In this document: positions 1-64,000 of the stretch, piece by piece
Layout of the letters: each line of letters opens with the position of its first letter
Position numbering within the stretch: the first letter of the stretch is position 1
From: Escherichia coli O127:H6 str. E2348/69
GTDB lineage: Bacteria > Pseudomonadota > Gammaproteobacteria > Enterobacterales > Enterobacteriaceae
Direction: 5' to 3' (one strand)
Length of the DNA: 64,000 nucleotides
Assembly: GCF_000026545.1 (NCBI RefSeq)
Contig: NC_011601.1
Notes under the pieces: model-generated
What the model was told of the DNA's origin: nothing
Databases searched by the model: none
What the model saw: only the letters and a program-made list of their open reading frames with translations
Program-made: the position numbers and the translations under genes

Positions 1-215
1 AGCAGGGCGCTTTTATCCTGTCAGTTCGTTTTACGCACTTCTTCCGGGCTATACACCCTTCTCGGCAGTTTTTTAACGCCGCTATACGCCTCACAGAGCG
101 CTGTAACCTGTAAAGTACAATATCGCTGTGTGTAGGCGTTATACATCGTCGCAAATATGATGAAGGACAATGCTGCCGGTTTATGGAAAAGTTCTTTTGG
201 GAAAACAAAAAACGG

Positions 216-227
216 CCCCAGAAGGGG
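216..227. repeat. 12-bp target-site duplication (left copy, ccccagaagggg) flanking the IS4-like element
   Basis: Identical 12-mer ccccagaagggg directly abuts both ends of the element (216-227 and 1372-1383). Confidence 0.8.
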
Positions 228-1371
228 TAATGCCAGTCAGTTAAGCAACTGACTGGCTCTTTTTCGGGGCTGTGGGGTATTTCCAGGGCCTCTCCTTTAC
301 CACTCTCGGGAAGGCCCTTTCCCTTCTTGTCGGTAATTTCACTAGTTGTCCCATACTTGCAAGATCGCGCATCAGCTCCGGTATACGTCCCGGTGAAGCG
401 CATGGCGTCCGTCATCGATGTCAGCAGATGGCAGACTTTTCCTTTGCGCGTCACGGTCAGCAGGCGGGCTGTCACCTCATTTCCCAGTCCCGGCCACTTT
501 TTTCGTGCCTGCGGGCTGGTTTTCAGCTTCACCAGATGATCGCCTTTACCCAGTTTTCTGATCTCTTCATATTGCGCTCCCTTTCTGAGAGGGAACATCC
601 AGTGGCGGTGTTCTCCCGCCAGGCTCCAGGTATTTAACAGTCCTGGTGAGTAATAACCTTTATTCATTAACGTCAGGGTGTTATCGCCGGTTTGTTCTAT
701 AAGTTGCTCAGCAAGCTCATTTCCGCTGTTCTTCATCGTGCCGAAGGCTGCAGTCGTCAGCAGATGGCTGGTCAGTTCCATCTGGCAGACCATTTTGACC
801 TGCGGGTAGAGCGCCGGGTTCCCGGCATGTGTCTGGCGGGGGAAGGCTGCATCGTTCTCTGGTGTATCCGGTGTGCGCCAGAACACACCATCGATGGCCA
901 GCAGGGTCAGGCCGCACCAGTGCGGATGCGGCGTGGCGTTATGCCAGAGCTGCGCTGTTTTCGTGAACACGCGGCGGACAGCCTCAATTCCCAGACGCTA
1001 GCGGGTCTGAATAACGGCACTGGGGCAACGAAGGGGCGATTGCCCGGCAGCATGATGTCCAGGCGATTCACAATCTGGTGAAGAGGTTCTTTACGCTCAA
1101 GCGCCATGCCAACAATACACCAGACCATCATTTCGAGGGGAAGACGGCGCTTGCGTAGCGTTACAGTACCTGATTCGGCAAGGCAACGAGAGATGAGTTC
1201 GGGGTCGAGGTAATCCCCCAGAGAAGTCAGTGGGTTACGCAGAGAATCGTAACGGGATACCAAACCAAGGGCCTGTCCAATGAGCATAAAAAAATCCGGA
1301 AACGAGTGAGCGTTTCCGGATTCTTACACAGCCACTGGAGCGGTCAACTGATCCTTAACTGACTGGCATTA
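228..1371 (-). mobile_element. IS4-family insertion sequence, internally deleted copy (about 1.14 kb)
   Basis: Terminal inverted repeats taatgccagtcagttaag (228-245) and cttaactgactggcatta (1354-1371); encodes an InsG-like transposase; flanked by a 12-bp direct repeat. Confidence 0.85.
241..1287 (-). pseudogene. IS4 transposase (InsG-like) pseudogene: in-frame TAG near 1004-1006 and about 0.28-kb internal deletion removing the YREK catalytic region
   Basis: Minus-strand translation matches recalled InsG N-terminus (MLIGQALGLVSRYDSLRNPLTSLGDYLDPELISRCLAESGTVTLRKRRLPLEMMVWCIVGMALERKEPLHQIVNRLDIMLPGNRPFVAP...) and C-terminus (...PELMRDLASMGQLVKLPTRRERAFPRVVKERPWKYPTAPKKSQSVA*); reading frame is broken between. 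Confidence 0.8.
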
Positions 1372-1383
1372 CCCCAGAAGGGG
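1372..1383. repeat. 12-bp target-site duplication (right copy)
   Basis: ccccagaagggg repeated; with the IS removed, the flanks rejoin as aacggcccc-agaa-ggggccgtt, a perfect hairpin plus T-run on the adhE strand. Confidence 0.8.
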
Positions 1384-1412
1384 CCGTTTATGTTGCCAGA
1401 CAGCGCTACTGA

Positions 1413-4088
1413 TTAAGCGGATTTTTTCGCTTTTTTCTCAGCTTTAGCCGGAGCAGCTTCTTTCTTCGCTGCAGTTTCGCCTTCTACATAATCACGACCG
1501 TAGTAGGTATCCAGCAGAATCTGTTTCAGCTCGGAGATCAGCGGGTAACGCGGGTTAGCGCCGGTGCACTGGTCATCGAATGCATCTTCAGACAGTTTAT
1601 CCACGTTCGCCAGGAAGTCTGCTTCCTGAACGCCAGCTTCACGGATAGATTTCGGAATACCCAGTTCAGCTTTCAGCGTTTCCAGCCATGCCAGCAGTTT
1701 CTCGATCTTAGCTGCAGTACGGTCGCCCGGTGCGCTCAGACCCAGGTGGTCAGCAATTTCAGCATAACGACGGCGAGCCTGCGGACGGTCATACTGGCTG
1801 AATGCAGTCTGCTTGGTCGGGTTGTCATTCGCGTTGTAGCGAATAACGTTACAAATCAGCAGGGCGTTTGCCAGACCGTGCGGAATATGGAACTGGGAAC
1901 CCAGTTTGTGCGCCATTGAGTGACATACACCCAGGAAGGCGTTCGCAAACGCGATACCCGCGATAGTCGCTGCACTGTGAACACGTTCACGCGCTACCGG
2001 ATTTTTAGACCCTTCGTGGTAGGACACTGGCAGATATTCTTTCAGTAGTTTCAGTGCCTGCAGAGCCTGACCATCAGAGAACTCAGATGCCAGTACAGAA
2101 ACATAAGCTTCCATGGCGTGAGTTACTGCGTCCAGACCACCGAAAGCACACAGGGACTTCGGCATGTCCATAACAAGGTTGGCGTCGACAATCGCCATAT
2201 CCGGGGTCAGTGCATAGTCTGCCAGCGGATATTTCTGACCAGTAGTGTCGTCAGTTACAACCGCAAACGGAGTGACTTCAGAACCTGTACCGGAAGTGGT
2301 GGTGACAGCGATCATTTTCGCTTTCACACCCATTTTCGGGAACTTGTAGATACGTTTACGGATATCCATAAAGCGCAGCGCCAGTTCTTCGAAGTGAGTT
2401 TCCGGATGTTCGTACATAACCCACATGATCTTCGCAGCGTCCATCGGGGAACCACCACCCAGCGCGATAATCACGTCTGGTTTGAAGGAGTTTGCCAGTT
2501 CTGCACCTTTACGAACGATGCTCAGGGTCGGGTCAGCTTCTACTTCGAAGAAGACTTCAGTTTCAACGCCTGCTGCTTTCAATACGGAAGTGATCTGATC
2601 AGCATAACCATTGTTGAACAGGAAGCGGTCAGTCACGATGAGCGCACGTTTGTGGCCATCAGTAATCACTTCATCCAGCGCGATTGGCAGGGAGCCACGG
2701 CGGAAGTAGATAGATTTCGGAAGTTTGTGCCACAACATGTTTTCAGCTCGCTTAGCAACGGTTTTCTTGTTGATCAGGTGTTTCGGACCAACGTTTTCAG
2801 AGATGGAGTTACCACCCCAGGAACCACAACCCAGAGTCAGGGAAGGTGCGAGTTTGAAGTTATACAGGTCACCGATACCACCCTGAGAAGCCGGGGTGTT
2901 AATCAGGATACGAGCCGTTTTCATTTTCTGACCGAAGTAAGAAACGCGAGCCGGTTGGTTATCCTGGTCAGTGTACAGGCAAGAGGTATGACCGATACCG
3001 CCCATAGCAACCAGTTTCTCTGCTTTTTCTACCGCGTCTTCGAAATCTTTAGCACGGTACATTGCCAGAGTCGGGGACAGTTTTTCATGTGCGAACGGTT
3101 CGCTTTCATCAACAACGGTCACTTCGCCGATCAGAATCTTGGTGTTTTCTGGTACAGAGAAGCCTGCCAGTTCAGCAATTTTATAGGCTGGCTGACCAAC
3201 GATAGCCGCGTTCAGCGCACCGTTTTTCAGGATAACGTCCTGAACAGCTTTCAGCTCTTTACCCTGCAACAGATAGCCGCCGTGGGTTGCGAAACGTTCA
3301 CGTACTGCGTCATAAACAGAGTCAACAACAACAACAGACTGTTCAGAAGCACAGATTACACCGTTGTCGAAGGTTTTGGACATCAGTACAGATGCAACTG
3401 CACGTTTGATATCAGCAGTTTCATCGATAACAACCGGAGTGTTGCCCGCGCCTACGCCGATAGCTGGTTTACCGGAGCTGTATGCGGCTTTAACCATGCC
3501 CGGACCACCAGTCGCGAGGATCAGGTTGATGTCTGGGTGGTGCATCAGTGCGTTAGACAGTTCAACAGAAGGTTGATCGATCCAGCCGATCAGATCTTTC
3601 GGAGCACCGGCAGCGATAGCAGCCTGTAGAACGATATCAGCCGCTTTGTTGGTTGCATCTTTTGCACGCGGGTGCGGGGAGAAGATAATGGCGTTACGGG
3701 TCTTCAGGCTGATCAGCGATTTGAAGATAGCAGTTGAAGTCGGGTTAGTGGTCGGAACGATACCGCAAATAATACCGATGGGTTCAGCGATAGTGATGGT
3801 ACCAAAAGTGTCGTCTTCAGACAGAACACCACAGGTTTTTTCATCTTTATAGGCGTTGTAGATATATTCAGAAGCAAAGTGGTTTTTGATCACTTTATCT
3901 TCGACGATACCCATGCCGGATTCGGCAACGGCCATTTTCGCGAGTGGGATTCGAGCATCTGCAGCAGCCAGAGCGGCGGCGCGGAAGATTTTGTCTACTT
4001 GCTCTTGAGTGAAACTGGCATATTCACGCTGGGCTTTTTTTACACGCTCTACGAGTGCGTTAAGTTCAGCGACATTAGTAACAGCCAT
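1413..4088 (-). CDS. adhE: bifunctional aldehyde/alcohol dehydrogenase AdhE (891 aa)
   Basis: Full-length ORF with N-terminal aldehyde dehydrogenase and C-terminal Fe-alcohol dehydrogenase regions; sequence recognisable as E. coli AdhE. Confidence 0.97.
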
Positions 4089-4564
4089 AATGCTCTCCTG
4101 ATAATGTTAAACTTTTTTAGTAAATCATCTGCTCGAATACGAGAGTATAGTCAGTGCGGTGATGATTTGCTTAACCGATGGAAATCAAAAGCTTACTCGC
4201 GCTCACACTCACTGTGATTTACTAAAAGAGTTTAAACATTAGAGTTATTATCTCTAATGCGTCACTTCCAGGTGGCGTAAGCAAGATTACTCACTTCTGG
4301 GTACTGATTACGTGATCCAAATCAAATTTTTGCAAAGCTGACACCTTTCAGCATCGCTTTTCGCCATTATAGCTAACAGTTAATAAATTGTAGTATGATT
4401 TGTTGGATACATTATCATGTTTTGCACAACCAGATAACAATAACGAATGATAGCAATTTTAAGTAGTTAGGAGGTGAAAAATGCTGTCAAAAGGCGTATT
4501 GTCAGCGCGTCTTTTCAACCTTATTTATGGCTAACATTATCCGGCTTTTGCTTCGGAGCTAACC

Positions 4565-5212
4565 GTGATTCAGACCCTTTTTGATTTTCCCGTTTACTTC
4601 AAATTTTTCATCGGGTTATTTGCGCTGGTCAACCCGGTAGGGATTATTCCCGTCTTTATCAGCATGACCAGTTATCAGACAGCGGCAGCGCGAAACAAAA
4701 CTAACCTTACAGCCAACCTGTCTGTGGCCATTATCTTGTGGATCTCGCTTTTTCTCGGCGACACGATTCTACAACTTTTTGGTATATCAATTGATTCATT
4801 CCGTATCGCCGGTGGCATCCTGGTGGTGACAATAGCGATGTCGATGATCAGCGGCAAGCTTGGTGAGGATAAACAGAACAAGCAAGAAAAATCAGAAACC
4901 GCGGTACGTGAAAGCATTGGTGTGGTGCCATTGGCGTTGCCGTTGATGGCGGGGCCAGGGGCGATCAGTTCTACCATCGTCTGGGGTACGCGTTATCACA
5001 GCATTAGCTATCTGTTTGGTTTCTTTGTGGCTATTGCATTGTTCGCTTTATGTTGCTGGGGATTGTTCCGCATGGCACCGTGGCTGGTACGAGTTTTACG
5101 CCAGACCGGCATCAACGTGATTACGCGTATTATGGGGCTATTGCTGATGGCGTTGGGGATTGAATTTATCGTTACTGGTATTAAGGGGATTTTCCCCGGC
5201 CTGCTTAATTAA
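4565..5212 (+). CDS. ychE: MarC/UPF0056 family inner-membrane protein YchE
   Basis: 215-aa multi-pass hydrophobic ORF (GTG start in track) in the conserved position between adhE and oppA. Confidence 0.85.
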   Translation: MIQTLFDFPVYFKFFIGLFALVNPVGIIPVFISMTSYQTAAARNKTNLTANLSVAIILWISLFLGDTILQLFGISIDSFRIAGGILVVTIAMSMISGKLGEDKQNKQEKSETAVRESIGVVPLALPLMAGPGAISSTIVWGTRYHSISYLFGFFVAIALFALCCWGLFRMAPWLVRVLRQTGINVITRIMGLLLMALGIEFIVTGIKGIFPGLLN

Positions 5213-5949
5213 TTCCTTTCAAATGAAACGGAGCTGCCATGCTCCGTTTACTTCGTCATTATTTTTACTTTGTTCCTGCGCAGTTATCAAAAGCAAAAGG
5301 AATAGGTAAAAATATTCTTCTCAAATTACAGTTAGTTATAGGGATTTCCTTAACTGCTTCTCCTCACCATCATGTTATTTTCGCCACATCATAATCCTGG
5401 GCTTGCTGAAGAATAATTGAAATGATATTAGTAATTCCACTGCCTTTGGTAGAGGAAAGTGCTAAATAATAATCAATTGTTAAATTATTGTGCATTTCAC
5501 TACTGGAACTGTAATCAGAAAAGAGAGACATGCTTAACCAACCTCTATTTGATTGAATTGAAAGATGTTTGTTAAGGCATGGATGCAAGCTATAGATTCT
5601 GATACGGTCAATAAAAGAGAATTGCTTAACAATTTTGCAAAATGTATTGGCGAGTAAGAACCGCATTTGGTACTTTCCGGGCAACCGCCAGGCGATTCTT
5701 TATTGGTAATGAGAATAATTAACAATTAAAGATCGTCGCGAAAGAATAATGTGTCTCGACAGGGGAGACACAGTACGAATCGACATAAGGTGATCGTCTG
5801 AATCACCAGAATAAATAAAGTCGGTGATAGTAATACGTAACGATAAAGTAACCTGACAGCAGAAAGTCTCCTAGCCTGTGCAGGGTCCCAATCCGGGATT
5901 ACACATGCTGGTTAATACCAGTAATTATAATGAGGGAGTCCAAAAAACA

Positions 5950-7581
5950 ATGACCAACATCACCAAGAGAAGTTTAGTAGCAGCTGGCGTTTTGGCTGCG
6001 CTTATGGCAGGGAATGTCGCGCTGGCAGCTGATGTACCCGCAGGTGTCACACTGGCGGAAAAACAAACGCTGGTACGTAACAATGGTTCAGAAGTTCAGT
6101 CATTAGATCCGCACAAAATTGAAGGTGTTCCGGAGTCTAATATCAGCCGAGACCTGTTTGAAGGCTTACTGGTCAGCGATCTTGACGGTCATCCGGCACC
6201 TGGCGTCGCTGAATCATGGGATAATAAAGACGCGAAAGTCTGGACCTTCCATTTGCGTAAAGATGCGAAATGGTCTGATGGCACGCCAGTTACAGCACAA
6301 GACTTTGTGTATAGCTGGCAACGTTCTGTTGATCCAAACACTGCTTCTCCGTATGCCAGTTATCTGCAATATGGGCATATCGCCGGTATTGATGAAATTC
6401 TTGAAGGGAAAAAACCGATTACCGATCTCGGCGTGAAAGCTATTGATGATCACACATTAGAAGTCACCTTAAGTGAACCTGTTCCGTACTTCTATAAATT
6501 ACTTGTTCACCCATCAACTTCACCGGTGCCAAAAGCCGCTATCGAGAAATTCGGCGAAAAATGGACCCAGCCTGGTAATATCGTCACCAACGGTGCCTAT
6601 ACCTTAAAAGATTGGGTCGTAAACGAACGAATCGTTCTTGAACGCAGCCCGACCTACTGGAACAACGCGAAAACCGTTATTAACCAGGTAACCTATTTGC
6701 CTATTGCTTCTGAAGTTACCGATGTCAACCGCTACCGTAGTGGTGAAATCGACATGACTTATAACAACATGCCGATCGAATTGTTCCAGAAGCTGAAAAA
6801 AGAGATCCCGGACGAAGTTCACGTTGATCCATACCTGTGCACTTACTATTACGAAATTAACAACCAGAAACCGCCATTTAATGACGTGCGTGTGCGTACC
6901 GCACTGAAATTGGGTATGGACCGCGATATCATTGTTAATAAAGTGAAAGCGCAGGGCGACATGCCCGCCTATGGTTACACTCCACCATATACTGATGGCG
7001 CAAAATTGACTCAGCCGGAATGGTTTGGCTGGAGCCAGGAAAAACGTAACGAAGAAGCGAAAAAACTGCTGGCTGAAGCGGGTTATACCGCAGACAAACC
7101 GTTGACCATCAACCTGTTGTATAACACCTCCGATCTGCATAAAAAGCTGGCGATTGCTGCCTCTTCATTGTGGAAGAAAAACATTGGTGTAAACGTCAAA
7201 CTGGTTAACCAGGAGTGGAAAACGTTCCTCGACACCCGTCACCAGGGCACTTTTGATGTGGCCCGTGCAGGCTGGTGTGCAGACTACAACGAACCAACTT
7301 CCTTCCTGAACACCATGCTGTCGAACAGCTCAATGAATACCGCGCATTATAAGAGCCCGGCCTTTGACAGCATTATGGCGGAAACGCTGAAAGTGACTGA
7401 CGAGGCGCAGCGTACAGCTCTGTACACTAAAGCAGAACAACAGCTGGATAAGGATTCGGCCATTGTTCCTGTTTATTACTACGTGAATGCGCGTTTGGTG
7501 AAACCGTGGGTTGGTGGCTATACCGGCAAAGATCCGCTGGATAATACCTACACCCGGAATATGTACATTGTGAAGCACTAA
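5950..7581 (+). CDS. oppA: periplasmic oligopeptide-binding protein OppA
   Basis: ORF track 5878..7581; start moved to ATG 5950 (MTNITKRSLVAAGVLAALMAGNVALA signal peptide); first gene of opp operon. Confidence 0.95.
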   Translation: MTNITKRSLVAAGVLAALMAGNVALAADVPAGVTLAEKQTLVRNNGSEVQSLDPHKIEGVPESNISRDLFEGLLVSDLDGHPAPGVAESWDNKDAKVWTFHLRKDAKWSDGTPVTAQDFVYSWQRSVDPNTASPYASYLQYGHIAGIDEILEGKKPITDLGVKAIDDHTLEVTLSEPVPYFYKLLVHPSTSPVPKAAIEKFGEKWTQPGNIVTNGAYTLKDWVVNERIVLERSPTYWNNAKTVINQVTYLPIASEVTDVNRYRSGEIDMTYNNMPIELFQKLKKEIPDEVHVDPYLCTYYYEINNQKPPFNDVRVRTALKLGMDRDIIVNKVKAQGDMPAYGYTPPYTDGAKLTQPEWFGWSQEKRNEEAKKLLAEAGYTADKPLTINLLYNTSDLHKKLAIAASSLWKKNIGVNVKLVNQEWKTFLDTRHQGTFDVARAGWCADYNEPTSFLNTMLSNSSMNTAHYKSPAFDSIMAETLKVTDEAQRTALYTKAEQQLDKDSAIVPVYYYVNARLVKPWVGGYTGKDPLDNTYTRNMYIVKH

Positions 7582-7666
7582 TGGCAATACGTGGGGCAGG
7601 AGTGTCCTGCTCCACGGTGTCTGATTTTTATCGCATTACAGAAGGCACAGGCCAGAAGGTAGGGCA

Positions 7667-8587
7667 ATGTTAAAATTTATTCTACGTCGCTGTCTGGAAG
7701 CGATTCCGACGCTATTTATTCTTATTACTATTTCGTTCTTTATGATGCGCCTCGCTCCGGGCAGTCCTTTTACCGGCGAACGTACTTTACCACCGGAAGT
7801 GATGGCCAATATCGAAGCGAAATATCATCTTAATGATCCGATCATGACTCAGTATTTCAGCTACCTGAAACAACTGGCGCATGGCGATTTCGGTCCATCG
7901 TTTAAATATAAAGATTATTCGGTCAATGACCTGGTTGCATCCAGTTTTCCCGTTTCTGCCAAACTGGGAGCCGCAGCATTTTTTCTTGCGGTAATACTGG
8001 GTGTTAGTGCTGGCGTTATTGCCGCATTAAAGCAAAACACCAAATGGGACTATACCGTGATGGGGCTGGCAATGACCGGGGTTGTTATCCCCAGTTTTGT
8101 GGTTGCGCCATTATTAGTCATGATATTTGCGATCATTTTGCATTGGCTGCCGGGCGGTGGCTGGAATGGTGGAGCGCTTAAATTCATGATATTGCCAATG
8201 GTGGCGTTATCACTCGCCTATATCGCCAGTATTGCGCGTATTACCCGTGGCTCTATGATTGAGGTTTTACACTCCAACTTTATTCGTACTGCCCGGGCGA
8301 AAGGGTTACCTATGCGGCGGATCATTTTACGCCACGCATTAAAACCTGCTCTGTTACCCGTGCTCTCCTATATGGGGCCCGCATTTGTCGGCATTATTAC
8401 CGGTTCGATGGTCATCGAAACCATTTATGGTTTACCGGGGATTGGGCAATTGTTCGTTAATGGCGCATTGAACCGTGACTATTCCTTAGTGTTAAGTCTG
8501 ACCATTCTGGTTGGCGCGTTAACCATTTTGTTTAATGCCATTGTCGATGTGCTATATGCGGTTATCGACCCGAAAATCCGTTACTGA
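7667..8587 (+). CDS. oppB: oligopeptide ABC transporter permease OppB
   Basis: 306-aa ABC permease immediately after oppA. Confidence 0.95.
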   Translation: MLKFILRRCLEAIPTLFILITISFFMMRLAPGSPFTGERTLPPEVMANIEAKYHLNDPIMTQYFSYLKQLAHGDFGPSFKYKDYSVNDLVASSFPVSAKLGAAAFFLAVILGVSAGVIAALKQNTKWDYTVMGLAMTGVVIPSFVVAPLLVMIFAIILHWLPGGGWNGGALKFMILPMVALSLAYIASIARITRGSMIEVLHSNFIRTARAKGLPMRRIILRHALKPALLPVLSYMGPAFVGIITGSMVIETIYGLPGIGQLFVNGALNRDYSLVLSLTILVGALTILFNAIVDVLYAVIDPKIRY

Positions 8588-8601
8588 TACTGGAGCTCGC
8601 G

Positions 8602-9510
8602 ATGATGTTAAGTAAGAAAAACAGCGAGACGCTGGAAAATTTCAGTGAAAAGCTGGAGGTCGAAGGGCGCAGCTTGTGGCAGGACGCACGTCGACGTTTT
8701 ATGCATAACCGTGCGGCGGTTGCCAGTCTGATAGTGCTGGTGCTGATCGCGTTATTTGTAATCCTGGCACCGATGCTTTCGCAGTTTGCCTATGATGATA
8801 CTGACTGGGCGATGATGTCCAGCGCCCCGGATATGGAGTCCGGTCACTACTTTGGTACTGACTCATCCGGTCGCGACCTGCTTGTGCGCGTTGCGATTGG
8901 CGGGCGTATCTCACTCATGGTCGGTGTTGCTGCGGCACTGGTGGCAGTGGTCGTGGGGACACTTTATGGTTCGCTTTCCGGTTATCTGGGCGGTAAAGTG
9001 GATTCGGTAATGATGCGTCTGCTGGAAATCCTCAACTCCTTCCCATTCATGTTCTTCGTCATTTTGCTGGTGACCTTTTTCGGTCAAAACATCCTGCTGA
9101 TTTTCGTGGCGATTGGCATGGTTTCCTGGCTGGATATGGCTCGTATTGTGCGTGGGCAAACCCTGAGTCTGAAGCGCAAAGAGTTTATTGAGGCGGCACA
9201 AGTTGGCGGTGTATCGACGCCGGGCATTGTTATTCGCCACATTGTGCCGAACGTACTCGGTGTGGTGGTGGTCTATGCGTCGCTTCTGGTGCCCAGCATG
9301 ATCCTCTTTGAATCTTTCCTTAGCTTCCTGGGATTAGGTACGCAAGAGCCGTTAAGCAGCTGGGGTGCATTGCTGAGTGATGGCGCGAACTCGATGGAAG
9401 TCTCTCCATGGTTACTGTTGTTCCCTGCGGGATTCCTCGTGGTAACGCTGTTTTGTTTCAACTTTATCGGCGATGGCTTGCGTGATGCCCTCGACCCGAA
9501 AGATCGTTAA
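8602..9510 (+). CDS. oppC: oligopeptide ABC transporter permease OppC
   Basis: 302-aa ABC permease. Confidence 0.93.
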   Translation: MMLSKKNSETLENFSEKLEVEGRSLWQDARRRFMHNRAAVASLIVLVLIALFVILAPMLSQFAYDDTDWAMMSSAPDMESGHYFGTDSSGRDLLVRVAIGGRISLMVGVAAALVAVVVGTLYGSLSGYLGGKVDSVMMRLLEILNSFPFMFFVILLVTFFGQNILLIFVAIGMVSWLDMARIVRGQTLSLKRKEFIEAAQVGGVSTPGIVIRHIVPNVLGVVVVYASLLVPSMILFESFLSFLGLGTQEPLSSWGALLSDGANSMEVSPWLLLFPAGFLVVTLFCFNFIGDGLRDALDPKDR

Positions 9511-9521
9511 GGAGTGCAGCC

Positions 9522-10535
9522 ATGAGCGTAATTGAAACTGCAACTGTGCCGCTCGCACAACAACAGGCTGACGCACTGCTGAACGTGAAAGATTTGCGTG
9601 TCACCTTTAGTACCCCGGATGGCGACGTCACGGCGGTCAATGATTTGAATTTTTCGCTACGTGCCGGAGAAACGCTGGGCATCGTAGGTGAGTCTGGTTC
9701 GGGCAAATCGCAAACCGCATTTGCGTTGATGGGCCTGTTGGCTGCCAACGGACGTATTGGCGGATCGGCAACCTTCAATGGGCGTGAAATCCTCAATTTG
9801 CCAGAGCGTGAACTCAATAAACTGCGAGCTGAACAAATCTCAATGATTTTTCAGGACCCAATGACTTCGTTGAATCCCTATATGCGCGTCGGTGAGCAGT
9901 TGATGGAAGTGCTGATGCTGCATAAGAACATGAGCAAAGCTGAGGCGTTTGAAGAATCGGTGCGGATGCTCGATGCGGTAAAAATGCCGGAAGCGCGTAA
10001 ACGCATGAAAATGTACCCGCACGAATTTTCTGGCGGCATGCGTCAGCGAGTCATGATTGCGATGGCATTGCTATGTCGACCTAAGCTGCTGATTGCGGAT
10101 GAACCCACTACTGCGCTGGACGTCACCGTACAGGCGCAGATCATGACGCTATTGAATGAACTGAAGCGGGAATTTAATACCGCCATCATTATGATTACCC
10201 ACGATCTTGGCGTGGTGGCGGGGATCTGCGACAAAGTGCTGGTAATGTACGCCGGGCGCACGATGGAATATGGCAACGCGCGCGATGTCTTTTATCAACC
10301 CGTACATCCTTATTCTATCGGTTTGCTCAACGCGGTGCCGCGTCTCGATGCGGAAGGTGAAACAATGTTGACTATTCCGGGTAATCCGCCAAACCTGCTG
10401 CGATTACCGAAAGGTTGCCCGTTCCAGCCACGTTGTCCGCATGCGATGGACATTTGTAGTAGCGCACCGCCGCTGGAAGAGTTTACGCCTGGCCGTCTGC
10501 GTGCTTGCTTTAAACCGGTGGAGGAACTGTTATGA
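9522..10535 (+). CDS. oppD: oligopeptide ABC transporter ATP-binding protein OppD
   Basis: Walker A GESGSGKS, ABC signature LSGG-like FSGGMRQR, Walker B LLIADEP. Confidence 0.95.
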   Translation: MSVIETATVPLAQQQADALLNVKDLRVTFSTPDGDVTAVNDLNFSLRAGETLGIVGESGSGKSQTAFALMGLLAANGRIGGSATFNGREILNLPERELNKLRAEQISMIFQDPMTSLNPYMRVGEQLMEVLMLHKNMSKAEAFEESVRMLDAVKMPEARKRMKMYPHEFSGGMRQRVMIAMALLCRPKLLIADEPTTALDVTVQAQIMTLLNELKREFNTAIIMITHDLGVVAGICDKVLVMYAGRTMEYGNARDVFYQPVHPYSIGLLNAVPRLDAEGETMLTIPGNPPNLLRLPKGCPFQPRCPHAMDICSSAPPLEEFTPGRLRACFKPVEELL

Positions 10536-11536
10536 ATGCTGTAACCGAAGGAAGAAAAGTCCTCCTCGAAATCGCCGATCTGAAAGTGCACTTTGAAATC
10601 AAAGATGGCAAACAGTGGTTCTGGCAACCGCCGAAAACGCTCAAAGCCGTCGATGGTGTAACTCTTCGCCTGTATGAAGGGGAAACATTAGGTGTGGTAG
10701 GGGAATCGGGATGCGGTAAGTCCACCTTTGCTCGCGCCATCATTGGCCTGGTTAAAGCGACCGACGGTCATGTTGCCTGGTTAGGTAAAGAGTTGCTGGG
10801 CATGAAGCCCGATGAATGGCGTGCCGTACGCAGTGATATTCAGATGATTTTCCAGGATCCGTTGGCATCGCTGAACCCGCGTATGACCATCGGCGAGATC
10901 ATCGCTGAACCACTGCGTACTTATCATCCGAAAATGTCACGCCAGGAAGTTCGCGAGCGCGTGAAGGCGATGATGCTGAAAGTCGGTTTGTTGCCTAATC
11001 TGATTAACCGCTATCCGCATGAGTTCTCCGGTGGGCAGTGCCAGCGTATCGGGATTGCTCGTGCTCTTATTCTTGAACCGAAGCTGATTATCTGTGATGA
11101 GCCGGTGTCGGCGCTGGACGTGTCAATTCAGGCGCAGGTGGTCAACCTGCTCCAGCAGCTGCAACGCGAGATGGGATTGTCATTAATTTTTATCGCTCAC
11201 GACCTGGCCGTGGTAAAACACATTTCCGATCGTGTGCTGGTGATGTATCTCGGCCATGCGGTAGAACTGGGGACCTATGATGAGGTCTACCACAATCCGC
11301 TACATCCTTACACCAGGGCATTGATGTCGGCAGTCCCCATACCTGATCCGGATCTGGAGAAGAACAAAACCATCCAGTTACTGGAAGGGGAATTACCATC
11401 GCCGATCAACCCGCCTTCCGGTTGTGTTTTCCGTACCCGTTGTCCGATTGCCGGTCCTGAGTGCGCCAAAACACGTCCTGTGCTGGAAGGGAGTTTCAGA
11501 CACGCCGTTTCTTGCCTGAAAGTCGATCCGCTTTAA
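10532..11536 (+). CDS. oppF: oligopeptide ABC transporter ATP-binding protein OppF
   Basis: Walker A GESGCGKS, FSGGQCQR, LIICDEP; 4-nt overlap with oppD. Confidence 0.95.
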   Translation: MNAVTEGRKVLLEIADLKVHFEIKDGKQWFWQPPKTLKAVDGVTLRLYEGETLGVVGESGCGKSTFARAIIGLVKATDGHVAWLGKELLGMKPDEWRAVRSDIQMIFQDPLASLNPRMTIGEIIAEPLRTYHPKMSRQEVRERVKAMMLKVGLLPNLINRYPHEFSGGQCQRIGIARALILEPKLIICDEPVSALDVSIQAQVVNLLQQLQREMGLSLIFIAHDLAVVKHISDRVLVMYLGHAVELGTYDEVYHNPLHPYTRALMSAVPIPDPDLEKNKTIQLLEGELPSPINPPSGCVFRTRCPIAGPECAKTRPVLEGSFRHAVSCLKVDPL

Positions 11537-11588
11537 AAGCAATAAGGGCTGACAGTTGTCAGCCCTTATTCACGCCAAAAGCGATTAT

Positions 11589-13413
<1,825 letters not shown>

Positions 13414-13783
13414 AGATTAGAAATCCTTTTGAAAGCGCATTGTTATGAGTTTACGCATATGGATTCATCTGGCAAATAAAAACGCGGGAAAAGCACTGGT
13501 CAGCGTCAGGGGCGGGGGTATAATGACCATTCTGTTGTTGCATAGAGTAGTTAACATGAAGCGGAGTAGAACGGAAGTGGGGCGCTGGCGCATGCAGCGT
13601 CAGGCTAGCCGACGTAAATCGCGTTGGCTTGAGGGGCAGTCGCGCCGAAATATGCGTATCCACAGCATCAGGAAGTGCATTCTAAACAAACAGCGTAACT
13701 CGTTATTGTTTGCGATCTACAATATCTAAATGTACTGGGCACCATTGCGGTGCCCAATAAGTTTACTCTTCCGTCTTTAAACT

Positions 13784-15037
13784 CTATTTTTGCGCCGATT
13801 CTTTACTGTCAGCTTTCGTTTCTTGTTCATCGTTATCGCTGAAAATGCCATGACCGGAGTTCAACAACATTGAAACGAGCATATCATTATTAATCTCTTC
13901 ACCATTTAAAACTCGCGCCAGAATTTCGCTGCCAAACAGTTGTGGTGAGAGGATGATATCCGGATGTACCATCTTAATCTTATTCAGGTTTTTGCTATCA
14001 CTGACGGCGAGAACTGTTTTGACATCACTGCTCATATCTTTTGCCGAGAGTACAACAAACGCGTTATCTGCATCGTTATCACTCAGCGCCAGAATGGCCC
14101 GGCAACGATCGATTCCCGCTTTCTTTAACACTGAACTGTCATTACTGTCACCGGGGATAACATCGGCGTTATCGCCTAAGCGTTGCTCAAGTTGCTTGAT
14201 ATCATCTTCAGGCAAGTTGCTGATAACCGTTACGTTTTGTCCGCGTTGATTCAGTTGCAGAATCGTATTGATGGCGAGAATCGAATGTCCGCAAACAATA
14301 AAATGATCTTTACGATGCATTGTATGATTGTTTCCTTTTACAAGTTTGTTGAATCCCCCGCGGATAAGCGGACCAAAAATTGAGGTCATAGATGTGGCAA
14401 AAACGGTAATGCCGGAAATAATGACCGAAATAGTGAACAATCGTGCTGATTCAGAAACAGGGACAATATCGCCATAGCCGACGGTTGACATGGTTTCTAT
14501 CGAAAAATAGAACGCGGTCATCAAACTTTCTATTCGCGGATTAAAACCTTCGCTTAAATAAAGCGCACCGTAAGTGGAGTAAAACAGTAACGTCGTGAAA
14601 CTAATAAATGCGAAAATTGTCCCGGCTGCTGCGCTACTGTGGGAGAAGTCTTTGCGCAGTATCAGCAAAAACACCAGCGTAAAAATGCAAAATCCAATAC
14701 TAAATTTCAGCCAGGGATAAAAATGCAGAGTGTAAATTAGCGCTATCAACAACAAAATGATACTGATTGCCCATGCGAGCTTTGCCCGGAACAGTAAGCC
14801 AATGGAGTTCAGGACAAGAAATACGCCGAGCATAAATAGTGGGGCGTTTGCCAGCAAGGAGAGATCCAGCTCTGAAAATGCTTTGATATGGAAAATATCA
14901 AGCAAATTGACCGACATACCATAGATTGTTTTAAAAATAAGCAATCCATTTAAAAAGACGGCCAGCGCGAGAATGTCGTGCCGTAGGGTCACCCATAACT
15001 TTGTTGCTGTTTGTTTGAATGTAGTCCAGTGACTCAC
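13784..15037 (-). CDS. kch: voltage-gated potassium channel Kch
   Basis: K+ selectivity filter TVGYGD plus C-terminal RCK/TrkA-like domain; start placed at GTG giving MSHW... (track ORF starts 18 nt upstream). Confidence 0.88.
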   Translation of the reverse strand: MSHWTTFKQTATKLWVTLRHDILALAVFLNGLLIFKTIYGMSVNLLDIFHIKAFSELDLSLLANAPLFMLGVFLVLNSIGLLFRAKLAWAISIILLLIALIYTLHFYPWLKFSIGFCIFTLVFLLILRKDFSHSSAAAGTIFAFISFTTLLFYSTYGALYLSEGFNPRIESLMTAFYFSIETMSTVGYGDIVPVSESARLFTISVIISGITVFATSMTSIFGPLIRGGFNKLVKGNNHTMHRKDHFIVCGHSILAINTILQLNQRGQNVTVISNLPEDDIKQLEQRLGDNADVIPGDSNDSSVLKKAGIDRCRAILALSDNDADNAFVVLSAKDMSSDVKTVLAVSDSKNLNKIKMVHPDIILSPQLFGSEILARVLNGEEINNDMLVSMLLNSGHGIFSDNDEQETKADSKESAQK

Positions 15038-15336
15038 TGATACCTCTGTAACCACAATTTTGTTTAATTATCTCAACGTGCACATTTTCTGAACATACAT
15101 GCAGCGCGTGAATGTGTTAAACAATAGTAGATGACTTTATCCGCAGTAATCAAAGGTTTTGAGTGAGCAACTCTGCGTCAGGAAAGGGCATTTTCCTGAA
15201 TATGTTCACATCATATAAAGAAATACAGATAAAGTTATTATCTGCTTGTGGTGGTGAATGCACTGACCGACCTATAAGGAAAGGCCAAACAAGAACACGG
15301 TTGCAAAAACCGTGCCCTTAAATATTGAATTTCTAT

Positions 15337-15633
15337 TCAGAACACTTTCTTAAATGGTTTCACTGAAACGTGTTCATAGACTCCTGCCGCTACGTACGGG
15401 TCAGCATCGGCCCAGGCCTGAGCTGCTTCCAGCGACTCAAATTCAGCAATAACGGTTGAGCCAGTAAATCCTGCAGCCCCTGGATCGTTACTGTCTACCG
15501 CTGGCATTGGACCGGCGGTCAACAAACGACCTTCATCATGCAGTAACTGTAAACGTGCTAAATGTGCCGGACGAACGGAAAGGCGTTTTTCGAGGCTATC
15601 AGCTTTGTCTTGAGCGTAAATAACATACAACAC
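15337..15633 (-). CDS. yciI: YciI-like protein
   Basis: Track ORF 15337..15729; probable GTG start at 15633 preceded by GGAG, giving a 98-aa product. Confidence 0.75.
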
Positions 15634-15786
15634 AGGCACAACTCCTTGTTCGGGAAAGTTGTAAAGTACGTTATTTGAAAGGGCGAAGATCTGCAACGGA
15701 AAGATGATGTCTTTGTTAAGACCATGCATAAAGTAAGGTCAATTACGCCAAAAATGACATTTTCACTGATCCTGATCGTCTTGCCT

Positions 15787-15815
15787 TATTGAATATGATT
15801 GCTATTTGCATTTAA
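15787..15815 (+). promoter_or_regulatory. tonB promoter region with Fur-box-like sequence (gaatatgattgctatttgc)
   Basis: AT-rich dyad-like element about 50 bp upstream of the tonB ATG; tonB is known to be Fur-regulated. Confidence 0.55.
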
Positions 15816-15856
15816 AATCGGAGCCTGGTTTTTCTACTGAAATGATTATGACTTCA

Positions 15857-16579
15857 ATGACCCTTGATTTACCTCGCCGCTTCCCCTGGCCGACGTTACT
15901 TTCGGTCTGCATTCATGGTGCTGTTGTGGCGGGTCTGCTCTATACCTCGGTACATCAGGTTATTGAACTACCTGCGCCCGCGCAGCCCATTTCTGTCACG
16001 ATGGTTGCGCCAGCGGATCTCGAACCGCCACAAGCCGTTCAACCCCCACCGGAGCCGGTGGTAGAGCCAGAACCGGAACCTGAGCCGATCCCTGAACCGC
16101 CAAAAGAAGCTCCGGTGGTCATTGAAAAGCCGAAGCCGAAGCCGAAACCTAAGCCAAAACCGAAGCCGGTGAAAAAGGTGGAGCAGCCAAAACGCGATGT
16201 CAAACCCGTAGAGTCGCGACCGGCATCACCGTTTGAAAATACGGCACCGGCACGCCCGTCATCAAGTACGGCAACGGCTGCAACCAGCAAGCCGGTTACC
16301 AGTGTGGCTTCAGGACCACGCGCATTAAGCCGTAATCAGCCGCAGTATCCGGCACGAGCACAGGCATTGCGCATTGAAGGGCAGGTTAAAGTTAAATTTG
16401 ATGTCACGCCAGATGGTCGCGTGGATAACGTACAAATCCTCTCAGCCAAGCCTGCGAACATGTTTGAGCGTGAAGTGAAAAATGCGATGCGCAGATGGCG
16501 TTATGAGCCGGGTAAGCCAGGCAGTGGGATTGTGGTGAATATCCTGTTTAAAATTAACGGCACTACCGAAATTCAGTAA
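15857..16579 (+). CDS. tonB: TonB energy-transducer
   Basis: Start at ATG 15857 ([17 protein letters not shown]); Pro-Glu/Pro-Lys repeat spacer ([16 protein letters not shown]). Confidence 0.95.
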
Positions 16580-16589
16580 GCATAAAGTC

Positions 16590-16614
16590 AAAAGCCTCCG
16601 ACCGGAGGCTTTTG
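16590..16614. terminator. bidirectional rho-independent terminator between tonB and yciA
   Basis: Hairpin agcctccg/cggaggct flanked by an A-run upstream and T-run downstream, between convergent genes. Confidence 0.7.
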
Positions 16615-16618
16615 ATTA

Positions 16619-17017
16619 TTACTCAACGGGTAAGGCGCGAGGTTTTCCTTCGGGATCAACCGCGACATACTTAAATAATGCTTCTGTTGCTTTATAGCGT
16701 TGCCCGATTGGTTCAGACGCCACTTTTTTCACCCACACTTCAATATTAATGCTGACTGATGTCGTCCCTTTCTGGACACAGCGTGCATAGCAGCACACCA
16801 CATCGCCGACCGCAACCGGCCGTAAGAAAGTCATTCCTTCAACCCGCACGGTCACTACACGACCGTGGGCAATTTCTTTCGCCAGAATAGCGCCGCCAAT
16901 ATCCATTTGTGACATTAACCAACCACCAAAGATGTCACCATTAGCGTTGGTATCGGCGGGCATGGCTAAAGTACGTAAAACAAGATCGCCCTGAGGGACG
17001 TTATGTGTTGTAGACAT
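16619..17017 (-). CDS. yciA: acyl-CoA thioesterase YciA
   Basis: 132-aa hotdog-fold-like ORF in conserved position. Confidence 0.88.
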   Translation of the reverse strand: MSTTHNVPQGDLVLRTLAMPADTNANGDIFGGWLMSQMDIGGAILAKEIAHGRVVTVRVEGMTFLRPVAVGDVVCCYARCVQKGTTSVSINIEVWVKKVASEPIGQRYKATEALFKYVAVDPEGKPRALPVE

Positions 17018-17121
17018 GGTAAAACCGACTTAAAAGGAAAATCACAGGCGCGATGCTACTATGATTTTCCTGAGGAGAACAGAGGAGATACAGCGCCAGC
17101 CCCGAAGGACTGGCAGTCTGG

Positions 17122-17661
17122 TTAGGATTTATCTTCCTGCGGCATGTGGCGGTAGATATAGATACCGCTTAACAATGTGAAGATTAAGGTAAGGGCGGTC
17201 AGGCCAAAGACTTTAAAGTTGACCCAAATATTTTGCGGCAGCCAGAATGCGATGTAGATGTTTGCCAGACCGCAAAGGATAAAGAAAACAGCCCAGGCCA
17301 GATTCAGCTTCGACCATACCGATTGCGGCAGGGTGAGTTCTTTACCCAGCATCCGCTGAATTAGCGGCTTTTTCATCACCCATTGGCTGACTAACAGGGC
17401 ACCCGCAAACAGGGCATAAATGACAGTAACCTTCCATTTAATAAACTCATCATTGTGGAAGAACAGCGTCAAGCCACCGAAGACGACCACCAGAACAAAA
17501 GTGATCAGGGCCATCTTCTCGACCTTACGAAAGCGAACCCAGCTATATATAAGCACAATCGCCGTGGCGACGATGAGCGCCGCAGTAGCCGCATAGATGT
17601 CATAAATCTTGTAAAACGCGAAAAAGACAACCAGCGGTAAAAAATCAAGAAACTGCTTCAT
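17122..17661 (-). CDS. yciB: inner-membrane septation protein YciB (IspZ)
   Basis: 179-aa multi-pass membrane ORF. Confidence 0.88.
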
Positions 17662-17690
17662 TTTACGATTCCGTAATCAAATGCTTAAGG

Positions 17691-18434
17691 TTATTGGCGA
17701 ATCAACATATACAGGCGGAACAGATAGATGAGCAATACGGCTGAAATCAGGTTGCTCAAGGTGTTCGCCAGTACGGCACCAATTGCCGGGGTTAATGCGG
17801 CAAAAGAAGAGGCAAAAAGCAGCAACAGTGTTTTTGCCAGCAACCAGCTCAGTACTGCGGGTGCCACCAGACGTATATTCGCCCATGTCAGCCGCATACT
17901 GCTACGCATCGAGGCAAAAACGCCCATTTTGTCCTGTACCAGCATCACCGGTGCCAGAGCCAGTAAAATGGCCATGATAATTCCCGGAACGACCACCAGC
18001 ATGATGCCAATCTGTACTAAAAGGGTAGTCAGAAAAATCAGAATAAATAACTTTGGCAATATCGGCGCACTGGCACCAATAGCTCGCAGTGCACTGACTC
18101 TCTGACCCGCAGACACCAGCTGGATAATTAATATTACGCCCCCGGCGAGAATGGCGTTACCGATTAATCCTGAAAAAGTGGACGCCGCTGAAGCCTGCAG
18201 CAAAATTTGTTGCTGTTCCGGTGACATATTCTGAACCAGGTCGAACAACCCACTACTGCCGCTAACGGGTACGCCGTCATTGAGCTGCGCAAGCTGTGCA
18301 TCACTGGGTGAGAAAACATGCCCTAACACCACTGTGATAAACGCACATAGCAACGATACCAACAGAATGGTCACAAATTGATTACGGAAGAAATTTCCGG
18401 TGTCACGGTATACGGACTGCGCCGTGATAGACAT
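17691..18434 (-). CDS. yciC: inner-membrane protein YciC
   Basis: 247-aa multi-pass membrane ORF. Confidence 0.85.
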
Positions 18435-18790
18435 GCACTCTCCTTGAGTTTTATGCAGGTGTTAATTAGCGGGCAATTGTACCCTGGTTAAGCCTCGGGT
18501 GGCAGCATCAGGTCTTGTATGGAAAAGCATATCTTTGTAAAGCGGAGGTAATTGCTGGCCTTCAGGCGTGGGCAAATCGCGGCAAGTGGCGAACGAGTTA
18601 ATATTTGCGTAGCGAAAATATTTAAAAATTGATTTAAATCACATTAACCAGGATTTTCAATGCAACTTCTAAATTAATCCAGATCAATAAAGGGTGAATT
18701 ATCATATGTAATGTGATCTATGTAGGATCATTTGTTACTCCAATGTAGGTATATTCGTCACGTTTTTATAACCATAACGACGGAGCGGAT

Positions 18791-19429
18791 ATGAAAAAGT
18801 TAACAGTGGCGGCTTTGGCAGTAACAACTCTTCTCTCTGGCAGTGCCTTTGCGCATGAAGCAGGCGAATTTTTTATGCGTGCAGGTTCTGCAACCGTACG
18901 TCCAACAGAAGGTGCTGGTGGTACGTTAGGAAGTCTGGGTGGATTCAGCGTGACCAATAACACGCAACTGGGCCTGACGTTTACTTATATGGCGACCGAT
19001 AACATTGGTGTGGAATTGCTGGCAGCGACGCCGTTCCGCCATAAAGTTGGCACAGCCACTACCGGGGATATTGCGACTGTCCACCATTTACCGCCAACAC
19101 TGATGGCACAATGGTATTTTGGCGATTCAGGCAGTAAATTCCGTCCTTACATTGGTGCGGGTATTAACTACACCACCTTTTTTAATAATGACTTCAATGA
19201 CACCGGTGAAGGTCTTGGTTTATCTGACCTTAGTCTGAAGGATTCATGGGGCGTGGCGGGGCAAGTAGGTCTGGATTATCTCATCAACCGTGACTGGTTG
19301 CTGAATATGTCGGTCTGGTACATGGATATCGATACCACGGCTAAGTACAAATCTGGTGTTACTACCGTAAAAGACTCGGTACGACTGGATCCGTGGGTGT
19401 TTATGTTCTCCGCAGGATATCGTTTTTAA
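18791..19429 (+). CDS. ompW: outer-membrane protein OmpW
   Basis: 212 aa, signal peptide MKKLTVAALAVTTLLSGSAFA, beta-barrel with C-terminal ...GYRF. Confidence 0.95.
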   Translation: MKKLTVAALAVTTLLSGSAFAHEAGEFFMRAGSATVRPTEGAGGTLGSLGGFSVTNNTQLGLTFTYMATDNIGVELLAATPFRHKVGTATTGDIATVHHLPPTLMAQWYFGDSGSKFRPYIGAGINYTTFFNNDFNDTGEGLGLSDLSLKDSWGVAGQVGLDYLINRDWLLNMSVWYMDIDTTAKYKSGVTTVKDSVRLDPWVFMFSAGYRF

Positions 19430-19433
19430 TTTT

Positions 19434-19468
19434 CTCTGCAAAACCTCTGCAAAACCCCTCTGCAAAAC
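19434..19468. repeat. three tandem 11-bp repeats (ctctgcaaaac) at the chromosome/prophage junction; candidate attL / integrase-binding region
   Basis: Copies at 19434-19444, 19445-19455 and 19458-19468, between the ompW stop and the int stop. Confidence 0.5.
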
Positions 19469-19492
19469 TGGTCATCAAATGACCAGTTTTTT
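19464..19492. terminator. hairpin with flanking A/T runs shared by ompW (+) and int (-) 3' ends
   Basis: aaaa-ctggtca-tcaaa-tgaccag-tttttt; overlaps the last codons of int. Confidence 0.6.
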
Positions 19493-20605
19493 CCATTCCT
19501 TACCGCGTGCGTCGTTGTAAATATCGGTCATTTTTTGATTCGAATGGCCTAGCAAAATTTTGGTATCAACCCCCTGCTCTCTGAACAATCGCTCTGATAA
19601 AGATCTCTGCTCATGGAAAGAGGGAGGGGTGCCATTAGCACGCCAGTTGTAATCCACAGAATCCCGGGCTTTTTTAAATGCAACGGTTAATGTTGCTGGC
19701 TTAACCATCCCGCCGCGCTTAGCTGTCCCTTTCGCGTGATGGTGGTGCAATAGCCACGGACTAAGAACGCAATCGCGGCAGGATGACACCACATCATCCA
19801 GGGTGAGATTTAATTTATCGCAACGCAGAGCCAGAGGGATGGCAATCCGGGTTCCTGTTTTTTGCTGTTCGACATGAAGATAACCATCCCGGATATCCGA
19901 AAATTGCATTTTGCAAATATCTGAAAGGCGCTGGCCTGTCATCAGTGCCAGCAGCATACCTCGCTGTAAAAAGTAACCATCCTTTTCCGCTGCGTTATAA
20001 ATCATCATCCACTCATCAAAAGTCAGTCGCTGTCTTGATATCCGCACCTGCGGTTTTTTTGCCGATTCTGCAGGGTTAAAGCCTGGCGGGACATCGCCCG
20101 TTTGCTGAGCTTCCCGGAAAACATCGATCAGTACTTTCCTGAAAATTTGTCCCATTCTGTTATGTCCTCTGGCCTTGTACTCTTCCAGTACTGATACCAC
20201 ATCTTTTACGGTTATGGCATCTAACGGTCTGGTGCCAAAACGTTCATCAAATACCCTGAGAGGGGCCGCTTTCTGTTTCAGCGTGTTGAGTTTGATCTCG
20301 CCGTTTTTATATCTTTCCTGTTGAATTTTTCTGTAATTATTCAGAAAAATGGTAACGGTTGATGAACCGCCGGTATCACTAATAATTTTCTCCTGCAGAC
20401 TGAGCATTTGTTCCATTTGCTGCCGGGCAAGACGGCTGTTCGCTTCTGCTGCAATAGTTTCTGCCAGTTTCTGGTCAATACTGCCGAGACCGTGATTTTT
20501 GCCTGTTATGGGATGCCTGTAACGCCAGTAAACTTTGTTATTTCTTTTGTCAAAATACGGAGATAATCCCGGAACATCGGTTTTATATTTTCGCGGGCGC
20601 GCCAT
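19475..20605 (-). CDS. int: phage integrase, lambda-Int-like tyrosine recombinase
   Basis: 376 aa; C-terminus ...LLGHSNQKMTDIYNDARGKEWKKLVI resembles the lambda Int catalytic C-terminus. Confidence 0.92.
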   Translation of the reverse strand: MARPRKYKTDVPGLSPYFDKRNNKVYWRYRHPITGKNHGLGSIDQKLAETIAAEANSRLARQQMEQMLSLQEKIISDTGGSSTVTIFLNNYRKIQQERYKNGEIKLNTLKQKAAPLRVFDERFGTRPLDAITVKDVVSVLEEYKARGHNRMGQIFRKVLIDVFREAQQTGDVPPGFNPAESAKKPQVRISRQRLTFDEWMMIYNAAEKDGYFLQRGMLLALMTGQRLSDICKMQFSDIRDGYLHVEQQKTGTRIAIPLALRCDKLNLTLDDVVSSCRDCVLSPWLLHHHHAKGTAKRGGMVKPATLTVAFKKARDSVDYNWRANGTPPSFHEQRSLSERLFREQGVDTKILLGHSNQKMTDIYNDARGKEWKKLVI

Positions 20606-20831
20606 CTTCCAGTATCCTCTTCAAAGCAGGGTGATCTGTGGCGATCACCTCCGGCTTGTTTACCATTCCGACAAAGCGAGCTTGCGGATCCACTCGCCAG
20701 CGTCTTCCAACTTTTTTGGGGAGAGGAAATATCATTCCGGCTTTAGCGTATTTACTTAACGTACTCGGAGTTGGGACCGGTTCACTGAATTCCTCTTTTG
20801 CCCACTCAGTGAGCAGAATAAGTCTTGCCAT
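20583..20831 (-). CDS. xis: excisionase (Xis-like)
   Basis: 82 aa, overlaps int start; LTEWAK...IFPLPKKVGRRWRV resembles lambda Xis. Confidence 0.7.
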   Translation of the reverse strand: MARLILLTEWAKEEFSEPVPTPSTLSKYAKAGMIFPLPKKVGRRWRVDPQARFVGMVNKPEVIATDHPALKRILEDGAPAKI

Positions 20832-20895
20832 GAGCGTCGTTCGCTAATCATGGTCGCCGCCACTATAGCTGGTGGGCAACGACCGGGGTTGAACA

Positions 20896-23367
20896 TTAAA
20901 AATCAGCCTGATTCGGGATCAGTTTTTGCCAGATAACTGAAACGTATTTTGCCTGGTAACGGGCGTCATCAAGTGCATTATGGCGCTCACCTTCGAATGG
21001 AATAGCCGTTCTGGCATCGAAGTCTATGGCTTTCCCCAGCTCAACGATTGTGCGTACATCGCGATCGTTGTAGTAACGCCACGGGCAGGGGATCCCCTGC
21101 CGTTCGTATGAACGGCGCAAAATCGTGTTGTCGAAGTTGGCTCCATTTCCCCAGACCTGAACAAAAAATTCACCGGAGTTTTCGTCGATAAATTCCCGCA
21201 ATTGTAACAGTGCATCATCTAACGGGATTTCATCGGTCATAATGGCAGATTGCGCTTCGCGTGATTGCTTAAGCCACCATTTAATGGTGTCCCGATCAAT
21301 GACCCCGCCAGCAGTTTCCAGATCGATAGTCTTACTAAATTCCGGTCCCATATCTCCGGTTTGCGGATCGAAAAATATTGCACCTATTGAGATGATCGGG
21401 GCATCAGGATTTTTTCCCATGGTTTCAAGGTCGATCATTAGATGGTCACACGTCCTGCTGGTGGATGTGATTTCTTGATGACCGTTCACCTTAATTGAGT
21501 GATCTGCCGTCTCGCCAGTTTCATTATCGCTATCGTGATGCTGATTGCCGTCAGTGTTCTCCTTGTGTGGATGTTCAGCGCCTTCCATTTCCTCCGGATC
21601 ATCTTCCTGAACTTCAACCTGATACTCTTCATCGAATGTTTCCTGGTATGTTGCGTCGCCCATCACCGCGCCACAATCAGGGCAGTTGCCGCCGCCGGTC
21701 TGACCGCAGGCGGTGCAGACTTTTTCCACTTCCTGTTGCGCCACTGGTTCAGGCTGTTTCGTTTCTGGCTCGTTTTGTAACGCATTTGGGCTGTTTTGTT
21801 CCGCTTTCTGGCCGTTCTGTTCCGTTTCTTGCTGGTTCTGATTCACTGAATCGCGGGTTTCAATCCCCTTCACCCATTTCGGATCATTCTGGTCGCTAAT
21901 CCCTGCAACAAATTCTCCGCGAGAGGCAGCAAGCAACTTATCGGCGTCAGGCTGGCTGATATTGGCTGCCTGCATAATTTTGTTTACTTCGTCAGCGGTA
22001 ACTTTTACCGGCTCTGGTTGTGCGGTCGTGTCAGATGCACCAGTATTTTGTTGTGAACCTGAGTATGTACTGTTTTTGCGGGCGAAATATTCTTCTTTCG
22101 TGATTTCAGTAGCCCCGGCAGCCAGCGCCTTATCCAGACCAGAAAGTTTGTTTGCGCGACCGTATTTTTCGCCATCCTTGTCGGTGAAGAGGAAGTAGAA
22201 CGGCCCTTCACGCTCTACAGATGGTTCGACTTCCACTTTGCATTCGGTTTTTTCGTTGTCCGGAATTGCCGTTTCCACTGCATCAGTTTCTGGTACTGGC
22301 GACGAGAGAGTATCAGTTGCGCTCTGATTTCTTCCTTCATCTTCAAACACGCCCTTTGTAGTCAGGTATTCAGTAATGTATTTGTTCAGTGCCACAGGGT
22401 CTTTGTGAATGTCGATCGGACGTTCACGGACAAGGCCAAAAATAGTCTGGCGGTCGTAGCGAAGGGCATCAGGCTGTTTGCGCATTGATGCCGAGATACG
22501 CTTCCAGTCTTCGCGGTCGTTGTCGATAACTTCATTTTTTGCCCAGCGATGGATGCTGCCGTCAATGTTTCCGGCATCCACATCACCAGGCCAGAGAGCG
22601 TAGGCCAGTTCGTCATCCAGTGTTTTCCATGTCTGCTTGTATTCGCGATGAATGGCAGCAATGACCGGGCTGATTTTTCCTGTTGAATTTTCAGTGTTCT
22701 GTTGATTGGTTCTGGCGCGGGCGAGATCAACAACAGACGTGTATTTTCCGGTTTCCTTGCGTTCACCTTCGCGACGTTTTTTCCAGATGCGCATCTCTGC
22801 CTGAATTTCGGGCCATTTGGCACCAGGCTTACATTTATGCTTAACCCACCCGATGGCATGCAGCTTAAGCTCCGGATACATGGCGTTAACTTCTGGCATT
22901 TTCATCAACGCTTCAACGATATGTCCGTCGAATGTTGCCATGTCTTCCTGCAACAATTCCTGTGCGCTAATAACCATATCAACGGTGATGTTTTCACATG
23001 TGTCGAACTTAACCATGACAGCGTTCGGTACTTCAGGGGCCAGCTTGTCAAAAGTGACGTTCATCGGATCTGATTCAGTCTCAACCGGGACAAAGGAAGC
23101 AGACTCCTCATCCCAGCGGTTTTCCTGCATATATTCAGCATCCCAGGAATCGAGGGCAGGGCGGGGTATGCCGGGTTTATCCTCACAGACAATAAATTTA
23201 TAAGCGCAGTCCTGAGCTGCAGGGAATTGCTCCAGAAATTGCCAATGAAATTTTGCGCGTGCGCGACGCTCATCACCAGCTTCAATGGCAGTGGCCACCG
23301 CAACAGCGCTATCTTCTTTTATGGCCTGTTCATCAGGAATAGCAGCGCAAATAAAGACTTTACTCAT
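20896..23367 (-). CDS. large prophage exonuclease with C-terminal DnaQ-like (DEDDh) 3'-5' exonuclease domain
   Basis: 823 aa; C-terminus has MIDLETMG ... HNALDDA motifs; central CxxC...CPDC zinc-ribbon-like cysteines; acidic low-complexity middle. Confidence 0.7.
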   Translation of the reverse strand: MSKVFICAAIPDEQAIKEDSAVAVATAIEAGDERRARAKFHWQFLEQFPAAQDCAYKFIVCEDKPGIPRPALDSWDAEYMQENRWDEESASFVPVETESDPMNVTFDKLAPEVPNAVMVKFDTCENITVDMVISAQELLQEDMATFDGHIVEALMKMPEVNAMYPELKLHAIGWVKHKCKPGAKWPEIQAEMRIWKKRREGERKETGKYTSVVDLARARTNQQNTENSTGKISPVIAAIHREYKQTWKTLDDELAYALWPGDVDAGNIDGSIHRWAKNEVIDNDREDWKRISASMRKQPDALRYDRQTIFGLVRERPIDIHKDPVALNKYITEYLTTKGVFEDEGRNQSATDTLSSPVPETDAVETAIPDNEKTECKVEVEPSVEREGPFYFLFTDKDGEKYGRANKLSGLDKALAAGATEITKEEYFARKNSTYSGSQQNTGASDTTAQPEPVKVTADEVNKIMQAANISQPDADKLLAASRGEFVAGISDQNDPKWVKGIETRDSVNQNQQETEQNGQKAEQNSPNALQNEPETKQPEPVAQQEVEKVCTACGQTGGGNCPDCGAVMGDATYQETFDEEYQVEVQEDDPEEMEGAEHPHKENTDGNQHHDSDNETGETADHSIKVNGHQEITSTSRTCDHLMIDLETMGKNPDAPIISIGAIFFDPQTGDMGPEFSKTIDLETAGGVIDRDTIKWWLKQSREAQSAIMTDEIPLDDALLQLREFIDENSGEFFVQVWGNGANFDNTILRRSYERQGIPCPWRYYNDRDVRTIVELGKAIDFDARTAIPFEGERHNALDDARYQAKYVSVIWQKLIPNQADF

Positions 23368-23459
23368 TTTGTTTTACCTCATTACAGATTTAAGGGTGAA
23401 CAAATCCCTGCCATTGCTGGCATATAAGAATGAAACCGGATGTTTATTACGGAACTGTT

Positions 23460-23705
23460 TTAAAGACCTGCCGGGATTTCGTTATTATCCTGGTGAATAA
23501 CTTTATCGACCGGGTAACAGTTACCGGGAATTTTCTGTTCGGTTGCTGCAGTCACACACTCCTGCATTGTCCTGTGAACACTGACTGCAATATCAACTGG
23601 CTCTCCGGAAACAAGAAAAACTGTCAGAACAAGTGCAAATGCTGTATTCATTGCCAGCATCCTTTTTGTATCGGACGTAAACGGGCCAGCATTGAAAGAA
23701 TGCAT
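23460..23705 (-). CDS. hypothetical small secreted/membrane protein (early-left region)
   Basis: 81-aa ORF with a hydrophobic signal-like segment MLAMNTAFALVLTVFLVSG; same strand as the exonuclease; start uncertain. Confidence 0.3.
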   Translation of the reverse strand: MHSFNAGPFTSDTKRMLAMNTAFALVLTVFLVSGEPVDIAVSVHRTMQECVTAATEQKIPGNCYPVDKVIHQDNNEIPAGL

Positions 23706-24394
23706 ATTTTATTTAATAGCTCCCGTTCGTGTTTTCTCTTGTTAATGGCATCTTCAGTAAATACAGGGTTACTGATAGTGACACCAATTTCAAAACAACC
23801 TTCAGACGTATTAACGTTTGGTAATAACGTTTCCATTATCGCGTCCTCAACAATGAATTTTGTGATGTGGTGCCTGGTGCCTCCAGGTGACGTTAACCAG
23901 TTAACAATTAACGCCGGATACAGAGAATCCACCCATAACACTGTTTTTGGTTTTAACTGTTCCGCGTGCGCTCAGCCGCATTCACCGCATCACAAAATTC
24001 ACTTTAAAAACGGCGGCAGAGCAGTCACGGAGTAAAACTGATACCGCCAAACGTCACCAGAAAATTGATAACAGAGGGCGTTGCAGCGGGGTTGTCGCTT
24101 AAGCGTATGGTCAACCTGACAACCCGGTGTCCTCAACGGGGAAGGAATAACCCCGCCATACTTACCGCCGCGCCATTTCGCGGAGTGCCACAACCGGAAG
24201 CGCACGGTCGAACTAAATTTAACGACACCGTACAGAGAGACCAATTTTGCCGTGCGCTTTCGCGTTATGCCCTGACTTTTCAGGGACATATCCTTTCAGT
24301 AAACTGTCAGTGCCGGATGTTCACCCGTGTCCGGCGCACGCACTCCACCTGACCCGTGGAGAACTCCTTAATTACCAACCCTCAGGAGGGTGAA

Positions 24395-24673
24395 ATGGAT
24401 AAAAAGCAAATTGAGGCCCTGCAATCTATTATTGAAAAACAAGATGAAGCTATCAGGATTCTTTCATATCGCACTGATATGATACTAAATATGCTTTCTG
24501 CATTAACGGCTGCGCTTGGTGGTACAAAAACAAACGTATACCGCGAAGTTGTTATTCAACAGATAGATAAATTTGAAAAAACCATACCAGGTATTAATGC
24601 TCATCTTGCAGAACAAGAGAAAGACCATGCTCTTATGGCAATTTCTTCAGTAGCTCTCCCGAAAGTTGAGTAG
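24395..24673 (+). CDS. hypothetical coiled-coil protein, opposite strand within the early-left region
   Basis: Track ORF 24356..24673; ATG 24395 preceded by AGGAGG (24383-24388); product MDKKQIEALQSIIEKQDEAIRIL... Confidence 0.45.
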   Translation: MDKKQIEALQSIIEKQDEAIRILSYRTDMILNMLSALTAALGGTKTNVYREVVIQQIDKFEKTIPGINAHLAEQEKDHALMAISSVALPKVE

Positions 24674-25046
24674 TTTTAATTGTTGTTTTGAAATAATCAC
24701 TGCTTTCACATTTGAGTGATTTCATGGCAATCCAAATGCGGGCCTCTGTGCCTGCATTTGGTTCCAGTTGCTGTAGACGTTTTGCGTCTTCCAAAAGTAA
24801 GGCGATAATGTGTTTCAGCTTCTCATCATTTGCTTGATTCTTGTTTTCAGGCGAATTCTGTCCGCCGAATAGGCGCTTCTCTTCATACAGACCTATAAAG
24901 GCACGACGCACGTTACCGGATATAGTATCGATGGTTTCTTTTTCTACGGTACTCAGGTCAAGAGTCGCCAGTTGAGAGCGAACCACATTCGATGCCATTT
25001 CCTGGAATGGTACTGGTAAATCTTTAAATTCCATCGTCAACCTCAT
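24633..25046 (-). CDS. hypothetical early-left protein
   Basis: 137-aa ORF directly downstream of the next ORF on the repressor side; no recognisable motif. Confidence 0.4.
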   Translation of the reverse strand: MRLTMEFKDLPVPFQEMASNVVRSQLATLDLSTVEKETIDTISGNVRRAFIGLYEEKRLFGGQNSPENKNQANDEKLKHIIALLLEDAKRLQQLEPNAGTEARIWIAMKSLKCESSDYFKTTIKTTQLSGELLKKLP

Positions 25047-25279
25047 CAGTCAGTGTTTCTGGTTAACCAGCGACGCGCGCCAGCTTCAGTTTTAAACGTT
25101 TTGCTTCTGGTATACGTCATCGCGGTAAACGTGCCGTCCTGGTTGGGGAACACGCCACATACCAGAGATTCGTTGTTGCCAAGATTGAGCATATCCATGT
25201 TGACCTCATTTCCCCTTAACGCCGGGGTAGCGGAACAAAAACCTGCTGCATAGTTATTAAAGTTGAACCCTGCCGTCAT
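25046..25279 (-). CDS. hypothetical early-left protein
   Basis: 77-aa ORF abutting the 24633..25046 ORF. Confidence 0.4.
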   Translation of the reverse strand: MTAGFNFNNYAAGFCSATPALRGNEVNMDMLNLGNNESLVCGVFPNQDGTFTAMTYTRSKTFKTEAGARRWLTRNTD

Positions 25280-25385
25280 GTTCTTACGCCTCGGGCTGGC
25301 TACTTAACCCCTGACCACTGCCTGGTAACTCGAAGTATTGCCCTGCATTCTGTGGGGCGGGGTGGGTTGGTATGAAAAGAAGGAT

Positions 25386-25420
25386 ACCCATAGGTATTTA
25401 AAAAGTAAATACCTATGGGT
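25386..25420. promoter_or_regulatory. 35-bp near-perfect palindrome (acccataggtattta-aaaag-taaatacctatgggt) downstream of the repressor gene; terminator or operator
   Basis: 15-bp arms are exact reverse complements; followed by aaattttt. Confidence 0.5.
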
Positions 25421-25463
25421 AAATTTTTGCGGTGTCTTAACTGGTGACTAGTTGTTTGGTGAG

Positions 25464-25883
25464 CTATGATGCGTTTTGTGCTTTCTTTTTACGGATTTCT
25501 TCGTAGATCATATTGTAATACTGTTTTTTCTCTTCAAGAGTTTTTAATAATTTATCCGCTTCACTTTCTGGCAGTTCGTCTAAGAGATCTAAAAAAATAC
25601 GTTGTCGTGGCGTTAGAACCCTTGTTTCATAACTGGAGGCTGTGTTCGTTGATGATGAAACGATACCATCCATCCATCCCCGGGGTAACCCAAAGGACTC
25701 TTCGATAATCTCCACCATATCATCAGCGATCCGTTTTTTTCCCTTTTTCCCCTCTGGGTACAACATTCTTGATACATAAGAAGGCTCGCGCCCGATCTTT
25801 CTGGCCACGTTAACCGCTTTACCATCGCATTTCTCATCACGAATTTTGATGAGTTGCTGTCGTCTAAATTCATATTTGTCCAT
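25464..25883 (-). CDS. prophage repressor, XRE-type HTH (RacR/CI-like), no LexA-type peptidase domain seen
   Basis: 139 aa, HTH around GKAVNVARKIGREPSYVSRM; divergent from a cro-like gene. Confidence 0.75.
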   Translation of the reverse strand: MDKYEFRRQQLIKIRDEKCDGKAVNVARKIGREPSYVSRMLYPEGKKGKKRIADDMVEIIEESFGLPRGWMDGIVSSSTNTASSYETRVLTPRQRIFLDLLDELPESEADKLLKTLEEKKQYYNMIYEEIRKKKAQNAS

Positions 25884-25983
25884 AGGTAAATAATAGATGC
25901 GATTACCGCAAGGTAAACAACCTGTGGGTATTGGTTTTTGTTTACCTGCGGGTATTCTTTGCTGTGTTTACTAAGGAGTAGCT
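25884..25983. promoter_or_regulatory. divergent repressor/cro intergenic operator-promoter region
   Basis: Contains inverted repeat ggtaaacaa ... ttgtttacc and a second tgtttac copy between the divergent genes. Confidence 0.5.
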
Positions 25984-26265
25984 ATGGAAGAATTAAGAAT
26001 ATTTCTCAATTCTCTTTCGTCAGATGAACAGCGTATGTTTGCATGCGAGTGTGGTACCAGCATCGGTTATCTAAGAAAGGCATTGAGTAAAGGTCAAGTG
26101 TTAGGGGCATCGTTATGTGTCCTTATTGAGCGAGCCAGTAATGGTGAAGTTACACGTCAGCAACTAAGGCCTTTTGATTGGATGAATATTTGGCCCGAGC
26201 TGGAAGATACCAAAACGTTAACACAACCACTTTCTAGGAGCTTGATTCATGAAAATCAAGCATGA
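25984..26265 (+). CDS. Cro/YdaS-like HTH protein
   Basis: 93 aa, first rightward gene opposite the repressor; HTH-like CGTSIGYLRKALSKGQ. Confidence 0.65.
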   Translation: MEELRIFLNSLSSDEQRMFACECGTSIGYLRKALSKGQVLGASLCVLIERASNGEVTRQQLRPFDWMNIWPELEDTKTLTQPLSRSLIHENQA

Positions 26266-26674
26266 ACACATCCGCATGGCGATGAATGTCTGGGCGCATC
26301 CGGACGGCGAAAAAGTGCCGGCTGCGAAAATTACCAAAGCGTATTTCGAGCTGGGAATGACGTTCCCGGAACTGTATGACGACAGCCATCCGGAAGCCCT
26401 GGCCCGTAATACCCAGAAAATTTTCCGTTGGCTGGATAAAGACACCCCTGATGCTGTTGAAAAAATGCAGGCTCTGTTACCGGCGATCGAAAAGGCGATG
26501 CCGCCTTTGCTGGTGGCCCGTATGCGCAGCCACAGTTCTGAATATTACCGTGAGATCGTCGAACGGAGGGATCGGCTGGTGAAGGATGTCGATGATTTTG
26601 TTGCGTCAGCGGTTGTTTTGTATGACCAGATGAATCGCGGCGGCCCGGCAGGGAATGCTGTGGTGATGCACTAA
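26249..26674 (+). CDS. YdaT-like protein (Rac-type immunity-region partner of YdaS)
   Basis: 141 aa, overlaps the preceding gene; position matches Rac-type racR-ydaS-ydaT arrangement. Confidence 0.55.
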   Translation: MKIKHEHIRMAMNVWAHPDGEKVPAAKITKAYFELGMTFPELYDDSHPEALARNTQKIFRWLDKDTPDAVEKMQALLPAIEKAMPPLLVARMRSHSSEYYREIVERRDRLVKDVDDFVASAVVLYDQMNRGGPAGNAVVMH

Positions 26675-26681
26675 AAGCACG

Positions 26682-27659
26682 GTGTTCGGGGGTTTTATGA
26701 GCAGCAAGCTTCATGGTCTTGTCTGGGAAGGGTGCGCCTTCACCGGCATGATCTTATCCAGGGGGGCGGTTATGGCCCGTCTTGCAGACTACAGCAATGA
26801 CGAGGGCGTGTCATGGCCTGCCATTGAAACTATCCGGCGTCAGATCGGTGCAAGAAGTGAATCCACAGTGAAATCGGCTATTGCAGAACTGGCGAAAGAG
26901 GGCTGGCTGACGAAGGAAGAGCGTAAGGTCGGTGGGCGTAATGTAAGCAATATCTATCGGCTTAATGTGGAAAAACTCGAAGCAGCTGCGGCGGCGGCGC
27001 GTGAGTCATATAAACCGAAAAGAAAAATTAGCCCGGCAAAAAATGACCCGTTAACAGTTGACCCGTCAAATATTGACCCCTCAACGGTTGACCCGTCAAA
27101 TTTTGATGGATCAACTGTTGATAAAAAACTGCCGATTAGGGGGGCGATGATTGACCCCGATCCGTCAGTATTAAAACCTGATCCGTCAGATAAAAGATCT
27201 TCTTGTCCGGACGCTTCGCAACCGGACCCGCAGACGGCTGAACAGGATTTTTTAACCCGACACCCTGACGCGGTTGTGTTCAGTGCGAAAAAACGCCAGT
27301 GGGGAAGTCAGGAAGATTTGGTGTGCGCACAGTGGATCTGGGGACGAATCGTGAGTCTTTACGAGCAGGCGGCCAGCTATGATGGCGAGATCACTAGACC
27401 GAAAGAACCCAACTGGACAGCATGGGCCAATGACGTTCGCACAATGCGGATGCTGGATGGCAGAACTCACAGACAAATTTGTGAAATGTTTGGGCGTCTC
27501 CAGCGGGATTCGTTCTGGGTAAAAAACATCATGAGTCCGGCAAAACTCCGGGAAAAATGGGATGAACTGGTTATCCGCCTGGGGCGTTCGCCTGCGCAGC
27601 GTTGCGTGAATCACATTTCTGAACCGGACACTGAAATTCCGCCGGGCTTCAGGGGGTAA
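26682..27659 (+). CDS. replication initiator, O-like (N-terminal winged-helix; internal iteron-encoding repeats)
   Basis: 325 aa; gene body carries 15-bp-spaced TTGACCCGTCAAA-like repeats encoding DPLTVDPSNIDPSTVDPSNFDGSTVD. Confidence 0.7.
   Translation: MFGGFMSSKLHGLVWEGCAFTGMILSRGAVMARLADYSNDEGVSWPAIETIRRQIGARSESTVKSAIAELAKEGWLTKEERKVGGRNVSNIYRLNVEKLEAAAAAARESYKPKRKISPAKNDPLTVDPSNIDPSTVDPSNFDGSTVDKKLPIRGAMIDPDPSVLKPDPSDKRSSCPDASQPDPQTAEQDFLTRHPDAVVFSAKKRQWGSQEDLVCAQWIWGRIVSLYEQAASYDGEITRPKEPNWTAWANDVRTMRMLDGRTHRQICEMFGRLQRDSFWVKNIMSPAKLREKWDELVIRLGRSPAQRCVNHISEPDTEIPPGFRG
27043..27192. repeat. candidate origin of replication: five 15-bp-spaced iterons (27043-27115) plus further half-sites to about 27192, inside the O-like gene
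   Basis: Repeats at about 27043, 27058, 27073, 27088, 27103; then attgaccccgatccgtcag and ctgatccgtcagat. Confidence 0.65.
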
Positions 27660-27699
27660 GTGTTAATTTCTGGTCATGAGGTAATTTTCAGGAGGGCTT

Positions 27700-28122
27700 G
27701 TGGCAAAAGTTTTTACACAAGAAGAGCGGGAAAAAATTAAAGGGCAGGTTGTTGAACTCGTACGCCAGAGTGGGCGCGAGACGTTACGACAACTGGAAAC
27801 TAAAACTGGGGCAACAAGATATCTGATGAGCGTTCTGGCCAGAGAGCTGGTTGCCAGTGGCGATGTATACAACTCTGGTTACGGGTTATTCCCGTCTGAA
27901 CAGGCGCGTAAGGACTGGCAAAATGCCCGTAAAAAGCTCTCAAGGGCAAAGCTGAAGAAACCATCTGCGGTTGATCCGGACCTTATCTGGTCATTACCTG
28001 ACGGAGAAATACGTCGCTACGACAGGCGTCAGAACATAATCTGTCGCGAGTGCCGGAAGAGCGAAGCTATGCAGCGCGTACTGGCGTTTTATCAGGGGAA
28101 TTTTGAGGAGGTGGTGCGGTGA
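27700..28122 (+). CDS. hypothetical protein with HTH-like segment and CxxC motif
   Basis: 140 aa; ETLRQLETKTGATRYLMSVLARELVASG; ...ICRECRKSE. Confidence 0.45.
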   Translation: MAKVFTQEEREKIKGQVVELVRQSGRETLRQLETKTGATRYLMSVLARELVASGDVYNSGYGLFPSEQARKDWQNARKKLSRAKLKKPSAVDPDLIWSLPDGEIRRYDRRQNIICRECRKSEAMQRVLAFYQGNFEEVVR

Positions 28123-28365
28123 GTGAATCAAAATGCCAGGTTAATGGCAACAAGATAGAACCATGTGCAGCACTGGCAAAGTCCCTTGAGCGTGATGCTG
28201 AATACACGATGCGAAAAGGTCTGCTGATATACAAAATCTGAAATGAGAGTTTAACTCGCGGTCCTGATTTTGTGATGTTGCGTTCCGGTGAATTTTCTAA
28301 ATTACCAGTTCGGGTTTCATTTTGTCCGTTCTGTGGTGAAAGTCTGAAAACGTGGGAGAACAGAA

Positions 28366-28677
28366 ATGAATGAAATTAAAGAAATACCAGTAGTACGTGA
28401 TGAATATGGCTGCTGGACGCATCCTGAATATGAAAAATTCTGTGACGGTCGGGAATATATTTCAACGGAAGAGTTTAACGCCTGGATGGAGGAAAATAAT
28501 CTTCAATACGTCCTCTGCTTCAGAGATGAAGGATGTGCTGACCTTGATGCGTGTGATGCTGATATTTCTGCATGGGAACCGGAACGACCAGAGGGCAATG
28601 GATGGTTTATTGGTTCAATACATGACACCGAAGATGGCCCGGTTTGTGTATGGCTGAGAAATAAGGTCGAAGCATAA
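28366..28677 (+). CDS. hypothetical acidic Cys-containing small protein
   Basis: 103 aa, ATG start; no recognisable family. Confidence 0.45.
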   Translation: MNEIKEIPVVRDEYGCWTHPEYEKFCDGREYISTEEFNAWMEENNLQYVLCFRDEGCADLDACDADISAWEPERPEGNGWFIGSIHDTEDGPVCVWLRNKVEA

Positions 28678-28797
28678 AGGCTATAAACCGACTAACAACT
28701 AAATACTGAAGATTTAAATCAGAAACGATTTTTATTAAATCCTTAACCGGAGGGATTCCTGCACCCTCAAATCATCAGGAGGCCGCCCGAAAGGGCG

Positions 28798-29331
28798 GTG
28801 GAGATAATAATGGGAATAACTAAAGAACGATTGTTGGAAATAGCAAACCTTAGTGATTGGGCATTAAGTGATGAGAGAATTGTTTCTCCTCATGCTTATG
28901 AGTCAGTTACAAGTATAGAAATAACAACAATGGCTAGAATGCTGCTTGGTTATTTCAAAATAGAAAATAAAAAACAGATGGATAGTAATGTTGATATATG
29001 TGAGATTTTAGACGATTGGGGGGCTTGGGTTGTGGCTGGTAATAGTTCTATTGATTGGCAGGAAATAGCTGATAAATATAAAAATGTTGTTCCTCATGGT
29101 AAAAAATCACGTCGTCAGTGCAGCAATGATGAAGGGCGAATTATTGACATTAGTATCCTTAGGTTAGAAAGATATAAGCAACAAGAATATGAGTTAATTG
29201 TTGCTCATTTCGTGATTGGTTTATCTCTTCGTGCTATTGCAAAGCAACAAGGATGTTCAGATGGAACAATTCGTAAAAGATTGCAAAAAGCCTTAGGTTT
29301 TTTGACTGGATATATAGCAATTACCAGTTAA
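28798..29331 (+). CDS. regulatory protein with sigma-70 region-4-like HTH C-terminus
   Basis: 177 aa; C-terminus ...LSLRAIAKQQGCSDGTIRKRLQKALGFL resembles sigma region 4.2 / antiterminator-type HTH. Confidence 0.5.
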   Translation: MEIIMGITKERLLEIANLSDWALSDERIVSPHAYESVTSIEITTMARMLLGYFKIENKKQMDSNVDICEILDDWGAWVVAGNSSIDWQEIADKYKNVVPHGKKSRRQCSNDEGRIIDISILRLERYKQQEYELIVAHFVIGLSLRAIAKQQGCSDGTIRKRLQKALGFLTGYIAITS

Positions 29332-29969
29332 GAGTCAGCGGTTTTTTTACCAGTGTAATGGTATAAGGATACTCCCATGTGTCTTACATGATATGGAAGC
29401 GCTGTTGCTGGATGCTTTGTGATACTCTTAAAGCGGAGGGGAGAGCCTTCCGCTTCAATTTCTGCGTCCGAAACGGTCGTAGAGAAAAATTCTTTCCATT
29501 CATTGAATTTTACTGCTGATTTGTCAGACTTTATATAAATTAGAATTCCTCCATGATCGTCACGTGACGTACCCGTGCCGTAACGTTCGGTTAGCTGAAT
29601 CCAGCCATTATGAATAGATTTGGGGCCTCTCCATAATTTTGCTTCACCGATCCATTCGAATTTTCCGAATTGATGTTTAACTAATAAATCAACGTGACCG
29701 CCATGTTGAGTATCATGTTCAACATCATAAAACCTACCTTTCAGGAAATTTTTGATCGACGCTGTTAGCTCGTCCTCTCCCCACTTAGCATCTTGATAGA
29801 AGTGTTTGTCATTTTCTAAATTCTGAATAGCGTCGTCTAAATCTTCATAGAGTTGCTTTACAAAAATATTTTTGTCTGCAGCTAATTTTCTTTGAACCAT
29901 TCCCCTAAATTCAGGATCCATTCTAATTAATGATTGAAGGTCTGCAGTACAGATGTTTACATCACTCAT
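29328..29969 (-). CDS. cassette gene C: putative Mrr-like PD-(D/E)xK nuclease (213 aa)
   Basis: Start placed at ATG 29969 (MSDVNICT..., GGAG upstream) rather than track start 30032; motif HGGHVDLLVKHQFGKFEWIGEAKLW resembles the Mrr-cat GxGxhD ... (Q/E)xK signature; 8-nt overlap with gene B. Confidence 0.55.
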   Translation of the reverse strand: MSDVNICTADLQSLIRMDPEFRGMVQRKLAADKNIFVKQLYEDLDDAIQNLENDKHFYQDAKWGEDELTASIKNFLKGRFYDVEHDTQHGGHVDLLVKHQFGKFEWIGEAKLWRGPKSIHNGWIQLTERYGTGTSRDDHGGILIYIKSDKSAVKFNEWKEFFSTTVSDAEIEAEGSPLRFKSITKHPATALPYHVRHMGVSLYHYTGKKTADS

Positions 29970-30390
29970 GCAGACTCTCCAAAAGACTCGAAGGAGTAAA
30001 GTATGGATAAAGATACTGGCTAAAATTATCAACCAATTCGCCAGTTTCTGGATGGTAAAAACTTCCTGTGTCTAAAGCATAGGAAATAAGATCATCTTCA
30101 ACTGGTATTGGTTCTTCCGTTAAATTATCAATGTATTGAAAATGCATATCCAATAGATGTGCTTTATAGCTAGATAAATAATCAGTTGCTTTTATTAGCA
30201 GGATATAGCCATCTTTCGTATCAGTTAGATAGGTTAAACCATTGATAAGGGTTTTGTATGTAAAGTGATTGATATTTTTAGCATCTTTACTAACCAGAAA
30301 AAGAAAAAGATCACGACACACACTGCGAACAGGATCATTAAAATCCTGCTCTATTTGCGTGATAATGTCGTGATATATACTCTTTTTCAT
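29962..30390 (-). CDS. cassette gene B: hypothetical protein (142 aa), no recognisable domain
   Basis: ATG overlaps stop of gene A (ATGA); AT-rich codon usage distinct from neighbours. Confidence 0.55.
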   Translation of the reverse strand: MKKSIYHDIITQIEQDFNDPVRSVCRDLFLFLVSKDAKNINHFTYKTLINGLTYLTDTKDGYILLIKATDYLSSYKAHLLDMHFQYIDNLTEEPIPVEDDLISYALDTGSFYHPETGELVDNFSQYLYPYFTPSSLLESLHE

Positions 30391-31484
30391 TTATGGCCTG
30401 ATGATCTCGCTCTTCTTTTCTCTTCACAGGACTTAACAGAATCCAATATTTTTTCAACAATAAATATAATCGAATCAATGTTGTTACAGTTCTTCGCAAT
30501 TGCTTCATGCAACCTAATTCTAGGATTATCAAGCATTGTCCTTTTTCCTGGTAATATTAACTCTACTGATAAAATATGTGAAGAACTTTGTGGTAAATCC
30601 CAAATTTTTCCCAACTTAAACTTTGTCAATATTGGGCTTGCGGACTCTCCACTATGATGGTAAACATCTTGACGCAAACACTTTTGACTTGGTTTGAGTT
30701 TTAAAGAACTTGTATTGCCATCTGAGGTGATAAAAGATACATGAGAAATTCTGCCATCTACTTTTTCGTAAAGATCTTGTATTGAACCAAATAATTCAAG
30801 AGGATTGTTTAAAATAACGCCAGCTTCTTTTTTTATAAATTTAGCCACAAGGTATTGTTGAGGCTGTGATTCACTTCTTGGAAGGATAGATAAATCAATC
30901 GTAAGAATTAATATTTTTTCTGCAGGCATTAGCATGATGGTATTAAAGCATTGCGTGACTTGGCGTGTTTTGCATTTTATTTCTCCACCATTAGCACGTA
31001 ATTCCATACCCGCATCGCTAAGATGTGTTGGGTCAAGCTCTATCACTTCAGTGTAATACGCTTTGGATAAAAAAACAGCAGTGTCAATTTGTTTATCACG
31101 AATGATATCTTGACGTAGTTCAGCAAAATGCAGCTCAGTATCAGCAACTAACAGCTCCTCTCTGGATAAAGGAATTGGGTATTTTTCTGAGAAGGGGCTA
31201 TTGTCCTTTTTCTGATTTGTGAAAATTGTTTGTAATTTTGCTACGTCTTCATCGGTGATTCTATAAATAGAAAGTAATCGATTCCCGCTAAAAATTAAAC
31301 CTTTCCAGAAATCGTCGATTCTGTCTTTTAGGTCGGGATTATGCTGAACTACACTATTTACACGTTCAATAAAAAGGGGTAATCCTTGGGCCGTTACACC
31401 CAGTGATGAACCAAGAAGCTTACGGGTGTTGCGCCAGCCAAAGCGTGAATTGATGTTTTTTACTGTTTGCTCAAGCATTAACAC
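30387..31484 (-). CDS. cassette gene A: hypothetical protein (365 aa), no recognisable domain
   Basis: First gene of a three-gene minus-strand operon; no Walker or other nucleotide-binding motif seen. Confidence 0.6.
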   Translation of the reverse strand: MLMLEQTVKNINSRFGWRNTRKLLGSSLGVTAQGLPLFIERVNSVVQHNPDLKDRIDDFWKGLIFSGNRLLSIYRITDEDVAKLQTIFTNQKKDNSPFSEKYPIPLSREELLVADTELHFAELRQDIIRDKQIDTAVFLSKAYYTEVIELDPTHLSDAGMELRANGGEIKCKTRQVTQCFNTIMLMPAEKILILTIDLSILPRSESQPQQYLVAKFIKKEAGVILNNPLELFGSIQDLYEKVDGRISHVSFITSDGNTSSLKLKPSQKCLRQDVYHHSGESASPILTKFKLGKIWDLPQSSSHILSVELILPGKRTMLDNPRIRLHEAIAKNCNNIDSIIFIVEKILDSVKSCEEKRRARSSGHK

Positions 31485-31767
31485 TTCCTTAATTTTCCCT
31501 TAACAATTTAGGGTGCTAAACTTTTTTGCGCAGTTTACATAAAAAAATAGTGCGTACGCAAAAACTATCTAACATGATGAGCTTTAACCGGGAAATTTGT
31601 ATATGTTGTGAGCATAAAGTTGGCTGAGAAATCTAAAACGGGTAGAATGACTGCGGGTGCTTGAGGCTATCTGTCTCAGGCATGAACACCAAAAGGCAGA
31701 TAGAGAAAAGCCCCAGTTAACATTACGCGTCCGGCAAGACGCTTAACATTAATCTGAGGCCATATCT

Positions 31768-31980
31768 ATGCTCTACACACGTAGGTTAGCCTCTTACGTG
31801 CCGAAAGGCAAGGAGAAGCAGGCTATGAAGCAGCAAAAGGCGATGTTAATCGCCCTGATCGTCATCTGTTTAACCGTCATAATGACGGCACTGGTAACGA
31901 GGAAAGACCTCTGCGAGGTACGAATCCGAACCGGCCAGACGGAGGTCGCTGTCTTCACAGCTTACGAACCTGAGGAGTAA
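31768..31980 (+). CDS. mok: Mok-like overlapping reading frame of a hok-family type I toxin locus
   Basis: 70-aa frame whose C-terminal 51 codons are hok; arrangement as in hok/sok loci. Confidence 0.45.
   Translation: MLYTRRLASYVPKGKEKQAMKQQKAMLIALIVICLTVIMTALVTRKDLCEVRIRTGQTEVAVFTAYEPEE
31825..31980 (+). CDS. hok: Hok-family type I toxin (HokD/RelF-like, 51 aa)
   Basis: MKQQKAMLIALIVICLTVIMTALVTRKDLCEVRIRTGQTEVAVFTAYEPEE; AGGAG at 31811-31815. Confidence 0.85.
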   Translation: MKQQKAMLIALIVICLTVIMTALVTRKDLCEVRIRTGQTEVAVFTAYEPEE

Positions 31981-32048
31981 GAGACCAGGCGGGGGAGAAT
32001 CCCTCGCCACCTCTGATGTGTCAGGCATCCTCAACGCACCCGCACTTA

Positions 32049-32076
32049 ACCCGCTTCGGCGGGTTTTGTTTTTTCC
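32049..32076 (+). terminator. rho-independent terminator after hok
   Basis: cccgc-ttcg-gcggg followed by ttttgtttttt. Confidence 0.65.
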
Positions 32077-32146
32077 TGGCATTCTGGTTTACAATTCGCA
32101 CGCCAGCCTGAACAACTGGCACCTGCTGCGCCAGCAGAGACAACCG

Positions 32147-32425
32147 ATGGCGCACGATACCAAATTACACAATTCTGATGATTCTGCCGTCTTTGCCAGC
32201 AGGCACGGGCGGCGTTCCCGCACTTTCAAATCTGACTGGTTCCAGCATCCCCCATGCACTGAAGAACAGGCCGAGTGGCTAATTCAGTGCTACCGCAGAC
32301 ACGGATACGAGATTAAGAAAGCCCTCAGCCTCGATTATCGTCACTGGATAATCTCCGTCAGGCTTCCTTACTCCGAACGACCACCGCGTCCGTCCCGCAC
32401 ATTCCAGCAACGCATCTGGAGGTAA
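32147..32425 (+). CDS. hypothetical protein
   Basis: Track ORF 32018..32425 overlaps the hok terminator; start moved to internal Met (MAHDTKLH...). Confidence 0.4.
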   Translation: MAHDTKLHNSDDSAVFASRHGRRSRTFKSDWFQHPPCTEEQAEWLIQCYRRHGYEIKKALSLDYRHWIISVRLPYSERPPRPSRTFQQRIWR

Positions 32426-32426
32426 C

Positions 32427-50790: not shown

Positions 50791-51131
50791 CGGAGGCGGA
50801 TTTGTATCCTCATCTGGCGCATCTTGCCGGCGGGCAGGTGTACCCGTATGTGGTCCCCCTGCTGGATGGCAGGCCGTCGGTGGCGCTTCCGTGGGTGGTT
50901 TTCAGCCTGATTTCATCGGTGTCAGCGGACGTGATGGGCGGGCAGGCGGAGTCCTCAGTGTCGGTGCAGATAGACGTTTATGCCGGGACTGTGACGCAGG
51001 CGCGTCAGATACGTCAGGACGCCCGTGAAGCCATAATGCTGCTGGCCCCGGGATCCGTCAGTGAAATGCAGGACTATATTCCGGAAAACCGCTGTTACCG
51101 TGCAACCCTGGAGTTTCAGGTCACGGTGTGA
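50787..51131 (+). CDS. tail terminator-like protein
   Basis: 114 aa, last gene before major tail protein. Confidence 0.5.
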   Translation: MTEADLYPHLAHLAGGQVYPYVVPLLDGRPSVALPWVVFSLISSVSADVMGGQAESSVSVQIDVYAGTVTQARQIRQDAREAIMLLAPGSVSEMQDYIPENRCYRATLEFQVTV

Positions 51132-51157
51132 CTTTTTCTTTTTTCTACAAAACCATA

Positions 51158-51180
51158 CCCCGCCGCGTGCGGGTTTTTTA
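51158..51180 (+). terminator. intra-operon hairpin plus T-run upstream of major tail gene
   Basis: cccgc-cgcgt-gcggg followed by tttttt. Confidence 0.5.
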
Positions 51181-51195
51181 TTATCAGGCGGCAGA

Positions 51196-51912
51196 ATGTC
51201 TGCTTTGTATGAACGCTCACAGCTGACGCAGGTGATGATTTCATCTGCCCCGGCGACTGCTGAAACTATGGATAAGGCGGAATATCTGCGCCTGGATTGC
51301 ACCATCAAGGAAGTCCAGTTCACCGCCGGTCAGAAACAGGATATTGATGTGACCACGCTCTGCTCCACCGAGCAGGAGAACATCAACGGTCTGGGGGCGT
51401 CGTCTGAGATTTCCATGTCGGGTAATTTTTATCTGAATCAGGCCCAGAACGCCCTGCGTGATGCCTATGACAATGACGCGTTGTATGCGTTTAAGGTGCT
51501 GTTTCCGTCCGGTAAGGGCTTTAAGTTCCTGGCGGAAGTGCGTCAGCACACCTGGTCATCCGGTACCAACGGCGTGGTGGCAGCAACGTTTTCACTGCGT
51601 ATGAAAGGCAAACCGGTGTCCTTTGTGGTACCGCTGGCGTTTGTGAAAAATCTGGATAAAACACTTACCGTGAATACAGGTGCGCTGCTGACAATGTCAG
51701 TCAGTGCCAACGGGGGAACGCCGCCGTATAAATACGCCTGGAAGAAGGATGGTCAGCCGGTTGACGGGCAGACGACAGACACCTTCAGTAAGCCAGGTGC
51801 GCAGTCCGCTGATGCGGGGAAATATACCTGCGTGGTGACCGATTCGGCAGAGAAAGCACAGAGTGTGACGTCTGTTGAATGCACCGTGACAGTGAGCGCA
51901 GCCGCCGGATAA
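51196..51912 (+). CDS. major tail protein with C-terminal Ig-like domain
   Basis: Start moved to ATG 51196 (MSALYERS...); C-terminal ...PPYKYAWKKDGQPVDGQTTDTFSKPGAQSADAGKYTCVVTD Ig-like segment. Confidence 0.7.
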   Translation: MSALYERSQLTQVMISSAPATAETMDKAEYLRLDCTIKEVQFTAGQKQDIDVTTLCSTEQENINGLGASSEISMSGNFYLNQAQNALRDAYDNDALYAFKVLFPSGKGFKFLAEVRQHTWSSGTNGVVAATFSLRMKGKPVSFVVPLAFVKNLDKTLTVNTGALLTMSVSANGGTPPYKYAWKKDGQPVDGQTTDTFSKPGAQSADAGKYTCVVTDSAEKAQSVTSVECTVTVSAAAG

Positions 51913-51926
51913 GGGGATGGGTCATC

Positions 51927-52301
51927 ATGAAAAAGGATCTGAAAACGCTGGCGCTGGCCAGACTGTCAGGGTTTCGTCATAAAACGGTGAAGGTGCCGGA
52001 ATGGGGTAATGTCAGCGTGGTGCTGCGGGAGCCTTCGGCAGAGGCCTGGTATCTGTGGCAGGAAGTGCTCAATGGTGATGGAGAGGATGACGATACCCTG
52101 TCGGTGGTGGCGAAAACCCGCCGTAACCTGGAAGCGGATGTGACGCTGTTCTGCGATGTCCTGTGTGATACGGATCTGCAGCGGGTGTTCGCTCCGGACG
52201 ACCGTGAGCAGGTGCTGGCCGTCTATGGTCCGGTACATGCCCGGTTGCTGCGTCAGGCACTGGAACTGATCGCTGATGCAGAGTCGGCCAGAAAAAAGTA
52301 G
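51927..52301 (+). CDS. tail assembly chaperone G
   Basis: Start ATG 51927 (MKKDLKTLALARL...); ends at slippery A_AAA_AAG + TAG. Confidence 0.7.
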   Translation: MKKDLKTLALARLSGFRHKTVKVPEWGNVSVVLREPSAEAWYLWQEVLNGDGEDDDTLSVVAKTRRNLEADVTLFCDVLCDTDLQRVFAPDDREQVLAVYGPVHARLLRQALELIADAESARKK

Positions 52302-52606
52302 CCCGCCCGGAAATTCGCTTTCTGATGCGACTTGCGCTCCGTCTGGGGCGCACCTTATCCGAACTGCGGCACAGCCTGAGTGTGAGCGAGGCGATGATGT
52401 GGATGGAGTTCGACAGGGTATCCCCGCTGGGTGATGAGCGCGGGGATATCCGTAATGCACAGATCGTGAAAGCGGTTTTTGGGGCACAGGGGATGAATGT
52501 TGCACTGAAGGACGCCATGCTCTGCTGGGGCGAGGATGAGGATAAGCCGGAGGTGGATCCGTTTGCGGCGCTGGAAGACGCGCTGAGCTTTGCAGCACAG
52601 TCATGA
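51927..52606 (+). CDS. tail assembly chaperone G-T fusion via -1 programmed ribosomal frameshift
   Basis: Downstream ORF (track 52325..52606) is in the -1 frame relative to G and is open back into G; slippery heptamer at 52292-52298. Confidence 0.6.
52292..52298 (+). promoter_or_regulatory. -1 frameshift slippery heptamer A_AAA_AAG
   Basis: In G frame: gcc aga aaa aag tag; X_XXY_YYZ pattern immediately before the G stop. Confidence 0.65.
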
Positions 52607-52614
52607 ATGATGAG

Positions 52615-52636
52615 AACCGCTGAGGCGGTTTTTTTA
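52615..52636 (+). terminator. hairpin plus T-run between GT and tape-measure gene
   Basis: aaccgc-tgag-gcggtt followed by ttttt. Confidence 0.4.
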
Positions 52637-52653
52637 CGCCCGGAGAAAGGTGA

Positions 52654-55600
52654 ATGGCGACGTTACGTGAACTGATTATCAAAATTTCGGCAAATTCGCA
52701 GTCATTCCAGTCGGAGATCCAGCGGGCTTCCCGCATGGGCAGTGAATATTACCGGACCCTGCAGAATGGCGGGCGTCAGGCTGCCGCAGTCGCCCGGGAG
52801 CAGCGACGCGCCCTGGCTGAGCTGAACAGCCAGTTGACGGAAATCCGCGCTTCAGCTGCCGGAACGGCGGGGGCATTTGCAGGTGCCTTTGCCACCGGAC
52901 ACCTGATTTCTCTGGCCGATGAATGGAGTTCCGTGAATGCCCGACTGAAACAGGCGTCGCAGTCATCCGATGAATTTTCGTCATCACAGAAAGTGCTGAT
53001 GGATATCAGCCAGCGGACGGGCACGGCATTTTCAGATAATGCGGCCCTGTTTGCCCGCTCGGCAGCCTCAATGCGTGAATATGGTTACAGTGCTGATGAT
53101 GTGCTGAAGGTGACGGAGGCCATTTCCACGGGGCTGAAAATCTCCGGTGTCAGTACGGCAGAGGCGGGCTCGGTGATCACCCAGTTCAGCCAGGCGCTGG
53201 CACAGGGTGTGTTACGCGGTGAGGAATTTAATTCGGTCAATGAAAGCGGAGACCGGATCGTACGTGCACTGGCTGCGGGTATGGGCGTGGCCCGTAAAGA
53301 CCTTAAGGCGATGGCGGACGACGGCAAACTGACGGCGGATAAAGTCGTTCCTGCGTTAATCAGCCAGCTGGGGGTATTGCGTGATGAATATGCCGCCATG
53401 CCGGAAACGGTCTCTGACGGGATCACAAAGGTGGAAAACGCCTTTATGGCCTGGGTGGGTGGCGCGAATGAAGCCAGCGGAGCGACGAAAACGCTCTCCG
53501 GCGTGCTGAACGGTGTTGCCGGTAATATTGATAATGTGGCAACAGCCGCTGGGGCGCTGGTTGCCGTCGGGGTTGCCCGGTACTTTGGCAATATGGCCTC
53601 CGGAGCGGTGTCTGCCACGGCAGGACTTGTGACGGCAGCACGTAATGAAGTGGCACTGGCGGAAGCACAGCTCAGGGGGACGCAGATTGCCACGGCGCGG
53701 GCAAGGGCAGCCGTGTACCGTGCACAGCAGGCTGTGGCGGCAGCCCGCGGGACGGAGATGCAGATTGCTGCAGAAGCCCGTCTGGCGGCCACACAGGAAC
53801 GCCTGAACAGAAATATTGCTGCCAGAACCGCAGCCCAGAATGCGCTGAACAGTACAACGGCGGTGGGCTCACGTCTGATGACTGGTGCGTTGGGACTGGT
53901 TGGTGGCGTACCCGGACTGGTGATGCTGGGGGCAGCAGCATGGTATACGCTGTACCAGAATCAGGAGCAGGCCAGGGAGTCAGCGCGCCAGTATGCACTG
54001 ACGATAGATGAAATCGCGCATAAAACGCTGTCAATGTCTTTGCCTGAAGCCTCAGATAATGAAGGACGAACACGGGCGGCGCTGGCAGAGCAGAACCGGC
54101 TGATTGATGAACAGGCCAGCCGGGTGAAATCCCTGCAGGAAAAAATCGCTGGATATCAGTATGTTCTGGCTAACCCTGGCTGGACAACCGGTGACGGATT
54201 CATGATAAACCATCTGACATCGGTGAAGACCGTGACGGAAGGGCTTTCTCAGGCAACAGAGCAGCTTGCCGTTGAGCAGTCCCGTCTGGCACAGATGCAG
54301 GAAAAAGCGCAGTCCATTCAGGATGTGCTTGCCGGGCTGGAAGACCGTCGTGTGGCGTTAATTCGTCAGCAGGCGGCAGAGCAGAATAAGGTGTACCAGT
54401 CCATGCTGGTTATGAACGGTCAGCATACGGAATTCAACCGTCTGCTGGGGCTGGGTAATGAACTGCTTCAGCAGCGGCAGGGACTGGTGAATGTGCCGTT
54501 ACGGCTGCCACAGGCCACTCTGGATGATAAACAGCAGAGTGCCCTGACAAAAACAGAGCGTGAGCTGGCCCTGTCCAGACTGAAAGGGGAAGAAAAAGAG
54601 CGTGTCCGACTGGGGTATGCGGCGGATGACCTCGGTTTTGTGGGTGAACCGTATCAGGAGGCGAGACAACGTTATATCAGTAATGCCCTGGAAGCCTGGC
54701 GCAATAACGAGGCGAATAAACCCAAATCCCGGGGTGGAAAATCAGAGACGGAAAAAGCGGAAGACAGTTTTTCCCGGCTGCTGAAGCAGCAGAAAGAGCA
54801 ATTGGCACTTGCGGGGCAGAATACAGAGCTGGCGAAGCTGAAATACCAGACTGCGCAGGGCGAACTGAAAACCCTGACGGAGATGCAGAAGCAGGAACTG
54901 CTGCGCAATGCGGCCCTGATTGACCAGCAAAAAATCCGGGAGCAGTTGCGGTCCCGGGAAGAGACCCTGAAGAATGATAATGTGGCTGCGCGTGCATCAA
55001 ATGAAGCGGAACTGCTGGGGTACGGGCAGGGAGAGCGGCTCCGTGAACGCATGCGGGAGTTGCAGCAGATCCGCGACAGTTTCCGCCAGAAGGATGCGGA
55101 CCTTCAGTCTCAGTATCAGACCGGGGATATCAGTGAGGATTTTTACAGACAGGCTCTGGCACAGAACGCGCAGTATCTGAGTGAACGTCTGAAAGAGCAG
55201 GAAGCCTTTTATGCCGAATCGGATGTGCAGCGTGCGGACTGGCAGAAAGGGCTGCAGGAGGGATTCAGTAACTGGGTGGATAATGCGTCCGATTACGCCT
55301 CACAGGCAGCACAGCTGGCGACGGAGGGTATCTCAGGGATGGTGAATAACATCACGGAGATGCTGAACGGAAATAAAGTGGAATGGCGCAGCTGGGCCTC
55401 ATCAGTGCTGCAGGAAATATCAAAAGTTCTTATGAATGCCGCGATTGTCAACGGGATCAAGACGGCGGCAAACAGTATGTCCGGAGCGGGAGGATTTATC
55501 GGCAGTATTGGTAGCTGGCTGGGCGGTGCGGTGGCCAATGCAAAAGGCGGGGTGTATACCTCGGCAAACCTGAGTGCGTACAGCAACAGTATTGTGGATA

Positions 55601-55896
55601 CGCCCACGTACTTTGCCTTTGCAAAAGGGGCGGGACTGATGGGGGAGGCCGGTCCTGAAGCCATTATGCCCCTGACCCGGGCGGCGGATGGCTCGCTGGG
55701 TGTGCGAGCGGTGGGCAGTATGAACGGCAGTGCAGGTCTGGTGTATTCCCCGGTCTACCATATCGCCATTCAGAATGACGGGACTAATGGCCAGATAGGG
55801 CCGGAAGCTGCGGGCAGCCTTGTGCAACTGATTGACCAGCGGGTGCAGGCGGTGATGCTGTCCATGCGACGTGACGGAGGAATGCTGAGTGGCTGA
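52654..55896 (+). CDS. tail tape-measure protein (lambda H-like)
   Basis: 1080 aa, alpha-helical/Ala-rich, directly after G/GT. Confidence 0.9.
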   Translation: MATLRELIIKISANSQSFQSEIQRASRMGSEYYRTLQNGGRQAAAVAREQRRALAELNSQLTEIRASAAGTAGAFAGAFATGHLISLADEWSSVNARLKQASQSSDEFSSSQKVLMDISQRTGTAFSDNAALFARSAASMREYGYSADDVLKVTEAISTGLKISGVSTAEAGSVITQFSQALAQGVLRGEEFNSVNESGDRIVRALAAGMGVARKDLKAMADDGKLTADKVVPALISQLGVLRDEYAAMPETVSDGITKVENAFMAWVGGANEASGATKTLSGVLNGVAGNIDNVATAAGALVAVGVARYFGNMASGAVSATAGLVTAARNEVALAEAQLRGTQIATARARAAVYRAQQAVAAARGTEMQIAAEARLAATQERLNRNIAARTAAQNALNSTTAVGSRLMTGALGLVGGVPGLVMLGAAAWYTLYQNQEQARESARQYALTIDEIAHKTLSMSLPEASDNEGRTRAALAEQNRLIDEQASRVKSLQEKIAGYQYVLANPGWTTGDGFMINHLTSVKTVTEGLSQATEQLAVEQSRLAQMQEKAQSIQDVLAGLEDRRVALIRQQAAEQNKVYQSMLVMNGQHTEFNRLLGLGNELLQQRQGLVNVPLRLPQATLDDKQQSALTKTERELALSRLKGEEKERVRLGYAADDLGFVGEPYQEARQRYISNALEAWRNNEANKPKSRGGKSETEKAEDSFSRLLKQQKEQLALAGQNTELAKLKYQTAQGELKTLTEMQKQELLRNAALIDQQKIREQLRSREETLKNDNVAARASNEAELLGYGQGERLRERMRELQQIRDSFRQKDADLQSQYQTGDISEDFYRQALAQNAQYLSERLKEQEAFYAESDVQRADWQKGLQEGFSNWVDNASDYASQAAQLATEGISGMVNNITEMLNGNKVEWRSWASSVLQEISKVLMNAAIVNGIKTAANSMSGAGGFIGSIGSWLGGAVANAKGGVYTSANLSAYSNSIVDTPTYFAFAKGAGLMGEAGPEAIMPLTRAADGSLGVRAVGSMNGSAGLVYSPVYHIAIQNDGTNGQIGPEAAGSLVQLIDQRVQAVMLSMRRDGGMLSG

Positions 55897-56230
55897 GATA
55901 AAAACGCTGCATCTGGTCCCGCGTGAAGGGATGCAGGTGAGTGAGAAACCGTCGGTGGCGAGGGTACGGTTTGGTGACGGTTATGAACAGCGCCGCCCGA
56001 CGGGACTTAATGCCCGACTGAAGACGTTTCAGGCGGTGTTCCGGGTGACGGATGAGGCGACCCGGCGATGGCTGGAAGAGTTTTTATCGTGGCATGGTGG
56101 TTACCGTGCCTTTTTGTGGCGACCGCCGAAACATAACCGGACGGTGAGGGTGGTATGCCGGGAGTGGAGCGTCACAGATAACGCCAGGTACAGTGATTTC
56201 AGTTGTACGATTGAGCAGGTGGTGAACTGA
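55889..56230 (+). CDS. minor tail protein M
   Basis: 113 aa, lambda M-like, position. Confidence 0.8.
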   Translation: MAEIKTLHLVPREGMQVSEKPSVARVRFGDGYEQRRPTGLNARLKTFQAVFRVTDEATRRWLEEFLSWHGGYRAFLWRPPKHNRTVRVVCREWSVTDNARYSDFSCTIEQVVN

Positions 56231-56928
56231 TGCAGGATATTCACGAAGAAAGTCTGAACGAGTCGGTTAAATCAGAGCAGTCACCGCGGGTGGTACTCTG
56301 GGAAATCGACCTGATGGTACAGGGCGGTGAGCGGTATTTTTTCTGTAATGAGCTGAATGAAAAAGGGGAGCCGGTCACCTGGCAGGGGCGTAAGTATGAG
56401 GCATACCCGATTGACGGCAGCGGCTTTGAGATGAACGGCCGGGGCAGCAGTGCCCGCCCGTCGCTGACGGTGTCCAATCTGTTTGGCCTTGTCACCGGGA
56501 TGGCGGAGGACCTGCAGAGTCTGGTGGGGGCCACGGTGGTCCGCCGCCGGGTGTATGCCCGTTTTCTGGATGCGGTGAATTTCGTTGCGGGCAATCCGGA
56601 GGCGGACCCGGAGCAGGAGCTGAGTGACCGCTGGGTGGTGGAGCAGATGTCGCAGCTGACAGCCATGACGGCCTCGTTTGTGCTGGCCACACCGACCGAG
56701 ACGGACGGGGCGCTGTTTCCCGGTCGCATCATGCTGGCGAACACCTGTATGTGGGATTACCGGGGAGATGAATGCGGGTATAACGGTCCTGCGGTGGCGG
56801 ATGAGTTCGACAACCCCACCACGGATATCCGTAAGGACAGATGCAGCAAGTGCATGCGCGGGTGTGAACTGCGCAGGAATGTCGGCAATTTTGGCGGTTT
56901 CCTTTCCATTAACAAACTTTCGCAGTAA
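56230..56928 (+). CDS. minor tail protein L
   Basis: 232 aa, lambda L-like incl. C-terminal Cys cluster. Confidence 0.85.
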   Translation: MQDIHEESLNESVKSEQSPRVVLWEIDLMVQGGERYFFCNELNEKGEPVTWQGRKYEAYPIDGSGFEMNGRGSSARPSLTVSNLFGLVTGMAEDLQSLVGATVVRRRVYARFLDAVNFVAGNPEADPEQELSDRWVVEQMSQLTAMTASFVLATPTETDGALFPGRIMLANTCMWDYRGDECGYNGPAVADEFDNPTTDIRKDRCSKCMRGCELRRNVGNFGGFLSINKLSQ

Positions 56929-56933
56929 ATCCA

Positions 56934-57677
56934 ATGACACAGACAGAATCAGCGATTCTGGCGCATGCCTGGCGGTGTGTGCCTGCGGAGTCGTGCGGCT
57001 TCGTGGTGAGAACGCAGGAGGGGGAGCGGTATATCCCTTGTGTGAATATCTCTGCAGAGCCGGAGGCGTATTTTCGTATTGCACCGGAAGACTGGCTGCG
57101 GGCAGAGATGCAGGGGGAGATTGTGGCACTGGTCCACAGTCATCCCGGTGGTCTGCCCTGGCTGAGCGAGGCCGACCGGCGGCTGCAGATAAAAAGTGCA
57201 CTGTCCTGGTGGCTGGTCTGCCGGGGGGAAATTCATAAATTCCGCTGTGTGCCACATCTGACAGGACGGCGCTTTGAGCACGGGGTGACGGACTGTTACA
57301 CGCTGTTCCGGGATGCCTACCATCTGGCGGGAATTGATATGCCGGATTTTGAGCGTGAGGATGACTGGTGGCGCAACGGTCAGAACCTGTACCTGGACAA
57401 TATGGAGGCGACTGGTTTTTACAGGATTTCCCTGCCTTCCGCACAGCCTGGCGATATCCTGCTGTGCTGCTTTGGCGCATCGGTGGCCAATCATGCCGCC
57501 ATATACTGCGGCAACGGTGAACTGCTTCACCATATTCCTGAACAACTGAGTAAACGGGAGAGGTATTCCGAAAAATGGCAACGACGAACGCATTCTGTCT
57601 GGCGTCACCGCCACTGGCACACATCTGCCTTCACGGGGATTTACAACGATTTGGCCGCCGCCTCAGCCTGTATGTGA
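56934..57677 (+). CDS. tail assembly protein K (JAB/MPN + NlpC/P60 domains)
   Basis: 247 aa; HSHP motif (VALVHSHPGG) and Cys-His peptidase-like segment. Confidence 0.85.
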   Translation: MTQTESAILAHAWRCVPAESCGFVVRTQEGERYIPCVNISAEPEAYFRIAPEDWLRAEMQGEIVALVHSHPGGLPWLSEADRRLQIKSALSWWLVCRGEIHKFRCVPHLTGRRFEHGVTDCYTLFRDAYHLAGIDMPDFEREDDWWRNGQNLYLDNMEATGFYRISLPSAQPGDILLCCFGASVANHAAIYCGNGELLHHIPEQLSKRERYSEKWQRRTHSVWRHRHWHTSAFTGIYNDLAAASACM

Positions 57678-58255
57678 ACACGGCAGCGGAAGCCATCCGT
57701 GCCCTGTCGATGCAGATGCCGGGATTCCGCCTTCAGATGAACGAAGGCTGGTACCAGATACGTATTGCCGGTGAAGACACGGCACCGGAGGTGGTGTACG
57801 CCCGCCTTCACGAACATCTGGGTGAGGGAACGGTCATCCACATTGTGCCGCGACTGGCCGGGGCCGGAAAGGGTGGACTGCAGATTGTGTTGGGGGCGGC
57901 AGCCATCGTGGGCTCTTTCTTCACTGCCGGGGCATCAATGGCGTTATGGGGTTCAGCCCTGGCAGCCGGTGGTTTTTCTGCCACCACGATGCTGTTTTCA
58001 CTTGGAGCCAGCATGATTCTGGGCGGTGTGGCCCAGATGCTGGCCCCGAAGGCAAAAACACCGGATTACCGCGCAACGGATAACGGCAGACAGAACACGT
58101 ACTTTTCCTCGCTGGATAACATGATTGCCCAGGGGAACCCGATGCCGGTGCCTTACGGGGAAATGCTGGTTGGCTCCCGCCGTATATCCCAGGACATCAG
58201 CACCCGTGATGAAGGCGGGGGCGGAAAGGTCGTGGTTATCGGGCGACAGGGATAA
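57575..58255 (+). CDS. tail assembly protein I
   Basis: 226 aa; N-terminus ...ASPPLAHICLHGDLQRFGRR... parallels lambda I; overlaps K as in lambda. Confidence 0.85.
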   Translation: MATTNAFCLASPPLAHICLHGDLQRFGRRLSLYVNTAAEAIRALSMQMPGFRLQMNEGWYQIRIAGEDTAPEVVYARLHEHLGEGTVIHIVPRLAGAGKGGLQIVLGAAAIVGSFFTAGASMALWGSALAAGGFSATTMLFSLGASMILGGVAQMLAPKAKTPDYRATDNGRQNTYFSSLDNMIAQGNPMPVPYGEMLVGSRRISQDISTRDEGGGGKVVVIGRQG

Positions 58256-58495
58256 AACATAAAAAAATCCCGCAGTGATCGCGGAGCTGCGGGGACAGAC
58301 AAATGAAGATCAATGTGAAGGAGTTGTTTTTGTTACTCGGGCAAAAAAACACTAACGCAGCGAAATTATAAGCGCCACAGTCAGTGTGTGAAAATGTGAA
58401 GATATTCAGAAATTTTATTCCGTCATGACGCAGGCACCCGGTGAGGTGCCTGTTGTTTTTGTGAGTGAACAATTATCACGGTAAGAGGTGATGTA

Positions 58496-61400
58496 ATGGG
58501 CAAAGGTGGCGGCAAGGCGCACACACCGCGTGAGGCGAAAGACAATCTCAAATCCACGCAGATGATGAGCGTGATTGATGCGATTGGTGAGGGACCGATA
58601 GAAGGCCCGGTGAAAGGCCTGCAGAGTATTCTGGTGAACAAAACCCCGCTGACGGACACGGACGGTAATCCCGTGATACACGGTGTGACGGCGGTCTGGC
58701 GCGCCGGGGAGCAGGAGCAGACACCACCGGAAGGCTTTGAGTCCTCCGGAGCTGAAACCGGACTGGGCGTGGAAGTGACGAAGGCAAAACCGGTGACGCG
58801 CACCATTACGTCCGCGAACATTGACCGCCTGCGGGTTACCTTCGGGGTGCTGTCACTGGTGCAGACCACGTCAAAGGGCGACCGTAATCCTTCCTCTGTC
58901 CGGATTCTGATTCAGTTACAGCGTAATGGCCGCTGGGTGACGGAAAAGGACGTCACCATTAACGGCAAGACCACCTCACAGTTCCTGGCCTCGGTGATTC
59001 TGGATAATCTGCCTCCCCGGCCCTTTAACATCCGGATGGTCAGGGAGACGGCGGACAGCACCACGGACCAGCTGCAGAATAAGACGCTGTGGTCGTCATA
59101 CACCGAAATCATCGATGTGAAACAGTGCTACCCGAACACGGCCATTGTGGGGCTGCAGGTGGATGCGGAGCAGTTCGGCGGCCAGCAGATGACGGTGAAC
59201 TACCATATCCGCGGTCGCATCATCCAGGTGCCGTCAAACTATGACCCGGAAAAACGCACGTACAGTGGTATCTGGGACGGCAGTCTGAAACCAGCATACA
59301 GCAACAACCCGGCCTGGTGCCTGTGGGACATGCTGACTCACCCGCGCTACGGCATGGGAAAACGTCTGGGGGCGGCGGATGTGGACAAGTGGGCGCTGTA
59401 TGCCATCGGGCAGTACTGCGACCAGACGGTCCCGGATGGTTTCGGGGGGACAGAGCCGCGGATGACCTTTAATGCGTACCTGGCACAACAGCGTAAGGCG
59501 TGGGACGTTCTCAGTGATTTCTGCTCTGCGATGCGCTGTATGCCGGTATGGAACGGTCAGACGCTGACGTTCGTTCAGGACCGCCCGTCGGATGTGGTGT
59601 GGCCGTACACCAACAGCGATGTGGTGGTGGATGATAACGGCGTGGGATTCCGCTACAGCTTCAGTGCCCTGAAGGACCGGCACACGGCGGTGGAGGTGAA
59701 TTACACCGACCCGCAGAACGGCTGGCAGACCTCCACGGAACTGGTGGAAGACCCGGAAGCCATACTGCGCTACGGACGCAACCTGCTGAAGATGGACGCG
59801 TTCGGCTGTACCAGCCGCGGTCAGGCCCACCGTGCCGGACTGTGGGTGATAAAGACCGAACTGCTGGAAACGCAGACGGTGGATTTCACGCTCGGGTCTC
59901 AGGGGCTGCGGCACACACCCGGTGACATCATTGAAATCTGTGATAACGACTATGCCGGGACCCTGACCGGCGGACGTGTCCTGTCCATTGATGCTGCCAC
60001 CCGCACCCTGACGCTGGACCGTGAAGTGACACTTCCGGAGACCGGTGCCGCCACGGTGAACCTGATTAACGGCAGCGGTAAGCCGGTGAGTGTGGACATC
60101 ACCGAACACCCCGCGCCGGACCGGATACAGGTCAGTACCCTGCCTGATGGTGTGGAGACATACGGGGTGTGGGGACTCTCCCTGCCGTCACTGCGCCGTC
60201 GCCTGTTCCGCTGTGTCTCCGTCCGGGAAAACACGGACGGCACCTTTGCCATCACGGCGGTGCAGCACGTACCGGAAAAAGAAGCCATCGTGGATAACGG
60301 TGCCCGCTTTGAGCCGCAGTCAGGTTCCCTGAACAGCGTCATCCCACCGGCAGTGCAGCACCTGACGGTGGAGGTGAGCGCAGCTGACGGCCAGTATCTG
60401 GCGCAGGCGAAATGGGACACGCCGCGGGTGGTGAAGGGTGTGCGCTTCAGTCTGCGCCTGACCAGTGGTAAGGGAACGGATGCCAGACTGGTGACCACCG
60501 CCATCACCGCAGACACGGAGCACCGTTTCAGCGGCCTGCCGCTCGGGGAATACACCCTGACGGTGCGGGCGATAAACAGCTATGGCCAGCAGGGTGAACC
60601 TGCCACCACCACCTTCCGGATTGCCGCACCGGCAGCACCGTCGCGGATTGAGCTGACGCCGGGCTATTTTCAGATAACCGCCACGCCGCATCTTGCCGTT
60701 TATGACCCGACGGTACAGTTTGAGTTCTGGTTCTCGGAAAAGCGGATTGCGGATATCAGGCAGGTTGAAACCGCAGCCCGCTATCTTGGCTCGGCGCTGT
60801 ACTGGATAGCTGCCAGTATCAATATCAAACCGGGCCATGATTATTATTTTTATATCCGCAGTGTGAATACTGTTGGCAAATCGGCATTTGTGGAGGCTGT
60901 TGGCCAGCCGAGTGATGATGCATCCGGCTATCTGGATTTTTTCAAAGGAGAGATAGGGAAAACCCATCTGGCTCAGGAGTTGTGGACGCAGATTGATAAC
61001 GGTCAGCTTGCGCCTGATCTGGCTGAAATCAGGACGTCCATTACGAATGTCAGCAATGAAATCACGCAGACCGTCAATAAAAAACTGGAAAATCAGAGCG
61101 CGGCAATCCAGCAGATACAGAAAGTTCAGGTTGATACAAATAATAACCTGAACAGCATGTGGGCCGTGAAACTGCAGCAGATGAAGGACGGACGCCTTTA
61201 TATTGCGGGTATCGGAGCCGGTATTGAGAATACGCCAGCAGGTATGCAGAGTCAGGTGCTTCTGGCTGCTGACCGGATTGCGATGATTAATCCTGCGAAT
61301 GGCAACACAAAGCCGATGTTTGTTGGTCAGGGCGATCAGATATTCATGAACGAAGTGTTCCTGAAATACCTGACGGCTCCCACCATTACCAGTGGCGGTA

Positions 61401-61969
61401 ATCCTCCGGCATTTTCCCTGACACCGGACGGGCGGCTGACGGCGAAAAATGCCGATATCAGCGGTAACGTGAATGCGAACTCCGGGACGCTCAACAACGT
61501 CACGATTAACGAAAACTGTCGGGTTCTGGGAAAACTGTCCGCCAACCAGATTGAAGGCGATCTCGTTAAAACAGTGGGCAAAGCTTTCCCCCGGGACTCC
61601 CGTGCACCGGAGCGGTGGCCATCAGGGACCATTACCGTCAGGGTTTATGACGATCAGCCGTTTGACCGGCAGATTGTTATTCCGGCGGTGGCATTCAGCG
61701 GCGCTAAACATGAGAAAGAGCATACTGATATTTACTCCTCATGCCGTCTGATAGTGCGGAAAAACGGTGCTGAAATTTATAACCGTACCGCGCTGGATAA
61801 TACGCTGATTTACAGTGGTGTTATTGATATGCCTGCCGGTCACGGTCACATGACACTGGAGTTTTCGGTGTCAGCATGGCTGGTGAATAACTGGTATCCC
61901 ACAGCAAGTATCAGCGATTTGCTGGTTGTGGTGATGAAGAAAGCCACCGCAGGCATCAGTATCAGCTGA
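58496..61969 (+). CDS. tail tip / host-specificity protein J
   Basis: 1157 aa, collinear with lambda J ([20 protein letters not shown]...). Confidence 0.92.
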
Positions 61970-61987
61970 ATTTTATAACCCATATAC

Positions 61988-62012
61988 GGGCGCCAGAAAT
62001 GGCGCCTTTTTT
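61988..62012 (+). terminator. rho-independent terminator after J
   Basis: gggcgcc-agaaat-ggcgcc followed by tttttt. Confidence 0.7.
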
Positions 62013-62036
62013 ATTGCAGAAAAGCGAGAGGTAATT

Positions 62037-64000: not shown

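Follow-up and report, generated by a model that had tools for sequence, protein, structure and literature searches.

A defective IS4 copy in the adhE terminator hairpin of Escherichia coli E2348/69 carrying a hairpin predicted to substitute for that terminator

Introduction

Terminator or REP hairpins are the homing targets of mobile elements such as class C group II introns, IS1397/ISKpn1, and IS621. The transposase genes of IS10 and IS50 are protected from impinging transcription by fold-back inhibition. For IS4, an insertion in the pheST attenuator was reportedly described by Mayaux et al. in 1984, together with a pseudo-palindromic AAA-N20-TTT target consensus. Members of the IS4 subgroup make target duplications of 10 to 13 bp and have -AATR- ends with a relaxed first nucleotide (De Palmenaer et al. 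2008, PMC2266710); both target arms were called "spectacular" in conservation in that 2008 family survey, in which the word "terminator" is absent (PMC2266710). A literature search for papers that connect IS4 with terminators, or insZ with adhE, returned nothing usable; it brought up a table that lists ISZ' in K-12 and, separately, an unrelated IS4 insertion in ompF. Here, we report on a defective IS4 copy that splits the adhE terminator hairpin of E. coli E2348/69, on the recurrence of insertions at that hairpin among complete E. coli genomes, and on a conserved hairpin inside IS4 at which adhE transcripts probably end.

Results

Over its first 1500 bases, the window (the whole 64-kb stretch of DNA that was analyzed) was 100% identical to the E. 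coli E2348/69 chromosome, where the RefSeq gene order is hns, tdk, IS4 pseudogene, and adhE, with tdk ending just before window position 1. RefSeq labels the element "IS4 family transposase" and marks it as a pseudogene ("frameshifted; internal stop"). The insertion consists of the following features.

1413-4088, minus strand: adhE coding sequence, 891 aa, with the stop codon at 1413-1415
228-1371, minus strand: defective IS4 copy, 1144 bp, with a transposase remnant co-directional with adhE (BLAST identity, alignment, and RefSeq)
216-227, no strand: left 12-bp target-site duplication CCCCAGAAGGGG, corresponding to the inner stem and loop of the adhE terminator and single-copy in empty-site strains
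1372-1383, no strand: right copy of the 12-bp duplication CCCCAGAAGGGG
228-245, plus strand: transposase-distal terminal inverted repeat, TAATGCCAGTCAGTTAAG
1354-1371, minus strand: transposase-proximal terminal inverted repeat

A first-pass annotation, made from the letters of the window, had described a deleted IS4 copy at 216 to 1383 with a 12-bp duplication, about 40 bp from the adhE stop. These coordinates proved exact, with CCCCAGAAGGGG at both 216-227 and 1372-1383, and the distance from the adhE stop codon was measured as 41 nt to the IS end and 29 nt to the duplication. The identification was confirmed by an Nterm_IS4 domain and by 97.7% identity to K-12 insG: against the 1426-bp copy of K-12 and B strains, the element aligned collinearly in two pieces over 227-1371, and the alignment to K-12 IS4 was broken by a gap of 281 bp and another of 1 bp. 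The repeats at 228-245 (TAATGCCAGTCAGTTAAG) and 1354-1371 are perfect 18-bp reverse complements of each other, and IS4-type ends, which start (T/C)AATGCC, occurred in the 64-kb window just at these two places (0.11 expected by chance). The duplication length falls within the IS4-subgroup range of 10 to 13 bp (Table 1 of PMC2266710), and the site, aaaaaacgg[TSD]ccgttta, fits the weights of the 113 sites surveyed below at positions +1 (C), +12 (G), and +16 to +18 (T). The element is thus IS4 itself, a copy of an already known, RefSeq-annotated IS, and it behaves as expected.

Removal of the IS and of one repeat copy joined the flanks as aaaaaacggcccc-agaa-ggggccgttt, and this uninterrupted sequence was found exactly in the natural strain 2017.20.01CC. 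Among 5426 complete E. coli genomes, the empty site was contiguous across a 201-bp junction probe in ~2161; in principle, some of these could be precise excisions. On the adhE strand, the empty site was called as a terminator (10 pairs, 7 of them G-C, with the tail TTTTGTTTAC), and the native hairpin, taken from the empty allele or the reconstruction, folded as a 10-bp GC-rich stem followed by UUUUUUUGUUU, 26 nt past the stop codon. The earlier claims that the target was the adhE terminator hairpin, and that the flanks rejoin as a perfect hairpin followed by a T-run, are therefore supported by both the terminator call and the fold, and the same sequence exists in natural strains. The first-pass annotation had also proposed a comparison with insertion-free strains and had made its reading hinge on the flanking repeat being a duplication. 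The outcome favored it: the ~2161 genomes with an empty site have a single copy of the repeat and those that bear the IS have two, so it is a true target duplication. The interrupted hairpin survives in the window as two separated halves.

207-215, minus strand: A-run at 207-212 (a U-run on the adhE strand) and outer stem half aacgg at 211-215, now parted from their partner by the IS
1384-1389, minus strand: ccgttt, the other outer stem half of the adhE terminator, which remains joined to the adhE 3' untranslated region (UTR)

As it stands, the window holds no intact terminator at this place: the stem next to adhE is cut to 4 to 5 bp (GCCCC-UUCU-GGGGU by folding) and has no U-run.

The transposase is dead, as the first-pass annotation had claimed, with Y313, R316, E320, and K327 all lost. 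Three lesions mark the gene.

390-401, no strand: deletion junction, consisting of one surviving CCGG(T/G)GAAGCGC repeat
998-1000, minus strand: CAG-to-TAG nonsense mutation in the ancestral transposase frame
1022-1025, minus strand: G-run with 4 G instead of 5, shifting the frame after approximately codon 95

By alignment to intact IS4, the deletion takes approximately codons 306 to 400 of the annotated 448-codon open reading frame (ORF) and, since 281 bp is not a multiple of three, itself shifts the frame. The deleted segment holds YSHRWEIELGYREIK, which is Y313-x2-R316-x3-E320-x6-K327 of InsG (E320 being catalytic), and is bounded in intact IS4 by the short direct repeats CCGGTGAAGCGC and CCGGGGAAGCGC (CCGG(T/G)GAAGCGC), which points to slippage or illegitimate recombination. 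The earlier estimate of a deletion of about 285 bp over the YREK region was correct as to the loss of YREK and slightly off in size, and it did not include the frameshift. The TAG, previously described as in-frame, lies in the ancestral InsG frame and not in the frame read from the ATG at 1287, which continues to 907 (ORF 907-1287, 126 aa); the 1-bp loss in the G-run at 1022-1025 had been missed altogether. In Pfam, the 126-aa ORF matched Nterm_IS4 alone (E = 1.8e-23), whereas intact InsG matched Nterm_IS4 and DDE_Tnp_1, so that the window copy falls short of a full transposase (N-terminal domain, DDE domain, and Y-2-R-3-E-6-K). With YREK deleted and the frame broken twice more, the element is a defective derivative and not a different element. 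The same 281-bp deletion was found at the same site in strain ECE170, in a copy that was 97.4% identical, and the deletion is therefore older than the split between the E2348/69 and ECE170 lineages. Both the 1-bp loss and the TAG were absent from ECE170 (the one other copy compared at the site), and the 1-bp loss was absent from K-12 IS4 as well.

Four alleles of the tdk-adhE spacer covered 5418 of the 5426 complete E. coli genomes, with genome counts that depend on the BLAST coverage thresholds. The deleted IS4 co-directional with adhE was found in ~1134 genomes, including ST131 isolates; ISZ' (insZ, the b4573 pseudogene element of K-12 MG1655) in ~1933; the empty site in ~2161, including O157:H7; and a full-length IS4, in the opposite orientation at the same 12 bp, in 190. 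The transposase of this last allele is identical to K-12 InsG, which marks it as a recent arrival. ISZ' is 989 bp long, has the ends CAATGCC..GGCATTG, and is flanked by a 10-bp duplication, CCCAGAAGGG, nested symmetrically inside the 12 bp of IS4. Its parent is an IS of ~1430 bp, from which segments of ~426 bp and 17 bp have been deleted, and a full-length, plasmid-borne relative is 92% identical and encodes a transposase just 39% identical to InsG.

Whether the window element could be a diverged ISZ' insertion was considered and rejected on the basis of its different ends, its different duplication size, and the 39% transposase identity; a megablast of the window allele against the ISZ' allele aligned in the flanks only.

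The adhE hairpin has thus been struck at least three independent times, by two IS4-subgroup elements centered on one dyad, and the three insertions together occupy about 60% of E. coli genomes. A single ancient insertion, from which divergence, gene conversion, or inversion produced the alleles and precise excision the empty sites, would account for the presence of every element on the same dyad and for the missing C-terminal catalytic part in both the deleted IS4 and ISZ'. We consider such a history very unlikely, given that the transposases of the full-length relatives are only 39% identical, that the terminal bases (T/A versus C/G) and the duplications (12 versus 10 bp) differ, that the 190-genome allele, whose InsG is identical to that of K-12, seems to have arrived recently, and that the hairpin is perfect and scar-free in the ~2161 empty-site genomes. 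Independent insertions remain the reading adopted here.

Target preference was surveyed by seeking the IS4 end GATCCTTAACTGATCGGCATTA in one genome per species, which gave 120 stretches from 35 genomes (genera including Aeromonas, Pectobacterium, Kosakonia, Budvicia, and Buttiauxella) and 113 distinct outside flanks. The weighted positions of these flanks were +1 (C in 70%), +12 (G in 58%), and +16 to +21 (T in 62 to 85%). At least five T in 8 positions were present in 87% of the flanks, compared with 12% at positions picked at random from those loci, and a stem of at least 4 bp closing within the first 9 to 15 nt (the duplicated segment) in 53%, compared with 3% at random positions. After column shuffling, 6.4% ± 2.2% of flanks had such a stem, and the palindromy therefore goes beyond position-specific base preferences. 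Complete copies (10 with clean duplications) had duplications of 11 to 14 bp in sites made of an A-run, a palindrome, and a T-run. The survey is in keeping with the features published for the IS4 subgroup (PMC2266710). The AAA-N20-TTT consensus fits it as well. Within E. coli, IS4 sites were found 38 nt behind bamD (aaaaaaacgg[CAGCTCAAGGGCTG]ccgtttt), behind glcA (aacccc[CAGCCTAGCTG]ggggtttt), and within the fiu coding sequence (aaaaaacgca[CCCACGCCGGGG]acgttttt), while the resident K-12 site, aaataggc[ATCTTGGTTCTG]gtgtttg, is not palindromic. The adhE site and the resident K-12 site can both be read as AAA-N20-TTT. Since some sites (the K-12 resident and fiu) are not terminators, the preference is presumably one for a DNA motif or shape and not for terminator function; the link between IS4 and intrinsic terminators is suggested by the sequences of the E. 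coli sites and of the 113 flanks.

These data also bear on how far the placement calls for explanation. The non-terminator sites would be expected if IS4 had landed in the adhE hairpin by chance and the coincidence with a terminator had no mechanistic meaning, but the T-run in 87% of flanks (controls, 12%) and the palindromic duplicated segment in 53% (controls, 3 to 6%) make this extremely improbable. The identical 12-bp target was moreover used in both orientations, the same dyad was used by ISZ', and the survey flanks were all distinct rather than copies of one duplicated locus. The first-pass annotation had described the IS4 copy as inserted precisely in the hairpin. IS4 and its relatives use A-run/GC-palindrome/T-run sites almost exclusively, and the adhE hairpin is a recurrent, population-wide hot spot with three independent hits, so that the precision of this insertion is unremarkable.

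Transcripts of adhE that enter the element would meet a second hairpin. The features relevant to the ends of transcripts around the insertion are as follows.

1288-1325, minus strand: IS4-borne hairpin AAGAAUCCGGAAACG-CUCACU-CGUUUCCGGAUUUUU, a predicted substitute adhE terminator, with the core stem 1322-1311 / 1304-1293
1320-1347, minus strand: promoter-like transposase site TTGACC-16 nt-AAGAAT with TG, whose hexamers are conserved in relatives (putative function)
2-31, plus strand: tdk's own terminator, hairpin 2-21 and T-rich tail (terminator-like call)

On the adhE strand, the IS4-borne hairpin lies about 47 to 88 nt inside the IS, and its U7 run (1294-1288) is directly upstream of the transposase ATG (1287-1285). 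It folded at -20.6 kcal/mol (z = -6.3), and 5 of its 15 pairs showed compensatory changes among 25 distinct IS4 relatives (in one pair, G-C in 12, U-A in 7, and A-U in 4). A simple pattern scan for terminators over 1-1600 listed no minus-strand terminator, this hairpin included; the likely reason for its absence is a stem prolonged into the U-run by A-U pairs. Since the promoter-like -10 sits inside the 5' arm of the hairpin, transcripts from the element's own promoter would lack the hairpin and transcripts from outside would form it. A search of window positions 1-1600 against Rfam (E ≤ 1) gave no match, and so no described RNA family is involved.

ISZ' has a non-homologous, positionally equivalent hairpin before its ATG, ACGGCUUCC-ACAACA-GGGAGCCGU-UUUCUU-AUG. 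By Term-seq (Adams et al. 2021, PMC7815308, supplementary file 1), a strong RNA 3' end maps to MG1655 1295324(-), with scores of 53,800, 51,499, and 100,225 in three data sets and the class "orphan" (PMC7815308). This position, within ...GGGAGCCGUUUUCU, is 122 nt past the adhE stop (1295446) and precedes the insZ ATG (1295322) by 2 nt, and the K-12 Term-seq tables (PMC7815308) hold no second 3' end near 12953xx. The mapped end could be a processing product.

The first-pass annotation implied a loss of adhE termination. In its full form, this reading would have the insertion abolish termination, with read-through toward tdk (antisense), altered adhE mRNA stability or expression, and a functionally important allele; the shortened stem of the original hairpin, with no U-run beside adhE, and the absence of minus-strand calls from the pattern scan of 1-1600 are both in line with it. 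Set against these are the strong, covarying hairpin and U7 that the IS carries on the adhE strand, the coincidence of the equivalent ISZ' hairpin with a strong K-12 3' end that is the only one near 12953xx in the Term-seq tables, and an intact adhE in the ~1134 genomes with this allele and the ~1933 with the analogous ISZ' allele. We therefore regard loss of termination as unlikely and the implication as probably wrong. Given a hairpin and U7 on the adhE strand in IS4 and an equivalent with a mapped 3' end in ISZ', adhE transcription probably still terminates, ~75 nt later, at the predicted IS4 hairpin. The 3' end would then fall at ~1288-1294, giving a predicted 3' UTR of ~123 nt compared with ~50 nt.

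At the transposase-distal end, the terminal repeat 228-245 and the segment 247-257 form another inward-facing hairpin on the plus strand, which spans 232-257 and leads into TCTTTTTC (232-265 in all). To transcripts from the tdk side it would look like a terminator, and it is conserved with compensatory variants in relatives. In the inverted allele (190 genomes), it is this distal-end hairpin that would be presented to adhE. The terminator sequence of tdk itself carries a Term-seq 3' end at MG1655 1294198(+) (PMC7815308, supplementary file 1); with a terminator of its own, tdk is independent of the adhE hairpin that the IS has split.

Discussion

The account that we consider very likely is a joint one, in which a terminator-targeted IS4 insertion was followed by decay and an IS-borne hairpin probably ends adhE transcripts. 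IS4 would have transposed into the adhE intrinsic terminator in an ancestor common to E2348/69, the ST131 isolates, and ECE170, duplicating 12 bp at the top of the hairpin. Its transposase appears to pick symmetric sites composed of an A-run, a GC-rich palindrome, and a T-run, mostly intrinsic terminators that look bidirectional, and the same hairpin was struck in separate events by an intact, oppositely oriented IS4 and by its relative ISZ' (the K-12 allele). Slippage between the 12-bp repeats in the common ancestor of the compared copies may then have deleted 281 bp and with it the catalytic E of YREK, and the 1-bp frameshift and TAG would have arisen later in the E2348/69 copy and not in that of ECE170. 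The insertion destroyed the original adhE terminator, and adhE transcripts entering the IS would encounter the inward-facing hairpin and U7 (1325-1288), where they most likely end. This conserved hairpin probably keeps transcription that starts outside the element from reaching the transposase gene. We infer both termination at 1288-1294 in E2348/69 and the near-neutrality of the insertion.

For the window itself, the element is a dead, annotated IS4 relic of little consequence, with adhE intact and probably still terminated. The tdk-adhE spacer can serve as a four-state E. coli marker that sorts strains into large groups: E2348/69 and ST131 isolates, for example, have the deleted IS4, K-12 has ISZ', and O157:H7 strains have the empty site. 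K-12, the reference strain for adhE, also lacks the native adhE terminator and, according to published 3'-end mapping, uses an IS-borne one.

It is possible, though doubtful, that IS4 and its close relatives are dedicated terminator-homing elements across Gammaproteobacteria, with replacement terminators at both ends. Were this true, insertion in either orientation would replace the terminator that it destroys and would be nearly neutral, and such near-neutrality would explain three independent insertions in the adhE terminator in ~60% of E. coli genomes. A transposon of the IS4 type may in this way pair a preference for safe sites (terminators) with a built-in substitute terminator, which is relevant to the annotation of 3' UTRs and of "orphan" RNA 3' ends beside IS remnants. 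The conservation of the target arms has already been published, and the mildly new elements are terminator homing and the built-in replacement terminator; neither the link to terminators nor the idea of a replacement terminator turned up in explicit form in the literature search.

Among known systems, the closest is K-12 IS4 (insG, 1426 bp, the type element of the IS4 family), which shares with the window copy the 18-bp ends, the 12-bp duplication, the promoter-like site, and the hairpin and U-run upstream of the ATG. The inverted repeats of K-12 IS4 match at 16 of 18 positions and those of the window copy at all 18; compared with K-12 IS4, the window copy lacks 281 bp and carries a 1-bp frameshift and a TAG. 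ISZ' of K-12 (insZ, b4573) shares the tdk-adhE position, the hairpin dyad, an internal deletion, and the direction of adhE, and likewise has an inward-facing hairpin and U-run just before the ATG, but it is a different element from an independent insertion and not an allele of the window copy. As in IS10 and IS50, the IS4 structure would form only in transcripts that come from outside the element; unlike theirs, its predicted form resembles a full intrinsic terminator (stem and U7). Class C group II introns, IS1397/ISKpn1, and IS621 are like IS4 in lying in or beside extragenic hairpins, a habit that spares the host some damage, but they rely on other enzymes and on other recognition mechanisms. 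IS4, a DDE cut-and-paste element, makes a staggered cut of about one helical turn centered on the hairpin dyad.

The reading frame left of the transposase InsG in the IS4 copy of E2348/69 retains the IS4 N-terminal domain:

Window 907-1287, minus strand: leftover transposase open reading frame, 126 aa (Pfam Nterm_IS4, E = 1.8e-23)

In ECE170 (L004), which also carries a deleted IS4 at the adhE site, the transposase frame is open as far as the 281-bp deletion because both the 1-bp frameshift and the TAG are absent, so that this copy could encode a longer transposase product without the catalytic E. Truncated transposases of this kind can serve as inhibitors in other IS families.

The terminal inverted repeats were compared between the following pairs:

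Window 228-245 versus 1354-1371: IS4 inverted repeats at the adhE site
L005 302-319 versus 1710-1727: IS4 inverted repeats

The adhE-site copies (window and ECE170) had inverted repeats identical at 18/18 positions, with ..GCCAGTCAG.. at both ends; those of the K-12 IS4 and most relatives matched at 16/18, with ..GCCGATCAG.. at the transposase-proximal end. Folding predictions for the 3' untranslated region of adhE (window 1363-1400, minus strand) pair its native sequence GUCUGGCA with UGCCAGUC in the IS4 terminal repeat, surrounding the residual CCCC/GGGG stem; this complementarity may be due to chance.

At window 102/103, E2348/69 is missing approximately 19 bp (tatacaccgacattgactt) that ECE170 carries in the stretch separating its IS from the tdk terminator, and a diverged version of this segment was found in both the empty-site strain 2017.20.01CC (L002) and the strain carrying ISZ' (L003). 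The gap is a minor, strain-specific deletion in the spacer.

IS4 copies were also found in other genomes. In E. coli SW070917 (L007), a copy splits the siderophore-receptor gene fiu, where the target is a terminator-like motif within the coding sequence (aaaaaacgca-CCCACGCCGGGG-acgttttt). This genome had 23 places matching a 1500-bp query (IS4 plus flanks), from which IS4 appears to be in active expansion there. Pectobacterium aroidearum L6 carries two IS4-like copies, at ~0.95 Mb (L121) and ~1.06 Mb (L122), with swapped flanks, the left flank of one copy matching the right flank of the other; such an exchange is the signature expected of a ~110-kb inversion via recombination between both copies. 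A 265-bp contig of Methylobacterium mesophilicum NBRC 15688 (L065) contained an IS4 end whose flank (atcttggttctgGTGTTTGTAACAAAC) is identical to the site where the resident IS4 of E. coli K-12 lies, and this contig is most likely E. coli DNA contaminating the assembly.

A relative of ISZ', the K-12 element between tdk and adhE, was located on a 141-kb E. coli plasmid:

L006 401-1830, plasmid NZ_CP062837.1: ISZ' relative, 1430 bp, apparently intact, 92% identity to ISZ'

With a 445-aa transposase and an 11-bp duplication (CCCGAACTGAA), this intact-looking element provides K-12 ISZ' with a living relative; fragments of it occurred at other places in O157:H7 strains. The MG1655 RNA 3' end at 1295324(-) (about 2025 in L011, the MG1655 region), 122 nt downstream of adhE, was classed as "orphan" by Adams et al. 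2021 (PMC7815308) and is accounted for by the ISZ' hairpin. Other "orphan" 3' ends beside IS remnants may likewise be gene terminators that were displaced.

Follow-up and report, generated by a model that had tools for sequence, protein, structure and literature searches.

Tandem repeats beside the integrase gene of the PPompW prophage of Escherichia coli E2348/69 as probable P' arm-type sites, adjoining a putative phage-borne ompW terminator

The DNA between the stop codons of ompW and int in Escherichia coli O127:H6 E2348/69 contains three tandem copies of CTCTGCAAAAC which are very probably P' arm-type sites of a lambda-like integrase; on the same reading, the hairpin that follows them is a phage-supplied ompW terminator and the crossover takes place upstream, within ompW. 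The window, as the term is used here, is the whole 64-kb stretch of E2348/69 DNA that was analysed, and coordinates refer to it unless another locus is named. The prophage is already known in this strain: it is PPompW, located at the 3' part of ompW and included among the PPompW prophages of STEC and EPEC described by Nakamura et al. 2021 (PMC8112680). Its attachment system is likewise of a well-understood kind, for which a scheme of arm-type and core-type sites has been set out (PMC4880445). The PPompW records and PMC8112680 give a 121-bp imperfect duplication of the ompW 3' end, annotated as att ('duplication due to insertion'), within which the substitute ompW end delimited here falls; the term 'arm-type' occurs 0 times in the text of PMC8112680, which mentions no arm-type sites. 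To this description the present analysis would add the 26 bp over which attL and attR match exactly, an interpretation of the repeats as arm sites, and a proposed terminator. The features concerned are as follows.

18791..19429, + strand, hybrid ompW (ORF; Pfam OmpW, E 2.7e-77)
19311..19336, no strand assigned, att core of 26 bp, CGGTCTGGTACATGGATATCGATACC, identical in attL and attR
19337..19429, + strand, phage-borne substitute ompW 3' end, 30 codons and stop (empty-site and attR comparisons)
19434..19444, + strand, repeat 1, CTCTGCAAAAC, proposed P'1 arm-type integrase site
19445..19455, + strand, repeat 2, CTCTGCAAAAC, proposed P'2 arm-type integrase site
19458..19468, + strand, repeat 3, CTCTGCAAAAC, proposed P'3 arm-type integrase site
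19468..19492, + strand, candidate terminator, hairpin CTGGTCAT-CAA-ATGACCAG and T6 (folding, compensatory change, G·U variants)
19475..20605, - strand, int, lambda-family tyrosine integrase (ORF, Pfam)
20583..20831, - strand, xis, excisionase (Pfam Exc, E 1.3e-7; RefSeq annotation)

The three copies of the 11-mer that a sequence-only reading had placed between the two stop codons are exact, with spacings of 11 and 13, and the last base of the third (19468) is at the same time the first base of the hairpin stem. No further copy with at most one mismatch occurs in the 64-kb window. The array has a TRF score of 52-54, and three exact tandem 11-mers are far beyond chance. A shuffle test, in which three matches at up to one mismatch arose in 14 of 100 shuffles, has no bearing on the array because it scores scattered matches rather than exact tandem copies. 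The repeats are 98-132 bp away from the 26-bp core. The DNA carrying them is present in the attP of a free phage and missing from the empty sites compared; repeats at the same place in prophage-free strains, which would have refuted the earlier reading, were not seen. In nine attL/attP variants the ompW' part differs (including a 15-nt indel), as do the spacers between units, while TCTGCAAAAC is invariant in every repeat unit. Copy number is itself variable: an array of four (spacing 11, 13, 13) occurs in strain 08-3918 (L007 ~1503-1550) and also in O157:H7 Rafaela_II. This form is a small minority, found in 14 records at 99% identity or more to a four-copy query, against some 1,330 with the 13-nt gap that is expected of three copies aligned to such a query. 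As the array exists with three or four copies, tandem slippage contributes to it.

The adjacent integrase carries the domain that such sites would require. Its N-terminus matches the arm-binding domain of Pfam (PF09003, Arm-DNA-bind_1, residues 2-71, E 7.1e-22, 77.7 bits against a cut-off of 22) and residues 193-367 match Phage_integrase; its identity is 36% to lambda Int over the full length and 50.5% to phage 21 Int. The xis gene overlaps the start of int by 23 nt, and int, xis and a recE-like exonuclease gene all lie on the minus strand, converging on ompW. On the opposite (P) arm, the 9-mer CTGCAAAAC is directly observed once, at -135 from the core GGTACATGG and in the same orientation; no second P-arm copy was found. 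This copy is invariant in four diverged P-arm lineages, which can be aligned exactly from it inward and which have no mutual similarity outside it. About 25 bp inward of the 9-mer, at -107, both lineages scanned have a perfect match to the IHF consensus (WATCARNNNNTTR was the form used), namely AATCAATCAGTTA and AATCAGACAGTTA. On the P' side, no IHF consensus at up to one mismatch was found in the 97 bp that separate the core from repeat 1, so that no means of bending the P' arm is evident; this and the single P-arm copy tell against the arm-site reading. The P-arm copy and the far end of the third P' unit are ~290 bp apart.

The same arrangement recurs throughout the integrase family. A scan of viral contigs for two closely spaced copies of CTGCAAAAC returned 120 loci, and an integrase homologue (48-99% identity) is encoded at 32 of them. 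At each of these 32 the motif is present in exactly three copies, with spacing 11+13, on the strand opposite int, and at 31 of them the repeats finish 7-34 nt from the int stop; because the scan was designed to require two copies, what counts as independently observed is the presence of a third, the strand and the proximity to int. The outer flanks of these loci are of many unrelated kinds, corresponding to other insertion sites. A further 89 motif matches have no Int homologue nearby, and in 76 of these the array does not go beyond the two copies that the pattern imposed. Conservation among the integrases is much stronger over the N-terminal 40 residues than over the remainder of the protein. 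Relatives collected by protein or int-DNA similarity, and not by the motif, show the same layout with variant motifs, all of the form ...CAAAAY. They include phage 21 with ev207 and e14, whose units are given further on; the potC-inserting phage 640R1 has three units of the ...TCCAAAAY type, and Klebsiella phage Kp4865-4 has GTTATCAAAAT / TTTATCAAAAC / GTTATCAAAAC, a motif almost that of e14. Viral loci gathered by relatedness are mostly trimmed exactly at the int stop and yield hardly any extra sequence downstream of int. Taken together, this distribution indicates that the motif follows the lineage of the integrase rather than the site of insertion. With the N-terminal domain of Int and the P-arm copy, it makes P'1-P'3 arm-type sites the best explanation of the repeats; of the uses that had been proposed for them, integrase arm sites are thus the best supported, to judge from comparative evidence.

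In common with lambda P'1-P'2-P'3, the repeats are three tandem direct units about one helical turn apart, at the outer P' arm, which abut or overlap the int stop. Lambda also has a matching P-arm site in the same orientation ~130-140 bp out, followed by an IHF site, and its Int has the same Pfam arm-binding domain. The lambda P' units are AGGTCACTAT, CAGTCAAAAT and AAAATCATTA, running up to and over the int stop codon. The two systems differ in motif (CTGCAAAAC in PPompW, C/AAGTCACTAT in lambda), in spacing (11+13 against ~10), in the number of P-arm copies (one detected, against two) and in the distance of the P' sites from the core (~98-132 bp against ~50-80), the last of these because a 93-bp substitute gene end is interposed in PPompW. 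Unlike that of lambda, the PPompW core lies within a protein-coding gene and the candidate terminator hairpin is fused to the last proposed arm site. As a separate observation on the lambda record NC_001416.1, the misc_binding feature 'int 4' (27814-27854; L223 315-355) falls inside the int coding region, while three P'-type units are found at 27785-27814 (L223 286-315); the annotation looks offset.

Two other uses of the repeats have to be weighed, and both are improbable. According to the first, the units bind Xis or IHF instead of Int. In lambda, Xis is another protein that binds tandem direct repeats, an Xis of the lambda type is encoded beside int, and sequence alone cannot tell which protein occupies a site. 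However, the repeats fail to match WATCARNNNNTTR even with one mismatch allowed, which lends no support to the IHF-type sites that the sequence-only reading had offered as an option, and a perfect IHF site is already present in the P arm. The Xis sites of lambda, for their part, are located in the P arm between P2 and the core and not beside int (PMC4880445), whereas the motif considered here is found at the outer edge of the opposite arm as well as at the position of lambda P'1-P'3, a placement which fits bridging by Int. The second, to which similarly little probability is given, holds that the repeats arose by slippage and have no function (a small VNTR), or that they act only at the RNA level in the ompW 3' UTR. 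The existence of arrays with three and with four copies is in its favour, and, should transcription end at the hairpin, the repeats would form part of the ompW transcript. Against this, the motif is invariant where the adjacent coding sequence and the spacers vary, and the triple repeat with its 11+13 spacing is kept beside int down to 48% identity and at unrelated insertion sites. At those sites the repeats are outside any ompW transcript, often beyond the terminator of the host gene. An Rfam search of 18600-19800, with E up to 1, returned nothing.

The position of the crossover follows directly from comparison of the prophage ends with an empty site and a free phage. The empty site of the prophage-free strain SC477 (locus L001) is identical to the window only through 19336; beyond this point its ompW has diverged from the window, although it is still homologous. 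The hybrid ompW is accordingly host-derived up to 19336 and phage-derived from 19337. No attR was found within the 64-kb window, past whose end the prophage continues. It lies ~53.2 kb away in the E2348/69 record NZ_CP059840.2, to which the window is 100% identical, at ~8.5 kb past the window end and beside an ompW remnant, where the counterpart of the core occupies 10167-10142 on the minus strand of locus L003 (the E2348/69 attR region). The core block recurs in the attP of free phage 204576 (CP025907.1) and in the attR of other strains. In this free phage attP is uninterrupted, consisting of P arm, core, substitute ompW end, three repeats, hairpin and int, and it holds all of 19313-19495 contiguous with the P arm. 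Because the empty site matches only to 19336 and the attP of 204576 is contiguous, the DNA from 19337 to int is, by this comparison, phage DNA (the P' arm). Strand exchange must, on the same evidence, fall inside 19311-19336, and inverted hexamers 12 bp apart (GTGGTA/TACCAC) suggest a crossover overlap near 19323-19330.

The sequence-only reading had described 19430-19495 as a candidate attL, with the att core probably inside it. The first part stands in the broad sense that the segment belongs to the phage-derived P' arm; the second does not. That the crossover lies within 19430-19495 is refuted by the attL/attR/attB/attP comparison and is left with practically no probability, its sole support being the place of the segment at the ompW/int junction, while the empty site departs from the window at 19337 and not at 19430, attL and attR share 19311-19336 but nothing in 19430-19495 (absent from both attB and attR), and the attP of the free phage has 19313-19495 whole and joined to the P arm. 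Alignment with attR, which had been put forward as a check, revealed no common core, and the only sequence that attR has in common with 19430-19495 is the single copy of the 9-mer in its P arm.

Two positions of the core are polymorphic, 19312 (A/G) and 19315 (G/C), with counterparts at 10166 and 10163 of L003. Their states agree between attL and attR in both strains read at both ends, being G,C in E2348/69 and A,G in O145 PPompW_132418 (loci L005/L006). Either the alleles of phage and host must match at these positions or the two copies have been homogenised after insertion.

The attR side also bears on the host neighbourhood, which had been framed as an ompW-yciE site. This frame is not applicable to E2348/69, from which yciE/F/G are absent; in L003 7789-10174, IS200C, ISEc13 and trpA come directly after the native ompW remnant. 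In strain SC477, trpA also comes directly after ompW. The interval from yciC to ompW contains a stretch of 90 bp (window ~18462-18551), annotated in RefSeq as a fragment of a YkgJ-family cysteine-cluster gene, which is found in prophage-bearing and prophage-less strains alike.

The core is thus part of the ompW coding sequence and is situated 98 bp upstream of repeat 1. The phage supplies its own ompW 3' end (19337-19429), and ompW is therefore kept intact: the hybrid ORF encodes 212 aa with a full-length OmpW Pfam match and terminates at the stop codon 19427-19429. The substitute end comprises the last surface loop and the last beta-strand and is five codons shorter than the native end of E2348/69, which persists as a 141-bp remnant at attR. 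A core inside a coding region, combined with a substitute 3' end that keeps the gene intact, is the type of insertion exemplified by phage 21 and e14, which insert in the 3' part of a protein-coding gene (icd) and carry a substitute 3' end of it (PMC6379469).

PPompW also resembles phage 21 and e14 in that the substitute gene end is followed, before int is reached, by three tandem repeats of 11-13 bp that end in CAAAAY. In phage 21 and its relative ev207 the three units are TTCCCCAAAAC, with CCCCAAAAC as the phage 21 motif, and the P arm of ev207 has CTTTCCCCAAAAT followed by an IHF consensus; in e14 of K-12 the units are GTTATCAAAAT / TTTATCAAAAA / GTTATCAAAAC. Wang et al. 1997 are said to have set the limits of the phage 21 attP at the outermost of its repeated dodecamers, which they interpreted as arm recognition sites, and reportedly attributed the large size of this attP to the interposed icd segment. 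In contrast to icd, the target of PPompW is ompW, and the 5' half of the motif differs, being CTG in PPompW, CCC in phage 21 and TTAT in e14. The terminator of the host gene precedes the arm sites in phage 21 and e14, whereas in PPompW it would follow them and overlap the int stop. In e14 the repeats are located just past the icd' terminator (L224 ~440-480) and are followed by ~3.2 kb of cargo (C0293, ymfD, ymfE, lit) before intE, which occupies L224 3680 onward, whereas the repeats of phage 21 and of the ompW phages abut int.

The hairpin that had been noted between A and T runs, overlapping the last codons of int, was recovered as described. It is a stem-loop (19468-19486) with an 8-bp stem containing four G-C pairs and a 3-nt loop, preceded by A4 (19464-19467) and followed by T6 (19487-19492). 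The int stop codon (tca on the + strand, 19475-19477) lies inside it, and the three final codons of int, L-V-I, are contained in its right arm. Folded as RNA, it reaches -14.4 kcal/mol (z = -5.7), a value that none of 200 shuffles equalled, and the 25-mer formed by hairpin and T-run is unique in the 64-kb window. Pairing is kept among variants: one has a compensatory C>T/G>A pair, and in two lineages an A>G change yields G·U on the ompW-sense RNA, which on the int-sense RNA would be C·A. Within the integrase family the hairpin occurs only in ompW-inserting phages, including a lineage whose Int is 68% identical. Members of the family that use other sites have a separate hairpin and T-run, placed after the substitute host-gene end and before the arm sites; in this window the interval from the ompW stop to the repeats contains nothing comparable. 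A simple terminator scan did not flag the hairpin, possibly as a result of A4/T4 pairing, which would extend the stem into the T-run. Since the hairpin is confined to ompW-inserting phages and its pairing is kept, it is regarded as a probable phage-borne ompW terminator; these patterns support an intrinsic terminator supplied by the phage, in keeping with the earlier suggestion that the phage reconstructs the ompW terminator. The hairpin may also act on int transcripts, by way of the A-tract on its other side.

In the mechanism that best accounts for these features, 19430-19495 is the outer end of the P' arm of the PPompW attachment site, with crossover in the 26-bp core at 19311-19336. The three CTCTGCAAAAC units would bind the N-terminal arm-binding domain of the adjacent integrase, and recombination would presumably need them. 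Int bound at the P' units and at the single P-arm site, ~130 bp across the core, would then bridge to the core sites, assisted by DNA bending, with IHF acting on the P arm. Assemblies of this sort would constitute the intasomes of integration and of excision, by analogy with lambda and phage 21. The hairpin and T-run would serve as the intrinsic terminator of the rebuilt ompW, supplied by the phage, and could possibly halt oncoming int transcripts as well.

The arm-site reading leaves the understanding of site-specific recombination unchanged. Its use is more local: the true core, the likely arm sites and the extent of attP (~290 bp) give exact prophage boundaries, and an attP so defined offers a testable minimal att site for studies of excision and integration. 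Three tandem 11-13-bp units ending in CAAAAY beside int may also serve as a simple signature for finding the att arms of the phage 21/e14/PPompW integrase family. The ompW junction is present in 1727 of 5426 complete E. coli genomes, about a third, and its carriers include EPEC, O157, O145, O111 and ST131 strains.

The exchange of the ompW 3' end also touches the protein. What is replaced is the part that follows beta-strand 7, which in the usual topology of an 8-strand barrel comprises the last extracellular loop and strand 8 (OmpW structures: 2F1T, 2MHL). The native loop alleles are TANYKLGGAQQHDS and TEVKYKSNGAVLPAGRYSDN (from an alignment including L001 1608-1715 and L006 ~1110-1204), and the phage-borne versions are TAKYKSGVTTVKDS, TAKYKSDGRKLAKGSYSD and TASYKFNGTPVKDA. 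Strand 8 is conserved, and the phage-borne versions differ from each other most in the loop. Integration may thus alter an exposed loop of OmpW. A stronger proposal, that insertion by this phage family amounts to lysogenic conversion of OmpW, with a new last loop, last strand, 3' UTR and terminator, is speculative and on balance rather unlikely. If it is true, lysogens could differ in the OmpW surface that they expose to colicin S4, phages or antibodies, and the ompW mRNA 3' end could behave differently. The arm sites would in that case be part of the ompW 3' UTR, and int would be shielded from convergent ompW transcription by a bidirectional terminator that the two genes share.

The PPompW prophage family bears type III effector loci. 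A 21-bp secondary attB, GTCATGCAGTTAAAGTGGCGG, is the insertion target of Stx and other phages (PMC8112680). In the E2348/69 prophage it is located near the right end, at L003 ~10497-10477 on the minus strand, ~330 bp inside attR, and the genes just inside it are the effector genes nleA, nleH1-2 and nleF and an espO fragment.

What the first reader, a model, noticed from the sequence alone, without database searches (positions are those of the whole stretch)
20896..23367. 823-aa multidomain exonuclease in the recombination slot
A DEDDh-type 3'-5' exonuclease domain sits at the C-terminus, preceded by a long acidic low-complexity region and a Cys4 zinc-ribbon-like motif. No RecT/Bet-like partner ORF is evident nearby.
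Basis: partly seen in the sequence, partly recalled or inferred. Interest (0 to 1): 0.3.

Follow-up and report, generated by a model that had tools for sequence, protein, structure and literature searches.

The report
Prophage RecE-like protein with 3'-5' exonuclease
This is the intact form of the E. coli prophage gene ydfE: the non-catalytic front part of the recombination nuclease RecE carrying a 3'-5' (DEDDh) exonuclease instead of RecE's 5'-3' nuclease and lacking a RecT partner; it is very common, already catalogued and biochemically untested.

Summary
Window 20896-23367 (-) is an intact 823-aa ORF. It has a complete DEDDh 3'-5' exonuclease domain at residues 641-823, a CxxC-x7-CxxC motif at C551/554/562/565, an acidic disordered linker at 571-640, and no annealing-protein partner.

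The window is E. coli E2348/69, in the lambdoid prophage at ompW. The gene is the last one before xis-int in a dicF-dicB-ydfD operon, and it is the undisrupted version of the K-12 Qin pseudogene ydfE.

Residues 262-625 are homologous to the function-unknown N-terminal region of Rac RecE. Homology stops just before the crystallised RecE nuclease core, so this is a nuclease head swap on a shared scaffold.

Relatives show every combination of two N-termini with two heads, plus forms with no Pfam nuclease. The PD-(D/E)XK heads come with RecT: 76 of 76 evaluable loci, plus 3 of 4 diverse loci. The DEDDh heads never do: 0 of 80 loci, plus 0 of 8 diverse loci.

The nearest characterised relatives are DNA exonucleases: T4 DexA and the anti-T4 protein EcD.

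Most likely it trims the 3' ends of DNA without an annealase, in a phage that keeps Chi sites and relies on host RecBCD/RecA. That mechanism is inferred, not shown.

The gene is present in about 65% of complete E. coli genomes and is listed in Pfam, PHROGs and a 2025 paper. Interest is low to moderate.

The parts
20896..23367 (-). Whole ORF: 823 aa, the intact ydfE-type exonuclease
   Evidence: PHROG 2082 matches full length.
22753..23367 (-). Residues 1-205: N-terminal alpha/beta domain (Pfam YdfE_N, PF27430)
22333..22635 (-). Residues 245-345: all-helical domain (Pfam YdfE_C, PF27432), weakly homologous to RecE 278-360
   Evidence: AF2 pLDDT 93-98. Aligns to RecE. Shared across relatives as the 'mid' segment.
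22063..22215 (-). Residues 385-435: small beta-beta-alpha domain, absent from K-12 RecE
   Evidence: AF2 pLDDT 95-97 in the 1-450 model, but not reproduced in the full-length model. dN/dS is 0.09. Falls in a gap in the RecE alignment.
21868..21996 (-). Residues 458-500: motif shared with RecE (DKLLAASRGEFVxGISDxNDPKWVKGIxTRD)
   Evidence: About 85% identical to RecE 455-485. Found across both scaffold families. Consensus LAAxxGxxVxGxSDPxDPKW. dN/dS is 0.13.
21724..21867 (-). Residues 501-548: Q/N/E-rich disordered linker
   Evidence: Composition. pLDDT 30-39.
21658..21723 (-). Residues 549-570: Cys4 motif, CTACGQTGGGNCPDCG, shared with RecE
   Evidence: C551/554/562/565. Conserved in 66-67 of 67 homologues, with dN/dS 0.10. 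RecE carries CNACGQTGGDNCPDCG. AF2 confidence is low, so the fold is not established.
21448..21657 (-). Residues 571-640: acidic disordered linker. RecE homology ends at about residue 625
   Evidence: 13 D/E and 0 K/R in residues 571-600. pLDDT 31-43. dN/dS is 0.84. The alignment with RecE ends at 625/591.
20899..21447 (-). Residues 641-823: DEDDh 3'-5' exonuclease domain (PF16473). Catalytic residues D646, E648, D746, H796, D801
   Evidence: dN/dS is 0.18.
20583..20831 (-). Excisionase, immediately downstream, in the position where recT would be in Rac
19475..20605 (-). Integrase. The prophage end abuts ompW
23460..23651 (-). ydfD-like DUF1482 gene, immediately upstream in the same operon
   Evidence: Same order in Tritos, vB_EcoS-640R1 and Qin.
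23648..23836 (-). dicB cell-division inhibitor, in the same operon
24011..24062 (-). DicF sRNA, in the same operon
   Evidence: Rfam RF00039, 72.5 bits, E=1e-14.
21457..21464 (+). Chi site (GCTGGTGG) on the late-gene strand, inside the gene. It is one of 6 top-strand and 2 bottom-strand sites in the prophage part of the window

Best explanation
Identity (high confidence). This is the intact ydfE-type early-left-operon protein of a Tritos/PPompW-like lambdoid prophage. It is a mosaic protein. Roughly 640 residues form a largely non-catalytic scaffold: three small folded domains, a conserved motif and a Cys4 knuckle, joined by disordered linkers. Residues 262-625 of that scaffold are homologous to the function-unknown N-terminal region of RecE. 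An acidic tether then connects it to a DEDDh (DnaQ/RNase T/DexA-like) 3'-5' exonuclease, in place of RecE's PD-(D/E)XK 5'-3' nuclease.

Mechanism (inferred). The protein is transcribed with dicF-dicB-ydfD from the early-left promoter after induction or infection. The scaffold brings the tethered head to DNA ends, as it presumably does for RecE. The head removes nucleotides from 3' ends of DNA.

A 3'-5' head cannot make the 3' tails that an annealase uses, and no annealase or RecBCD inhibitor was recognised in the phage. The enzyme therefore most likely works with host functions. It may trim or blunt 3' tails so that RecBCD can enter and act at the phage's Chi sites, or it may expose 5' tails for annealase-independent end joining.

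What is shown: domain identities, the homology boundaries, an intact active site, purifying selection on the folded parts, and the operon context with absence of RecT. What is inferred: DNA rather than RNA as substrate, the timing of expression, and the link to RecBCD and Chi.

The confidence of 0.5 combines about 0.95 for the identity and architecture with about 0.4 for the specific role.
For: Head identity.

The nearest characterised relatives are DNA exonucleases. T4 DexA is the only PDB hit by sequence. EcD digests T4 DNA and is 39% identical to this domain.

RecE-scaffold homology ends at RecE residue 591. A review places the RecE nuclease domain at 564-866 and calls the N-terminal part function-unknown, though it enhances linear-linear recombination.

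Head swapping: all four combinations of N-terminus and head exist among 1.84 billion representative proteins.

Strict covariation with RecT:
- DEDDh heads have no RecT in 0/80 IMG/VR loci and 0/8 diverse loci (window, Tritos, vB_EcoS-640R1, L008, L089, L090, L091, L092).
- PD-(D/E)XK heads have RecT in 76/76 evaluable loci, and also in K-12, L007 and L093.

Same slot as recE in a Rac-like prophage: kilR-ydaE-exo-xis-int.

Selection: dN/dS is 0.09-0.18 in folded domains and 0.7-2 in linkers.

Chi sites: 6 top-strand and 2 bottom-strand sites in the prophage part of the window. The upstream 8 kb of DEDDh-type prophages carries 1.83 top-strand Chi per 10 kb, against 0.39 for Rac-type.

Literature: Zheng et al. 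2025 class phage Tritos as a nuclease-only Rec module with 7-21 top-strand Chi and no anti-RecBCD. Tritos has a 93.7%-identical gene.

No promoter-like site lies directly upstream of the gene on its strand.
Against: - No biochemical or genetic data exist for this protein.
- Pfam names the domain after an exoribonuclease, and the structural neighbours include RNases, so an RNA substrate is not excluded.
- According to the review cited by Zheng et al., 3'-5' exonucleases usually inhibit homologous recombination.
- The Chi comparison uses phylogenetically non-independent loci, and the prophage's Chi density is only host-like, not enriched over the host.
- Relatives of the scaffold with no recognisable nuclease show that the scaffold has a role of its own, which may not concern DNA ends at all.
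- The gene persists in cryptic prophages in about 65% of complete genomes. That would also fit a host-beneficial function such as defence.
Confidence: 0.5

Rival explanations
1. Anti-phage or superinfection-exclusion nuclease. The prophage exonuclease degrades incoming foreign DNA, for example modified T-even DNA, as reported for the stand-alone homologue EcD (the 'HREX' strategy). The scaffold would act as a regulator or targeting part.
For: EcD protects against T4 and digests 5hmC DNA. EcD-like proteins recovered from the published primer are 39% identical to this domain. The neighbouring dicB is known, from my own knowledge of the literature, to give phage resistance when expressed. The gene is retained in most E. 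coli genomes, including cryptic prophages.
Against: The positions the authors tie to 5hmC recognition and dimer-only behaviour are not matched. W152 corresponds to Y766, D169 to K779, and D90 is kept as D718, although the alignment is uncertain around D169. No PADLOC model matches. The gene lies deep in the repressed early-left operon with no promoter-like site of its own. The same scaffold carries RecE's recombination nuclease.
Confidence: 0.15
2. Host-DNA scavenging or general DNA degradation during lytic growth, which is the other role of T4 DexA. It would supply nucleotides or remove linear host and plasmid DNA.
For: Homology to DexA, whose annotated roles include host DNA degradation. Presumed early expression from the operon position.
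Against: Lambdoid temperate phages are not known to degrade host DNA (my knowledge). An exonuclease needs ends made by an endonuclease, and none is adjacent. The elaborate RecE-type scaffold is unexplained by this role.
Confidence: 0.1
3. RNA 3'-end processing or decay enzyme, for example acting on operon transcripts such as DicF, on host RNAs, or on oligonucleotide signals.
For: The Pfam family is named for the exoribonuclease Rv2179c, and RefSeq names many homologues '3'-5' exoribonuclease'. Structural neighbours include RNase T, Orn, ERI1 and the CBASS-associated Cap18. DicF is encoded in the same operon.
Against: The only solved relative detectable by sequence is the DNA exonuclease DexA. 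Rv2179c itself was not found at E<=0.01. The same head occurs on RecE-type scaffolds in Rac-like prophages where no DicB/DUF1482 genes were called upstream of it. RNase T also acts on DNA, as the hit titles show.
Confidence: 0.07
4. Decaying remnant: a fusion left over in cryptic prophages that no longer does anything.
For: K-12 carries only an IS2-truncated copy. Four of 67 distinct close homologues have D646N or D646G at a catalytic position.
Against: The ORF is intact in 75/80 loci, dN/dS is 0.09-0.18 in folded domains, and the four other catalytic residues are invariant. The gene is present in viable phages: Tritos, mEp460, Evi and HannyBb.
Confidence: 0.03

Closest known systems
RecE (exodeoxyribonuclease VIII) of the Rac prophage, E. 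coli K-12
   Same: Same genomic slot in the early-left operon next to xis-int. Residues 262-625 are homologous to RecE 278-591 (39% overall, about 85% over the last 150 residues). That stretch includes the DKLLAASRGEF...DPKWVKG motif, the Cys4 knuckle and the acidic linker. Both have a long N-terminal region of unknown function tethered to a C-terminal nuclease.
   Different: The C-terminal head is DEDDh (3'-5') instead of PD-(D/E)XK/DUF3799 (5'-3'). The first 260 residues are YdfE_N, not PF06630. There is no RecT partner. It scores 272 bits against a cut-off of 1269 for the NCBIfam RecE equivalog.
YdfE, the pseudogene of cryptic prophage Qin in E. coli K-12 (Pfam YdfE_N/YdfE_C)
   Same: The first 257 residues are 95% identical. 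The operon order is the same: ydfA-like, dicF, dicB, ydfD, ydfE, int.
   Different: The K-12 copy is cut by IS2 after about residue 257 and lacks everything else, including the nuclease. The window copy is complete.
Exonuclease of phage Tritos and relatives (mEp460, Evi, PPompW phages): the 'nuclease-only' Rec module of Zheng et al. 2025
   Same: 91-95% nucleotide identity over the full gene, with the same neighbours. No annealase and no anti-RecBCD, with Chi sites retained.
   Different: Essentially none. The window gene is a member of this group, carried in a prophage that has IS and moron insertions.
T4 DexA (PDB 8KEL/8KEN) and E. coli EcD ('HREX'), Kang et al. 2025
   Same: Same DEDDh subfamily. 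All five catalytic residues align. EcD-like proteins are 39% identical and DexA 25% identical to residues 640-823. Both are DNA 3'-5' exonucleases encoded by phages or prophages.
   Different: They are stand-alone proteins of 189 and 227 aa with no scaffold. The positions linked to 5hmC recognition (W152, D169) correspond to Y766 and K779 here.
Rv2179c of M. tuberculosis (founder of PF16473), RNase T and DnaQ
   Same: DEDDh fold and motifs.
   Different: These are cellular single-domain enzymes. Rv2179c is an exoribonuclease and is not detectable by phmmer from this protein at E<=0.01.

Membership tests
DEDDh 3'-5' exonuclease, Rv2179c-like/DexA subfamily (PF16473) | Profile match above the curated threshold | tested here: met
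   226.6 bits against a cut-off of 27, covering profile positions 2-177 of 177.
DEDDh 3'-5' exonuclease, Rv2179c-like/DexA subfamily (PF16473) | Exo I/II/III motifs with D, E, D, D and a His five residues before the last Asp | tested here: met
   D646, E648, D746, H796 and D801 align with DexA D7, E9, D119, H186 and D191. Four of the five are invariant, and D646 is kept in 63/67 close homologues.
DEDDh 3'-5' exonuclease, Rv2179c-like/DexA subfamily (PF16473) | RNase T/DnaQ-like fold | tested here: met
   Foldseek against PDB returns RNase T, ERI1, Orn, Cap18 and REXO2 with probability 1.0 and best E=3.6e-5. The model confidence for this domain is only moderate.
DEDDh 3'-5' exonuclease, Rv2179c-like/DexA subfamily (PF16473) | 3'-5' exonuclease activity, and the substrate (DNA or RNA) | not testable with these tools
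   Needs an enzyme assay.
RecE / exodeoxyribonuclease VIII (NF007259 equivalog) | Full-length profile score above the cut-off | tested here: not met
   272 bits against 1269. Only profile positions 271-602 are matched.
RecE / exodeoxyribonuclease VIII (NF007259 equivalog) | C-terminal PD-(D/E)XK nuclease domain (PF12684/DUF3799) | tested here: not met
   Absent here but present in RecE. There are no tblastn hits to the RecE C-terminus in 80 related loci.
RecE / exodeoxyribonuclease VIII (NF007259 equivalog) | N-terminal Exonuc_VIII domain (PF06630) | tested here: not met
   Not found. It is replaced by YdfE_N.
RecE / exodeoxyribonuclease VIII (NF007259 equivalog) | Middle region with the conserved motif, Cys4 and acidic linker | tested here: met
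   BLASTP E=9e-61, query 262-625 against RecE 278-591.
Two-component phage recombinase (exonuclease plus single-strand annealing protein, e.g. RecET, Red) | Adjacent annealase gene (RecT, Bet, Erf or Sak family) | tested here: not met
   None is annotated or detected in the prophage's early-left operon. 0/80 related loci have one, against 76/76 evaluable RecE loci.
Two-component phage recombinase (exonuclease plus single-strand annealing protein, e.g. RecET, Red) | 5'-3' polarity, producing 3' tails | tested here: not met
   The head belongs to a 3'-5' family. Polarity is inferred from family membership, not assayed.
YdfE (Pfam PF27430 YdfE_N + PF27432 YdfE_C) | Matches to both families, and identity to the K-12 YdfE fragment | tested here: met
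   The precomputed Pfam hits for the 97%-identical protein P0001 list both families, with names given. The first 257 aa are 95% identical to K-12 YdfE. These models are not in the local Pfam copy, so they were not rescored here.
HREX / EcD modification-dependent anti-phage exonuclease (Kang et al. 2025) | Conserved Trp and acidic residue at DexA W152/D169, and loss of the tetramer residue D90 | tested here: not met
   The corresponding residues are Y766, K779 and D718. EcD-like proteins have W132, E145 and A78. The alignment around D169 is uncertain.
HREX / EcD modification-dependent anti-phage exonuclease (Kang et al. 2025) | Selective digestion of 5hmC DNA and protection against T4 | not testable with these tools
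   Needs assays.

The most novel reading that the evidence does not exclude
The RecE/YdfE N-terminal region is an autonomous targeting scaffold that delivers interchangeable effector heads to the same, still unknown, target. The heads are a 5'-3' PD-(D/E)XK nuclease with RecT, a 3'-5' DEDDh nuclease without RecT, a third PHROG 'exonuclease' head, or none. On this reading the DEDDh version defines an annealase-independent, opposite-polarity end-processing route. That route would couple Chi-bearing lambdoid phages to host RecBCD/RecA, or alternatively would act as a prophage defence nuclease. Working out what the scaffold binds would also explain the long-unexplained N-terminus of RecE, which boosts linear-linear recombineering.
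Probability: 0.3. Interest if true: 0.55.

Novelty: already known. Interest (0 to 1): 0.28.

Why it matters
The gene is one of the most widespread prophage genes in E. coli. About 65% of complete genomes carry a near-full-length copy, and some genomes have up to 10 matching places (full or partial). It has never been assayed.

It shares its scaffold with RecE, a workhorse of recombineering whose N-terminal 560-590 residues are functionally unexplained. Two findings make a simple hypothesis testable: the same scaffold carries nucleases of opposite polarity, and only the 5'-3' head travels with RecT. The hypothesis is that the scaffold does the targeting and the head decides whether an annealase is needed.

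It also bears on how Chi-rich lambdoid phages without Rec modules use host RecBCD. For annotation, it shows that labelling these proteins 'exodeoxyribonuclease VIII' or '3'-5' exoribonuclease' is likely misleading.

Tried and rejected
- **PADLOC defence models.** No hit for the protein.
- **Supplementary tables of Zheng et al. 2025.** These should say how Tritos's nuclease was typed, but they are not held.
- **Literature searches.** Rv2179c plus prophage returned 0 papers. ydfE returned only incidental mentions, by title and abstract.
- **Zinc-ribbon fold.** AF2 gave low confidence (pLDDT about 40-50) for residues 549-570. Only the CxxC-x7-CxxC pattern and its conservation are established. The NCBIfam zinc-ribbon hit, at E=0.023, is not significant.
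- **Is EcD this very domain?** Rejected. The EcD primers encode MIDTET..., and the matching IMG/VR proteins are stand-alone 189-aa proteins only 39% identical to this domain.
- **The 271-aa gene after one PD-(D/E)XK relative (P0249).** It is not recognisably RecT (BLASTP) and matches PHROG 3657 of unknown function. It may be a different annealase and is left unresolved.
- **An independent promoter upstream of the gene.** None was found on its strand. This consensus scan is weak evidence.
Full report
**Where the window comes from.** The 2,472-bp region is 100% identical to E. coli E2348/69 (EPEC O127:H6). RefSeq annotates the product as WP_000048378.1, '3'-5' exonuclease'. The gene lies in a lambdoid prophage integrated next to ompW.

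On the window's minus strand, running from the immunity region outward, the early-left operon contains:
- a repressor-like gene
- a DUF1391 (ydfA-like) gene
- a 133-aa protein of unknown function
- the DicF sRNA (24011-24062, Rfam 72.5 bits)
- dicB
- a ydfD-like DUF1482 gene
- the 823-aa ORF
- xis and int

The order DicF, dicB, ydfD, exonuclease, xis, int is the same in phage Tritos. vB_EcoS-640R1 and K-12 Qin show it as far as their records go: DicF is not annotated in the former, and Qin has no xis.

**Checking the observation.** The ORF is real and intact.
- Pfam places PF16473 (Rv2179c-like DEDDh exonuclease) on residues 642-813, with E=2e-67.
- The only solved structure found by sequence is T4 DexA, a 3'-5' DNA exonuclease (8KEL, E=1.5e-6).
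- A three-way alignment puts D646, E648, D746, H796 and D801 on DexA's catalytic residues.
- Foldseek on a full-length AF2 model returns RNase T, ERI1/3'hExo, Orn, Cap18 and REXO2 with probability 1.0.
- The Cys4 pattern is C551-x2-C554-x7-C562-x2-C565. Residues 571-600 contain 13 acidic and no basic residues. Residues 496-550 are Q/N/E-rich.
- AF2 predicts 313 of 823 residues below pLDDT 50, mainly these linkers.

No annealase is present. The downstream genes are xis and int. The upstream operon ORFs match only DicB, DUF1482, DUF1391 or PHROGs of unknown function. Elsewhere the prophage carries only RusA, a DUF968/HNH protein and a terminase-associated HNH.

**What the rest of the protein is.** BLASTP against K-12 RecE aligns residues 262-625 with RecE 278-591 (E=9e-61). 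Identity is weak at first and rises to about 85% over the last 150 residues. That stretch includes the motif DKLLAASRGEFVxGISDxNDPKWVKGIxTRD, the Cys4 knuckle and the acidic linker.

Homology stops at RecE residue 591. A review places the RecE nuclease domain at residues 564-866, so the break falls at its N-terminal edge, just before the crystallised core. [quoted passage not shown] RecE's own domains are PF06630 at the N-terminus and PF12684 (PD-(D/E)XK) at the C-terminus. Neither is present here.

The first 257 residues are 95% identical to the K-12 Qin pseudogene ydfE, which is cut by IS2. Precomputed Pfam tables name the two N-terminal families YdfE_N (PF27430) and YdfE_C (PF27432).

Per-region dN/dS was computed over 70 distinct gene sequences from 75 intact loci plus the window, and it matches this anatomy:

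| Region | dN/dS |
|---|---|
| N-domain (1-205) | 0.10 |
| Mini-domain (385-435) | 0.09 |
| Shared motif (458-500) | 0.13 |
| Cys4 (549-570) | 0.10 |
| DEDDh (641-823) | 0.18 |
| Linkers | 0.7-2.1 |

**Head swapping and the RecT rule.** An exhaustive HMMER search with residues 1-640 found only 248 representatives at E<=0.001 among 1.84 billion proteins. Mapping eight query segments onto the longer ones shows every combination:

| N-terminus and head | Examples |
|---|---|
| YdfE_N + DEDDh | this protein, P0121; P0122 is a hybrid with a PF06630 piece ahead of the YdfE regions |
| RecE_N + DEDDh | P0128, P0140, P0255 |
| YdfE_N + PD-(D/E)XK | P0131, P0204, P0240 |
| RecE_N + PD-(D/E)XK | RecE, P0249 |
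| YdfE_N, no Pfam nuclease | P0126, P0129 and others |

One of the last group, P0129, carries a different PHROG 'exonuclease' C-terminus.

Genomic context sorts cleanly by head type.
- The DEDDh forms are followed directly by xis and/or int in the window, Tritos, vB_EcoS-640R1, L008, L089, L090, L091 and L092. 0 of 80 IMG/VR loci contain a RecT-family gene.
- The PD-(D/E)XK forms are followed by a RecT-family gene in K-12, L007 (Pfam RecT E=2e-36) and L093. The same holds in 76 of 76 IMG/VR loci where the contig does not end inside recE.
- One PD-(D/E)XK relative, P0249, is followed by a 271-aa protein of unknown family instead.

The two IMG/VR sets consist of close relatives, so the large counts are not independent observations. 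The diverse loci carry the argument.

**Likely mechanism.** The head has a complete, conserved active site. Its nearest characterised relatives act on DNA. T4 DexA works in host-DNA breakdown and in intron-homing recombination. EcD is a 189-aa E. coli protein reported to digest hydroxymethylcytosine DNA and to protect against T4.

I recovered EcD-like genes from the published forward primer. They are stand-alone genes, and the protein is 39% identical to residues 640-823. In L108 the neighbouring ORF sizes looked like an early operon, but I did not annotate them.

[quoted passage not shown] It is therefore probably expressed only after induction or infection. A 3'-5' head cannot create the 3' tails that annealases load on, which fits the absence of RecT.

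The prophage keeps Chi sites in the orientation of the late genes: 6 top-strand against 2 bottom-strand in 44.5 kb. In the 8 kb upstream of the gene, DEDDh-type prophages have 1.83 top-strand Chi per 10 kb, against 0.39 in Rac-type.

Zheng et al. (2025) independently class Tritos as a 'nuclease-only' Rec module with no anti-RecBCD and 7-21 top-strand Chi. They note DnaQ-like 3'-5' nucleases in lambdoid Rec modules, and RecE-like proteins without a nuclease.

My best reading is that the scaffold targets a tethered 3'-end-trimming DNA exonuclease to DNA ends, in a phage that depends on host RecBCD/RecA. I put about 0.95 on the identity and architecture and about 0.4 on this specific role.

**Rivals.**
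- **Defence or exclusion nuclease of the EcD kind.** This is the most interesting rival. However, the residues the authors link to 5hmC recognition are not matched (Y766 and K779, with D718 retained), no PADLOC model hits, and the gene sits in a repressed operon.
- **Host-DNA scavenging, or an RNA substrate.** Neither can be excluded without assays.
- **Decay.** This is contradicted by the selection analysis, although 4 of 67 close variants carry D646N or D646G.

**Novelty and score.** The protein is identical to a RefSeq entry. A near-full-length copy occurs in 3,532 of 5,426 complete E. coli genomes, with up to 10 matching places per genome. It forms a 90%-identity cluster with more than 23,000 members. 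It has its own PHROG and Pfam families, and it belongs to a class described in a 2025 paper. It is therefore already known as an object, but its activity and role are untested.

The analysis here adds four things: the exact RecE homology boundary, the combinatorial head swap, the RecT covariation, and the domain-resolved selection profile. Interest is low to moderate (0.28). It is a tidy, testable handle on the unexplained RecE N-terminus rather than a surprise.

Noticed in passing
window 24011-24062 (-), with dicB 23648-23836 (-) and ydfD-like 23460-23651 (-): A complete DicF sRNA (Rfam 72.5 bits) and dicB/ydfD lie just upstream of the exonuclease. RefSeq leaves the 23836-24395 stretch without an annotated gene in this genome.
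   Followed up: partly
window 29328-31478 (-): Three co-oriented low-GC (about 0.38-0.40) genes of 197, 142 and 363 aa are inserted on the opposite strand between two Q-type antiterminator genes. They match only PHROGs of unknown function (9664, 11490, 12777) and essentially nothing in PADLOC. This is a candidate moron or defence cassette.
   Followed up: partly
window 31655-31830 (+): A sok antitoxin RNA (Rfam 117 bits) sits next to an annotated hokD toxin gene inside the prophage.
   Followed up: no
window 34730-34970 (+): ARAGORN finds three adjacent phage tRNAs: CAT (called Met, annotated Ile in RefSeq), Lys-TTT and Arg-TCT. RefSeq annotates only two, so the Lys-TTT gene at 34807-34882 is unannotated. 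An ISEc13 transposase lies just downstream, at about 35111-36484.
   Followed up: no
window 25385-25421: A perfect 16-bp inverted repeat (TACCCATAGGTATTTA...TAAATACCTATGGGTA) lies between the repressor-like gene and the DUF1391 gene. It scores as a bidirectional terminator but could be an operator.
   Followed up: no
window 24395-24673 (+) versus 24633-25034 (-): An annotated 92-aa gene on the plus strand (PHROG 18692, unknown function) converges on the 3' end of the 133-aa early-left gene and overlaps it by about 40 bp.
   Followed up: no
residue 646 (window 21430-21432) in related loci L009-L088: Among 67 distinct close homologues, the first catalytic Asp is replaced by Asn in 3 and by Gly in 1, while the other four catalytic residues are invariant. 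These may be inactivated or binding-only variants.
   Followed up: no
L096:4001-6337 (P0129) and L094:4001-6109 (P0126): Relatives of the same scaffold carry other C-termini. P0129 ends in a PHROG 7838 'exonuclease' region and is flanked by a Gam-like gene and a Sipho_Gp157 gene. P0126 ends in PHROG 26058 (unknown function) and sits in a prophage close to an ompW gene.
   Followed up: partly
L108:6401-6970 (-) and L107, L111, L114, L121, L122: Stand-alone 189-aa EcD-like DEDDh exonucleases (MIDTETLGNGPDAA...) were recovered from the published EcD primer. In L108 the gene sits near ORFs of 840, 370, 335 and 326 aa. I did not annotate these, so the type of element carrying EcD is unresolved.
   Followed up: partly
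L097:6565-7380 (+): In one RecE_N + PD-(D/E)XK relative, the gene occupying the recT position is a 271-aa protein with no RecT similarity (PHROG 3657, unknown function). It may be an unrecognised annealase.
   Followed up: partly
record NZ_CP059840.2 2687815-2689137, beyond the window's right end: The type III effector gene nleA lies just past the tail-fibre genes of this prophage, among fragments of tail-fibre genes and an integrase.
   Followed up: no

Follow-up and report, generated by a model that had tools for sequence, protein, structure and literature searches.

The window analysed here (the whole stretch of DNA, 64,000 nucleotides long) carries on its plus strand an open reading frame (ORF) of 92 codons at positions 24395-24673, from an ATG start codon through a TAG stop codon. 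This ORF is a genuine protein-coding gene under purifying selection. We consider it rather likely that it is a true moron of a Rac/Qin-type lambdoid prophage, that it resides in the slot which corresponds to that of sieB, and that it is transcribed independently in the lysogen, which it possibly protects. The gene has already been annotated as hypothetical and is filed in PHROG 18692; taken alone, it is an ordinary uncharacterised prophage gene. Its value as a lead is that it marks the sieB-equivalent slot in most E. coli genomes, a slot which is either empty or occupied by a small ORF from one of five or more unrelated families, which have one translation-initiation leader in common. It is this variable slot with its common leader that most deserves experimental work. 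The strains which carry the gene include the pathogens EPEC E2348/69 and EAEC 042.

The longest mechanical ORF at this position (105 aa in the ORF listing) opens with a GTG codon at 24356, but it is the ATG at 24395 which is the start in RefSeq and in all homologues. This ATG is preceded by the Shine-Dalgarno sequence AGGAGG (plus strand, 24384-24389), with 5 nt (GTGAA) in between. The first-pass annotation had thus correctly recognized a strong ribosome binding site but had counted its spacing as 6 nt. It had also placed the ORF on the plus strand within a block of minus-strand early genes, and the neighbouring ORFs and genes are indeed all on the minus strand. The overlap which it had reported with the 3' end of the next minus-strand ORF (137 aa) measures 41 nt (24633-24673), the two ORFs being convergent. 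The GC content of the ORF is 35-40%, that of the adjacent spacer 52-58%, and that of the flanking genes 43-50%.

Purifying selection is seen in codon-aligned comparisons with Salmonella homologues at 71-74% identity. The dN/dS values in the frame of the ORF are 0.25, 0.17, and 0.08, compared to about 0.8-9 in four other frames; the antisense frame which shares its wobble position with the ORF yields 0.17-0.43. Synonymous changes outnumber non-synonymous changes (Fisher p = 3e-6 to 3e-12), and the differences are distributed over codon positions 1/2/3 as 13/5/22, 11/5/22, and 4/0/18. Homologues with 71-82% identity are found in Salmonella prophages at the equivalent place and in the same orientation. 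The exact 92-aa protein is encoded on at least 1000 contigs. Among 50 copies of the ORF on viral contigs, 45 are intact, one is cut short, and four are frameshifted, so that the gene is dispensable in some hosts.

The encoded protein (10.3 kDa, pI 5.7, GRAVY -0.10) has no transmembrane segment, its top Kyte-Doolittle mean over 19 residues (0.93) being below the level of a membrane helix. The AlphaFold2 model obtained with a family alignment of 14 sequences (pLDDT 80, pTM 0.63), which superseded a poor model from a 3-sequence alignment (pLDDT 68), has helices at residues 3-41, 48-59, and 69-85. Hydrophobic residues occupy 79% of the heptad a/d positions of helix 1 versus 21% elsewhere, and one register is kept across the family. 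According to this model, the product is predicted to be a soluble three-helix protein with a long, heptad-patterned first helix. The gene had initially been described as encoding a coiled-coil. For helix 1, where a continuous heptad register extends over 39 residues, a coiled-coil is plausible on the basis of the model; the model as a whole, however, has three helices, and the initial description is supported in part.

An identical protein (RefSeq WP_000358771.1) is annotated in E. coli 042 and E2348/69 as "hypothetical protein". The sole family match is to PHROG 18692 ("unknown function"), and it is full length (residues 1-92 versus profile positions 1-92, E = 5.9e-63). The family is small: HMMER, run exhaustively against 1.84 billion representatives, retrieved only 13 members, and a profile search of 5.8 billion proteins retrieved 45 clusters. 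All named members are from Enterobacteriaceae and all are labelled hypothetical. A subfamily with a length of 91 aa shows 24-26% sequence identity. The cleanest set of 14 sequences, with members down to 24% identity, has R26, L31, S35, R50, E75, K76, and S85 as invariant residues.

Searches for a function returned no lead. Nothing above noise was obtained with Pfam and NCBIfam; the RelB-like type II antitoxin model of NCBIfam scored 15.9 bits versus a cut-off of 50, and an adjacent toxin gene is also lacking. None of the families in PADLOC-DB v2 was hit at E <= 1, which means that no match to a known anti-phage defence system was found. Profile searches against PDB sequences gave matches at chance level only (E >= 0.14), and structure and fold searches with the model yielded only generic helical matches. 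When the ORF protein was compared to GenBank phages by tblastn, no match was obtained, and a scan of viral contigs with a narrower family alignment retrieved the E. coli type only. In the literature, we found no study and no transcript, protein, or phenotype data under WP_000358771.1, and nothing informative for the 92-aa gene in publications on ydfC antisense transcription and on KilS.

Relatives at 33-47% sequence identity are located in other prophage types and in an island-integrase neighbourhood. Those at loci L136 and L137 are convergent with S24-type cI repressor genes. At L191, the gene is on the pL side and adjoins a HipA-like/DUF3037 pair. The members at L138, L189, L190, and L192 belong to the Cox-side early operon of integrase-repressor-Cox prophages. 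The one from Klebsiella oxytoca (L134) is beside an island integrase gene and near restriction-modification genes, with no lytic operon. All members examined, whether from E. coli, Salmonella, Klebsiella, or metagenomes, are encoded opposite to the early operon, cI-type repressor gene, or island integrase gene next to them, or converge with it. Canonical plus-strand terminators are found 33 nt (L136) and 20 nt (L138) past the stop codon. L136 also has a leftward promoter (10 of 12 matches) which would read antisense through the ORF.

Other cargo was encountered near family members: a 310-aa protein and a DUF6932 protein (L004/L005, 7011-8413), HipA-like and DUF3037 proteins downstream of cI (L191, 4628-6276), and a ParE/Phd pair in the early-left operon (L007, 4032-4594). 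These may be defence or toxin-antitoxin modules of the immunity-region neighbourhood.

The layout of the region is that of the ompW-adjacent prophage of E. coli E2348/69, with 100% sequence identity in the tested stretches, and the prophage of strain 042 is close. The prophage is a Rac/Qin-type lambdoid prophage and the operon is an early-left operon of the dicBF/Rac type. On the minus strand, from right to left, are a RacR/DicA-like repressor gene (25464-25883), a DUF1391 (ydfA/ydaF-like) gene (25046-25279), the convergent early-operon gene which overlaps the 92-aa ORF (24633-25046), the DicF sRNA (24011-24062), dicB (23648-23941), a DUF1482/ydfD-like gene (23460-23705), and a gene for an 823-aa exonuclease (20896-23367, annotated as 3'-5' exonuclease in E2348/69). 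The DicF sRNA is complete (Rfam RF00039, 72.5 bits versus a gathering score of 48, E = 7.5e-15). Because it is followed by dicB and the DUF1482/ydfD-like gene, we assign the leftward early operon to the dicBF type, as in K-12 Qin. To the right of the repressor gene are rightward cro/YdaS-like, YdaT-like, and replication genes, the YdaT/cII-like gene being at 26249-26674. The exonuclease ORF occupies the position of recE in Rac, and its N-terminal 600 residues are acidic, of low complexity, and undescribed.

The upstream early genes are separated from DicF by an untranslated, conserved spacer of ca 330 nt (minus strand, 24063-24392), which resembles the ydfC-dicF interval of K-12 Qin. The plus-strand ORF begins directly at the upstream edge of this spacer. 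The ca 330-nt spacer is part of the polycistronic dicBF transcript, from which an RNase III cut generates a DicF species of 190 nt (bioRxiv 10.1101/2023.04.14.536235). The distance from the DicF 3' end to a long-range stem at 24200-24257 (GCGCACGG...CCGTGCGC) is exactly 190 nt, in agreement with the RNase III site reported there. A 96-aa minus-strand ORF (23999-24289, PHROG 8854), of which a shorter form is a hypothetical protein in strain 042, extends over the DicF gene and the spacer; it is probably non-coding RNA sequence annotated as protein.

The dicBF operon of Qin (ydfABC-dicF-dicB-ydfDE) has in common with the window the DUF1391 gene, DicF, dicB, the DUF1482/ydfD-like gene, and the spacer with its RNase III stem. 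K-12 Qin, however, has no plus-strand gene, and its spacer runs directly into the stop codon of ydfC. The window lacks ydfB and ydfC and has instead the 92-aa ORF and the convergent gene, which codes for a MEFKDLP-type protein (137 aa as an ORF, 133 aa in RefSeq, PHROG 1363). Separate PHROGs match the two halves of this protein. Its N-terminal half (MEFKDLP...) is common to several prophages, and its C-terminal half (LLLEDAKRLQQLEPNAGTEARIWIA...) travels with the 92-aa ORF.

In the Rac prophage of strain K-12, sieB, a gene for superinfection exclusion or abortive infection which is also known from phages lambda and P22, is a single plus-strand gene between ydaF (DUF1391) and kilS/kilR, which are on the minus strand; it converges on the early-left operon, with overlapping 3' ends of sieB and ydaF. 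The ORF in the window has the equivalent slot and the same orientation, between the DUF1391-side early gene and dicF/dicB. The proteins themselves are different. Rac SieB is a membrane protein of 162 aa, whereas the 92-aa protein has no hydrophobic span of membrane-helix length; BLASTP finds no alignment between it and K-12 SieB at E <= 100, nor is there a Pfam match. The leaders upstream of Rac sieB and of the 92-aa ORF differ as well. Given the lack of similarity and of a membrane segment, the 92-aa protein does not belong to the SieB family.

Of 5426 complete E. coli genomes, 4315 have the spacer and 126 have the 92-aa ORF. To see what follows the leader that precedes the ORF, 132 leader copies were compiled from a viral-contig scan with the first leader hairpin (L012 onward) and from loci fetched earlier. 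In 65 of the 132, no plus-strand ORF follows. The 92-aa type is found in 22 copies and the 91-aa subfamily, a distant homologue, in 19. The other 26 copies carry non-family ORFs of 63-77 aa, namely 77 aa (15 copies), 73 aa (5), 63-69 aa (5), and 76 aa (1), which represent at least four unrelated families of small ORFs in addition to the 92/91-aa family. All of these non-family cargos belong to "unknown" PHROGs. Every ORF found after a leader copy starts at the same CCCTCAGGAGGGTGA(A)ATG junction. A remote homology of the non-family ORFs to the 92-aa family was ruled out (hhalign probability <= 0.15%). As judged from such sequence comparisons, the 92-aa gene is a cassette, which is present, absent, or replaced between prophages with common flanks. 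Comparison with related prophages was one of the checks that had been proposed in the first-pass annotation, and its outcome is in line with the independently expressed moron suggested there: the cassette comes and goes, its orientation is retained in relatives, terminators follow it in two relatives, and its GC content is low, from which we infer transcription in the lysogen.

The 83 nt upstream of the ATG are predicted to form three helices (H1, H2, and H3), based on folding and RNAalifold. Helix H1 (plus strand, 24312-24335), which has the form GCCGGA(UGU)...(GUG)UCCGGC, shows 99.5% of cells paired in 43 distinct leaders; in distant members, it reads GCCGGG/CCCGGC (L136), GCCUGG/UCAGGC (L137), and GCCCGG/UCGGGC (L191). 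Helix H2 (plus strand, 24343-24361; CUCCAC-N7-GUGGAG) has changes on both sides at two of its six pairs, with the compensatory variants CCCAAC/GUUGGG (L138) and CCCGAC/GUCGGG (L189 and L190); L009 has a different hairpin at this position. Helix H3 (plus strand, 24364-24388; from RNAalifold) is formed by CUCCU (24364-24368) and the Shine-Dalgarno bases AGGAG (24384-24388). In seven ORF-bearing leaders, the pairing of H3 is 100%, with a swap from U-A to A-U, and the helix is impossible in ORF-less loci because these lack the Shine-Dalgarno sequence.

When all three helices are considered, 95.7% of cells pair in the seven diverse ORF-bearing leaders, versus 31-46% in slid controls. The corresponding values are 94.2% versus 36-50% for a covariance-model alignment of the 43 distinct leaders, which lean towards structure since this alignment was fitted to the model and contains related sequences. 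Three to five pairs are changed on both sides (five in the 43-leader set), and none of 500 shuffles reaches the covariation score. At the level of sequence covariation, these data demonstrate a three-helix 5' leader whose predicted pairing includes the Shine-Dalgarno sequence. Loci without any plus-strand ORF retain helices H1 and H2 as well, which thus may serve the minus-strand DicF precursor, the plus-strand mRNA, or both. A few G-U pairs in H1/H2 favour the plus strand, and one C-A/U-G case (L003) favours the minus strand. Helix H3 makes sense on the plus strand only. It was also considered that the leader hairpins are intrinsic terminators, but there is no U tract behind them on either strand, which rules this out.

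A candidate sigma-70 promoter (TTTTCA-N17-TAAACT, 8 of 12 matches) is located at 24277-24305 on the plus strand. This exact pattern occurs once in the window versus 0.02 expected occurrences; the candidate is absent from the list obtained in a 9-of-12 promoter scan of the window. The predicted transcription start at ca 24311-24313 coincides with the foot of H1, so that an mRNA which starts from this candidate would begin with a terminal stem-loop. Promoter-like elements are found at equal distance to the ATG in the diverged leaders of L009 (9 of 12 matches), L138 (TG-extended TATTAT), and L003.

A scan of the window found no canonical terminator after the ORF. A 12-bp G+C-rich inverted repeat (CCAAAUGCGGGC...GCCUGCAUUUGG) followed by UUCCAGUU (plus strand, 24733-24762), which has a weak U tract and lies within the minus-strand CDS, is a possible weak terminator of the plus-strand transcript. 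The region has a fold z of -3.3, and none of 200 shuffles folds as well. The repeat is kept in L003 and L009, where one synonymous change results in a G-U pair on the plus strand only. On the minus strand, this repeat falls within the stretch that encodes the conserved EPNAGTEARIWIA motif, and it is kept in Salmonella homologues. Further downstream, between the DUF1391 and repressor genes, is a perfect 16-bp palindrome (25385-25421) with a terminator score on both strands. It could serve as an end for the repressor transcript and for plus-strand read-through from the 92-aa gene.

We propose the following mechanism. The 92-aa gene would be transcribed from its own weak candidate promoter at 24277-24305, and the protein would be made while the prophage repressor holds the early-left operon off. 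Upon induction, convergent early-left transcription together with antisense RNA would shut the gene down, following the logic of sieB/sas from P22. In that phage, the prophage expresses sieB under the control of the antisense RNA sas (PMC12197685). Genes antisense to the lytic genes of a prophage are typically accessory loci, with STMMW_20121 of ST64B as an example (Owen et al. 2020, PMC7067206). The 92-aa gene resembles morons and such antisense accessory loci in being small, opposite to lytic genes, present or absent, of lower GC content, and equipped with a candidate promoter of its own, as well as with its own terminator in relatives. Unlike them, the copy in the window has no canonical terminator, and its expression in the lysogen is what we infer here from the features listed.

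The small helical protein might act through protein-protein contacts and thereby benefit the lysogen. Considering the slot and the company in which the gene is found, interference with superinfecting phages may be the likeliest benefit, although we put this forward tentatively, as a possibility clearly short of an even chance. Prophage immunity regions often carry defence genes (PMC12724215). As these regions are a known source of such genes, the very small proteins encoded in the slot are cheap candidates for phage-exclusion screens. A more far-reaching version is that, in prophages of the Rac/Qin type, the slot which separates the early genes from dicF/kil is a hotspot which swaps unrelated proteins of 63-93 aa behind one leader that masks the Shine-Dalgarno sequence. 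These would be single-gene exclusion or defence factors made in the lysogen and switched by antisense transcription like sieB/sas, and the 92-aa family would be a new family of small anti-phage proteins. We consider this extended version rather unlikely.

A comparably low probability is assigned to the view that transcription as such is more important than the protein. A plus-strand promoter would fire against the early-left operon, and transcriptional interference or antisense RNA would damp leaky expression of the toxic dicF/dicB/kil in the lysogen, with the small ORFs as passengers. It would account for cargos which are mutually unrelated while leader and Shine-Dalgarno sequence are constant, and for a gene which is always convergent with the early operon; moreover, the toxic products of dicBF are controlled at several layers (bioRxiv 10.1101/2023.04.14.536235). 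A passenger ORF, however, is difficult to reconcile with strong purifying selection on the protein sequence, with seven invariant residues in members down to 24% identity, and with the retention of a strong Shine-Dalgarno sequence. In addition, about half of the leader copies are ORF-less and have only ydfC to read into.

We consider it still less likely that the gene functions in the lytic cycle or the establishment phase (in anti-defence, host takeover, or the lysis-lysogeny decision), with a regulated promoter that is active after infection rather than in the stable lysogen. A leader which sequesters the Shine-Dalgarno sequence suggests conditional translation, a YdaT/cII-like gene is present, and lambda has activator-dependent promoters which run antisense to early genes. 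On the other hand, we identified no activator site, and anti-defence genes usually have the orientation of the early operon to which they belong; the Klebsiella oxytoca member resides beside an island integrase gene and restriction-modification genes rather than in the context of a lytic operon.

The 3' overlap raises the question of whether the 92-aa ORF and its convergent minus-strand gene form a functional pair, either toxin-antitoxin-like or for specificity, in which the protein made in the lysogen binds the variable C-terminal domain of its partner. The identical 41-nt overlap is also found with other minus-strand partners, a 71-aa protein in Salmonella and HTH proteins of 171-214 aa in prophages with the integrase-Cox layout. 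The minus-strand proteins of 137, 71, and 171-214 aa (in the window, L003, L009, L138, L189, and L190) all end exactly 41 nt inside the plus-strand ORF, and the last 13 residues of the overlapping proteins are the antisense reading of the conserved C-terminus of the ORF. For each cargo type, the MEFKDLP-type protein has a particular C-terminal half, with overlaps of 11-41 nt. A functional pair would be in accordance with this and with the observation that the 92-aa type of E. coli and Salmonella invariably has the LLLEDAKRLQQ.EPNAGTEARIWIA domain and the 41-nt overlap. The association is loose, however. The 91-aa and 73-aa ORFs are accompanied by one and the same C-terminal domain, and the 69-aa ORF by a diverged version of the LLLEDAK domain, so that strict co-variation between ORF and partner domain is ruled out by shuffled combinations. 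L007 and L008 have no partner. Distant members also lack such a partner: the gene is directed at the repressor region in L136, L137, and L191 and at an integrase gene in L134, and in L138, L189, L190, and L192 it overlaps with genes for HTH or other proteins that are unrelated. We thus regard a functional pair as improbable, to about the same degree as a lytic or establishment role. The shuffled combinations of cargo and C-terminal half are better explained by block exchange between two conserved anchors, with the spacer as the left anchor and the N-terminal coding half of the MEFKDLP-type gene as the right one. An apparent match of L137 to the partner domain was discarded, as it is merely the antisense translation of the conserved 3' end of the ORF.

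The weakest alternative, a chance and unexpressed ORF on the antisense strand of an untranslated early-operon stretch, might appeal to the fruitless search for a function, a domain, or a literature record and to several short spurious ORFs nearby, but it is contradicted by the selection analysis (dN/dS 0.08-0.25 in frame), by a reading frame which is kept across genera and prophage types, by the retained Shine-Dalgarno sequence, and by the terminators downstream of distant members, and we consider it highly improbable.

Our preferred reading is thus that of a protein-coding moron at the sieB-equivalent slot. Two minor observations concern the spacers of the prophages compared here. In K-12 Rac (L133, 2906-3003), the kilS sRNA holds the position which is that of DicF in Qin-type operons, and the stem-forming sequence CAACCGGAGGCGCAC... 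upstream of the sRNA is common to the spacers of Rac (kilS) and of the Qin type (DicF).

Follow-up and report, generated by a model that had tools for sequence, protein, structure and literature searches.

The region described here is most probably (roughly 80%) a lambda-like immunity switch of the CI/Cro/CII type belonging to a lambdoid prophage, in which a long palindrome acts as left operator and promoter (OL/PL) and the repressor is non-cleavable and ends in a DicA-type tail. The reading is carried by the enrichment of an operator motif, the conserved layout of its copies, the domain composition of the repressor and the identity of YdaT to a protein of solved structure; the window is our name for the whole 64-kb stretch of E. 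coli E2348/69 DNA that was analysed. The prophage is inserted beside ompW, carries nleA, nleH and nleF, and has a complete lambdoid early region, with an O-like gene for replication, Q antiterminators and genes for lysis, head and tail. That the region is the immunity switch of a prophage had been proposed from the letters of the sequence, and the divergence of repressor and cro, the multipartite operators and the lambdoid gene context agree with this. A PADLOC search of three leftward genes (29328-31478) gave nothing solid for defence systems.

Operators and promoters

The intergenic region had been said to carry inverted repeats of the tgtttac type. These are present (25901-25920 and 25938-25957, 80% complementary) and make up the flanks of a unit that can be defined more exactly, TACC-N4-GGTA. 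Exactly four copies occur in the 64-kb window, starting at 25385, 25410, 25904 and 25943, where 0.42 would be expected, and none of 100 shuffles reached four. All of them fall inside the immunity region, and at 25919 there is a fifth copy that deviates at one position. The unit is common to the palindrome and the intergenic repeats, and a functional link between the two is supported.

Our comparisons took in 28 loci encoding the same DNA-binding domain (DBD), that is, the window and 27 relatives from gamma- and beta-proteobacteria. These contain 86 exact copies of the motif in 144 kb, against 2.2 expected, and operator positions are fixed across them at -72/-73, -47 and -32/-33 from the repressor ATG. 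In 21 relatives there is also a downstream pair of sites, 24-26 bp apart and lying +43 to +1837 past the repressor gene. The layout is common to relatives from Yersinia to Neisseria and to the cultured phage mEp043, for which we found no operator study in the literature. TACC-N4-GGTA is absent from Tritos, Rac and Qin.

At the level of sequence, the three sites in the 100-bp interval between the divergent repressor and cro genes overlap a PRM-like promoter and a predicted PR (Table 1). The 139-aa repressor would bind the 12-bp symmetric operator with its A/T flanks, and O4, O3 and O2 would then correspond to OR1, OR2 and OR3. Measured from the predicted PRM start, the centre of O3 lies 41.5 bp upstream, a position like that of lambda OR2, from which we infer that the repressor may regulate its own gene and activate it from O3. 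Only 6 nt separate the PRM -10 from the ATG (25883), which predicts a leaderless mRNA for the repressor; the spacing is identical in the relatives, and paaR2 and lambda cI provide the precedent (PMC8630535). Cooperative binding, and looping between OL and OR across 533 bp, can be conjectured.

The palindrome had been reported as 35 bp long and near-perfect (25386-25420). It is real and slightly longer, at 37 bp, with perfect arms of 16 nt (25385-25400 and 25406-25421, 100% complementary) around a 5-nt loop. Folded as RNA it reaches -22.5 kcal/mol, against -5.6 +/- 2.2 for shuffles (z = -7.6), none of which was equally stable. It lies on the downstream side of the leftward repressor gene, 42 bp from the stop codon. 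The sequence-only reading assigned no role to it. Its two operator sites form a second operator set, in a position that is conserved in the relatives, where TTGACx directly follows site 1 and the -10 (TATATT or TAATAT) consists of the TA of site 2 and the next 4 nt. After the equivalent pair, mEp043 has a nutL of the lambda type (boxB GCCCTGAAGAAGGGC) and then gene N, which argues that the pair in the window is OL/PL. Relatives place the -35 between both sites, and our first guess for the PL -35, the TTTACC of site B, was dropped for that reason.

Both PL (TTTACT-17-TATCCT) and PR (TTGGTT-16-TATTCT) of the window are weak consensus matches, neither of them flagged in the promoter scan, which for PL is explained by its match of only 8/12. 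At the PR position relatives have TTGACT-16-TAAACT, and the geometry of sites and promoter is the same at PR as at PL. The OL pair would bracket the -35 and overlap the -10 of the predicted PL, so that repressor bound there would silence the DUF1391-DicF-dicB-ydfD-exo-xis-int genes. The operon to the left of the palindrome is Qin-like, with a DUF1391 gene, DicF, dicB and ydfD, and the evidence makes the palindrome the probable left operator/promoter, here guarding this dicF-dicB operon.

Table 1. Features of the immunity region and its surroundings (window coordinates).
Feature	Position	Strand	Remarks
DicF sRNA	24011-24062	-	Rfam 72.5 bits
Start of leftward early operon under PL	24011-25198	-	then dicB, ydfD, exonuclease, xis, int
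ORF in leftward operon	24633-25046	-	
DUF1391 gene	25046-25198	-	
Predicted PL (equivalent of dicBp)	25381-25409	-	placed by the design conserved in relatives; -35 TTTACT 25409-25404, 17-bp spacer, -10 TATCCT 25386-25381; predicted start ~25374, reading into DUF1391-DicF-dicB
OL	25385-25421	.	two TACC-N4-GGTA sites, A 25385-25396 and B 25410-25421; starts 25 bp apart
Repressor gene	25464-25883	-	139 aa
Repressor DicA-type helical C-terminal module	25467-25622	-	aa 88-139
Repressor linker			aa 77-87; disordered in AlphaFold model
Repressor DBD, mEp043-cI type	25656-25883	-	~aa 1-76
PRM-like promoter	25890-25917	-	TTTACC, 16 bp, TATTAT; flagged in promoter scan
OR site O2 (OR3-like)	25904-25915	.	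TACCGCAAGGTA; overlaps PRM -35
OR site O3 (OR2-like)	25919-25930	.	AACCTGTGGGTA, one mismatch; abuts PR -35
Predicted PR	25931-25958	+	placed from relatives; TTGGTT 25931-25936, 16-bp spacer, TATTCT 25953-25958; predicted start ~25965
OR site O4 (OR1-like)	25943-25954	.	TACCTGCGGGTA; overlaps PR spacer and -10
Cro equivalent (YdaS-like)	25984-26265	+	93 aa
Predicted primary YdaT operator OM	26242-26259	.	TTGATTCATGAAAATCAA; cro/ydaT junction; OM motif per PMC9986795
YdaT (CII equivalent)	26249-26674	+	141 aa

Repressor, Cro-like protein and YdaT

Judged by its sequence the repressor is a domain chimera, in which a DBD of the mEp043-cI/S24 family is fused to a DicA-type two-helix tail. Over residues 1 to about 76 it shares 64-82% identity with the N-termini of mEp043 cI and of 221-242-aa proteins with PF00717, and PF00717 is present in the homologues whose N-terminus is 70-80% identical. 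Residues 89-134 align with DicA residues 84-129 (33% identity, 61% positives, E = 2e-7); this alignment is confined to the tail, and the N-terminal DNA-binding domains of the two proteins are unrelated. There is no Pfam model for the tail. A profile search, which required exhaustive mode as the word-indexed mode gave fragments only, brought together DicA fragments and 271 protein clusters with the tail, always C-terminal and joined to many different HTH domains. The AlphaFold model of the repressor shows a helical HTH domain at residues 1-63 and a tail of two helices at 92-138, with a disordered linker (77-87) between them, and its best, though weak, match in Foldseek is SPC32H Rep (E = 2e-3, TM 0.44-0.48). 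The tail presumably mediates oligomerisation. Homology of the repressor to RacR was considered and rejected (best BLASTP E = 2.3 over 7 residues).

No Pfam family matched the repressor at E <= 0.1, neither Peptidase_S24 nor HTH_3, and we therefore take it to lack a Peptidase_S24 domain. The view of the sequence-only reading that a LexA/CI-type autocleavage domain is missing can thus be kept; PF00717 is present in the nearest relatives that share the repressor's DBD. A cryptic peptidase domain was seen neither by Pfam nor by PDB sequence search nor by structure prediction.

The first two rightward genes had been likened to the YdaS/YdaT pair, and the resemblance is borne out. YdaT scores 40.9 bits against Pfam YdaT_toxin (PF06254, cut-off 21), and its residues 2-141 are 100% identical to PDB 8bt1, the crystallised YdaT of CP-933P, compared with 31% identity to the YdaT of K-12 (Rac). 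The 93-aa protein is a YdaS-like Cro homologue: it reaches 25.8 bits against YdaS_toxin (PF15943), short of the gathering cut-off of 30, shares with K-12 YdaS a single stretch of 28 aa that is 54% identical, and matches PHROG 35 and the solved 'Cro' proteins 8c7k/8co2 at E = 1e-10. In 24 of the 28 loci its gene is inherited along with the DBD and the operators; this does not hold for ydaT. The published YdaT operator, TTGATT-N6-AATCAA, has one exact occurrence in the window (OM in Table 1). YdaS and YdaT are treated in the literature as equivalents of Cro and CII, not as toxins (PMC5917428, PMC8630535, PMC9986795), and the identical YdaT is a sequence-specific DNA-binding tetramer which activates a PRE-like promoter (PMC9986795, PMC8630535). 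The 93-aa protein would be the cognate Cro of the repressor and YdaT an exchangeable CII equivalent.

Alternative readings of the palindrome and the locus

It is possible, at odds somewhat short of even, that the palindrome serves primarily as an intrinsic terminator working in both directions or, in a weaker form of this idea, a terminator in addition to OL. It would end the repressor transcript (from PRM/PRE) before the toxic dicF-dicB genes, and rightward antisense transcription would be stopped too. In a pattern scan the palindrome resembles a terminator on either strand, the 16-bp stem being followed by the tail TCCTTCTTTT (-) or AATTTTTGCG (+), and the stability of the RNA hairpin (-22.5 kcal/mol, z = -7.6) is in keeping with this, although the stem is rich in AT, with GC at 5 of its 16 pairs, and the U-tract is interrupted. 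Where relatives have space between repressor gene and OL, a separate GC-rich terminator stands there, at most 30 nt from the stop codon in L014, L027 and L024 and just before OL in L018, and in mEp043 it comes after the ORF that follows cI. There is no such terminator in the 42-bp gap of the window, and as this lineage is without the separate terminator of its relatives, we infer a second role for the hairpin in terminating the repressor transcript. Across 93 near-identical loci of IMG/VR, the variant seen most often (72/93) turns an A-U pair into G.U on the repressor-sense strand, and 3/93 have G-C restored in the stem; stem variants in close relatives, four pair-preserving and three pair-breaking, lend the terminator no statistical support. 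Phage Tritos resembles the window on the left as far as 25367 (95.5% identity), in the sequence coding for the C-terminal domain (25465-25580, 75%) and on the ydaT side from 26237, and differs from it in two places only, 25368-25464 with the palindrome and 25581-26236 with the DBD, OR and cro. Termination as the sole function would leave unexplained this swapping of the palindrome segment together with the DBD, the recurrence of the same eight specified bases in the OR region, and the retention of the 25-bp pair in 21 distant relatives, in which only 8-13 of the 16 hairpin positions are complementary, against 16/16 in the window. On the other hand, the 16/16 symmetry exceeds the need of two operator sites, so that something else may act on the palindrome.

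Two linked readings take the preferred OL/PL assignment further, and we put them forward as tentative and, on balance, doubtful. The OL pair could have been sharpened in this lineage into a perfect hairpin, and the DicA-type tail could be an exchangeable 'induction module'. If the former is true, the same 37 bp would serve as DNA as the operator/promoter of dicF-dicB and as RNA as a terminator insulating that operon from the repressor transcript. If the latter is true, the tail would replace SOS-triggered self-cleavage by another route of inactivation, and the cassette of DBD, operators and Cro would be unchanged.

The Pfam names YdaS_toxin and YdaT_toxin, the toxicity of Rac YdaT on expression (PMC11879457) and the essentiality of racR in K-12 (PMC5700373, PMC5700377) would fit a locus of toxin-antitoxin type, in which the repressor holds off the toxins YdaS and YdaT. 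This was how the Rac genes were first described. We regard it as very improbable for the window, in which YdaT is identical to the DNA-binding tetramer that acts on a PRE-like promoter as its activator (PMC9986795, PMC8630535), the Cro homologue of 93 aa is inherited with the operators, and the surrounding genes make up a complete lambdoid early region; Jobling argues that overexpression of regulators accounts for the toxicity (PMC5917428). Hardly to be entertained is a palindrome of chance or selfish origin, such as a mobile-element repeat remnant or a recombination scar, with no regulatory role. The palindrome does coincide with a boundary in the mosaic, where homology to other phages stops (25367), but it is single-copy in the window, no shuffle folded equally well, it stands downstream of the same repressor gene in 93/93 IMG/VR loci, and its core motif is common to OR and conserved across proteobacterial classes.

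Related systems and prophage induction

One experimental precedent for the architecture is CP-933P of E. coli O157:H7 (PaaR2/YdaS/YdaT), for which PRM, PR and PL, OL sites and a leaderless repressor gene have been established (PMC8630535). Like the window it has a short repressor with no peptidase domain (PMC8630535, PMC9986795), a divergent Cro-like gene then ydaT with an OM site at their junction, a leaderless repressor mRNA (shown in CP-933P, predicted here), and extra operators with a PL promoter beyond the repressor operon. The two differ in repressor, Cro and operators (CP-933P repeat consensus GTTTAGTAA, window TACC-N4-GGTA), in the paaA2-parE2 toxin-antitoxin pair which follows the repressor in CP-933P and is absent here, and in the window OL, whose two sites form a perfect hairpin. 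In Qin (DicA/DicC/dicBF/Rem; PMC10448788, PMC3441716), the other experimental precedent, where DicA represses dicBp (PMC10448788), the repressor has a similar tail and its gene is directly followed by the operator-controlled promoter of a DUF1391-...-DicF-dicB-ydfD operon; by our own reading of the Qin sequence two operator-like repeats bracket dicBp. However, the N-terminal DNA-binding domain of DicA and its operators differ, a Rem homologue is missing from the window, and the right-hand partners are DicC and YdfX in Qin but YdaS-like and YdaT here.

Phage mEp043 shares the DBD (76% identity over 72 aa), the Cro, OR sites at -72, -47 and -32 and a 25-bp OL pair at PL. Its cI has 228 aa, and Peptidase_S24 (PF00717) is found in its 228-aa relative L016 and in the other long relatives. 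The phage is unlike the window in its cII and in its OL, which drives nutL-N and is set apart from cI by about 400 bp and a separate terminator. The likeness to lambda is one of design: divergent PRM/PR with three operators, a promoter-proximal pair spaced 24-25 bp, a middle site near -42 of PRM, a leaderless cI and a remote OL at PL. The proteins, in contrast, are non-homologous, the operator is 12 bp in the window and 17 bp in lambda, OL has two sites instead of OL1-3, O2 and O3 are only 15 bp apart, and there is no S24 domain. With Rac (RacR/YdaS/YdaT) the window has in common a repressor, divergent YdaS-like and YdaT genes and a DUF1391 gene downstream of the repressor, yet the leftward genes are kilR, racC and recE in Rac and dicF and dicB here, YdaT is only 31% identical and YdaS alignable over 28 aa only. 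The label 'Rac-type' given by the sequence-only reading is only partly right, in view of a repressor with no RacR similarity (E = 2.3), a Qin-like leftward operon and a CP-933P allele of YdaT. Short repressors under the control of an antirepressor, Gifsy GfoR/GfhR (as cited in PMC10448788) and SPC32H Rep-Ant (PDB 5d50), likewise combine an HTH with a small helical oligomerisation tail and no autocleavage; they are unlike the window repressor in sequence, and neither an antirepressor gene nor a LexA-controlled promoter was found in the window.

A repressor with a DicA-type tail in place of S24 could not undergo RecA-stimulated self-cleavage, and would need to be switched off otherwise, by an antirepressor, by instability or by stochastic takeover by Cro. 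No convincing LexA-controlled promoter or antirepressor gene was found in the window, and no antirepressor or dinI is annotated in its prophage part or in the 15 kb beyond. K-12 Rem has no homologue in the window (best tblastn E = 0.68), and the ORF in the rem position (32147-32425), considered as a Rem-type antirepressor, is unrelated. The LexA box CTGT-N8-ACAG has one match in the window, at 3339, which is at chance level and outside the prophage, and all relaxed CTG-N10-CAG matches are off the LexA consensus at 7 or more of 20 positions. A search of the literature on induction of E2348/69 prophages returned nothing.

The switch is of an ordinary kind and leaves the general picture of lambdoid immunity unchanged. 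What the analysis adds for an uncharacterised repressor family is an operator sequence, a predicted OR/OL map and a cultured relative, mEp043, presumably of the SOS type. The same DBD, operators and Cro occur in nature with an S24 domain in some cases and a DicA-type tail in others, and these pairings on one cassette offer a clean comparison for the induction of non-cleavable prophage repressors, among them DicA, RacR and PaaR2. In the prototype EPEC strain, the prophage under this switch encodes the type III effectors NleA, NleH and NleF. At least 80% of a 1.4-kb query, which also spans flanking sequence and ydaT, is held by 812 of 5426 complete E. coli genomes (~15%).

A repressor of two parts

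The repressor matched no domain in a Pfam search, and PHROGs labels it a transcriptional regulator. A database search matched residues 1 to about 76 of its 139, at 64-82% identity, with the N-terminal part of many proteins of 221-242 aa whose C-terminal half is Peptidase_S24 (PF00717). With cI of mEp043, a cultured lambdoid phage, residues 1-72 share 76% identity. Residues 89-134 align instead with the C-terminus of DicA from prophage Qin (33% identity, 61% positives, E = 2e-7). The repressor is a chimera, in which a DicA-type tail has taken the place of the autocleavage domain. An identity as an S24 repressor was rejected when the domain test failed, and the sequence-only reading was right that an autocleavage domain is lacking; its term Rac-type does not hold in the strict sense, since similarity to RacR was not found.

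AlphaFold (mean pLDDT 84) predicts an HTH domain of helices, joined by a disordered linker (77-87) to a tail made of a helix, a turn and a long helix; the closest solved structure, a weak match, is the antirepressor-controlled Rep of phage SPC32H. In a profile search the tail turned up in 271 clusters (50% identity level), mostly of 110-180-aa proteins, as the very last part of the protein. The N-termini that it is joined to come from many HTH families, with HTH_3 in 64 of 101 and Phage_CI_repr in 10, besides YdaS and P22_Cro types. The tail is therefore a widespread module for which Pfam has no model, and is a candidate new domain family.

The palindrome as a putative left operator

The strong palindrome noticed earlier is real, its two 16-nt arms being perfectly complementary around a 5-nt loop (-22.5 kcal/mol as RNA; z = -7.6 against shuffles). 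Each arm holds one 12-mer TACC-N4-GGTA, of which there are four copies in the 64 kb against 0.42 expected, a count that no shuffle reached; the other two lie between the repressor and cro genes, with a further copy at 25919 that has one mismatch.

We retrieved 29 loci that code for the DNA-binding domain (DBD) found in this repressor, from Yersinia, Edwardsiella, Klebsiella, Pantoea, Brenneria, Aeromonas, Providencia, Xenorhabdus, Arsenophonus, Paraburkholderia, Herbaspirillum, Neisseria, Stenotrophomonas and others. Motif counts omit L025, which is cut at the repressor start, and L004, a duplicate of the window. L004 (JAIJJM010000125.1, 'MAG: Collinsella sp.', an actinobacterial bin) has a repressor, Cro and DUF1391 gene 100% identical to those of the window prophage, and is almost certainly binning contamination. 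In the 144 kb of the 27 relatives and the window there are 86 exact motifs, where 2.2 would be expected, and among these same-DBD loci motif positions are fixed relative to the repressor ATG, at -72/-73, -47 (usually ending GGTT) and -32/-33. In 21 relatives a pair of motifs 24-26 bp apart lies downstream of the repressor gene (+43 to +1837). Within the pair TTGACx directly follows site 1 and, past a 17-bp spacer, the last TA of site 2 and four further bases form a -10 (TATATT or TAATAT). In mEp043 a lambda-type nutL (boxB GCCCTGAAGAAGGGC) and gene N come after the pair. These promoter elements, and the nutL and N of mEp043, argue that the pair, represented in the window by the palindrome, is the left operator (OL) at the leftward early promoter PL. 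The PL and PR hexamers of the window are weak against consensus and a generic promoter scan flagged neither; it is homology with the relatives that places them.

The palindrome might alternatively be a terminator and nothing else. Comparison with phage Tritos led us to reject this. Three stretches are common to Tritos and the window, namely the left flank (95.5% identity, up to 25367), the part of the repressor gene that codes for the tail (25465-25580, 75%) and, from 26237, the ydaT side; the two differ in exactly two segments, 25368-25464 with the palindrome and 25581-26236 with the DBD, right operator and cro. The palindrome segment thus travels with the DBD though the intervening DNA does not; a cognate operator should do so, a generic terminator would not be expected to. 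TACC-N4-GGTA is absent from Tritos, which has another DBD and other repeats, and from Rac and Qin.

It is also possible that the palindrome, besides acting as OL, ends the repressor transcript. A pattern scan finds it terminator-like on both strands, and a transcript from the predicted PL would start downstream of the hairpin and so escape it. Relatives with room there have a separate GC-rich terminator between repressor gene and OL (at most 30 nt from the stop codon in L014, L027 and L024, just before OL in L018, and after the ORF downstream of cI in mEp043), whereas the 42-bp gap in the window holds no other hairpin. We therefore retain a dual role, at slightly less than even odds. Against it, perfect symmetry is not conserved, distant relatives having 8-13 of 16 positions complementary, eight of them forced by the motif. 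Of 93 near-identical loci in IMG/VR, 72 have the commonest form, in which one A-to-G change gives the repressor-sense RNA a G.U pair; ten have the perfect palindrome of the window, three have a compensated G-C, and other variants include three that break a pair. The pattern is suggestive, without reaching significance.

The right operator and comparison with known switches

The PRM-like arrangement (TTTACC, 16 bp, TAGAAT, 6 nt, ATG) is retained in most relatives, and with the -10 so close to the ATG a leaderless repressor mRNA is predicted, of the kind established experimentally for paaR2 and lambda cI (PMC8630535). Sites O2, O3 and O4 mirror lambda OR3, OR2 and OR1. Repressor would bind these sites, activate PRM from O3 and might loop OL to OR over about 533 bp. 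Either two-mismatch copy in the table may be a weak extra site.

Features of the switch and its surroundings (window positions)
Feature	Position	Strand	Remarks
DicF sRNA gene	24011-24062	-	Rfam RF00039, 72.5 bits; leftward operon; dicB and ydfD lie downstream, as in Qin
Hypothetical gene	24395-24673	+	Within leftward operon, same position as sieB in Rac; transcript would head for the palindrome, terminator-like on + as well
DUF1391 gene	25046-25279	-	Mechanical ORF, 77 aa; RefSeq has last 50 codons only (25046-25198); Qin ydfA homology begins just upstream of RefSeq start
PL, predicted	25409-25404, 25386-25381	-	TTTACT, TATCCT; homology with relatives
Palindrome arms	25385-25400, 25406-25421
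Repressor gene	25464-25883	-	139 aa
Tail module	25467-25622		Repressor aa 88-139
Operator copy, two mismatches	25877-25888		TGTCCATAGGTA; over repressor start codon
PRM-like promoter	25917-25890	-	TTTACC-16-TATTAT, generic scan; -10 six bases from ATG
O2	25904-25915		Overlaps PRM -35
O3	25919-25930		Centre 41.5 bp upstream of predicted PRM start; abuts PR -35
PR, predicted	25931-25958		TTGGTT-16-TATTCT; geometry as PL; homology
O4	25943-25954		Overlaps PR -10
Operator copy, two mismatches	25969-25980		TACTAAGGAGTA; over cro ribosome-binding site
TTGATT-N6-AATCAA	26242-26259		Spans ydaT start codon
Repeats	27023-27097		Inside O-like replication gene; four copies, 15-bp period, around TTGACCCGTCAA
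Three hypothetical genes	29328-31478	-	197, 142, 363 aa; between two Q-type antiterminator genes
sok, hokD	31655-31980		Antisense RNA (117 bits); type I toxin gene
tRNA-Ile, tRNA-Arg, ISEc13	34730-36484		Phage-borne tRNA genes, then insertion; downstream of Q gene

The switch would work like that of lambda. Closest in kind are CP-933P, with the same YdaT, a non-cleavable leaderless repressor (leaderless by prediction in the window) and OL/PL, and Qin, with the same tail and the same dicF-dicB target operon; mEp043 has the same specificity determinants. The operator map, domain swap and possible overlap of operator and terminator add useful detail, but none of them is surprising.

Rightward genes, induction and the prophage

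Of the YdaS/YdaT-like pair of the sequence-only reading, the second, 141-aa product passes YdaT_toxin, and its residues 2-141 are identical to PDB 8bt1, YdaT of prophage CP-933P. The published YdaT operator (PMC9986795) occurs exactly once in the window. The 93-aa product of the first gene scored 25.8 bits for YdaS_toxin, under the cut-off of 30, and matches PHROG 35 and the solved Cro proteins 8c7k/8co2 (E = 1e-10). The Cro-like gene, the DBD and the operators stay together in 24 of 28 loci; YdaT does not go with them. The two products are better understood as counterparts of Cro and CII than as toxins (PMC5917428, PMC8630535, PMC9986795). Derepression would still do harm through DicF/DicB (PMC10448788) and possibly also through YdaT overexpression (PMC11879457).

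The domain make-up of the repressor, which has no S24, excludes RecA-stimulated self-cleavage, in keeping with the earlier suspicion about induction. PaaR2 is described as unresponsive to mitomycin C (PMC8630535), and in Qin the antirepressor Rem relieves DicA (PMC10448788). The window has no Rem homologue and no convincing LexA box, the ORF at the Qin rem position beside hokD/sok (32147-32425) is unrelated to Rem, and no antirepressor is annotated in the window or in the 15 kb beyond it. The repressor might be inactivated by a trans-acting antirepressor from another prophage, or give way to stochastic Cro takeover.

The 1.4 kb around the switch matches E. coli O127:H6 E2348/69 at 100% identity. 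Of 5426 complete E. coli genomes, 812 cover at least 80% of this query at one place. The host element is a lambdoid prophage whose insertion site adjoins ompW. Leftward from the switch lie the DUF1391 gene, DicF, dicB, ydfD, an exonuclease gene, xis and int; rightward lie the O-like replication gene, DUF977, Q-type antiterminators, hokD/sok and lysis, head and tail genes, then nleA, nleH and nleF. The repeats in the replication gene are probably origin iterons, by analogy with the lambda ori inside gene O. The three hypothetical genes, for which PADLOC gave a marginal PDC-S54 match only, may be a moron or defence cassette, and the ISEc13 insertion may have disabled late gene expression.

Follow-up and report, generated by a model that had tools for sequence, protein, structure and literature searches.

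Why does the replication initiator gene of a lambdoid prophage carry, in the middle of its coding sequence, a strictly phased array of short dyads? The array lies in Escherichia coli O127:H6 str. E2348/69, in a prophage adjoining ompW, within the 64,000-nucleotide stretch of DNA analyzed here (the window). The origin of phage lambda has a layout of this kind: it is located midway through the initiator gene, where repeated initiator-binding dyads are followed by an AT-rich stretch (PMC7466680). A first-pass annotation of the window proposed that the array is likewise a prophage origin. Our analysis indicates that the region from about 27039 to 27232 is most likely the replication origin of the prophage and lies within the part of the initiator gene that encodes the linker. 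The embedded-origin design is familiar; in the present initiator family it has hitherto been undescribed.

The initiator gene and its domains

RefSeq labels the product of the gene that harbors the array no more than "helix-turn-helix domain-containing protein". The protein matches PHROG 391 (E = 9e-114) as well as PHROG 277 and PHROG 9773, all three annotated as "replication initiation O-like", and the order of genes (cII-like, O, ren-like) is the same in the prophage as in lambda. Of 5426 complete E. coli genomes, 3264 contain a match to the gene. The initiator ORF with every repeat unit is intact and identical across dozens of genomes.

The N-terminal part of the initiator matches Pfam HTH_36 at residues 31–76 (27.4 bits versus a cut-off of 25); the only other Pfam match is a weak one to DnaD_N. 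An AlphaFold2 model of this domain (pLDDT 73) adopts a winged-helix topology. The best TM-score of the model is with the N-terminal domain of DnaD (2v79; 0.66–0.67), and dimeric regulators of the MarR/ArsR type are also matched. This domain is presumed to be the reader of the iterons. The C-terminal domain (residues 172–290) is 38.7% identical to that of lambda O (tblastn, E = 1e-18) and likewise matches the product of phi80 gene 15 in tblastn; no Pfam model matches it. The earlier description of the protein as an O-like initiator is thus borne out by its PHROG assignment and its C-terminal domain, whereas the HTH_36 N-terminal domain has no sequence relation to residues 1–171 of lambda O (hhalign profile comparison, probability 0.1%). 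The coordinates of the domains and of the elements described below are collected in Table 1.

Table 1 Features of the initiator gene and of the putative origin within it (positions in the window).
Feature	Position	Strand	Basis or remark
O-like replication initiator gene	26697..27659	+	320 aa; ORF and RefSeq CDS WP_000095665.1
N-terminal winged-helix DNA-binding domain (predicted), coding region (about aa 1–103)	26697..27005	+	Pfam HTH_36; AlphaFold2
Iteron array in six registers of 15 bp: five dyads of the form TTGA-N4-TCAA and a half unit	27039..27128	.	Repeat searches
Unit 1, ATGACCCGTTAA	27043
Unit 2, TTGACCCGTCAA	27058
Unit 3, TTGACCCCTCAA	27073
Unit 4, TTGACCCGTCAA	27088
Unit 5, TTGATGGATCAA, dyad with inverted centre	27103
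Sixth register, TTGATAAAAAAC, left half only	27118
Most conserved DNA block of the gene, five genera	27143..27232	.	Invariance scan
Distal iteron-like sites: TTGAC half-site and GATCCGTCAG (27151–27168), CTGATCCGTCAG (27178–27189)	27150..27189	.	Repeat searches
Candidate DNA-unwinding element, 68% A+T, GATC at 27180 and 27196	27165..27204	.	Nearest-neighbor stability scan
GC-rich inverted repeat GTCCGG...CCGGAC (GTCCGGAC itself a palindrome)	27205..27227	.	Right edge of the element
Lambda-O-like C-terminal domain, coding region	27240..27596	+	tblastn to lambda O
DnaT-like C-terminal tail ...QRCVNHISEPDTEIPPGFRG, coding region	27597..27656	+	phmmer versus PDB; NCBIfam
Next gene, DUF977 / Ren-like	27700..28122	+	ORF, Pfam, PHROG, RefSeq

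A 15-bp-phased array of dyads

The five dyads recorded in the first-pass annotation are spaced exactly 15 bp apart (27043–27114), and a sixth, half unit continues their register. Tandem Repeats Finder reported the array at 27023/27032–27121 both with a period of 15 bp (5 copies) and with a period of 30 bp (2.5–3 copies), with 80–84% matches and scores of 96–101; a repeat search returned four copies in register, 15 bp apart. An imperfect inverted repeat of 33 nt covers the array, which as a single strand is predicted to form a long hairpin (dG −16.9 kcal/mol, z −5.3).

Across the window, the motif TGANNNNTCAA is no more frequent than chance predicts (12 matches on the two strands versus 11 ± 3.8 expected), and eight of the 12 matches are contributed by the four sites of the array. 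Simulating the window 200 times under a first-order Markov model never yielded more than two sites within 61 bp or more than two in 15-bp phase; four sites are observed in this phase. The array is genuine and greatly exceeds chance expectation.

The array is read in frame in the initiator gene as NDPLT VDPSN IDPST VDPSN FDGST VDKK, and the DPxxVDPSNxD periodicity described earlier is therefore a real feature of the protein. The repeats lie within the coding sequence, as had been claimed, and occupy the linker that connects the HTH_36 domain to the lambda-O-like domain. An array at this place is unsurprising in itself because an origin inside the initiator gene is textbook for lambda.

Distal sites and a candidate unwinding region

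The further half-sites that had been noted after the array were recovered as ATTGACCCC-GATCCGTCAG (27150–27168) and CTGATCCGTCAG, both related to the array units. GATC occurs inside these distal sites at 27159 and 27180. The sequences GATCCGTCAG and GATCC(G/A)TCA are base-for-base the same in SfIV, in Klebsiella and Yersinia phages, and in prophages of Salmonella, Edwardsiella, Morganella and Pantoea. They belong to the most conserved DNA block of the gene, in which up to 83% of positions per 30 bp are invariant versus 40–60% in the folded domains; an exact-pattern scan with this block returned at least 120 viral contigs. The interval delimited in the first-pass annotation contained the array, but its right end (27192) falls short of the conserved element, which runs to about 27232.

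A nearest-neighbor scan located the least stable 40-mer of the gene within this block (−46.9 versus a gene mean of −56.3 ± 3.5). When applied to lambda O, the scan placed the minimum in the known AT-rich region just 3' of the repeats, and in SfIV, Kp4874 and mEp460 the minimum lies at the equivalent position, directly after the repeats. The element of the prophage is weaker than that of lambda (68% versus 78% A+T). Consistent with the earlier mention of an A-rich stretch, the runs GATAAAAAAC, GTATTAAAACC and GATAAAAGATC are present, but the enrichment is modest, with a 40-bp GC minimum of 0.33–0.38. The unwinding region is likely the conserved block, with the 40-mer as its least stable part, and not the short A run that adjoins the array.

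The right edge of the element is marked by a GC-rich inverted repeat, at which homology with the mEp460-type gene resumes. In lambda a palindrome lies on the right-hand side of the AT-rich region, and the inverted repeat of the prophage may be a counterpart of it. Four GATC sites fall within 91 bp, a cluster that is not significant alone; it was not used as stand-alone evidence because similar clusters occur elsewhere in the window. Three GATC sites are nevertheless conserved among genera within the putative unwinding block.

Conservation of the repeats as DNA

A whole-protein scan of viral contigs was unfit for comparison because it recovered only 99–100% identical copies, which we reused for polymorphism counts and for the loader survey described below. 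The homologues compared were those of phages SfIV, PhiR49_1, 733R5, Kp4874, ST101-KPC2phi6.3 and YeP1 and of prophages in Salmonella, Edwardsiella, Morganella and Pantoea. These homologues, which have the N-terminal winged-helix domain in common, share 55–70% protein identity, and all carry 15-bp-phased TGA-N4-TCA units at the equivalent place. The repeats are thus conserved in homologues, a point on which the first-pass annotation had made its proposal depend, with two to six units per linker among 79 unique linkers. The proteins range from 303 to 332 aa in length, and copy number changes in steps of 5 aa.

Several observations indicate that it is the DNA of the linker that is conserved. Identical residues are encoded by identical codons in 71–90% of cases in the linker versus 29–44% in the N-terminal domain (Fisher p from 1e-2 to 3e-7 in six pairs, the repeat units and homologous loci not being independent samples). 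This between-lineage comparison was substituted for a pooled test of Ser, Asp and Lys codon usage within the arrays, which was significant, because the pooled test is confounded by repeat duplication. Homogenization by slippage or gene conversion could inflate codon identity inside the array, but not in the non-repeated block (27143–27232). No overlapping ORF longer than 30 aa accounts for the synonymous conservation, the only ORFs that overlap the region being 28–30 aa in length. In each unit the middle codon is free to vary, specifying P, A, T or G. Moreover, the 12-mer unit is used in both orientations, TTGACCCCTCAA encoding DPS and TTGAGGGGTCAA encoding EGS. These comparisons argue that selection acts on the DNA sequence of the repeats, beyond the peptide that they encode. 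The codon identity and the use of both orientations also agree with the earlier claim that the DNA repeat imposes the periodicity on the protein, the constraint lying at the level of DNA rather than protein.

The type of repeat goes with the type of N-terminal domain in module swaps. The mEp460 initiator combines a near-identical C-terminal domain with a different N-terminal domain and a different array, in which five repeats of 23 bp precede three AT-rich repeats of 12 bp. YeP1 differs in the C-terminal domain (Phg_2220_C) and retains the repeats and GATC block together with the N-terminal domain.

A probable origin within the initiator gene

In both lambda O and the prophage initiator the repeats lie between the DNA-binding and C-terminal domains, and the likeness to the lambda origin drawn in the first-pass annotation holds in this respect. 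We propose a model in which the N-terminal winged-helix domain binds the 15-bp-spaced dyads and the GATCCGTCAG sites to generate a multi-protein complex like the lambda O-some. The strands would then open in the adjoining GATC-containing part of the conserved block, where the DNA is least stable. The lambda-O-like C-terminal domain and the DnaT-like tail would recruit host DnaB via a DnaC-type loader. As the prophage itself has no gene for a loader, this role would fall to the DnaC of the host.

Such an origin may never fire in E2348/69. Near-identical loci contain an additional 1.5 kb with genes for a DnaC-like AAA+ protein and a DUF1627 protein between window positions 27663 and 27691; the DnaC-like gene is present in 64 of 95 close relatives of the window locus and missing here, and ISEc13 is inserted elsewhere in the prophage. 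The element could consequently be a relic, a once-working origin that is inactive in this strain's defective prophage owing to deletion of the phage gene for a DnaC-like loader. We consider this unlikely, though it is the most serious of the alternatives. The initiator ORF and all units are intact and the same in dozens of genomes, the remaining 31 of the 95 loci share the loader-less arrangement, and isolated phages with SfIV-type initiators (SfII, SfIV, PhiR49_1 and 733R5) are without any loader gene. In any case, the relic reading bears on activity in E2348/69 and not on the identity of the element.

It is improbable that the array is a cis-acting site for a role other than initiation, such as an autoregulatory operator or roadblock, a Dam/SeqA switch, partition or packaging, with the true origin elsewhere in the prophage. 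Arrays of short dyads at sub-helical-turn spacing also serve centromere-binding and repressor proteins, and the conserved GATC sites and lack of a strong AT-rich element would fit such a site; moreover, how O-only lambdoid phages replicate is not understood (PMC12315714). The array nevertheless occupies the same place in the initiator gene as do the origins in lambda and the Stx phages (PMC7466680), and its repeat type follows the initiator N-terminal domain through module swaps. Promoter and terminator scans gave no signal in or beside the array, and an Rfam scan revealed no RNA element, its one sub-threshold microRNA match being due to the palindromic array. The early region of the prophage contains no partition genes. 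A relaxed match to a DnaA box nearby (26966–26974) was rejected as a feature, since it is not conserved in SfIV and such matches occur at chance level (5 versus 6 expected).

Least probable of all is that the array is only a coding tandem repeat, a flexible, low-complexity (D-P/A/T-S-x-x)n linker generated by slippage and without function in cis: length changes in 5-aa steps are typical of slippage, the region aligns as a gap-rich inter-domain linker and newly duplicated units share codons without selection, but the bases that flank the variable central residue are conserved, inverted units yield unrelated peptides from one DNA site, the non-repeated block is the gene's most conserved DNA across genera with its synonymous sites fixed, another N-terminal domain (mEp460) comes with another repeat rather than with none, and the stability minimum adjoins the repeats as it does in lambda.

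A DnaT-like tail and a possible route of helicase loading

Reading the element as an origin raises the matter of how the helicase would be loaded. The last ~20 residues of the initiator match the extreme C-terminus of E. coli DnaT. In a phmmer search of the PDB, the three best matches were DnaT chains (2ru8, 6aep and 9zbt), aligned end to end over the last 21 residues only. The NCBIfam DnaT model was matched only at positions 159–179 of 179 (16.8 bits versus a cut-off of 201), and identification of the initiator as DnaT itself, with an N-terminal oligomerization domain, acidic linker and three-helix C-terminal domain, was rejected because nothing but this end of the model matches.

The initiator gene of the E2348/69 prophage is not followed by a gene for P or for a DnaC-like or DnaB-like protein. 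We surveyed 166 loci, which are not phylogenetically independent, for the type of tail and loader. None of the 160 loci with a DnaT-like tail has a P homologue within 2.5 kb; a DnaC-like gene accompanies the initiator in 64 of them, and the other 96 are without a loader. Initiators with a lambda-type tail were followed by P in 5 of 5 cases. A tblastn search of a phage collection revealed that the DnaT-like tail also ends five other types of initiator: Rac YdaU, Gifsy-2 O (whose 22-bp iterons are lambda-like) and 75/02 Stx, each followed by a DnaC-like gene, and SPN1S and Tritos, both without a loader.

We tentatively suggest that the short C-terminal tail of the initiator may decide the helicase-loading route of the origin, a possibility to which the association of tails and loaders points. 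According to this scheme, phage protein P would be the partner of a lambda-type tail (...NTDWIYGVDL, ...EGWRDVL), and a DnaT-like tail (...SEPDxxIPPGFRG) would link the origin complex either with DnaB and a DnaC-type loader or with the PriA/PriB restart primosome of the host. A point against this scheme is that DopC carries the DnaT C-terminal motif beside a P-derived gene (PMC5509034). A 2026 paper on the structure of the preprimosome gives no function to the extreme C-terminus of DnaT. If the scheme is correct, O-only lambdoid phages could replicate without a loader gene of their own, which would explain how the module works. The conserved tail of E. coli DnaT would be the contact for DnaC-DnaB or PriA, and the dnaT-dnaC operon would mirror phage initiator-DnaC modules such as Rac ydaU-ydaV.

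Implications

A literature search found no paper on the repeats of the O-like initiator gene and no published assay of repeat binding or autonomous replication. For a prophage replication module that is very common in enterobacteria, the present analysis putatively defines the origin by its repeat consensus, spacing, extent and likely unwinding block. It also offers a clean case of a cis element that shapes a protein, in which one DNA site yields DPS or EGS pentapeptides depending on its orientation. The link between tail type and loader type bears on helicase recruitment without a P-type loader and on the role of the host DnaT tail. The gene content of these loci suggests that the prophage O-like initiator family works without a P-type loader, a situation that was flagged as not understood in 2025 (PMC12315714).

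Comparison with known systems

The prophage region closely recalls the origin of lambda and those of P27 and 933W, two Stx phages with six iterons; in these origins too, dyads in the middle of the gene are followed by a least stable, A+T-richer stretch. In Stx phages the number of iterons varies and alters the length of O (PMC7466680). The prophage family shares this variable number with its shift in protein length, as well as the homologous C-terminal domain (38.7%). In contrast to lambda, the N-terminal DNA-binding domain is unrelated in sequence, and the units are 12-bp dyads that recur every 15 bp in both orientations, with half-sites 7–8 bp apart, whereas the 19-bp iterons of lambda recur over a longer distance. 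Conserved GATC sites occur in the AT-rich element, which is weaker than its lambda counterpart. The prophage has no P gene, and its initiator ends in a DnaT-like tail where lambda O ends in ...NTDWIYGVDL.

Iteron plasmids (RepE, RepA, pi) combine a winged-helix initiator with arrays of binding sites and an adjacent unwinding region. In these plasmids the direct repeats lie outside the rep gene and are usually accompanied by DnaA boxes. The winged-helix initiator, site array and putative unwinding region are alike in the prophage, but its sites are dyads inside the gene. An iteron-plasmid Rep origin was rejected on this ground and on the lack of a Rep family match and of a significant DnaA box.

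The likeness to E. coli DnaT is confined to the last 17–21 residues (VN..SEPD..IPPGFRG), which are nearly identical; the remainder of the initiator has no match to DnaT. DopC is an O-derived, O-like HTH_36 protein whose DnaT C-terminal motif was noted in 2017 (PMC5509034). DopC is a domesticated chromosomal gene that lacks iterons and is paired with a P-derived gene, whereas the prophage initiator has iterons and no P.

O-only replication modules were found in 34 of 314 surveyed lambdoid phages, for example phage LLS, and the survey described O-only phages as unstudied and their replication as not understood (Genome Res 2025, PMC12315714). Gene content is the basis of our likening these phages to the prophage, as the survey describes their gene content and not an origin, repeats or a DnaT-like tail. 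Close parallels in design are the mEp460-type and Tritos-type initiators, which likewise have a repeat array followed by short AT-rich repeats in the linker-coding region and end in a DnaT-like tail. Both share the C-terminal domain and tail with the prophage initiator and differ in the N-terminal domain and in the repeat, which is CATCNGGTCAAAATGA every 23 bp in mEp460 and TGTCACGACA every 10–11 bp in Tritos.

A phased repeat array within the initiator gene

Comparisons with related loci support the earlier interpretation of the repeats as a putative replication origin laid out like that of lambda. The initiator family is widespread, and we found no published description of such an origin in it. 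DNA matching the initiator gene is present in 3264 of 5426 complete E. coli genomes. The first-pass annotation placed the array inside an O-like coding sequence with peptide periodicity, and this is confirmed by a whole-protein match to PHROG 391 ("replication initiation O-like", E 9e-114) and by in-frame registers (AATGACCCGTTAACA / GTTGACCCGTCAAAT / ATTGACCCCTCAACG / GTTGACCCGTCAAAT / TTTGATGGATCAACT / GTTGATAAAAAACTG) that translate to NDPLT VDPSN IDPST VDPSN FDGST VDKK. The 15-bp-spaced dyads were likewise recovered by Tandem Repeats Finder and by a repeat search that returned four in-register copies at 15-bp intervals, together with an imperfect inverted repeat of 33 nt over the array. 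The unit core, TTGA-N4-TCAA, occurs about as often as expected in the 64-kb window (12 matches versus 11, 8 of the 12 being array sites). Four 15-bp-phased sites nevertheless fall within 61 bp, compared with two or fewer in each of 200 Markov simulations. The uninterrupted alternation of TTGA and TCAA half-sites turns the array as a whole into one long imperfect palindrome. Of the further elements proposed 3' of the array, the half-sites have counterparts in two groups of related sites; the A-rich stretch does exist, though it is modest.

Features of the initiator locus and its surroundings (window positions)
Feature	Position	Details
Genes 5' of initiator	26249-26674; 25984-26265	Pfam matches "YdaT_toxin" and "YdaS_toxin"
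Initiator gene	26697-27659 (+)	320 aa; RefSeq label merely "helix-turn-helix domain-containing protein"
Tandem Repeats Finder arrays	27023/27032-27121	period 15, 5 copies; period 30, 2.5-3 copies, 80-84% matches
Predicted hairpin of array as single strand	27036-27130	33-bp arm; dG -16.9 kcal/mol; z -5.3
Candidate initiator-binding array	27039-27128	
Candidate core of strand opening	27143-27232	most invariant DNA of the gene
Related sites 3' of array	27150-27168; 27178-27189	
Least stable 40-mer	27165-27204	68% A+T; 2.7 sd above gene mean
GC-rich inverted repeat GTCCGG...CCGGAC	27205-27227	3' of least stable stretch
DnaT-like tail ...VNHISEPDTEIPPGFRG	27597-27656	match to extreme DnaT C-terminus
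Position of 1.5-kb segment in other loci	27663-27691	by comparison with L110, a near-identical locus with the segment
Three co-directional ORFs	29328-31484 (-)	234, 142 and 365 aa; between Q-like antiterminator gene and hokD

The host prophage

Across the initiator gene region the window shows 100% identity to E. coli O127:H6 strain E2348/69, where the host element is a lambdoid prophage adjoining ompW. This prophage contains integrase, excisionase, exonuclease, dicB, a repressor-like gene, YdaS-like and YdaT-like (cro/cII-like) genes, the initiator, a DUF977 gene, Q antiterminators, an ISEc13 insertion, and lysis genes. In E2348/69 the putative origin may be silent; this would touch its activity and not its identity.

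The Pfam "toxin" names of the two genes 5' of the initiator look misleading for genes at cro/cII positions; in PHROGs the YdaT-like protein falls among CII-like transcriptional activators. The three minus-strand ORFs near hokD gave no match in a Pfam search, their sole other signal being a sub-threshold PADLOC match (PDC-S54, E 0.002), and they may form an accessory or defence cassette. At about 33.8-37 kb, the annotation places two Q-type antiterminator genes together with tRNA-Ile and tRNA-Arg, and the ISEc13 insertion lies just 3' of them, which suggests that the late region is mosaic and possibly defective.

Constraint acts on DNA rather than peptide

Four results, all from sequence comparison, point to constraint on the DNA and not on the peptide. 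The linker, which is less conserved than any other part of the initiator at the protein level, keeps the same codon at 71-90% of the positions where two homologues share the residue, versus 29-44% in the N-terminal domain (Fisher p 0.01 to 3e-7, six lineage pairs). The middle codon of the unit varies freely (CCG, CCC, GCA, GCG, ACA, ACG, GGA or GGG, encoding P, A, T or G), whereas TGA and TCA on either side of it stay invariant. Both orientations of the unit are found, TTGACCCCTCAA encoding D-P-S and its reverse complement TTGAGGGGTCAA encoding E-G-S, and these are interleaved within a single array; the fifth unit in the window, TTGATGGATCAA, is of the inverted kind. Finally, across five genera the candidate opening core reaches 83% invariant positions per 30 bp, compared with 40-60% elsewhere in the gene; this peak lies outside both folded domains, and no overlapping ORF >30 aa accounts for it. 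That the array is a cis site for some other function is improbable; nothing in the promoter, terminator, DnaA-box and Rfam scans points that way. A purely coding slippage repeat is an unlikely source of orientation flips, fixed synonymous sites, and a conserved block that is not repeated.

The repeats of the putative origin persist in homologues from phages and from prophages of other genera. Phages SfIV, PhiR49_1, vB_EcoS-733R5, Kp4874-4, ST101-KPC2phi6.3, and YeP1, whose proteins are 55-59% identical, all carry TCTGAC-NNN-TCAAAA units with a 15-bp period at the same position. Salmonella, Edwardsiella, Morganella, and Pantoea prophages with the window-type N-terminal domain carry TTGA-N4-(T/C)CAA units of the same period. 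Phased runs comprise 2-6 units among 79 unique linker sequences, and homologue lengths differ in five-residue steps. Two N-terminal subtypes differ a little in their units and spacers, (T/A)TGA...TCAA with alternating spacers versus CTGA...TCAAAAT; since domain and repeats are physically linked, this match shows consistency only.

The initiator is a mosaic protein

The N-terminus of the initiator matches Pfam HTH_36 and, weakly, DnaD_N. An AlphaFold2 model of residues 1-106 (pLDDT 73) forms a winged helix and, by TM-score, is closest to the B. subtilis DnaD N-terminal domain (TM 0.66-0.67); the model also matches many dimeric MarR/ArsR-type regulators. Comparison of this domain with the lambda O N-terminus by hhalign revealed no detectable sequence relation (probability 0.1%). 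Residues 172-290 are 38.7% identical to the lambda O C-terminal domain (E 1e-18), with phi80 gene 15 matching similarly, and the final ~20 residues (...QRCVNHISEPDTEIPPGFRG) give an end-to-end alignment with the DnaT C-terminus. The initiator is therefore a mosaic, in which a linker encoded by the repeats joins a DNA-binding domain of non-lambda type to a C-terminal domain like that of lambda O, and a DnaT-like tail ends the protein.

In phage mEp460 (and protein P0120), the C-terminal domain and tail are nearly identical to those of the window but the N-terminal domain differs; in mEp460 the 15-bp units are replaced by five copies of CATCNGGTCAAAATGA with a 23-bp period, then three 12-bp AT-rich repeats (positions 3199-3370 of its locus, L084). 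Conversely, Yersinia phage YeP1 keeps the window-type N-terminal domain, 15-bp units, and GATC block with an unrelated C-terminal domain, Phg_2220_C. In both exchanges, then, the repeat type goes with the DNA-binding domain, which is what recognition of the repeats by that domain would predict. Phage Tritos has an internal array of five 10-11-bp copies of TGTCACGACA followed by three 12-bp copies of ACAGATAAAGAT (L219, 1880-1962). The mEp460 and Tritos arrays, both accompanied by other N-terminal domains, look like further undescribed origin types.

Tail type and helicase loading

A more novel lead than the array itself is the link between initiator tail and helicase-loader type. No P, DnaC-like or DnaB-like gene lies 3' of the window initiator. 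Compared with near-identical loci, the window is missing 1.5 kb with a DnaC-like AAA+ gene (IstB_IS21, E 7e-19) and a DUF1627 gene; 64 of 95 such loci have this segment, placed between initiator and DUF977 gene, and 31 have the short form. We surveyed loaders in 166 related loci carrying the conserved origin block. None of the 160 initiators with a DnaT-like tail had a P homologue within 2.5 kb; a DnaC-like gene accompanied 64 and no loader the other 96, among them every one of the 65 SfIV-type loci (isolated phages also belong to this type). A lambda-P gene followed all five initiators with lambda-type tails (lambda O ends ...NTDWIYGVDL, and the Morganella family member ends alike).

The DnaT-like tail also occurs on five other initiator types, making at least six with that of the window. 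A DnaC-like gene follows Rac YdaU (here the DnaC homologue YdaV), Gifsy-2 O (an initiator with lambda-like 22-bp iterons) and the 75/02 Stx initiator; no loader accompanies the initiators of SPN1S and Tritos. Lambda P never followed a phage initiator with this tail among the loci examined. DopC, an O-derived protein in which the DnaT C-terminal motif was noted in 2017, stands beside a P-derived gene (PMC5509034) and is a partial counter-example. In a survey of 2025, 34 of 314 lambdoid phages had an O homologue alone, and their replication was called not understood (PMC12315714). A 2026 preprimosome structure paper assigns no role to the extreme DnaT C-terminus. It is tempting to speculate, from this correlation among related loci, that the DnaT-like tail selects a DnaC-type or primosome route.

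Comparison with the lambda origin

Lambdoid origins lie in mid-O, where an AT-rich region comes after a set of iterons; these number four in lambda and six in Stx phages, the larger number lengthening O by 13 residues (PMC7466680). In a nearest-neighbour stability scan of lambda O, the least stable 40-mer coincided with the known AT-rich region. The same scan of the window initiator placed the minimum just 3' of the repeats, and SfIV, Kp4874, and mEp460 have theirs at the equivalent position. In the window this stretch holds two GATCCGTCAG motifs and three GATC sites, which are conserved across genera. We infer that the array would bind the initiator and that the invariant block would form the core of strand opening. 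The geometry is unlike that of lambda: half-sites recur every 7-8 bp with a 15-bp period, so that neighbouring units lie on nearly opposite sides of the helix.

Follow-up and report, generated by a model that had tools for sequence, protein, structure and literature searches.

A second, long-form Q-family antiterminator homolog in an Escherichia coli prophage and a candidate site that it may share with the promoter of a convergent gene cassette

In textbooks, Q proteins are antiterminators that have a single known function, the activation of late genes. The family that includes Q21 and Q933W (PF06530) has a fold related to region 4 of ECF sigma factors (10.1101/651190). Q21 of phage 21 (PDB entries 6P18, 6P19, and 6JNX) possesses this sigma region 4-like fold with an HT[loop]H motif; its DNA target consists of two direct repeats of 8 bp, and its contact with RNA polymerase (RNAP) is made through a C-terminal tail. 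Q933W, the late antiterminator of the Stx2 phage 933W, is a protein of 144 aa with no N-terminal extension, and its gene lies directly upstream of pR'/tR' and stx2; the short RNA made at 933W pR'/tR' is StxS (PMC7547250). According to a review statement, the lambda-type Q binding site is situated at the −35/spacer position (PMC6266700). Biology beyond the switching on of late genes is associated with AntQ, a Q-like antiterminator of the Salmonella prophage Gifsy-1 that occurs with IsrK and whose expression disturbs termination globally and is lethal to the cell (PMC4825925). A different type of precedent is provided by the defense hotspots of P2 and P4 prophages, which are fixed backbone slots holding interchangeable small systems, many of them uncharacterized (PMC9122126, PMC9519451).

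The protein described here is encoded in the nin region of a Rac-like lambdoid prophage of EPEC E2348/69, within a window (the whole stretch of DNA that was analyzed) of 64,000 nt. The plus-strand order of the prophage is a cro-like gene, ydaT, a replication gene, DUF977, and the Q-like gene, which is followed by a three-gene minus-strand cassette, hokD, DUF968, rusA, a PF06323 Q gene, tRNAs, and ISEc13. A RefSeq pseudogene with an internal stop is located at 28119-28373, between DUF977 and a 103-aa ORF upstream of the Q-like gene. The late position is held by the PF06323 protein (33845-34534, plus strand; E 3.5e-91), a canonical late antiterminator Q of a different family, and the Q-like protein is thus the second Q of the prophage. 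When the position typical of its family was tested, the Q-like gene was found not to lie directly upstream of PR', a pause element, a terminator, and late genes. [quoted passage not shown]

The ORF at 28798-29331 (plus strand) is uninterrupted and terminates with TAA at 29329-29331. ATG 28810 is likely the start, rather than GTG 28798, because a GGAG Shine-Dalgarno sequence is found 6 nt upstream of the ATG and the GTG is buried in the 3' arm of a hairpin; the product then has 173 aa, and RefSeq uses the same start for WP_000513135.1. The gene at 28810-29331 is recognized as a long-form member of the Q family by PF06530, phrog_79, a match to Q21 PDB chains, RefSeq, and an AF2 model. The preliminary description had reported that its tail overlaps the convergent gene by 4 nt, which is exactly the case: the stop codons at 29329-29331 (plus strand) and 29330-29328 (minus strand) fall within TTAA at 29328-29331. 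A terminator scan identified no terminator-like site between the Q-like gene and the convergent cassette. The ORF is not a chance frame, given the PF06530 match (E 9.4e-32) and a frame that is intact in homologs of 65-75% identity, and the gene is an intact Q-family paralog under selection.

A GC-rich hairpin (GGCCGCCC-GAAA-GGGCGGT; 28783-28800, plus strand), recognized by sequence and fold, occupies the leader directly 5' of the Shine-Dalgarno sequence and forms the left junction of the insertion module. It is retained 5' of all long-form genes and is present in ∼2,100 E. coli genomes, where unrelated cargo also follows it. This hairpin marks a recombination junction or an RNA element of the slot, with either role being putative. 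The structured leader as a whole is conserved from ∼28700 and ends in the GAAA-loop hairpin. A role as terminator was ruled out, as the hairpin is without a U tract and its fold z-score is only −1.4; an Rfam search of the leader and of the surroundings of the 13-mer described below returned sok only. In E. coli 300709 (locus L113, 807-2734), eight small plus-strand genes (DUF7167, DUF4014, and others) replace the module between the hairpin and hok, and this eight-gene alternative is the content of the hairpin-hok slot in most genomes.

The PF06530 profile matched the protein with 109.9 bits (cutoff 26) over profile positions 3-112 of 118, corresponding to residues 66-175 when counted from the GTG start, and phrog_79 matched with E 1.8e-34. 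By these sequence criteria WP_000513135.1 is a homolog of the Q21/Q933W-family antiterminators, an assignment already known from its RefSeq name, "antiterminator Q family protein." Chains of Q21 in the PDB were matched by sequence (E 6e-4), with the alignment spanning Q21 residues 20-99. The structure was modeled by AF2 using 57 more diverse sequences; a 37-sequence alignment had yielded an unusable model of pLDDT 49.7. The resulting model exhibited a pLDDT of 85 overall and >90 in the Q domain, with low confidence (57-78) in the N-terminal part. The ten best Foldseek matches in the PDB were all Q21 chains (TM 0.46-0.60), followed by sigma factors.

The likeness of the C terminus to sigma-70 region 4 that had been noticed earlier proved to be real. 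Sigma70_r4_2 matched with E 1.7e-5 and 24.8 bits (below its cutoff of 25.7), TIGR02937 matched with 3e-8 (also below cutoff), and the likeness was confirmed by superposition of region 4 of sigmaE (2h27) on the AF2 model, with 1.5 Å over ∼60 residues. A true sigma factor was ruled out, since region 2, which serves core binding and −10 recognition, was undetected and the region 4 models remained below their cutoffs; a sigma-like match to the N-terminal part also was not found. Clear homology to a protein of unrelated function, which would have argued against the original proposal, was looked for and not found.

According to the alignments, the Q domain (28996-29328, plus strand) combines an equivalent of the Q21 torus region with a sigma region 4-like helix-turn-helix (HTH) having the recognition helix CSDGTIRK, in which C149, G152, R155, and K156 are invariant among the aligned homologs. 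Compared to Q933W, the window protein belongs to the same Pfam family, is 37% identical in the Q domain, and possesses the same HTH type (CSD..I.K.L). It differs in being encoded in the nin region, in having a cassette between its gene and the candidate site, and in lacking a pause element and terminator. Among structures, Q21 matched best (TM 0.5-0.6) and shares the torus-region motif WGAW, but the sequence identity is only ∼17-20%; of the Q21 residues lining the RNA-threading torus, Thr54 corresponds to Ser in the window protein and Ser29 to Ala. In contrast to Q21, the window protein has an HTH of the canonical type and carries an extra segment at its N terminus, its candidate site is palindromic, and the C-terminal tail has no equivalent in it. 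Identity is higher, at ∼60%, to the Qs encoded by mEp460, by Stx1a-converting phages, and by Klebsiella phages (62% for the Q of Stx1a phage Stx1_499); for the short forms of mEp460 and the Stx1a phages this figure refers to the Q domain. AntQ resembles the window protein as a prophage Q-like antiterminator; its gene differs in being followed by the isrK short RNA and anrP, with no convergent cassette.

Homologs of the protein fall into two length classes, a common short form of 113-120 aa and a rarer long form of 170-180 aa to which the window protein belongs. The short forms of mEp460, Stx1_499, and many enterobacterial prophages share the recognition helix of the window protein and the same 12-mer (see below), and they too are accompanied by a convergent cassette, sometimes of the same family, F7/F8. 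They differ in their placement at the true late junction, 3' of DUF968 and 5' of holin, lysis, or stx genes, where the 12-mer is part of a complete PR'-pause-terminator unit; these junctions include those of the isolated lambdoid phage mEp460 and of Stx1_499. The long forms are placed between DUF977 and hok, in the nin region. They were detected in 67 of the 5,426 complete E. coli genomes, and also in Salmonella, and were not found in the deposited phage genomes.

The length difference stems from a conserved N-terminal extension of ∼60 residues (residues 1-62; 28810-28995, plus strand), which was delimited by alignment and by a phrog_3323 match to residues 4-67 and is missing from the short forms. 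The extension is almost without relatives, and a similar segment heads an unrelated 193-aa protein (P0224). The opening gene of the slot's alternative cargo was ruled out as the origin of the extension, as it encodes an unrelated 61-aa DUF7167 protein. Across seven long-form lineages, dN/dS was 0.36 in the extension (dS 0.25), 0.21 in the torus-equivalent region (dS 0.5), and 0.18 in the HTH region (dS 1.4). Because dN/dS stays at 0.18-0.36 across the regions, the long-form gene is under purifying selection; its 3' part is far more deeply diverged than its 5' part.

On the far side of the cassette lies a candidate Q-protein site that we identified by conservation, TGCGTACGCAAAA (31551-31563, plus strand), composed of the 10-bp palindrome TGCGTACGCA and an A tract. 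Its core is the 12-mer GCGTACGCAAAA, located in the window at 31552-31563 as the sole exact copy in 64 kb. Among the loci compared, 102 of 105 had exactly one copy, on the Q strand and just past the far end of the cassette; it was missing only in two truncated contigs and 933W. The long-form modules retain the 12-mer together with the preceding T, which completes the perfect palindrome, and these 13 bp are 100% identical in seven module types, compared to an identity of only 34-39% in the 40 nt that flank them on each side.

The site can be understood by reference to the short-form phages (mEp460 and the Stx1a phages), in which the 12-mer is located inside the late promoter PR'. There, it forms the left edge of a block consisting of ctaacGCGTACGCAAAA, ∼11 nt, a TAnnnT hexamer, gtgttaagagtggttacttcgccac, and an intrinsic terminator. 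Its counterpart in 933W, by alignment, is the annotated pR' and tR', with a palindrome that reads ACGATCGT; in 933W, the palindrome and A tract, between −35 and −10, are followed by gataagagtggttac. The 13-bp site is thus homologous to the −35/spacer part of 933W pR'. From the alignment it follows that the cassettes were inserted exactly between Q and the late promoter. The block running from gttaagagtggttac to the terminator is present in all short-form loci and lacking in all long-form loci, where a conserved rightward promoter, pause element, and terminator were looked for and not found. In the latter, a variable 60-210 nt takes the place of the pause/terminator block and is followed by the hok promoter. 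Alone among the long-form types, the window keeps some flanking bases like those of 933W as well as TAACAT (31570-31575, plus strand), which by anchored comparison is a remnant of the rightward PR' −10 (TATCAT in 933W). The invariant site that closes the module is therefore a homolog of the Q-site region in PR'.

The palindrome and the recognition helix change together across three Q subfamilies: CSDGTIRK of the window-protein subfamily goes with GCGTACGC, CSDTCIGK of 933W with the palindrome given above, and KDEKLVRI of Salmonella and Erwinia with GCGG(A/T)CCGC. This sequence covariation supports the palindrome as a putative binding element and is not proof of it.

The right-hand neighbor of the module is a hok/sok locus (31620-32075, plus strand) that comprises a promoter, the sok RNA (Rfam RF01794, E 3e-27), and the hokD coding sequence at 31825-31980 (RefSeq), and that includes a terminator-like site, its intrinsic terminator, at 32048-32065 (plus strand). 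The hok terminator region at 31989-32069 (cttaacccgc..gcgggttttgt) resembles the tR' of short-form and 933W PR' units (cttaaacccgcc..gcgggtttt). From this resemblance hok/sok may have been inserted between the old PR' and tR', with a similarity that is too short to judge. An isrK-like Rfam match to the same segment (E 0.77) was dismissed as noise.

We surveyed the context of Q genes of the window-protein subfamily, long and short, at 103 loci plus the window. A convergent minus-strand cassette of two or three genes follows the Q gene at a distance of −21 to +39 nt at all of them, the sole exception being a truncated contig. The interval from the Q stop codon to the 12-mer holds no fewer than 14 unrelated types of cassette, and one type (182 aa + 308 aa) was found behind long forms as well as short ones. 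A prophage defense hotspot is characterized by flanks that are conserved and by many cargo sets that are unrelated, and this slot has both. PADLOC models were matched by four of the ten cargo proteins tested: PD-Lambda-5_A (4e-24), PDC-M53A (2e-21), RTasMBL (4e-12; the DRT/Lamassu-type MBL protein), and PDC-S33 (1e-12). By sequence, some of the slot cassettes thus resemble known defense systems. The likeness to the P2/P4 hotspots lies in a fixed slot with interchangeable cargo, whereas the Q-PR' slot is unlike them in being situated between a regulator gene and its own target promoter, in holding cargo of one orientation, and in having a cargo promoter that shares bases with the candidate site of the regulator.

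Other cargo in the slot follows recurring patterns. Several loci (L019-L023, L041-L044, L064, and L068) combine a protein resembling nucleoid-associated proteins (NA37/YejK-like) with a large partner that has transmembrane helices at its end, and other pairs join a ∼300-aa protein (DUF6731 and similar) to a small membrane protein; both look like families of two-gene systems absent from PADLOC. In Stx1a phage Stx1_499 (L105, 3495-6555), a three-gene convergent cassette sits between Q and PR'/stx1A.

The cassette of the window consists of three minus-strand genes (29328-31478; ∼363, 142, and 197-234 aa) defined by ORFs, RefSeq coding sequences, phrog_12777, phrog_11490, and phrog_9664. Searches of Pfam and NCBIfam gave no family for it, and PADLOC gave only a weak match to PDC-S54 (E 0.002). 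The last protein contains a D...ExK-like motif (HVDLLVKH...WIGEAKLW) and is also the source of this weak match. The Q-like gene, the convergent cassette, and the 13-bp site together constitute a module of 2.8 kb, AT-rich with 33-40% GC, which moves as a unit with the Q-like gene as its left end. In prophages of Salmonella and Erwinia, members of the same cassette family follow the gene for another Q, one of 122 aa, and in Yersinia the family occurs without any Q and without phage context; Q is thus not obligatory for the biochemistry of the cassette. The family is very common in Salmonella Typhimurium prophages and occurs also in Erwinia and Klebsiella.

Read on the minus strand, the site becomes TTTTGCGTACGC, which contains the −35-like hexamer TTGCGT (31561-31556, minus strand). 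Of 17 independent cassette flanks, 12 had a TAnnnT hexamer at a distance of 17 nt downstream from TTGCGT and two others had one at 18 nt, while any other spacing from 8 to 31 nt was observed in 0-2 of the 17. As the −10 hexamers and the spacers differ in sequence, the spacing reflects constraint, not common descent, and we take it to mean that the cassette's own leftward promoter has its −35 within the site. In the window, the −10-like hexamer of the inferred promoter is TAAACT (31532-31537, minus strand), 18 nt from TTGCGT, which places the predicted start of cassette transcription near 31525, ∼45 nt upstream of ATG 31478. This promoter escaped a generic promoter scan, since only three of the six positions of TTGCGT fit the consensus. 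A properly spaced −10 was absent from two long-form flank types (those of the F31 and F33 cassettes) and from one short-form type, and the 17-nt geometry was not seen where the window cassette family stands behind the different Salmonella Q subfamily. A leftward promoter lying wholly within the conserved flank (TACAAT in the short forms) also was considered and was dropped in favor of a shared −35 with cassette-specific −10s.

The preliminary description had suggested that the protein could be a further regulator of the antiterminator type or a protein that regulates the cassette, and both roles hold at the level of sequence analysis: the protein is of the Q21/Q933W family with a sigma region 4-like fold and stands as a second Q beside the PF06323 protein, and the strictly conserved site overlaps the −35 of the cassette promoter. 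Our leading reading, which we advance tentatively, is that the Q-like protein binds the 13-bp site and regulates the cassette, the probable mode being repression when the prophage is induced. The conserved recognition helix would contact the palindromic site, which overlaps the −35 of the putative leftward promoter of the cassette. Since the pause element and terminator of PR' have been lost in the long-form modules, the main job of the protein would be the coupling of cassette expression to the early rightward operon of the prophage. In the simplest version, switching on of the early operon that contains the Q-like gene would repress the cassette, with the Q-like protein occluding the cassette promoter on prophage induction. 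Head-on transcription across the terminator-less overlap may add to the effect in both directions. The long-form module copies the late-gene junction of related lambdoid phages; there, a convergent cassette occupies precisely the interval from the stop codon of a Q gene (115 aa, same subfamily) to PR'. We infer DNA binding, the direction of regulation, and the biological purpose in this proposal, and the sign of the regulation is a guess. Several observations count against the proposal: the poor consensus fit of TTGCGT and the failure of the promoter scan to flag it, the F31/F33, short-form, and Salmonella flanks that are without the −10 geometry, the purifying selection that still acts on the torus-equivalent region and that would be needless for a plain DNA-binding repressor, and, for a palindromic site, the direct repeats bound by Q21.

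Extending the proposed coupling beyond this prophage, it is possible that the Q-PR' gap is a widespread slot for defense-type cassettes, each with its promoter built into a Q binding site, and that Q would switch the cassette off on entry into lytic growth and thereby make the prophage immune to its own defense cargo. The regulator could, with the same tentative standing, be either the phage's own Q or, as here, a dedicated long-form paralog moved to the early region.

The selection on the torus-equivalent region (dN/dS 0.21), the full PF06530 domain, and the Ser in place of Thr54 speak for the main alternative, a working second antiterminator in a Q cascade, which would load at a PR'-like promoter near 31550-31580 (plus strand). 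In such a cascade, transcription would pass hok/sok and its terminator (32048-32065) and reach DUF968, rusA, and the true late Q, and we consider both the loading and this read-through doubtful. Consistent with the idea, the window keeps a 933W-like aaaaaatagt upstream of the site and TAACAT/catgatgag downstream, a strong intrinsic terminator follows, and short-form relatives, including that of mEp460, must act at a PR' located 1.5-2.5 kb from their own gene. The long-form loci as a set fit it poorly: all module types are without the pause/terminator block, each type has its own sequence to the right of the site, only two of the seven carry a rightward −10-like hexamer at the canonical offset, the rightward −35 in the window is poor (ATAGTG), and the distance from the site to hok varies from ∼80 to 215 nt.

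The steep climb of dS along the gene (0.25, 0.5, and 1.4) is the pattern expected of recombination anchored in the gene, and raises the question of whether the 3' end of Q and the PR' fragment are mere homology arms for cassette swapping, with the chimeric long form being a functionless evolutionary passenger. The rarity of the long form (67 of 5,426 E. coli genomes, and none among deposited phage genomes) and a prophage that is probably defective, with ISEc13 in its late region, are in keeping with such an origin. We nevertheless regard it as unlikely, for the frame is intact with dN/dS of 0.18-0.36 over deep divergence and the 13-nt site is invariant in seven module types within otherwise unalignable DNA.

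The overlap of the site with a weak −35 is typical of activator-dependent promoters, and the H3 helix of Q21 contacts the RNAP dock as sigma region 4 does; a sigma region 4-like protein bound at this −35 might accordingly recruit or replace sigma region 4 and activate the cassette. This activator role appears improbable, as a gene in the repressed early operon would leave the cassette silent in lysogens, a poor fit with defense-like cassettes, and Yersinia has the cassette without any Q. Finally, the effects described for AntQ suggest a toxic or global antiterminator serving as the effector or trigger of the neighboring system, which we consider very improbable because nothing ties toxicity to the window protein, the cassette family works as a unit without Q elsewhere, and the conserved cognate site points to a local target.

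A literature search found no paper on a cargo slot in the Q-PR' gap, and such a paper may exist. As far as this search shows, the long-form variant and its displacement to the early region, the Q-PR' gap as a one-orientation cargo slot, and the bases common to a candidate Q site and the cargo promoter are new. The window contains a Q paralog whose target has lost its pause element and terminator and has kept its DNA site, which appears to be shared with the promoter of a swappable, defense-like cassette. If the proposed coupling to the cassette is true, it would be a simple way to keep defense cargo on in the lysogen and off in lytic growth. The cargo between Q and stx1A in Stx1_499 could influence toxin expression. 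The coupling, if true, also would offer a new place to seek anti-phage systems in lambdoid prophages, including Shiga-toxin phages.
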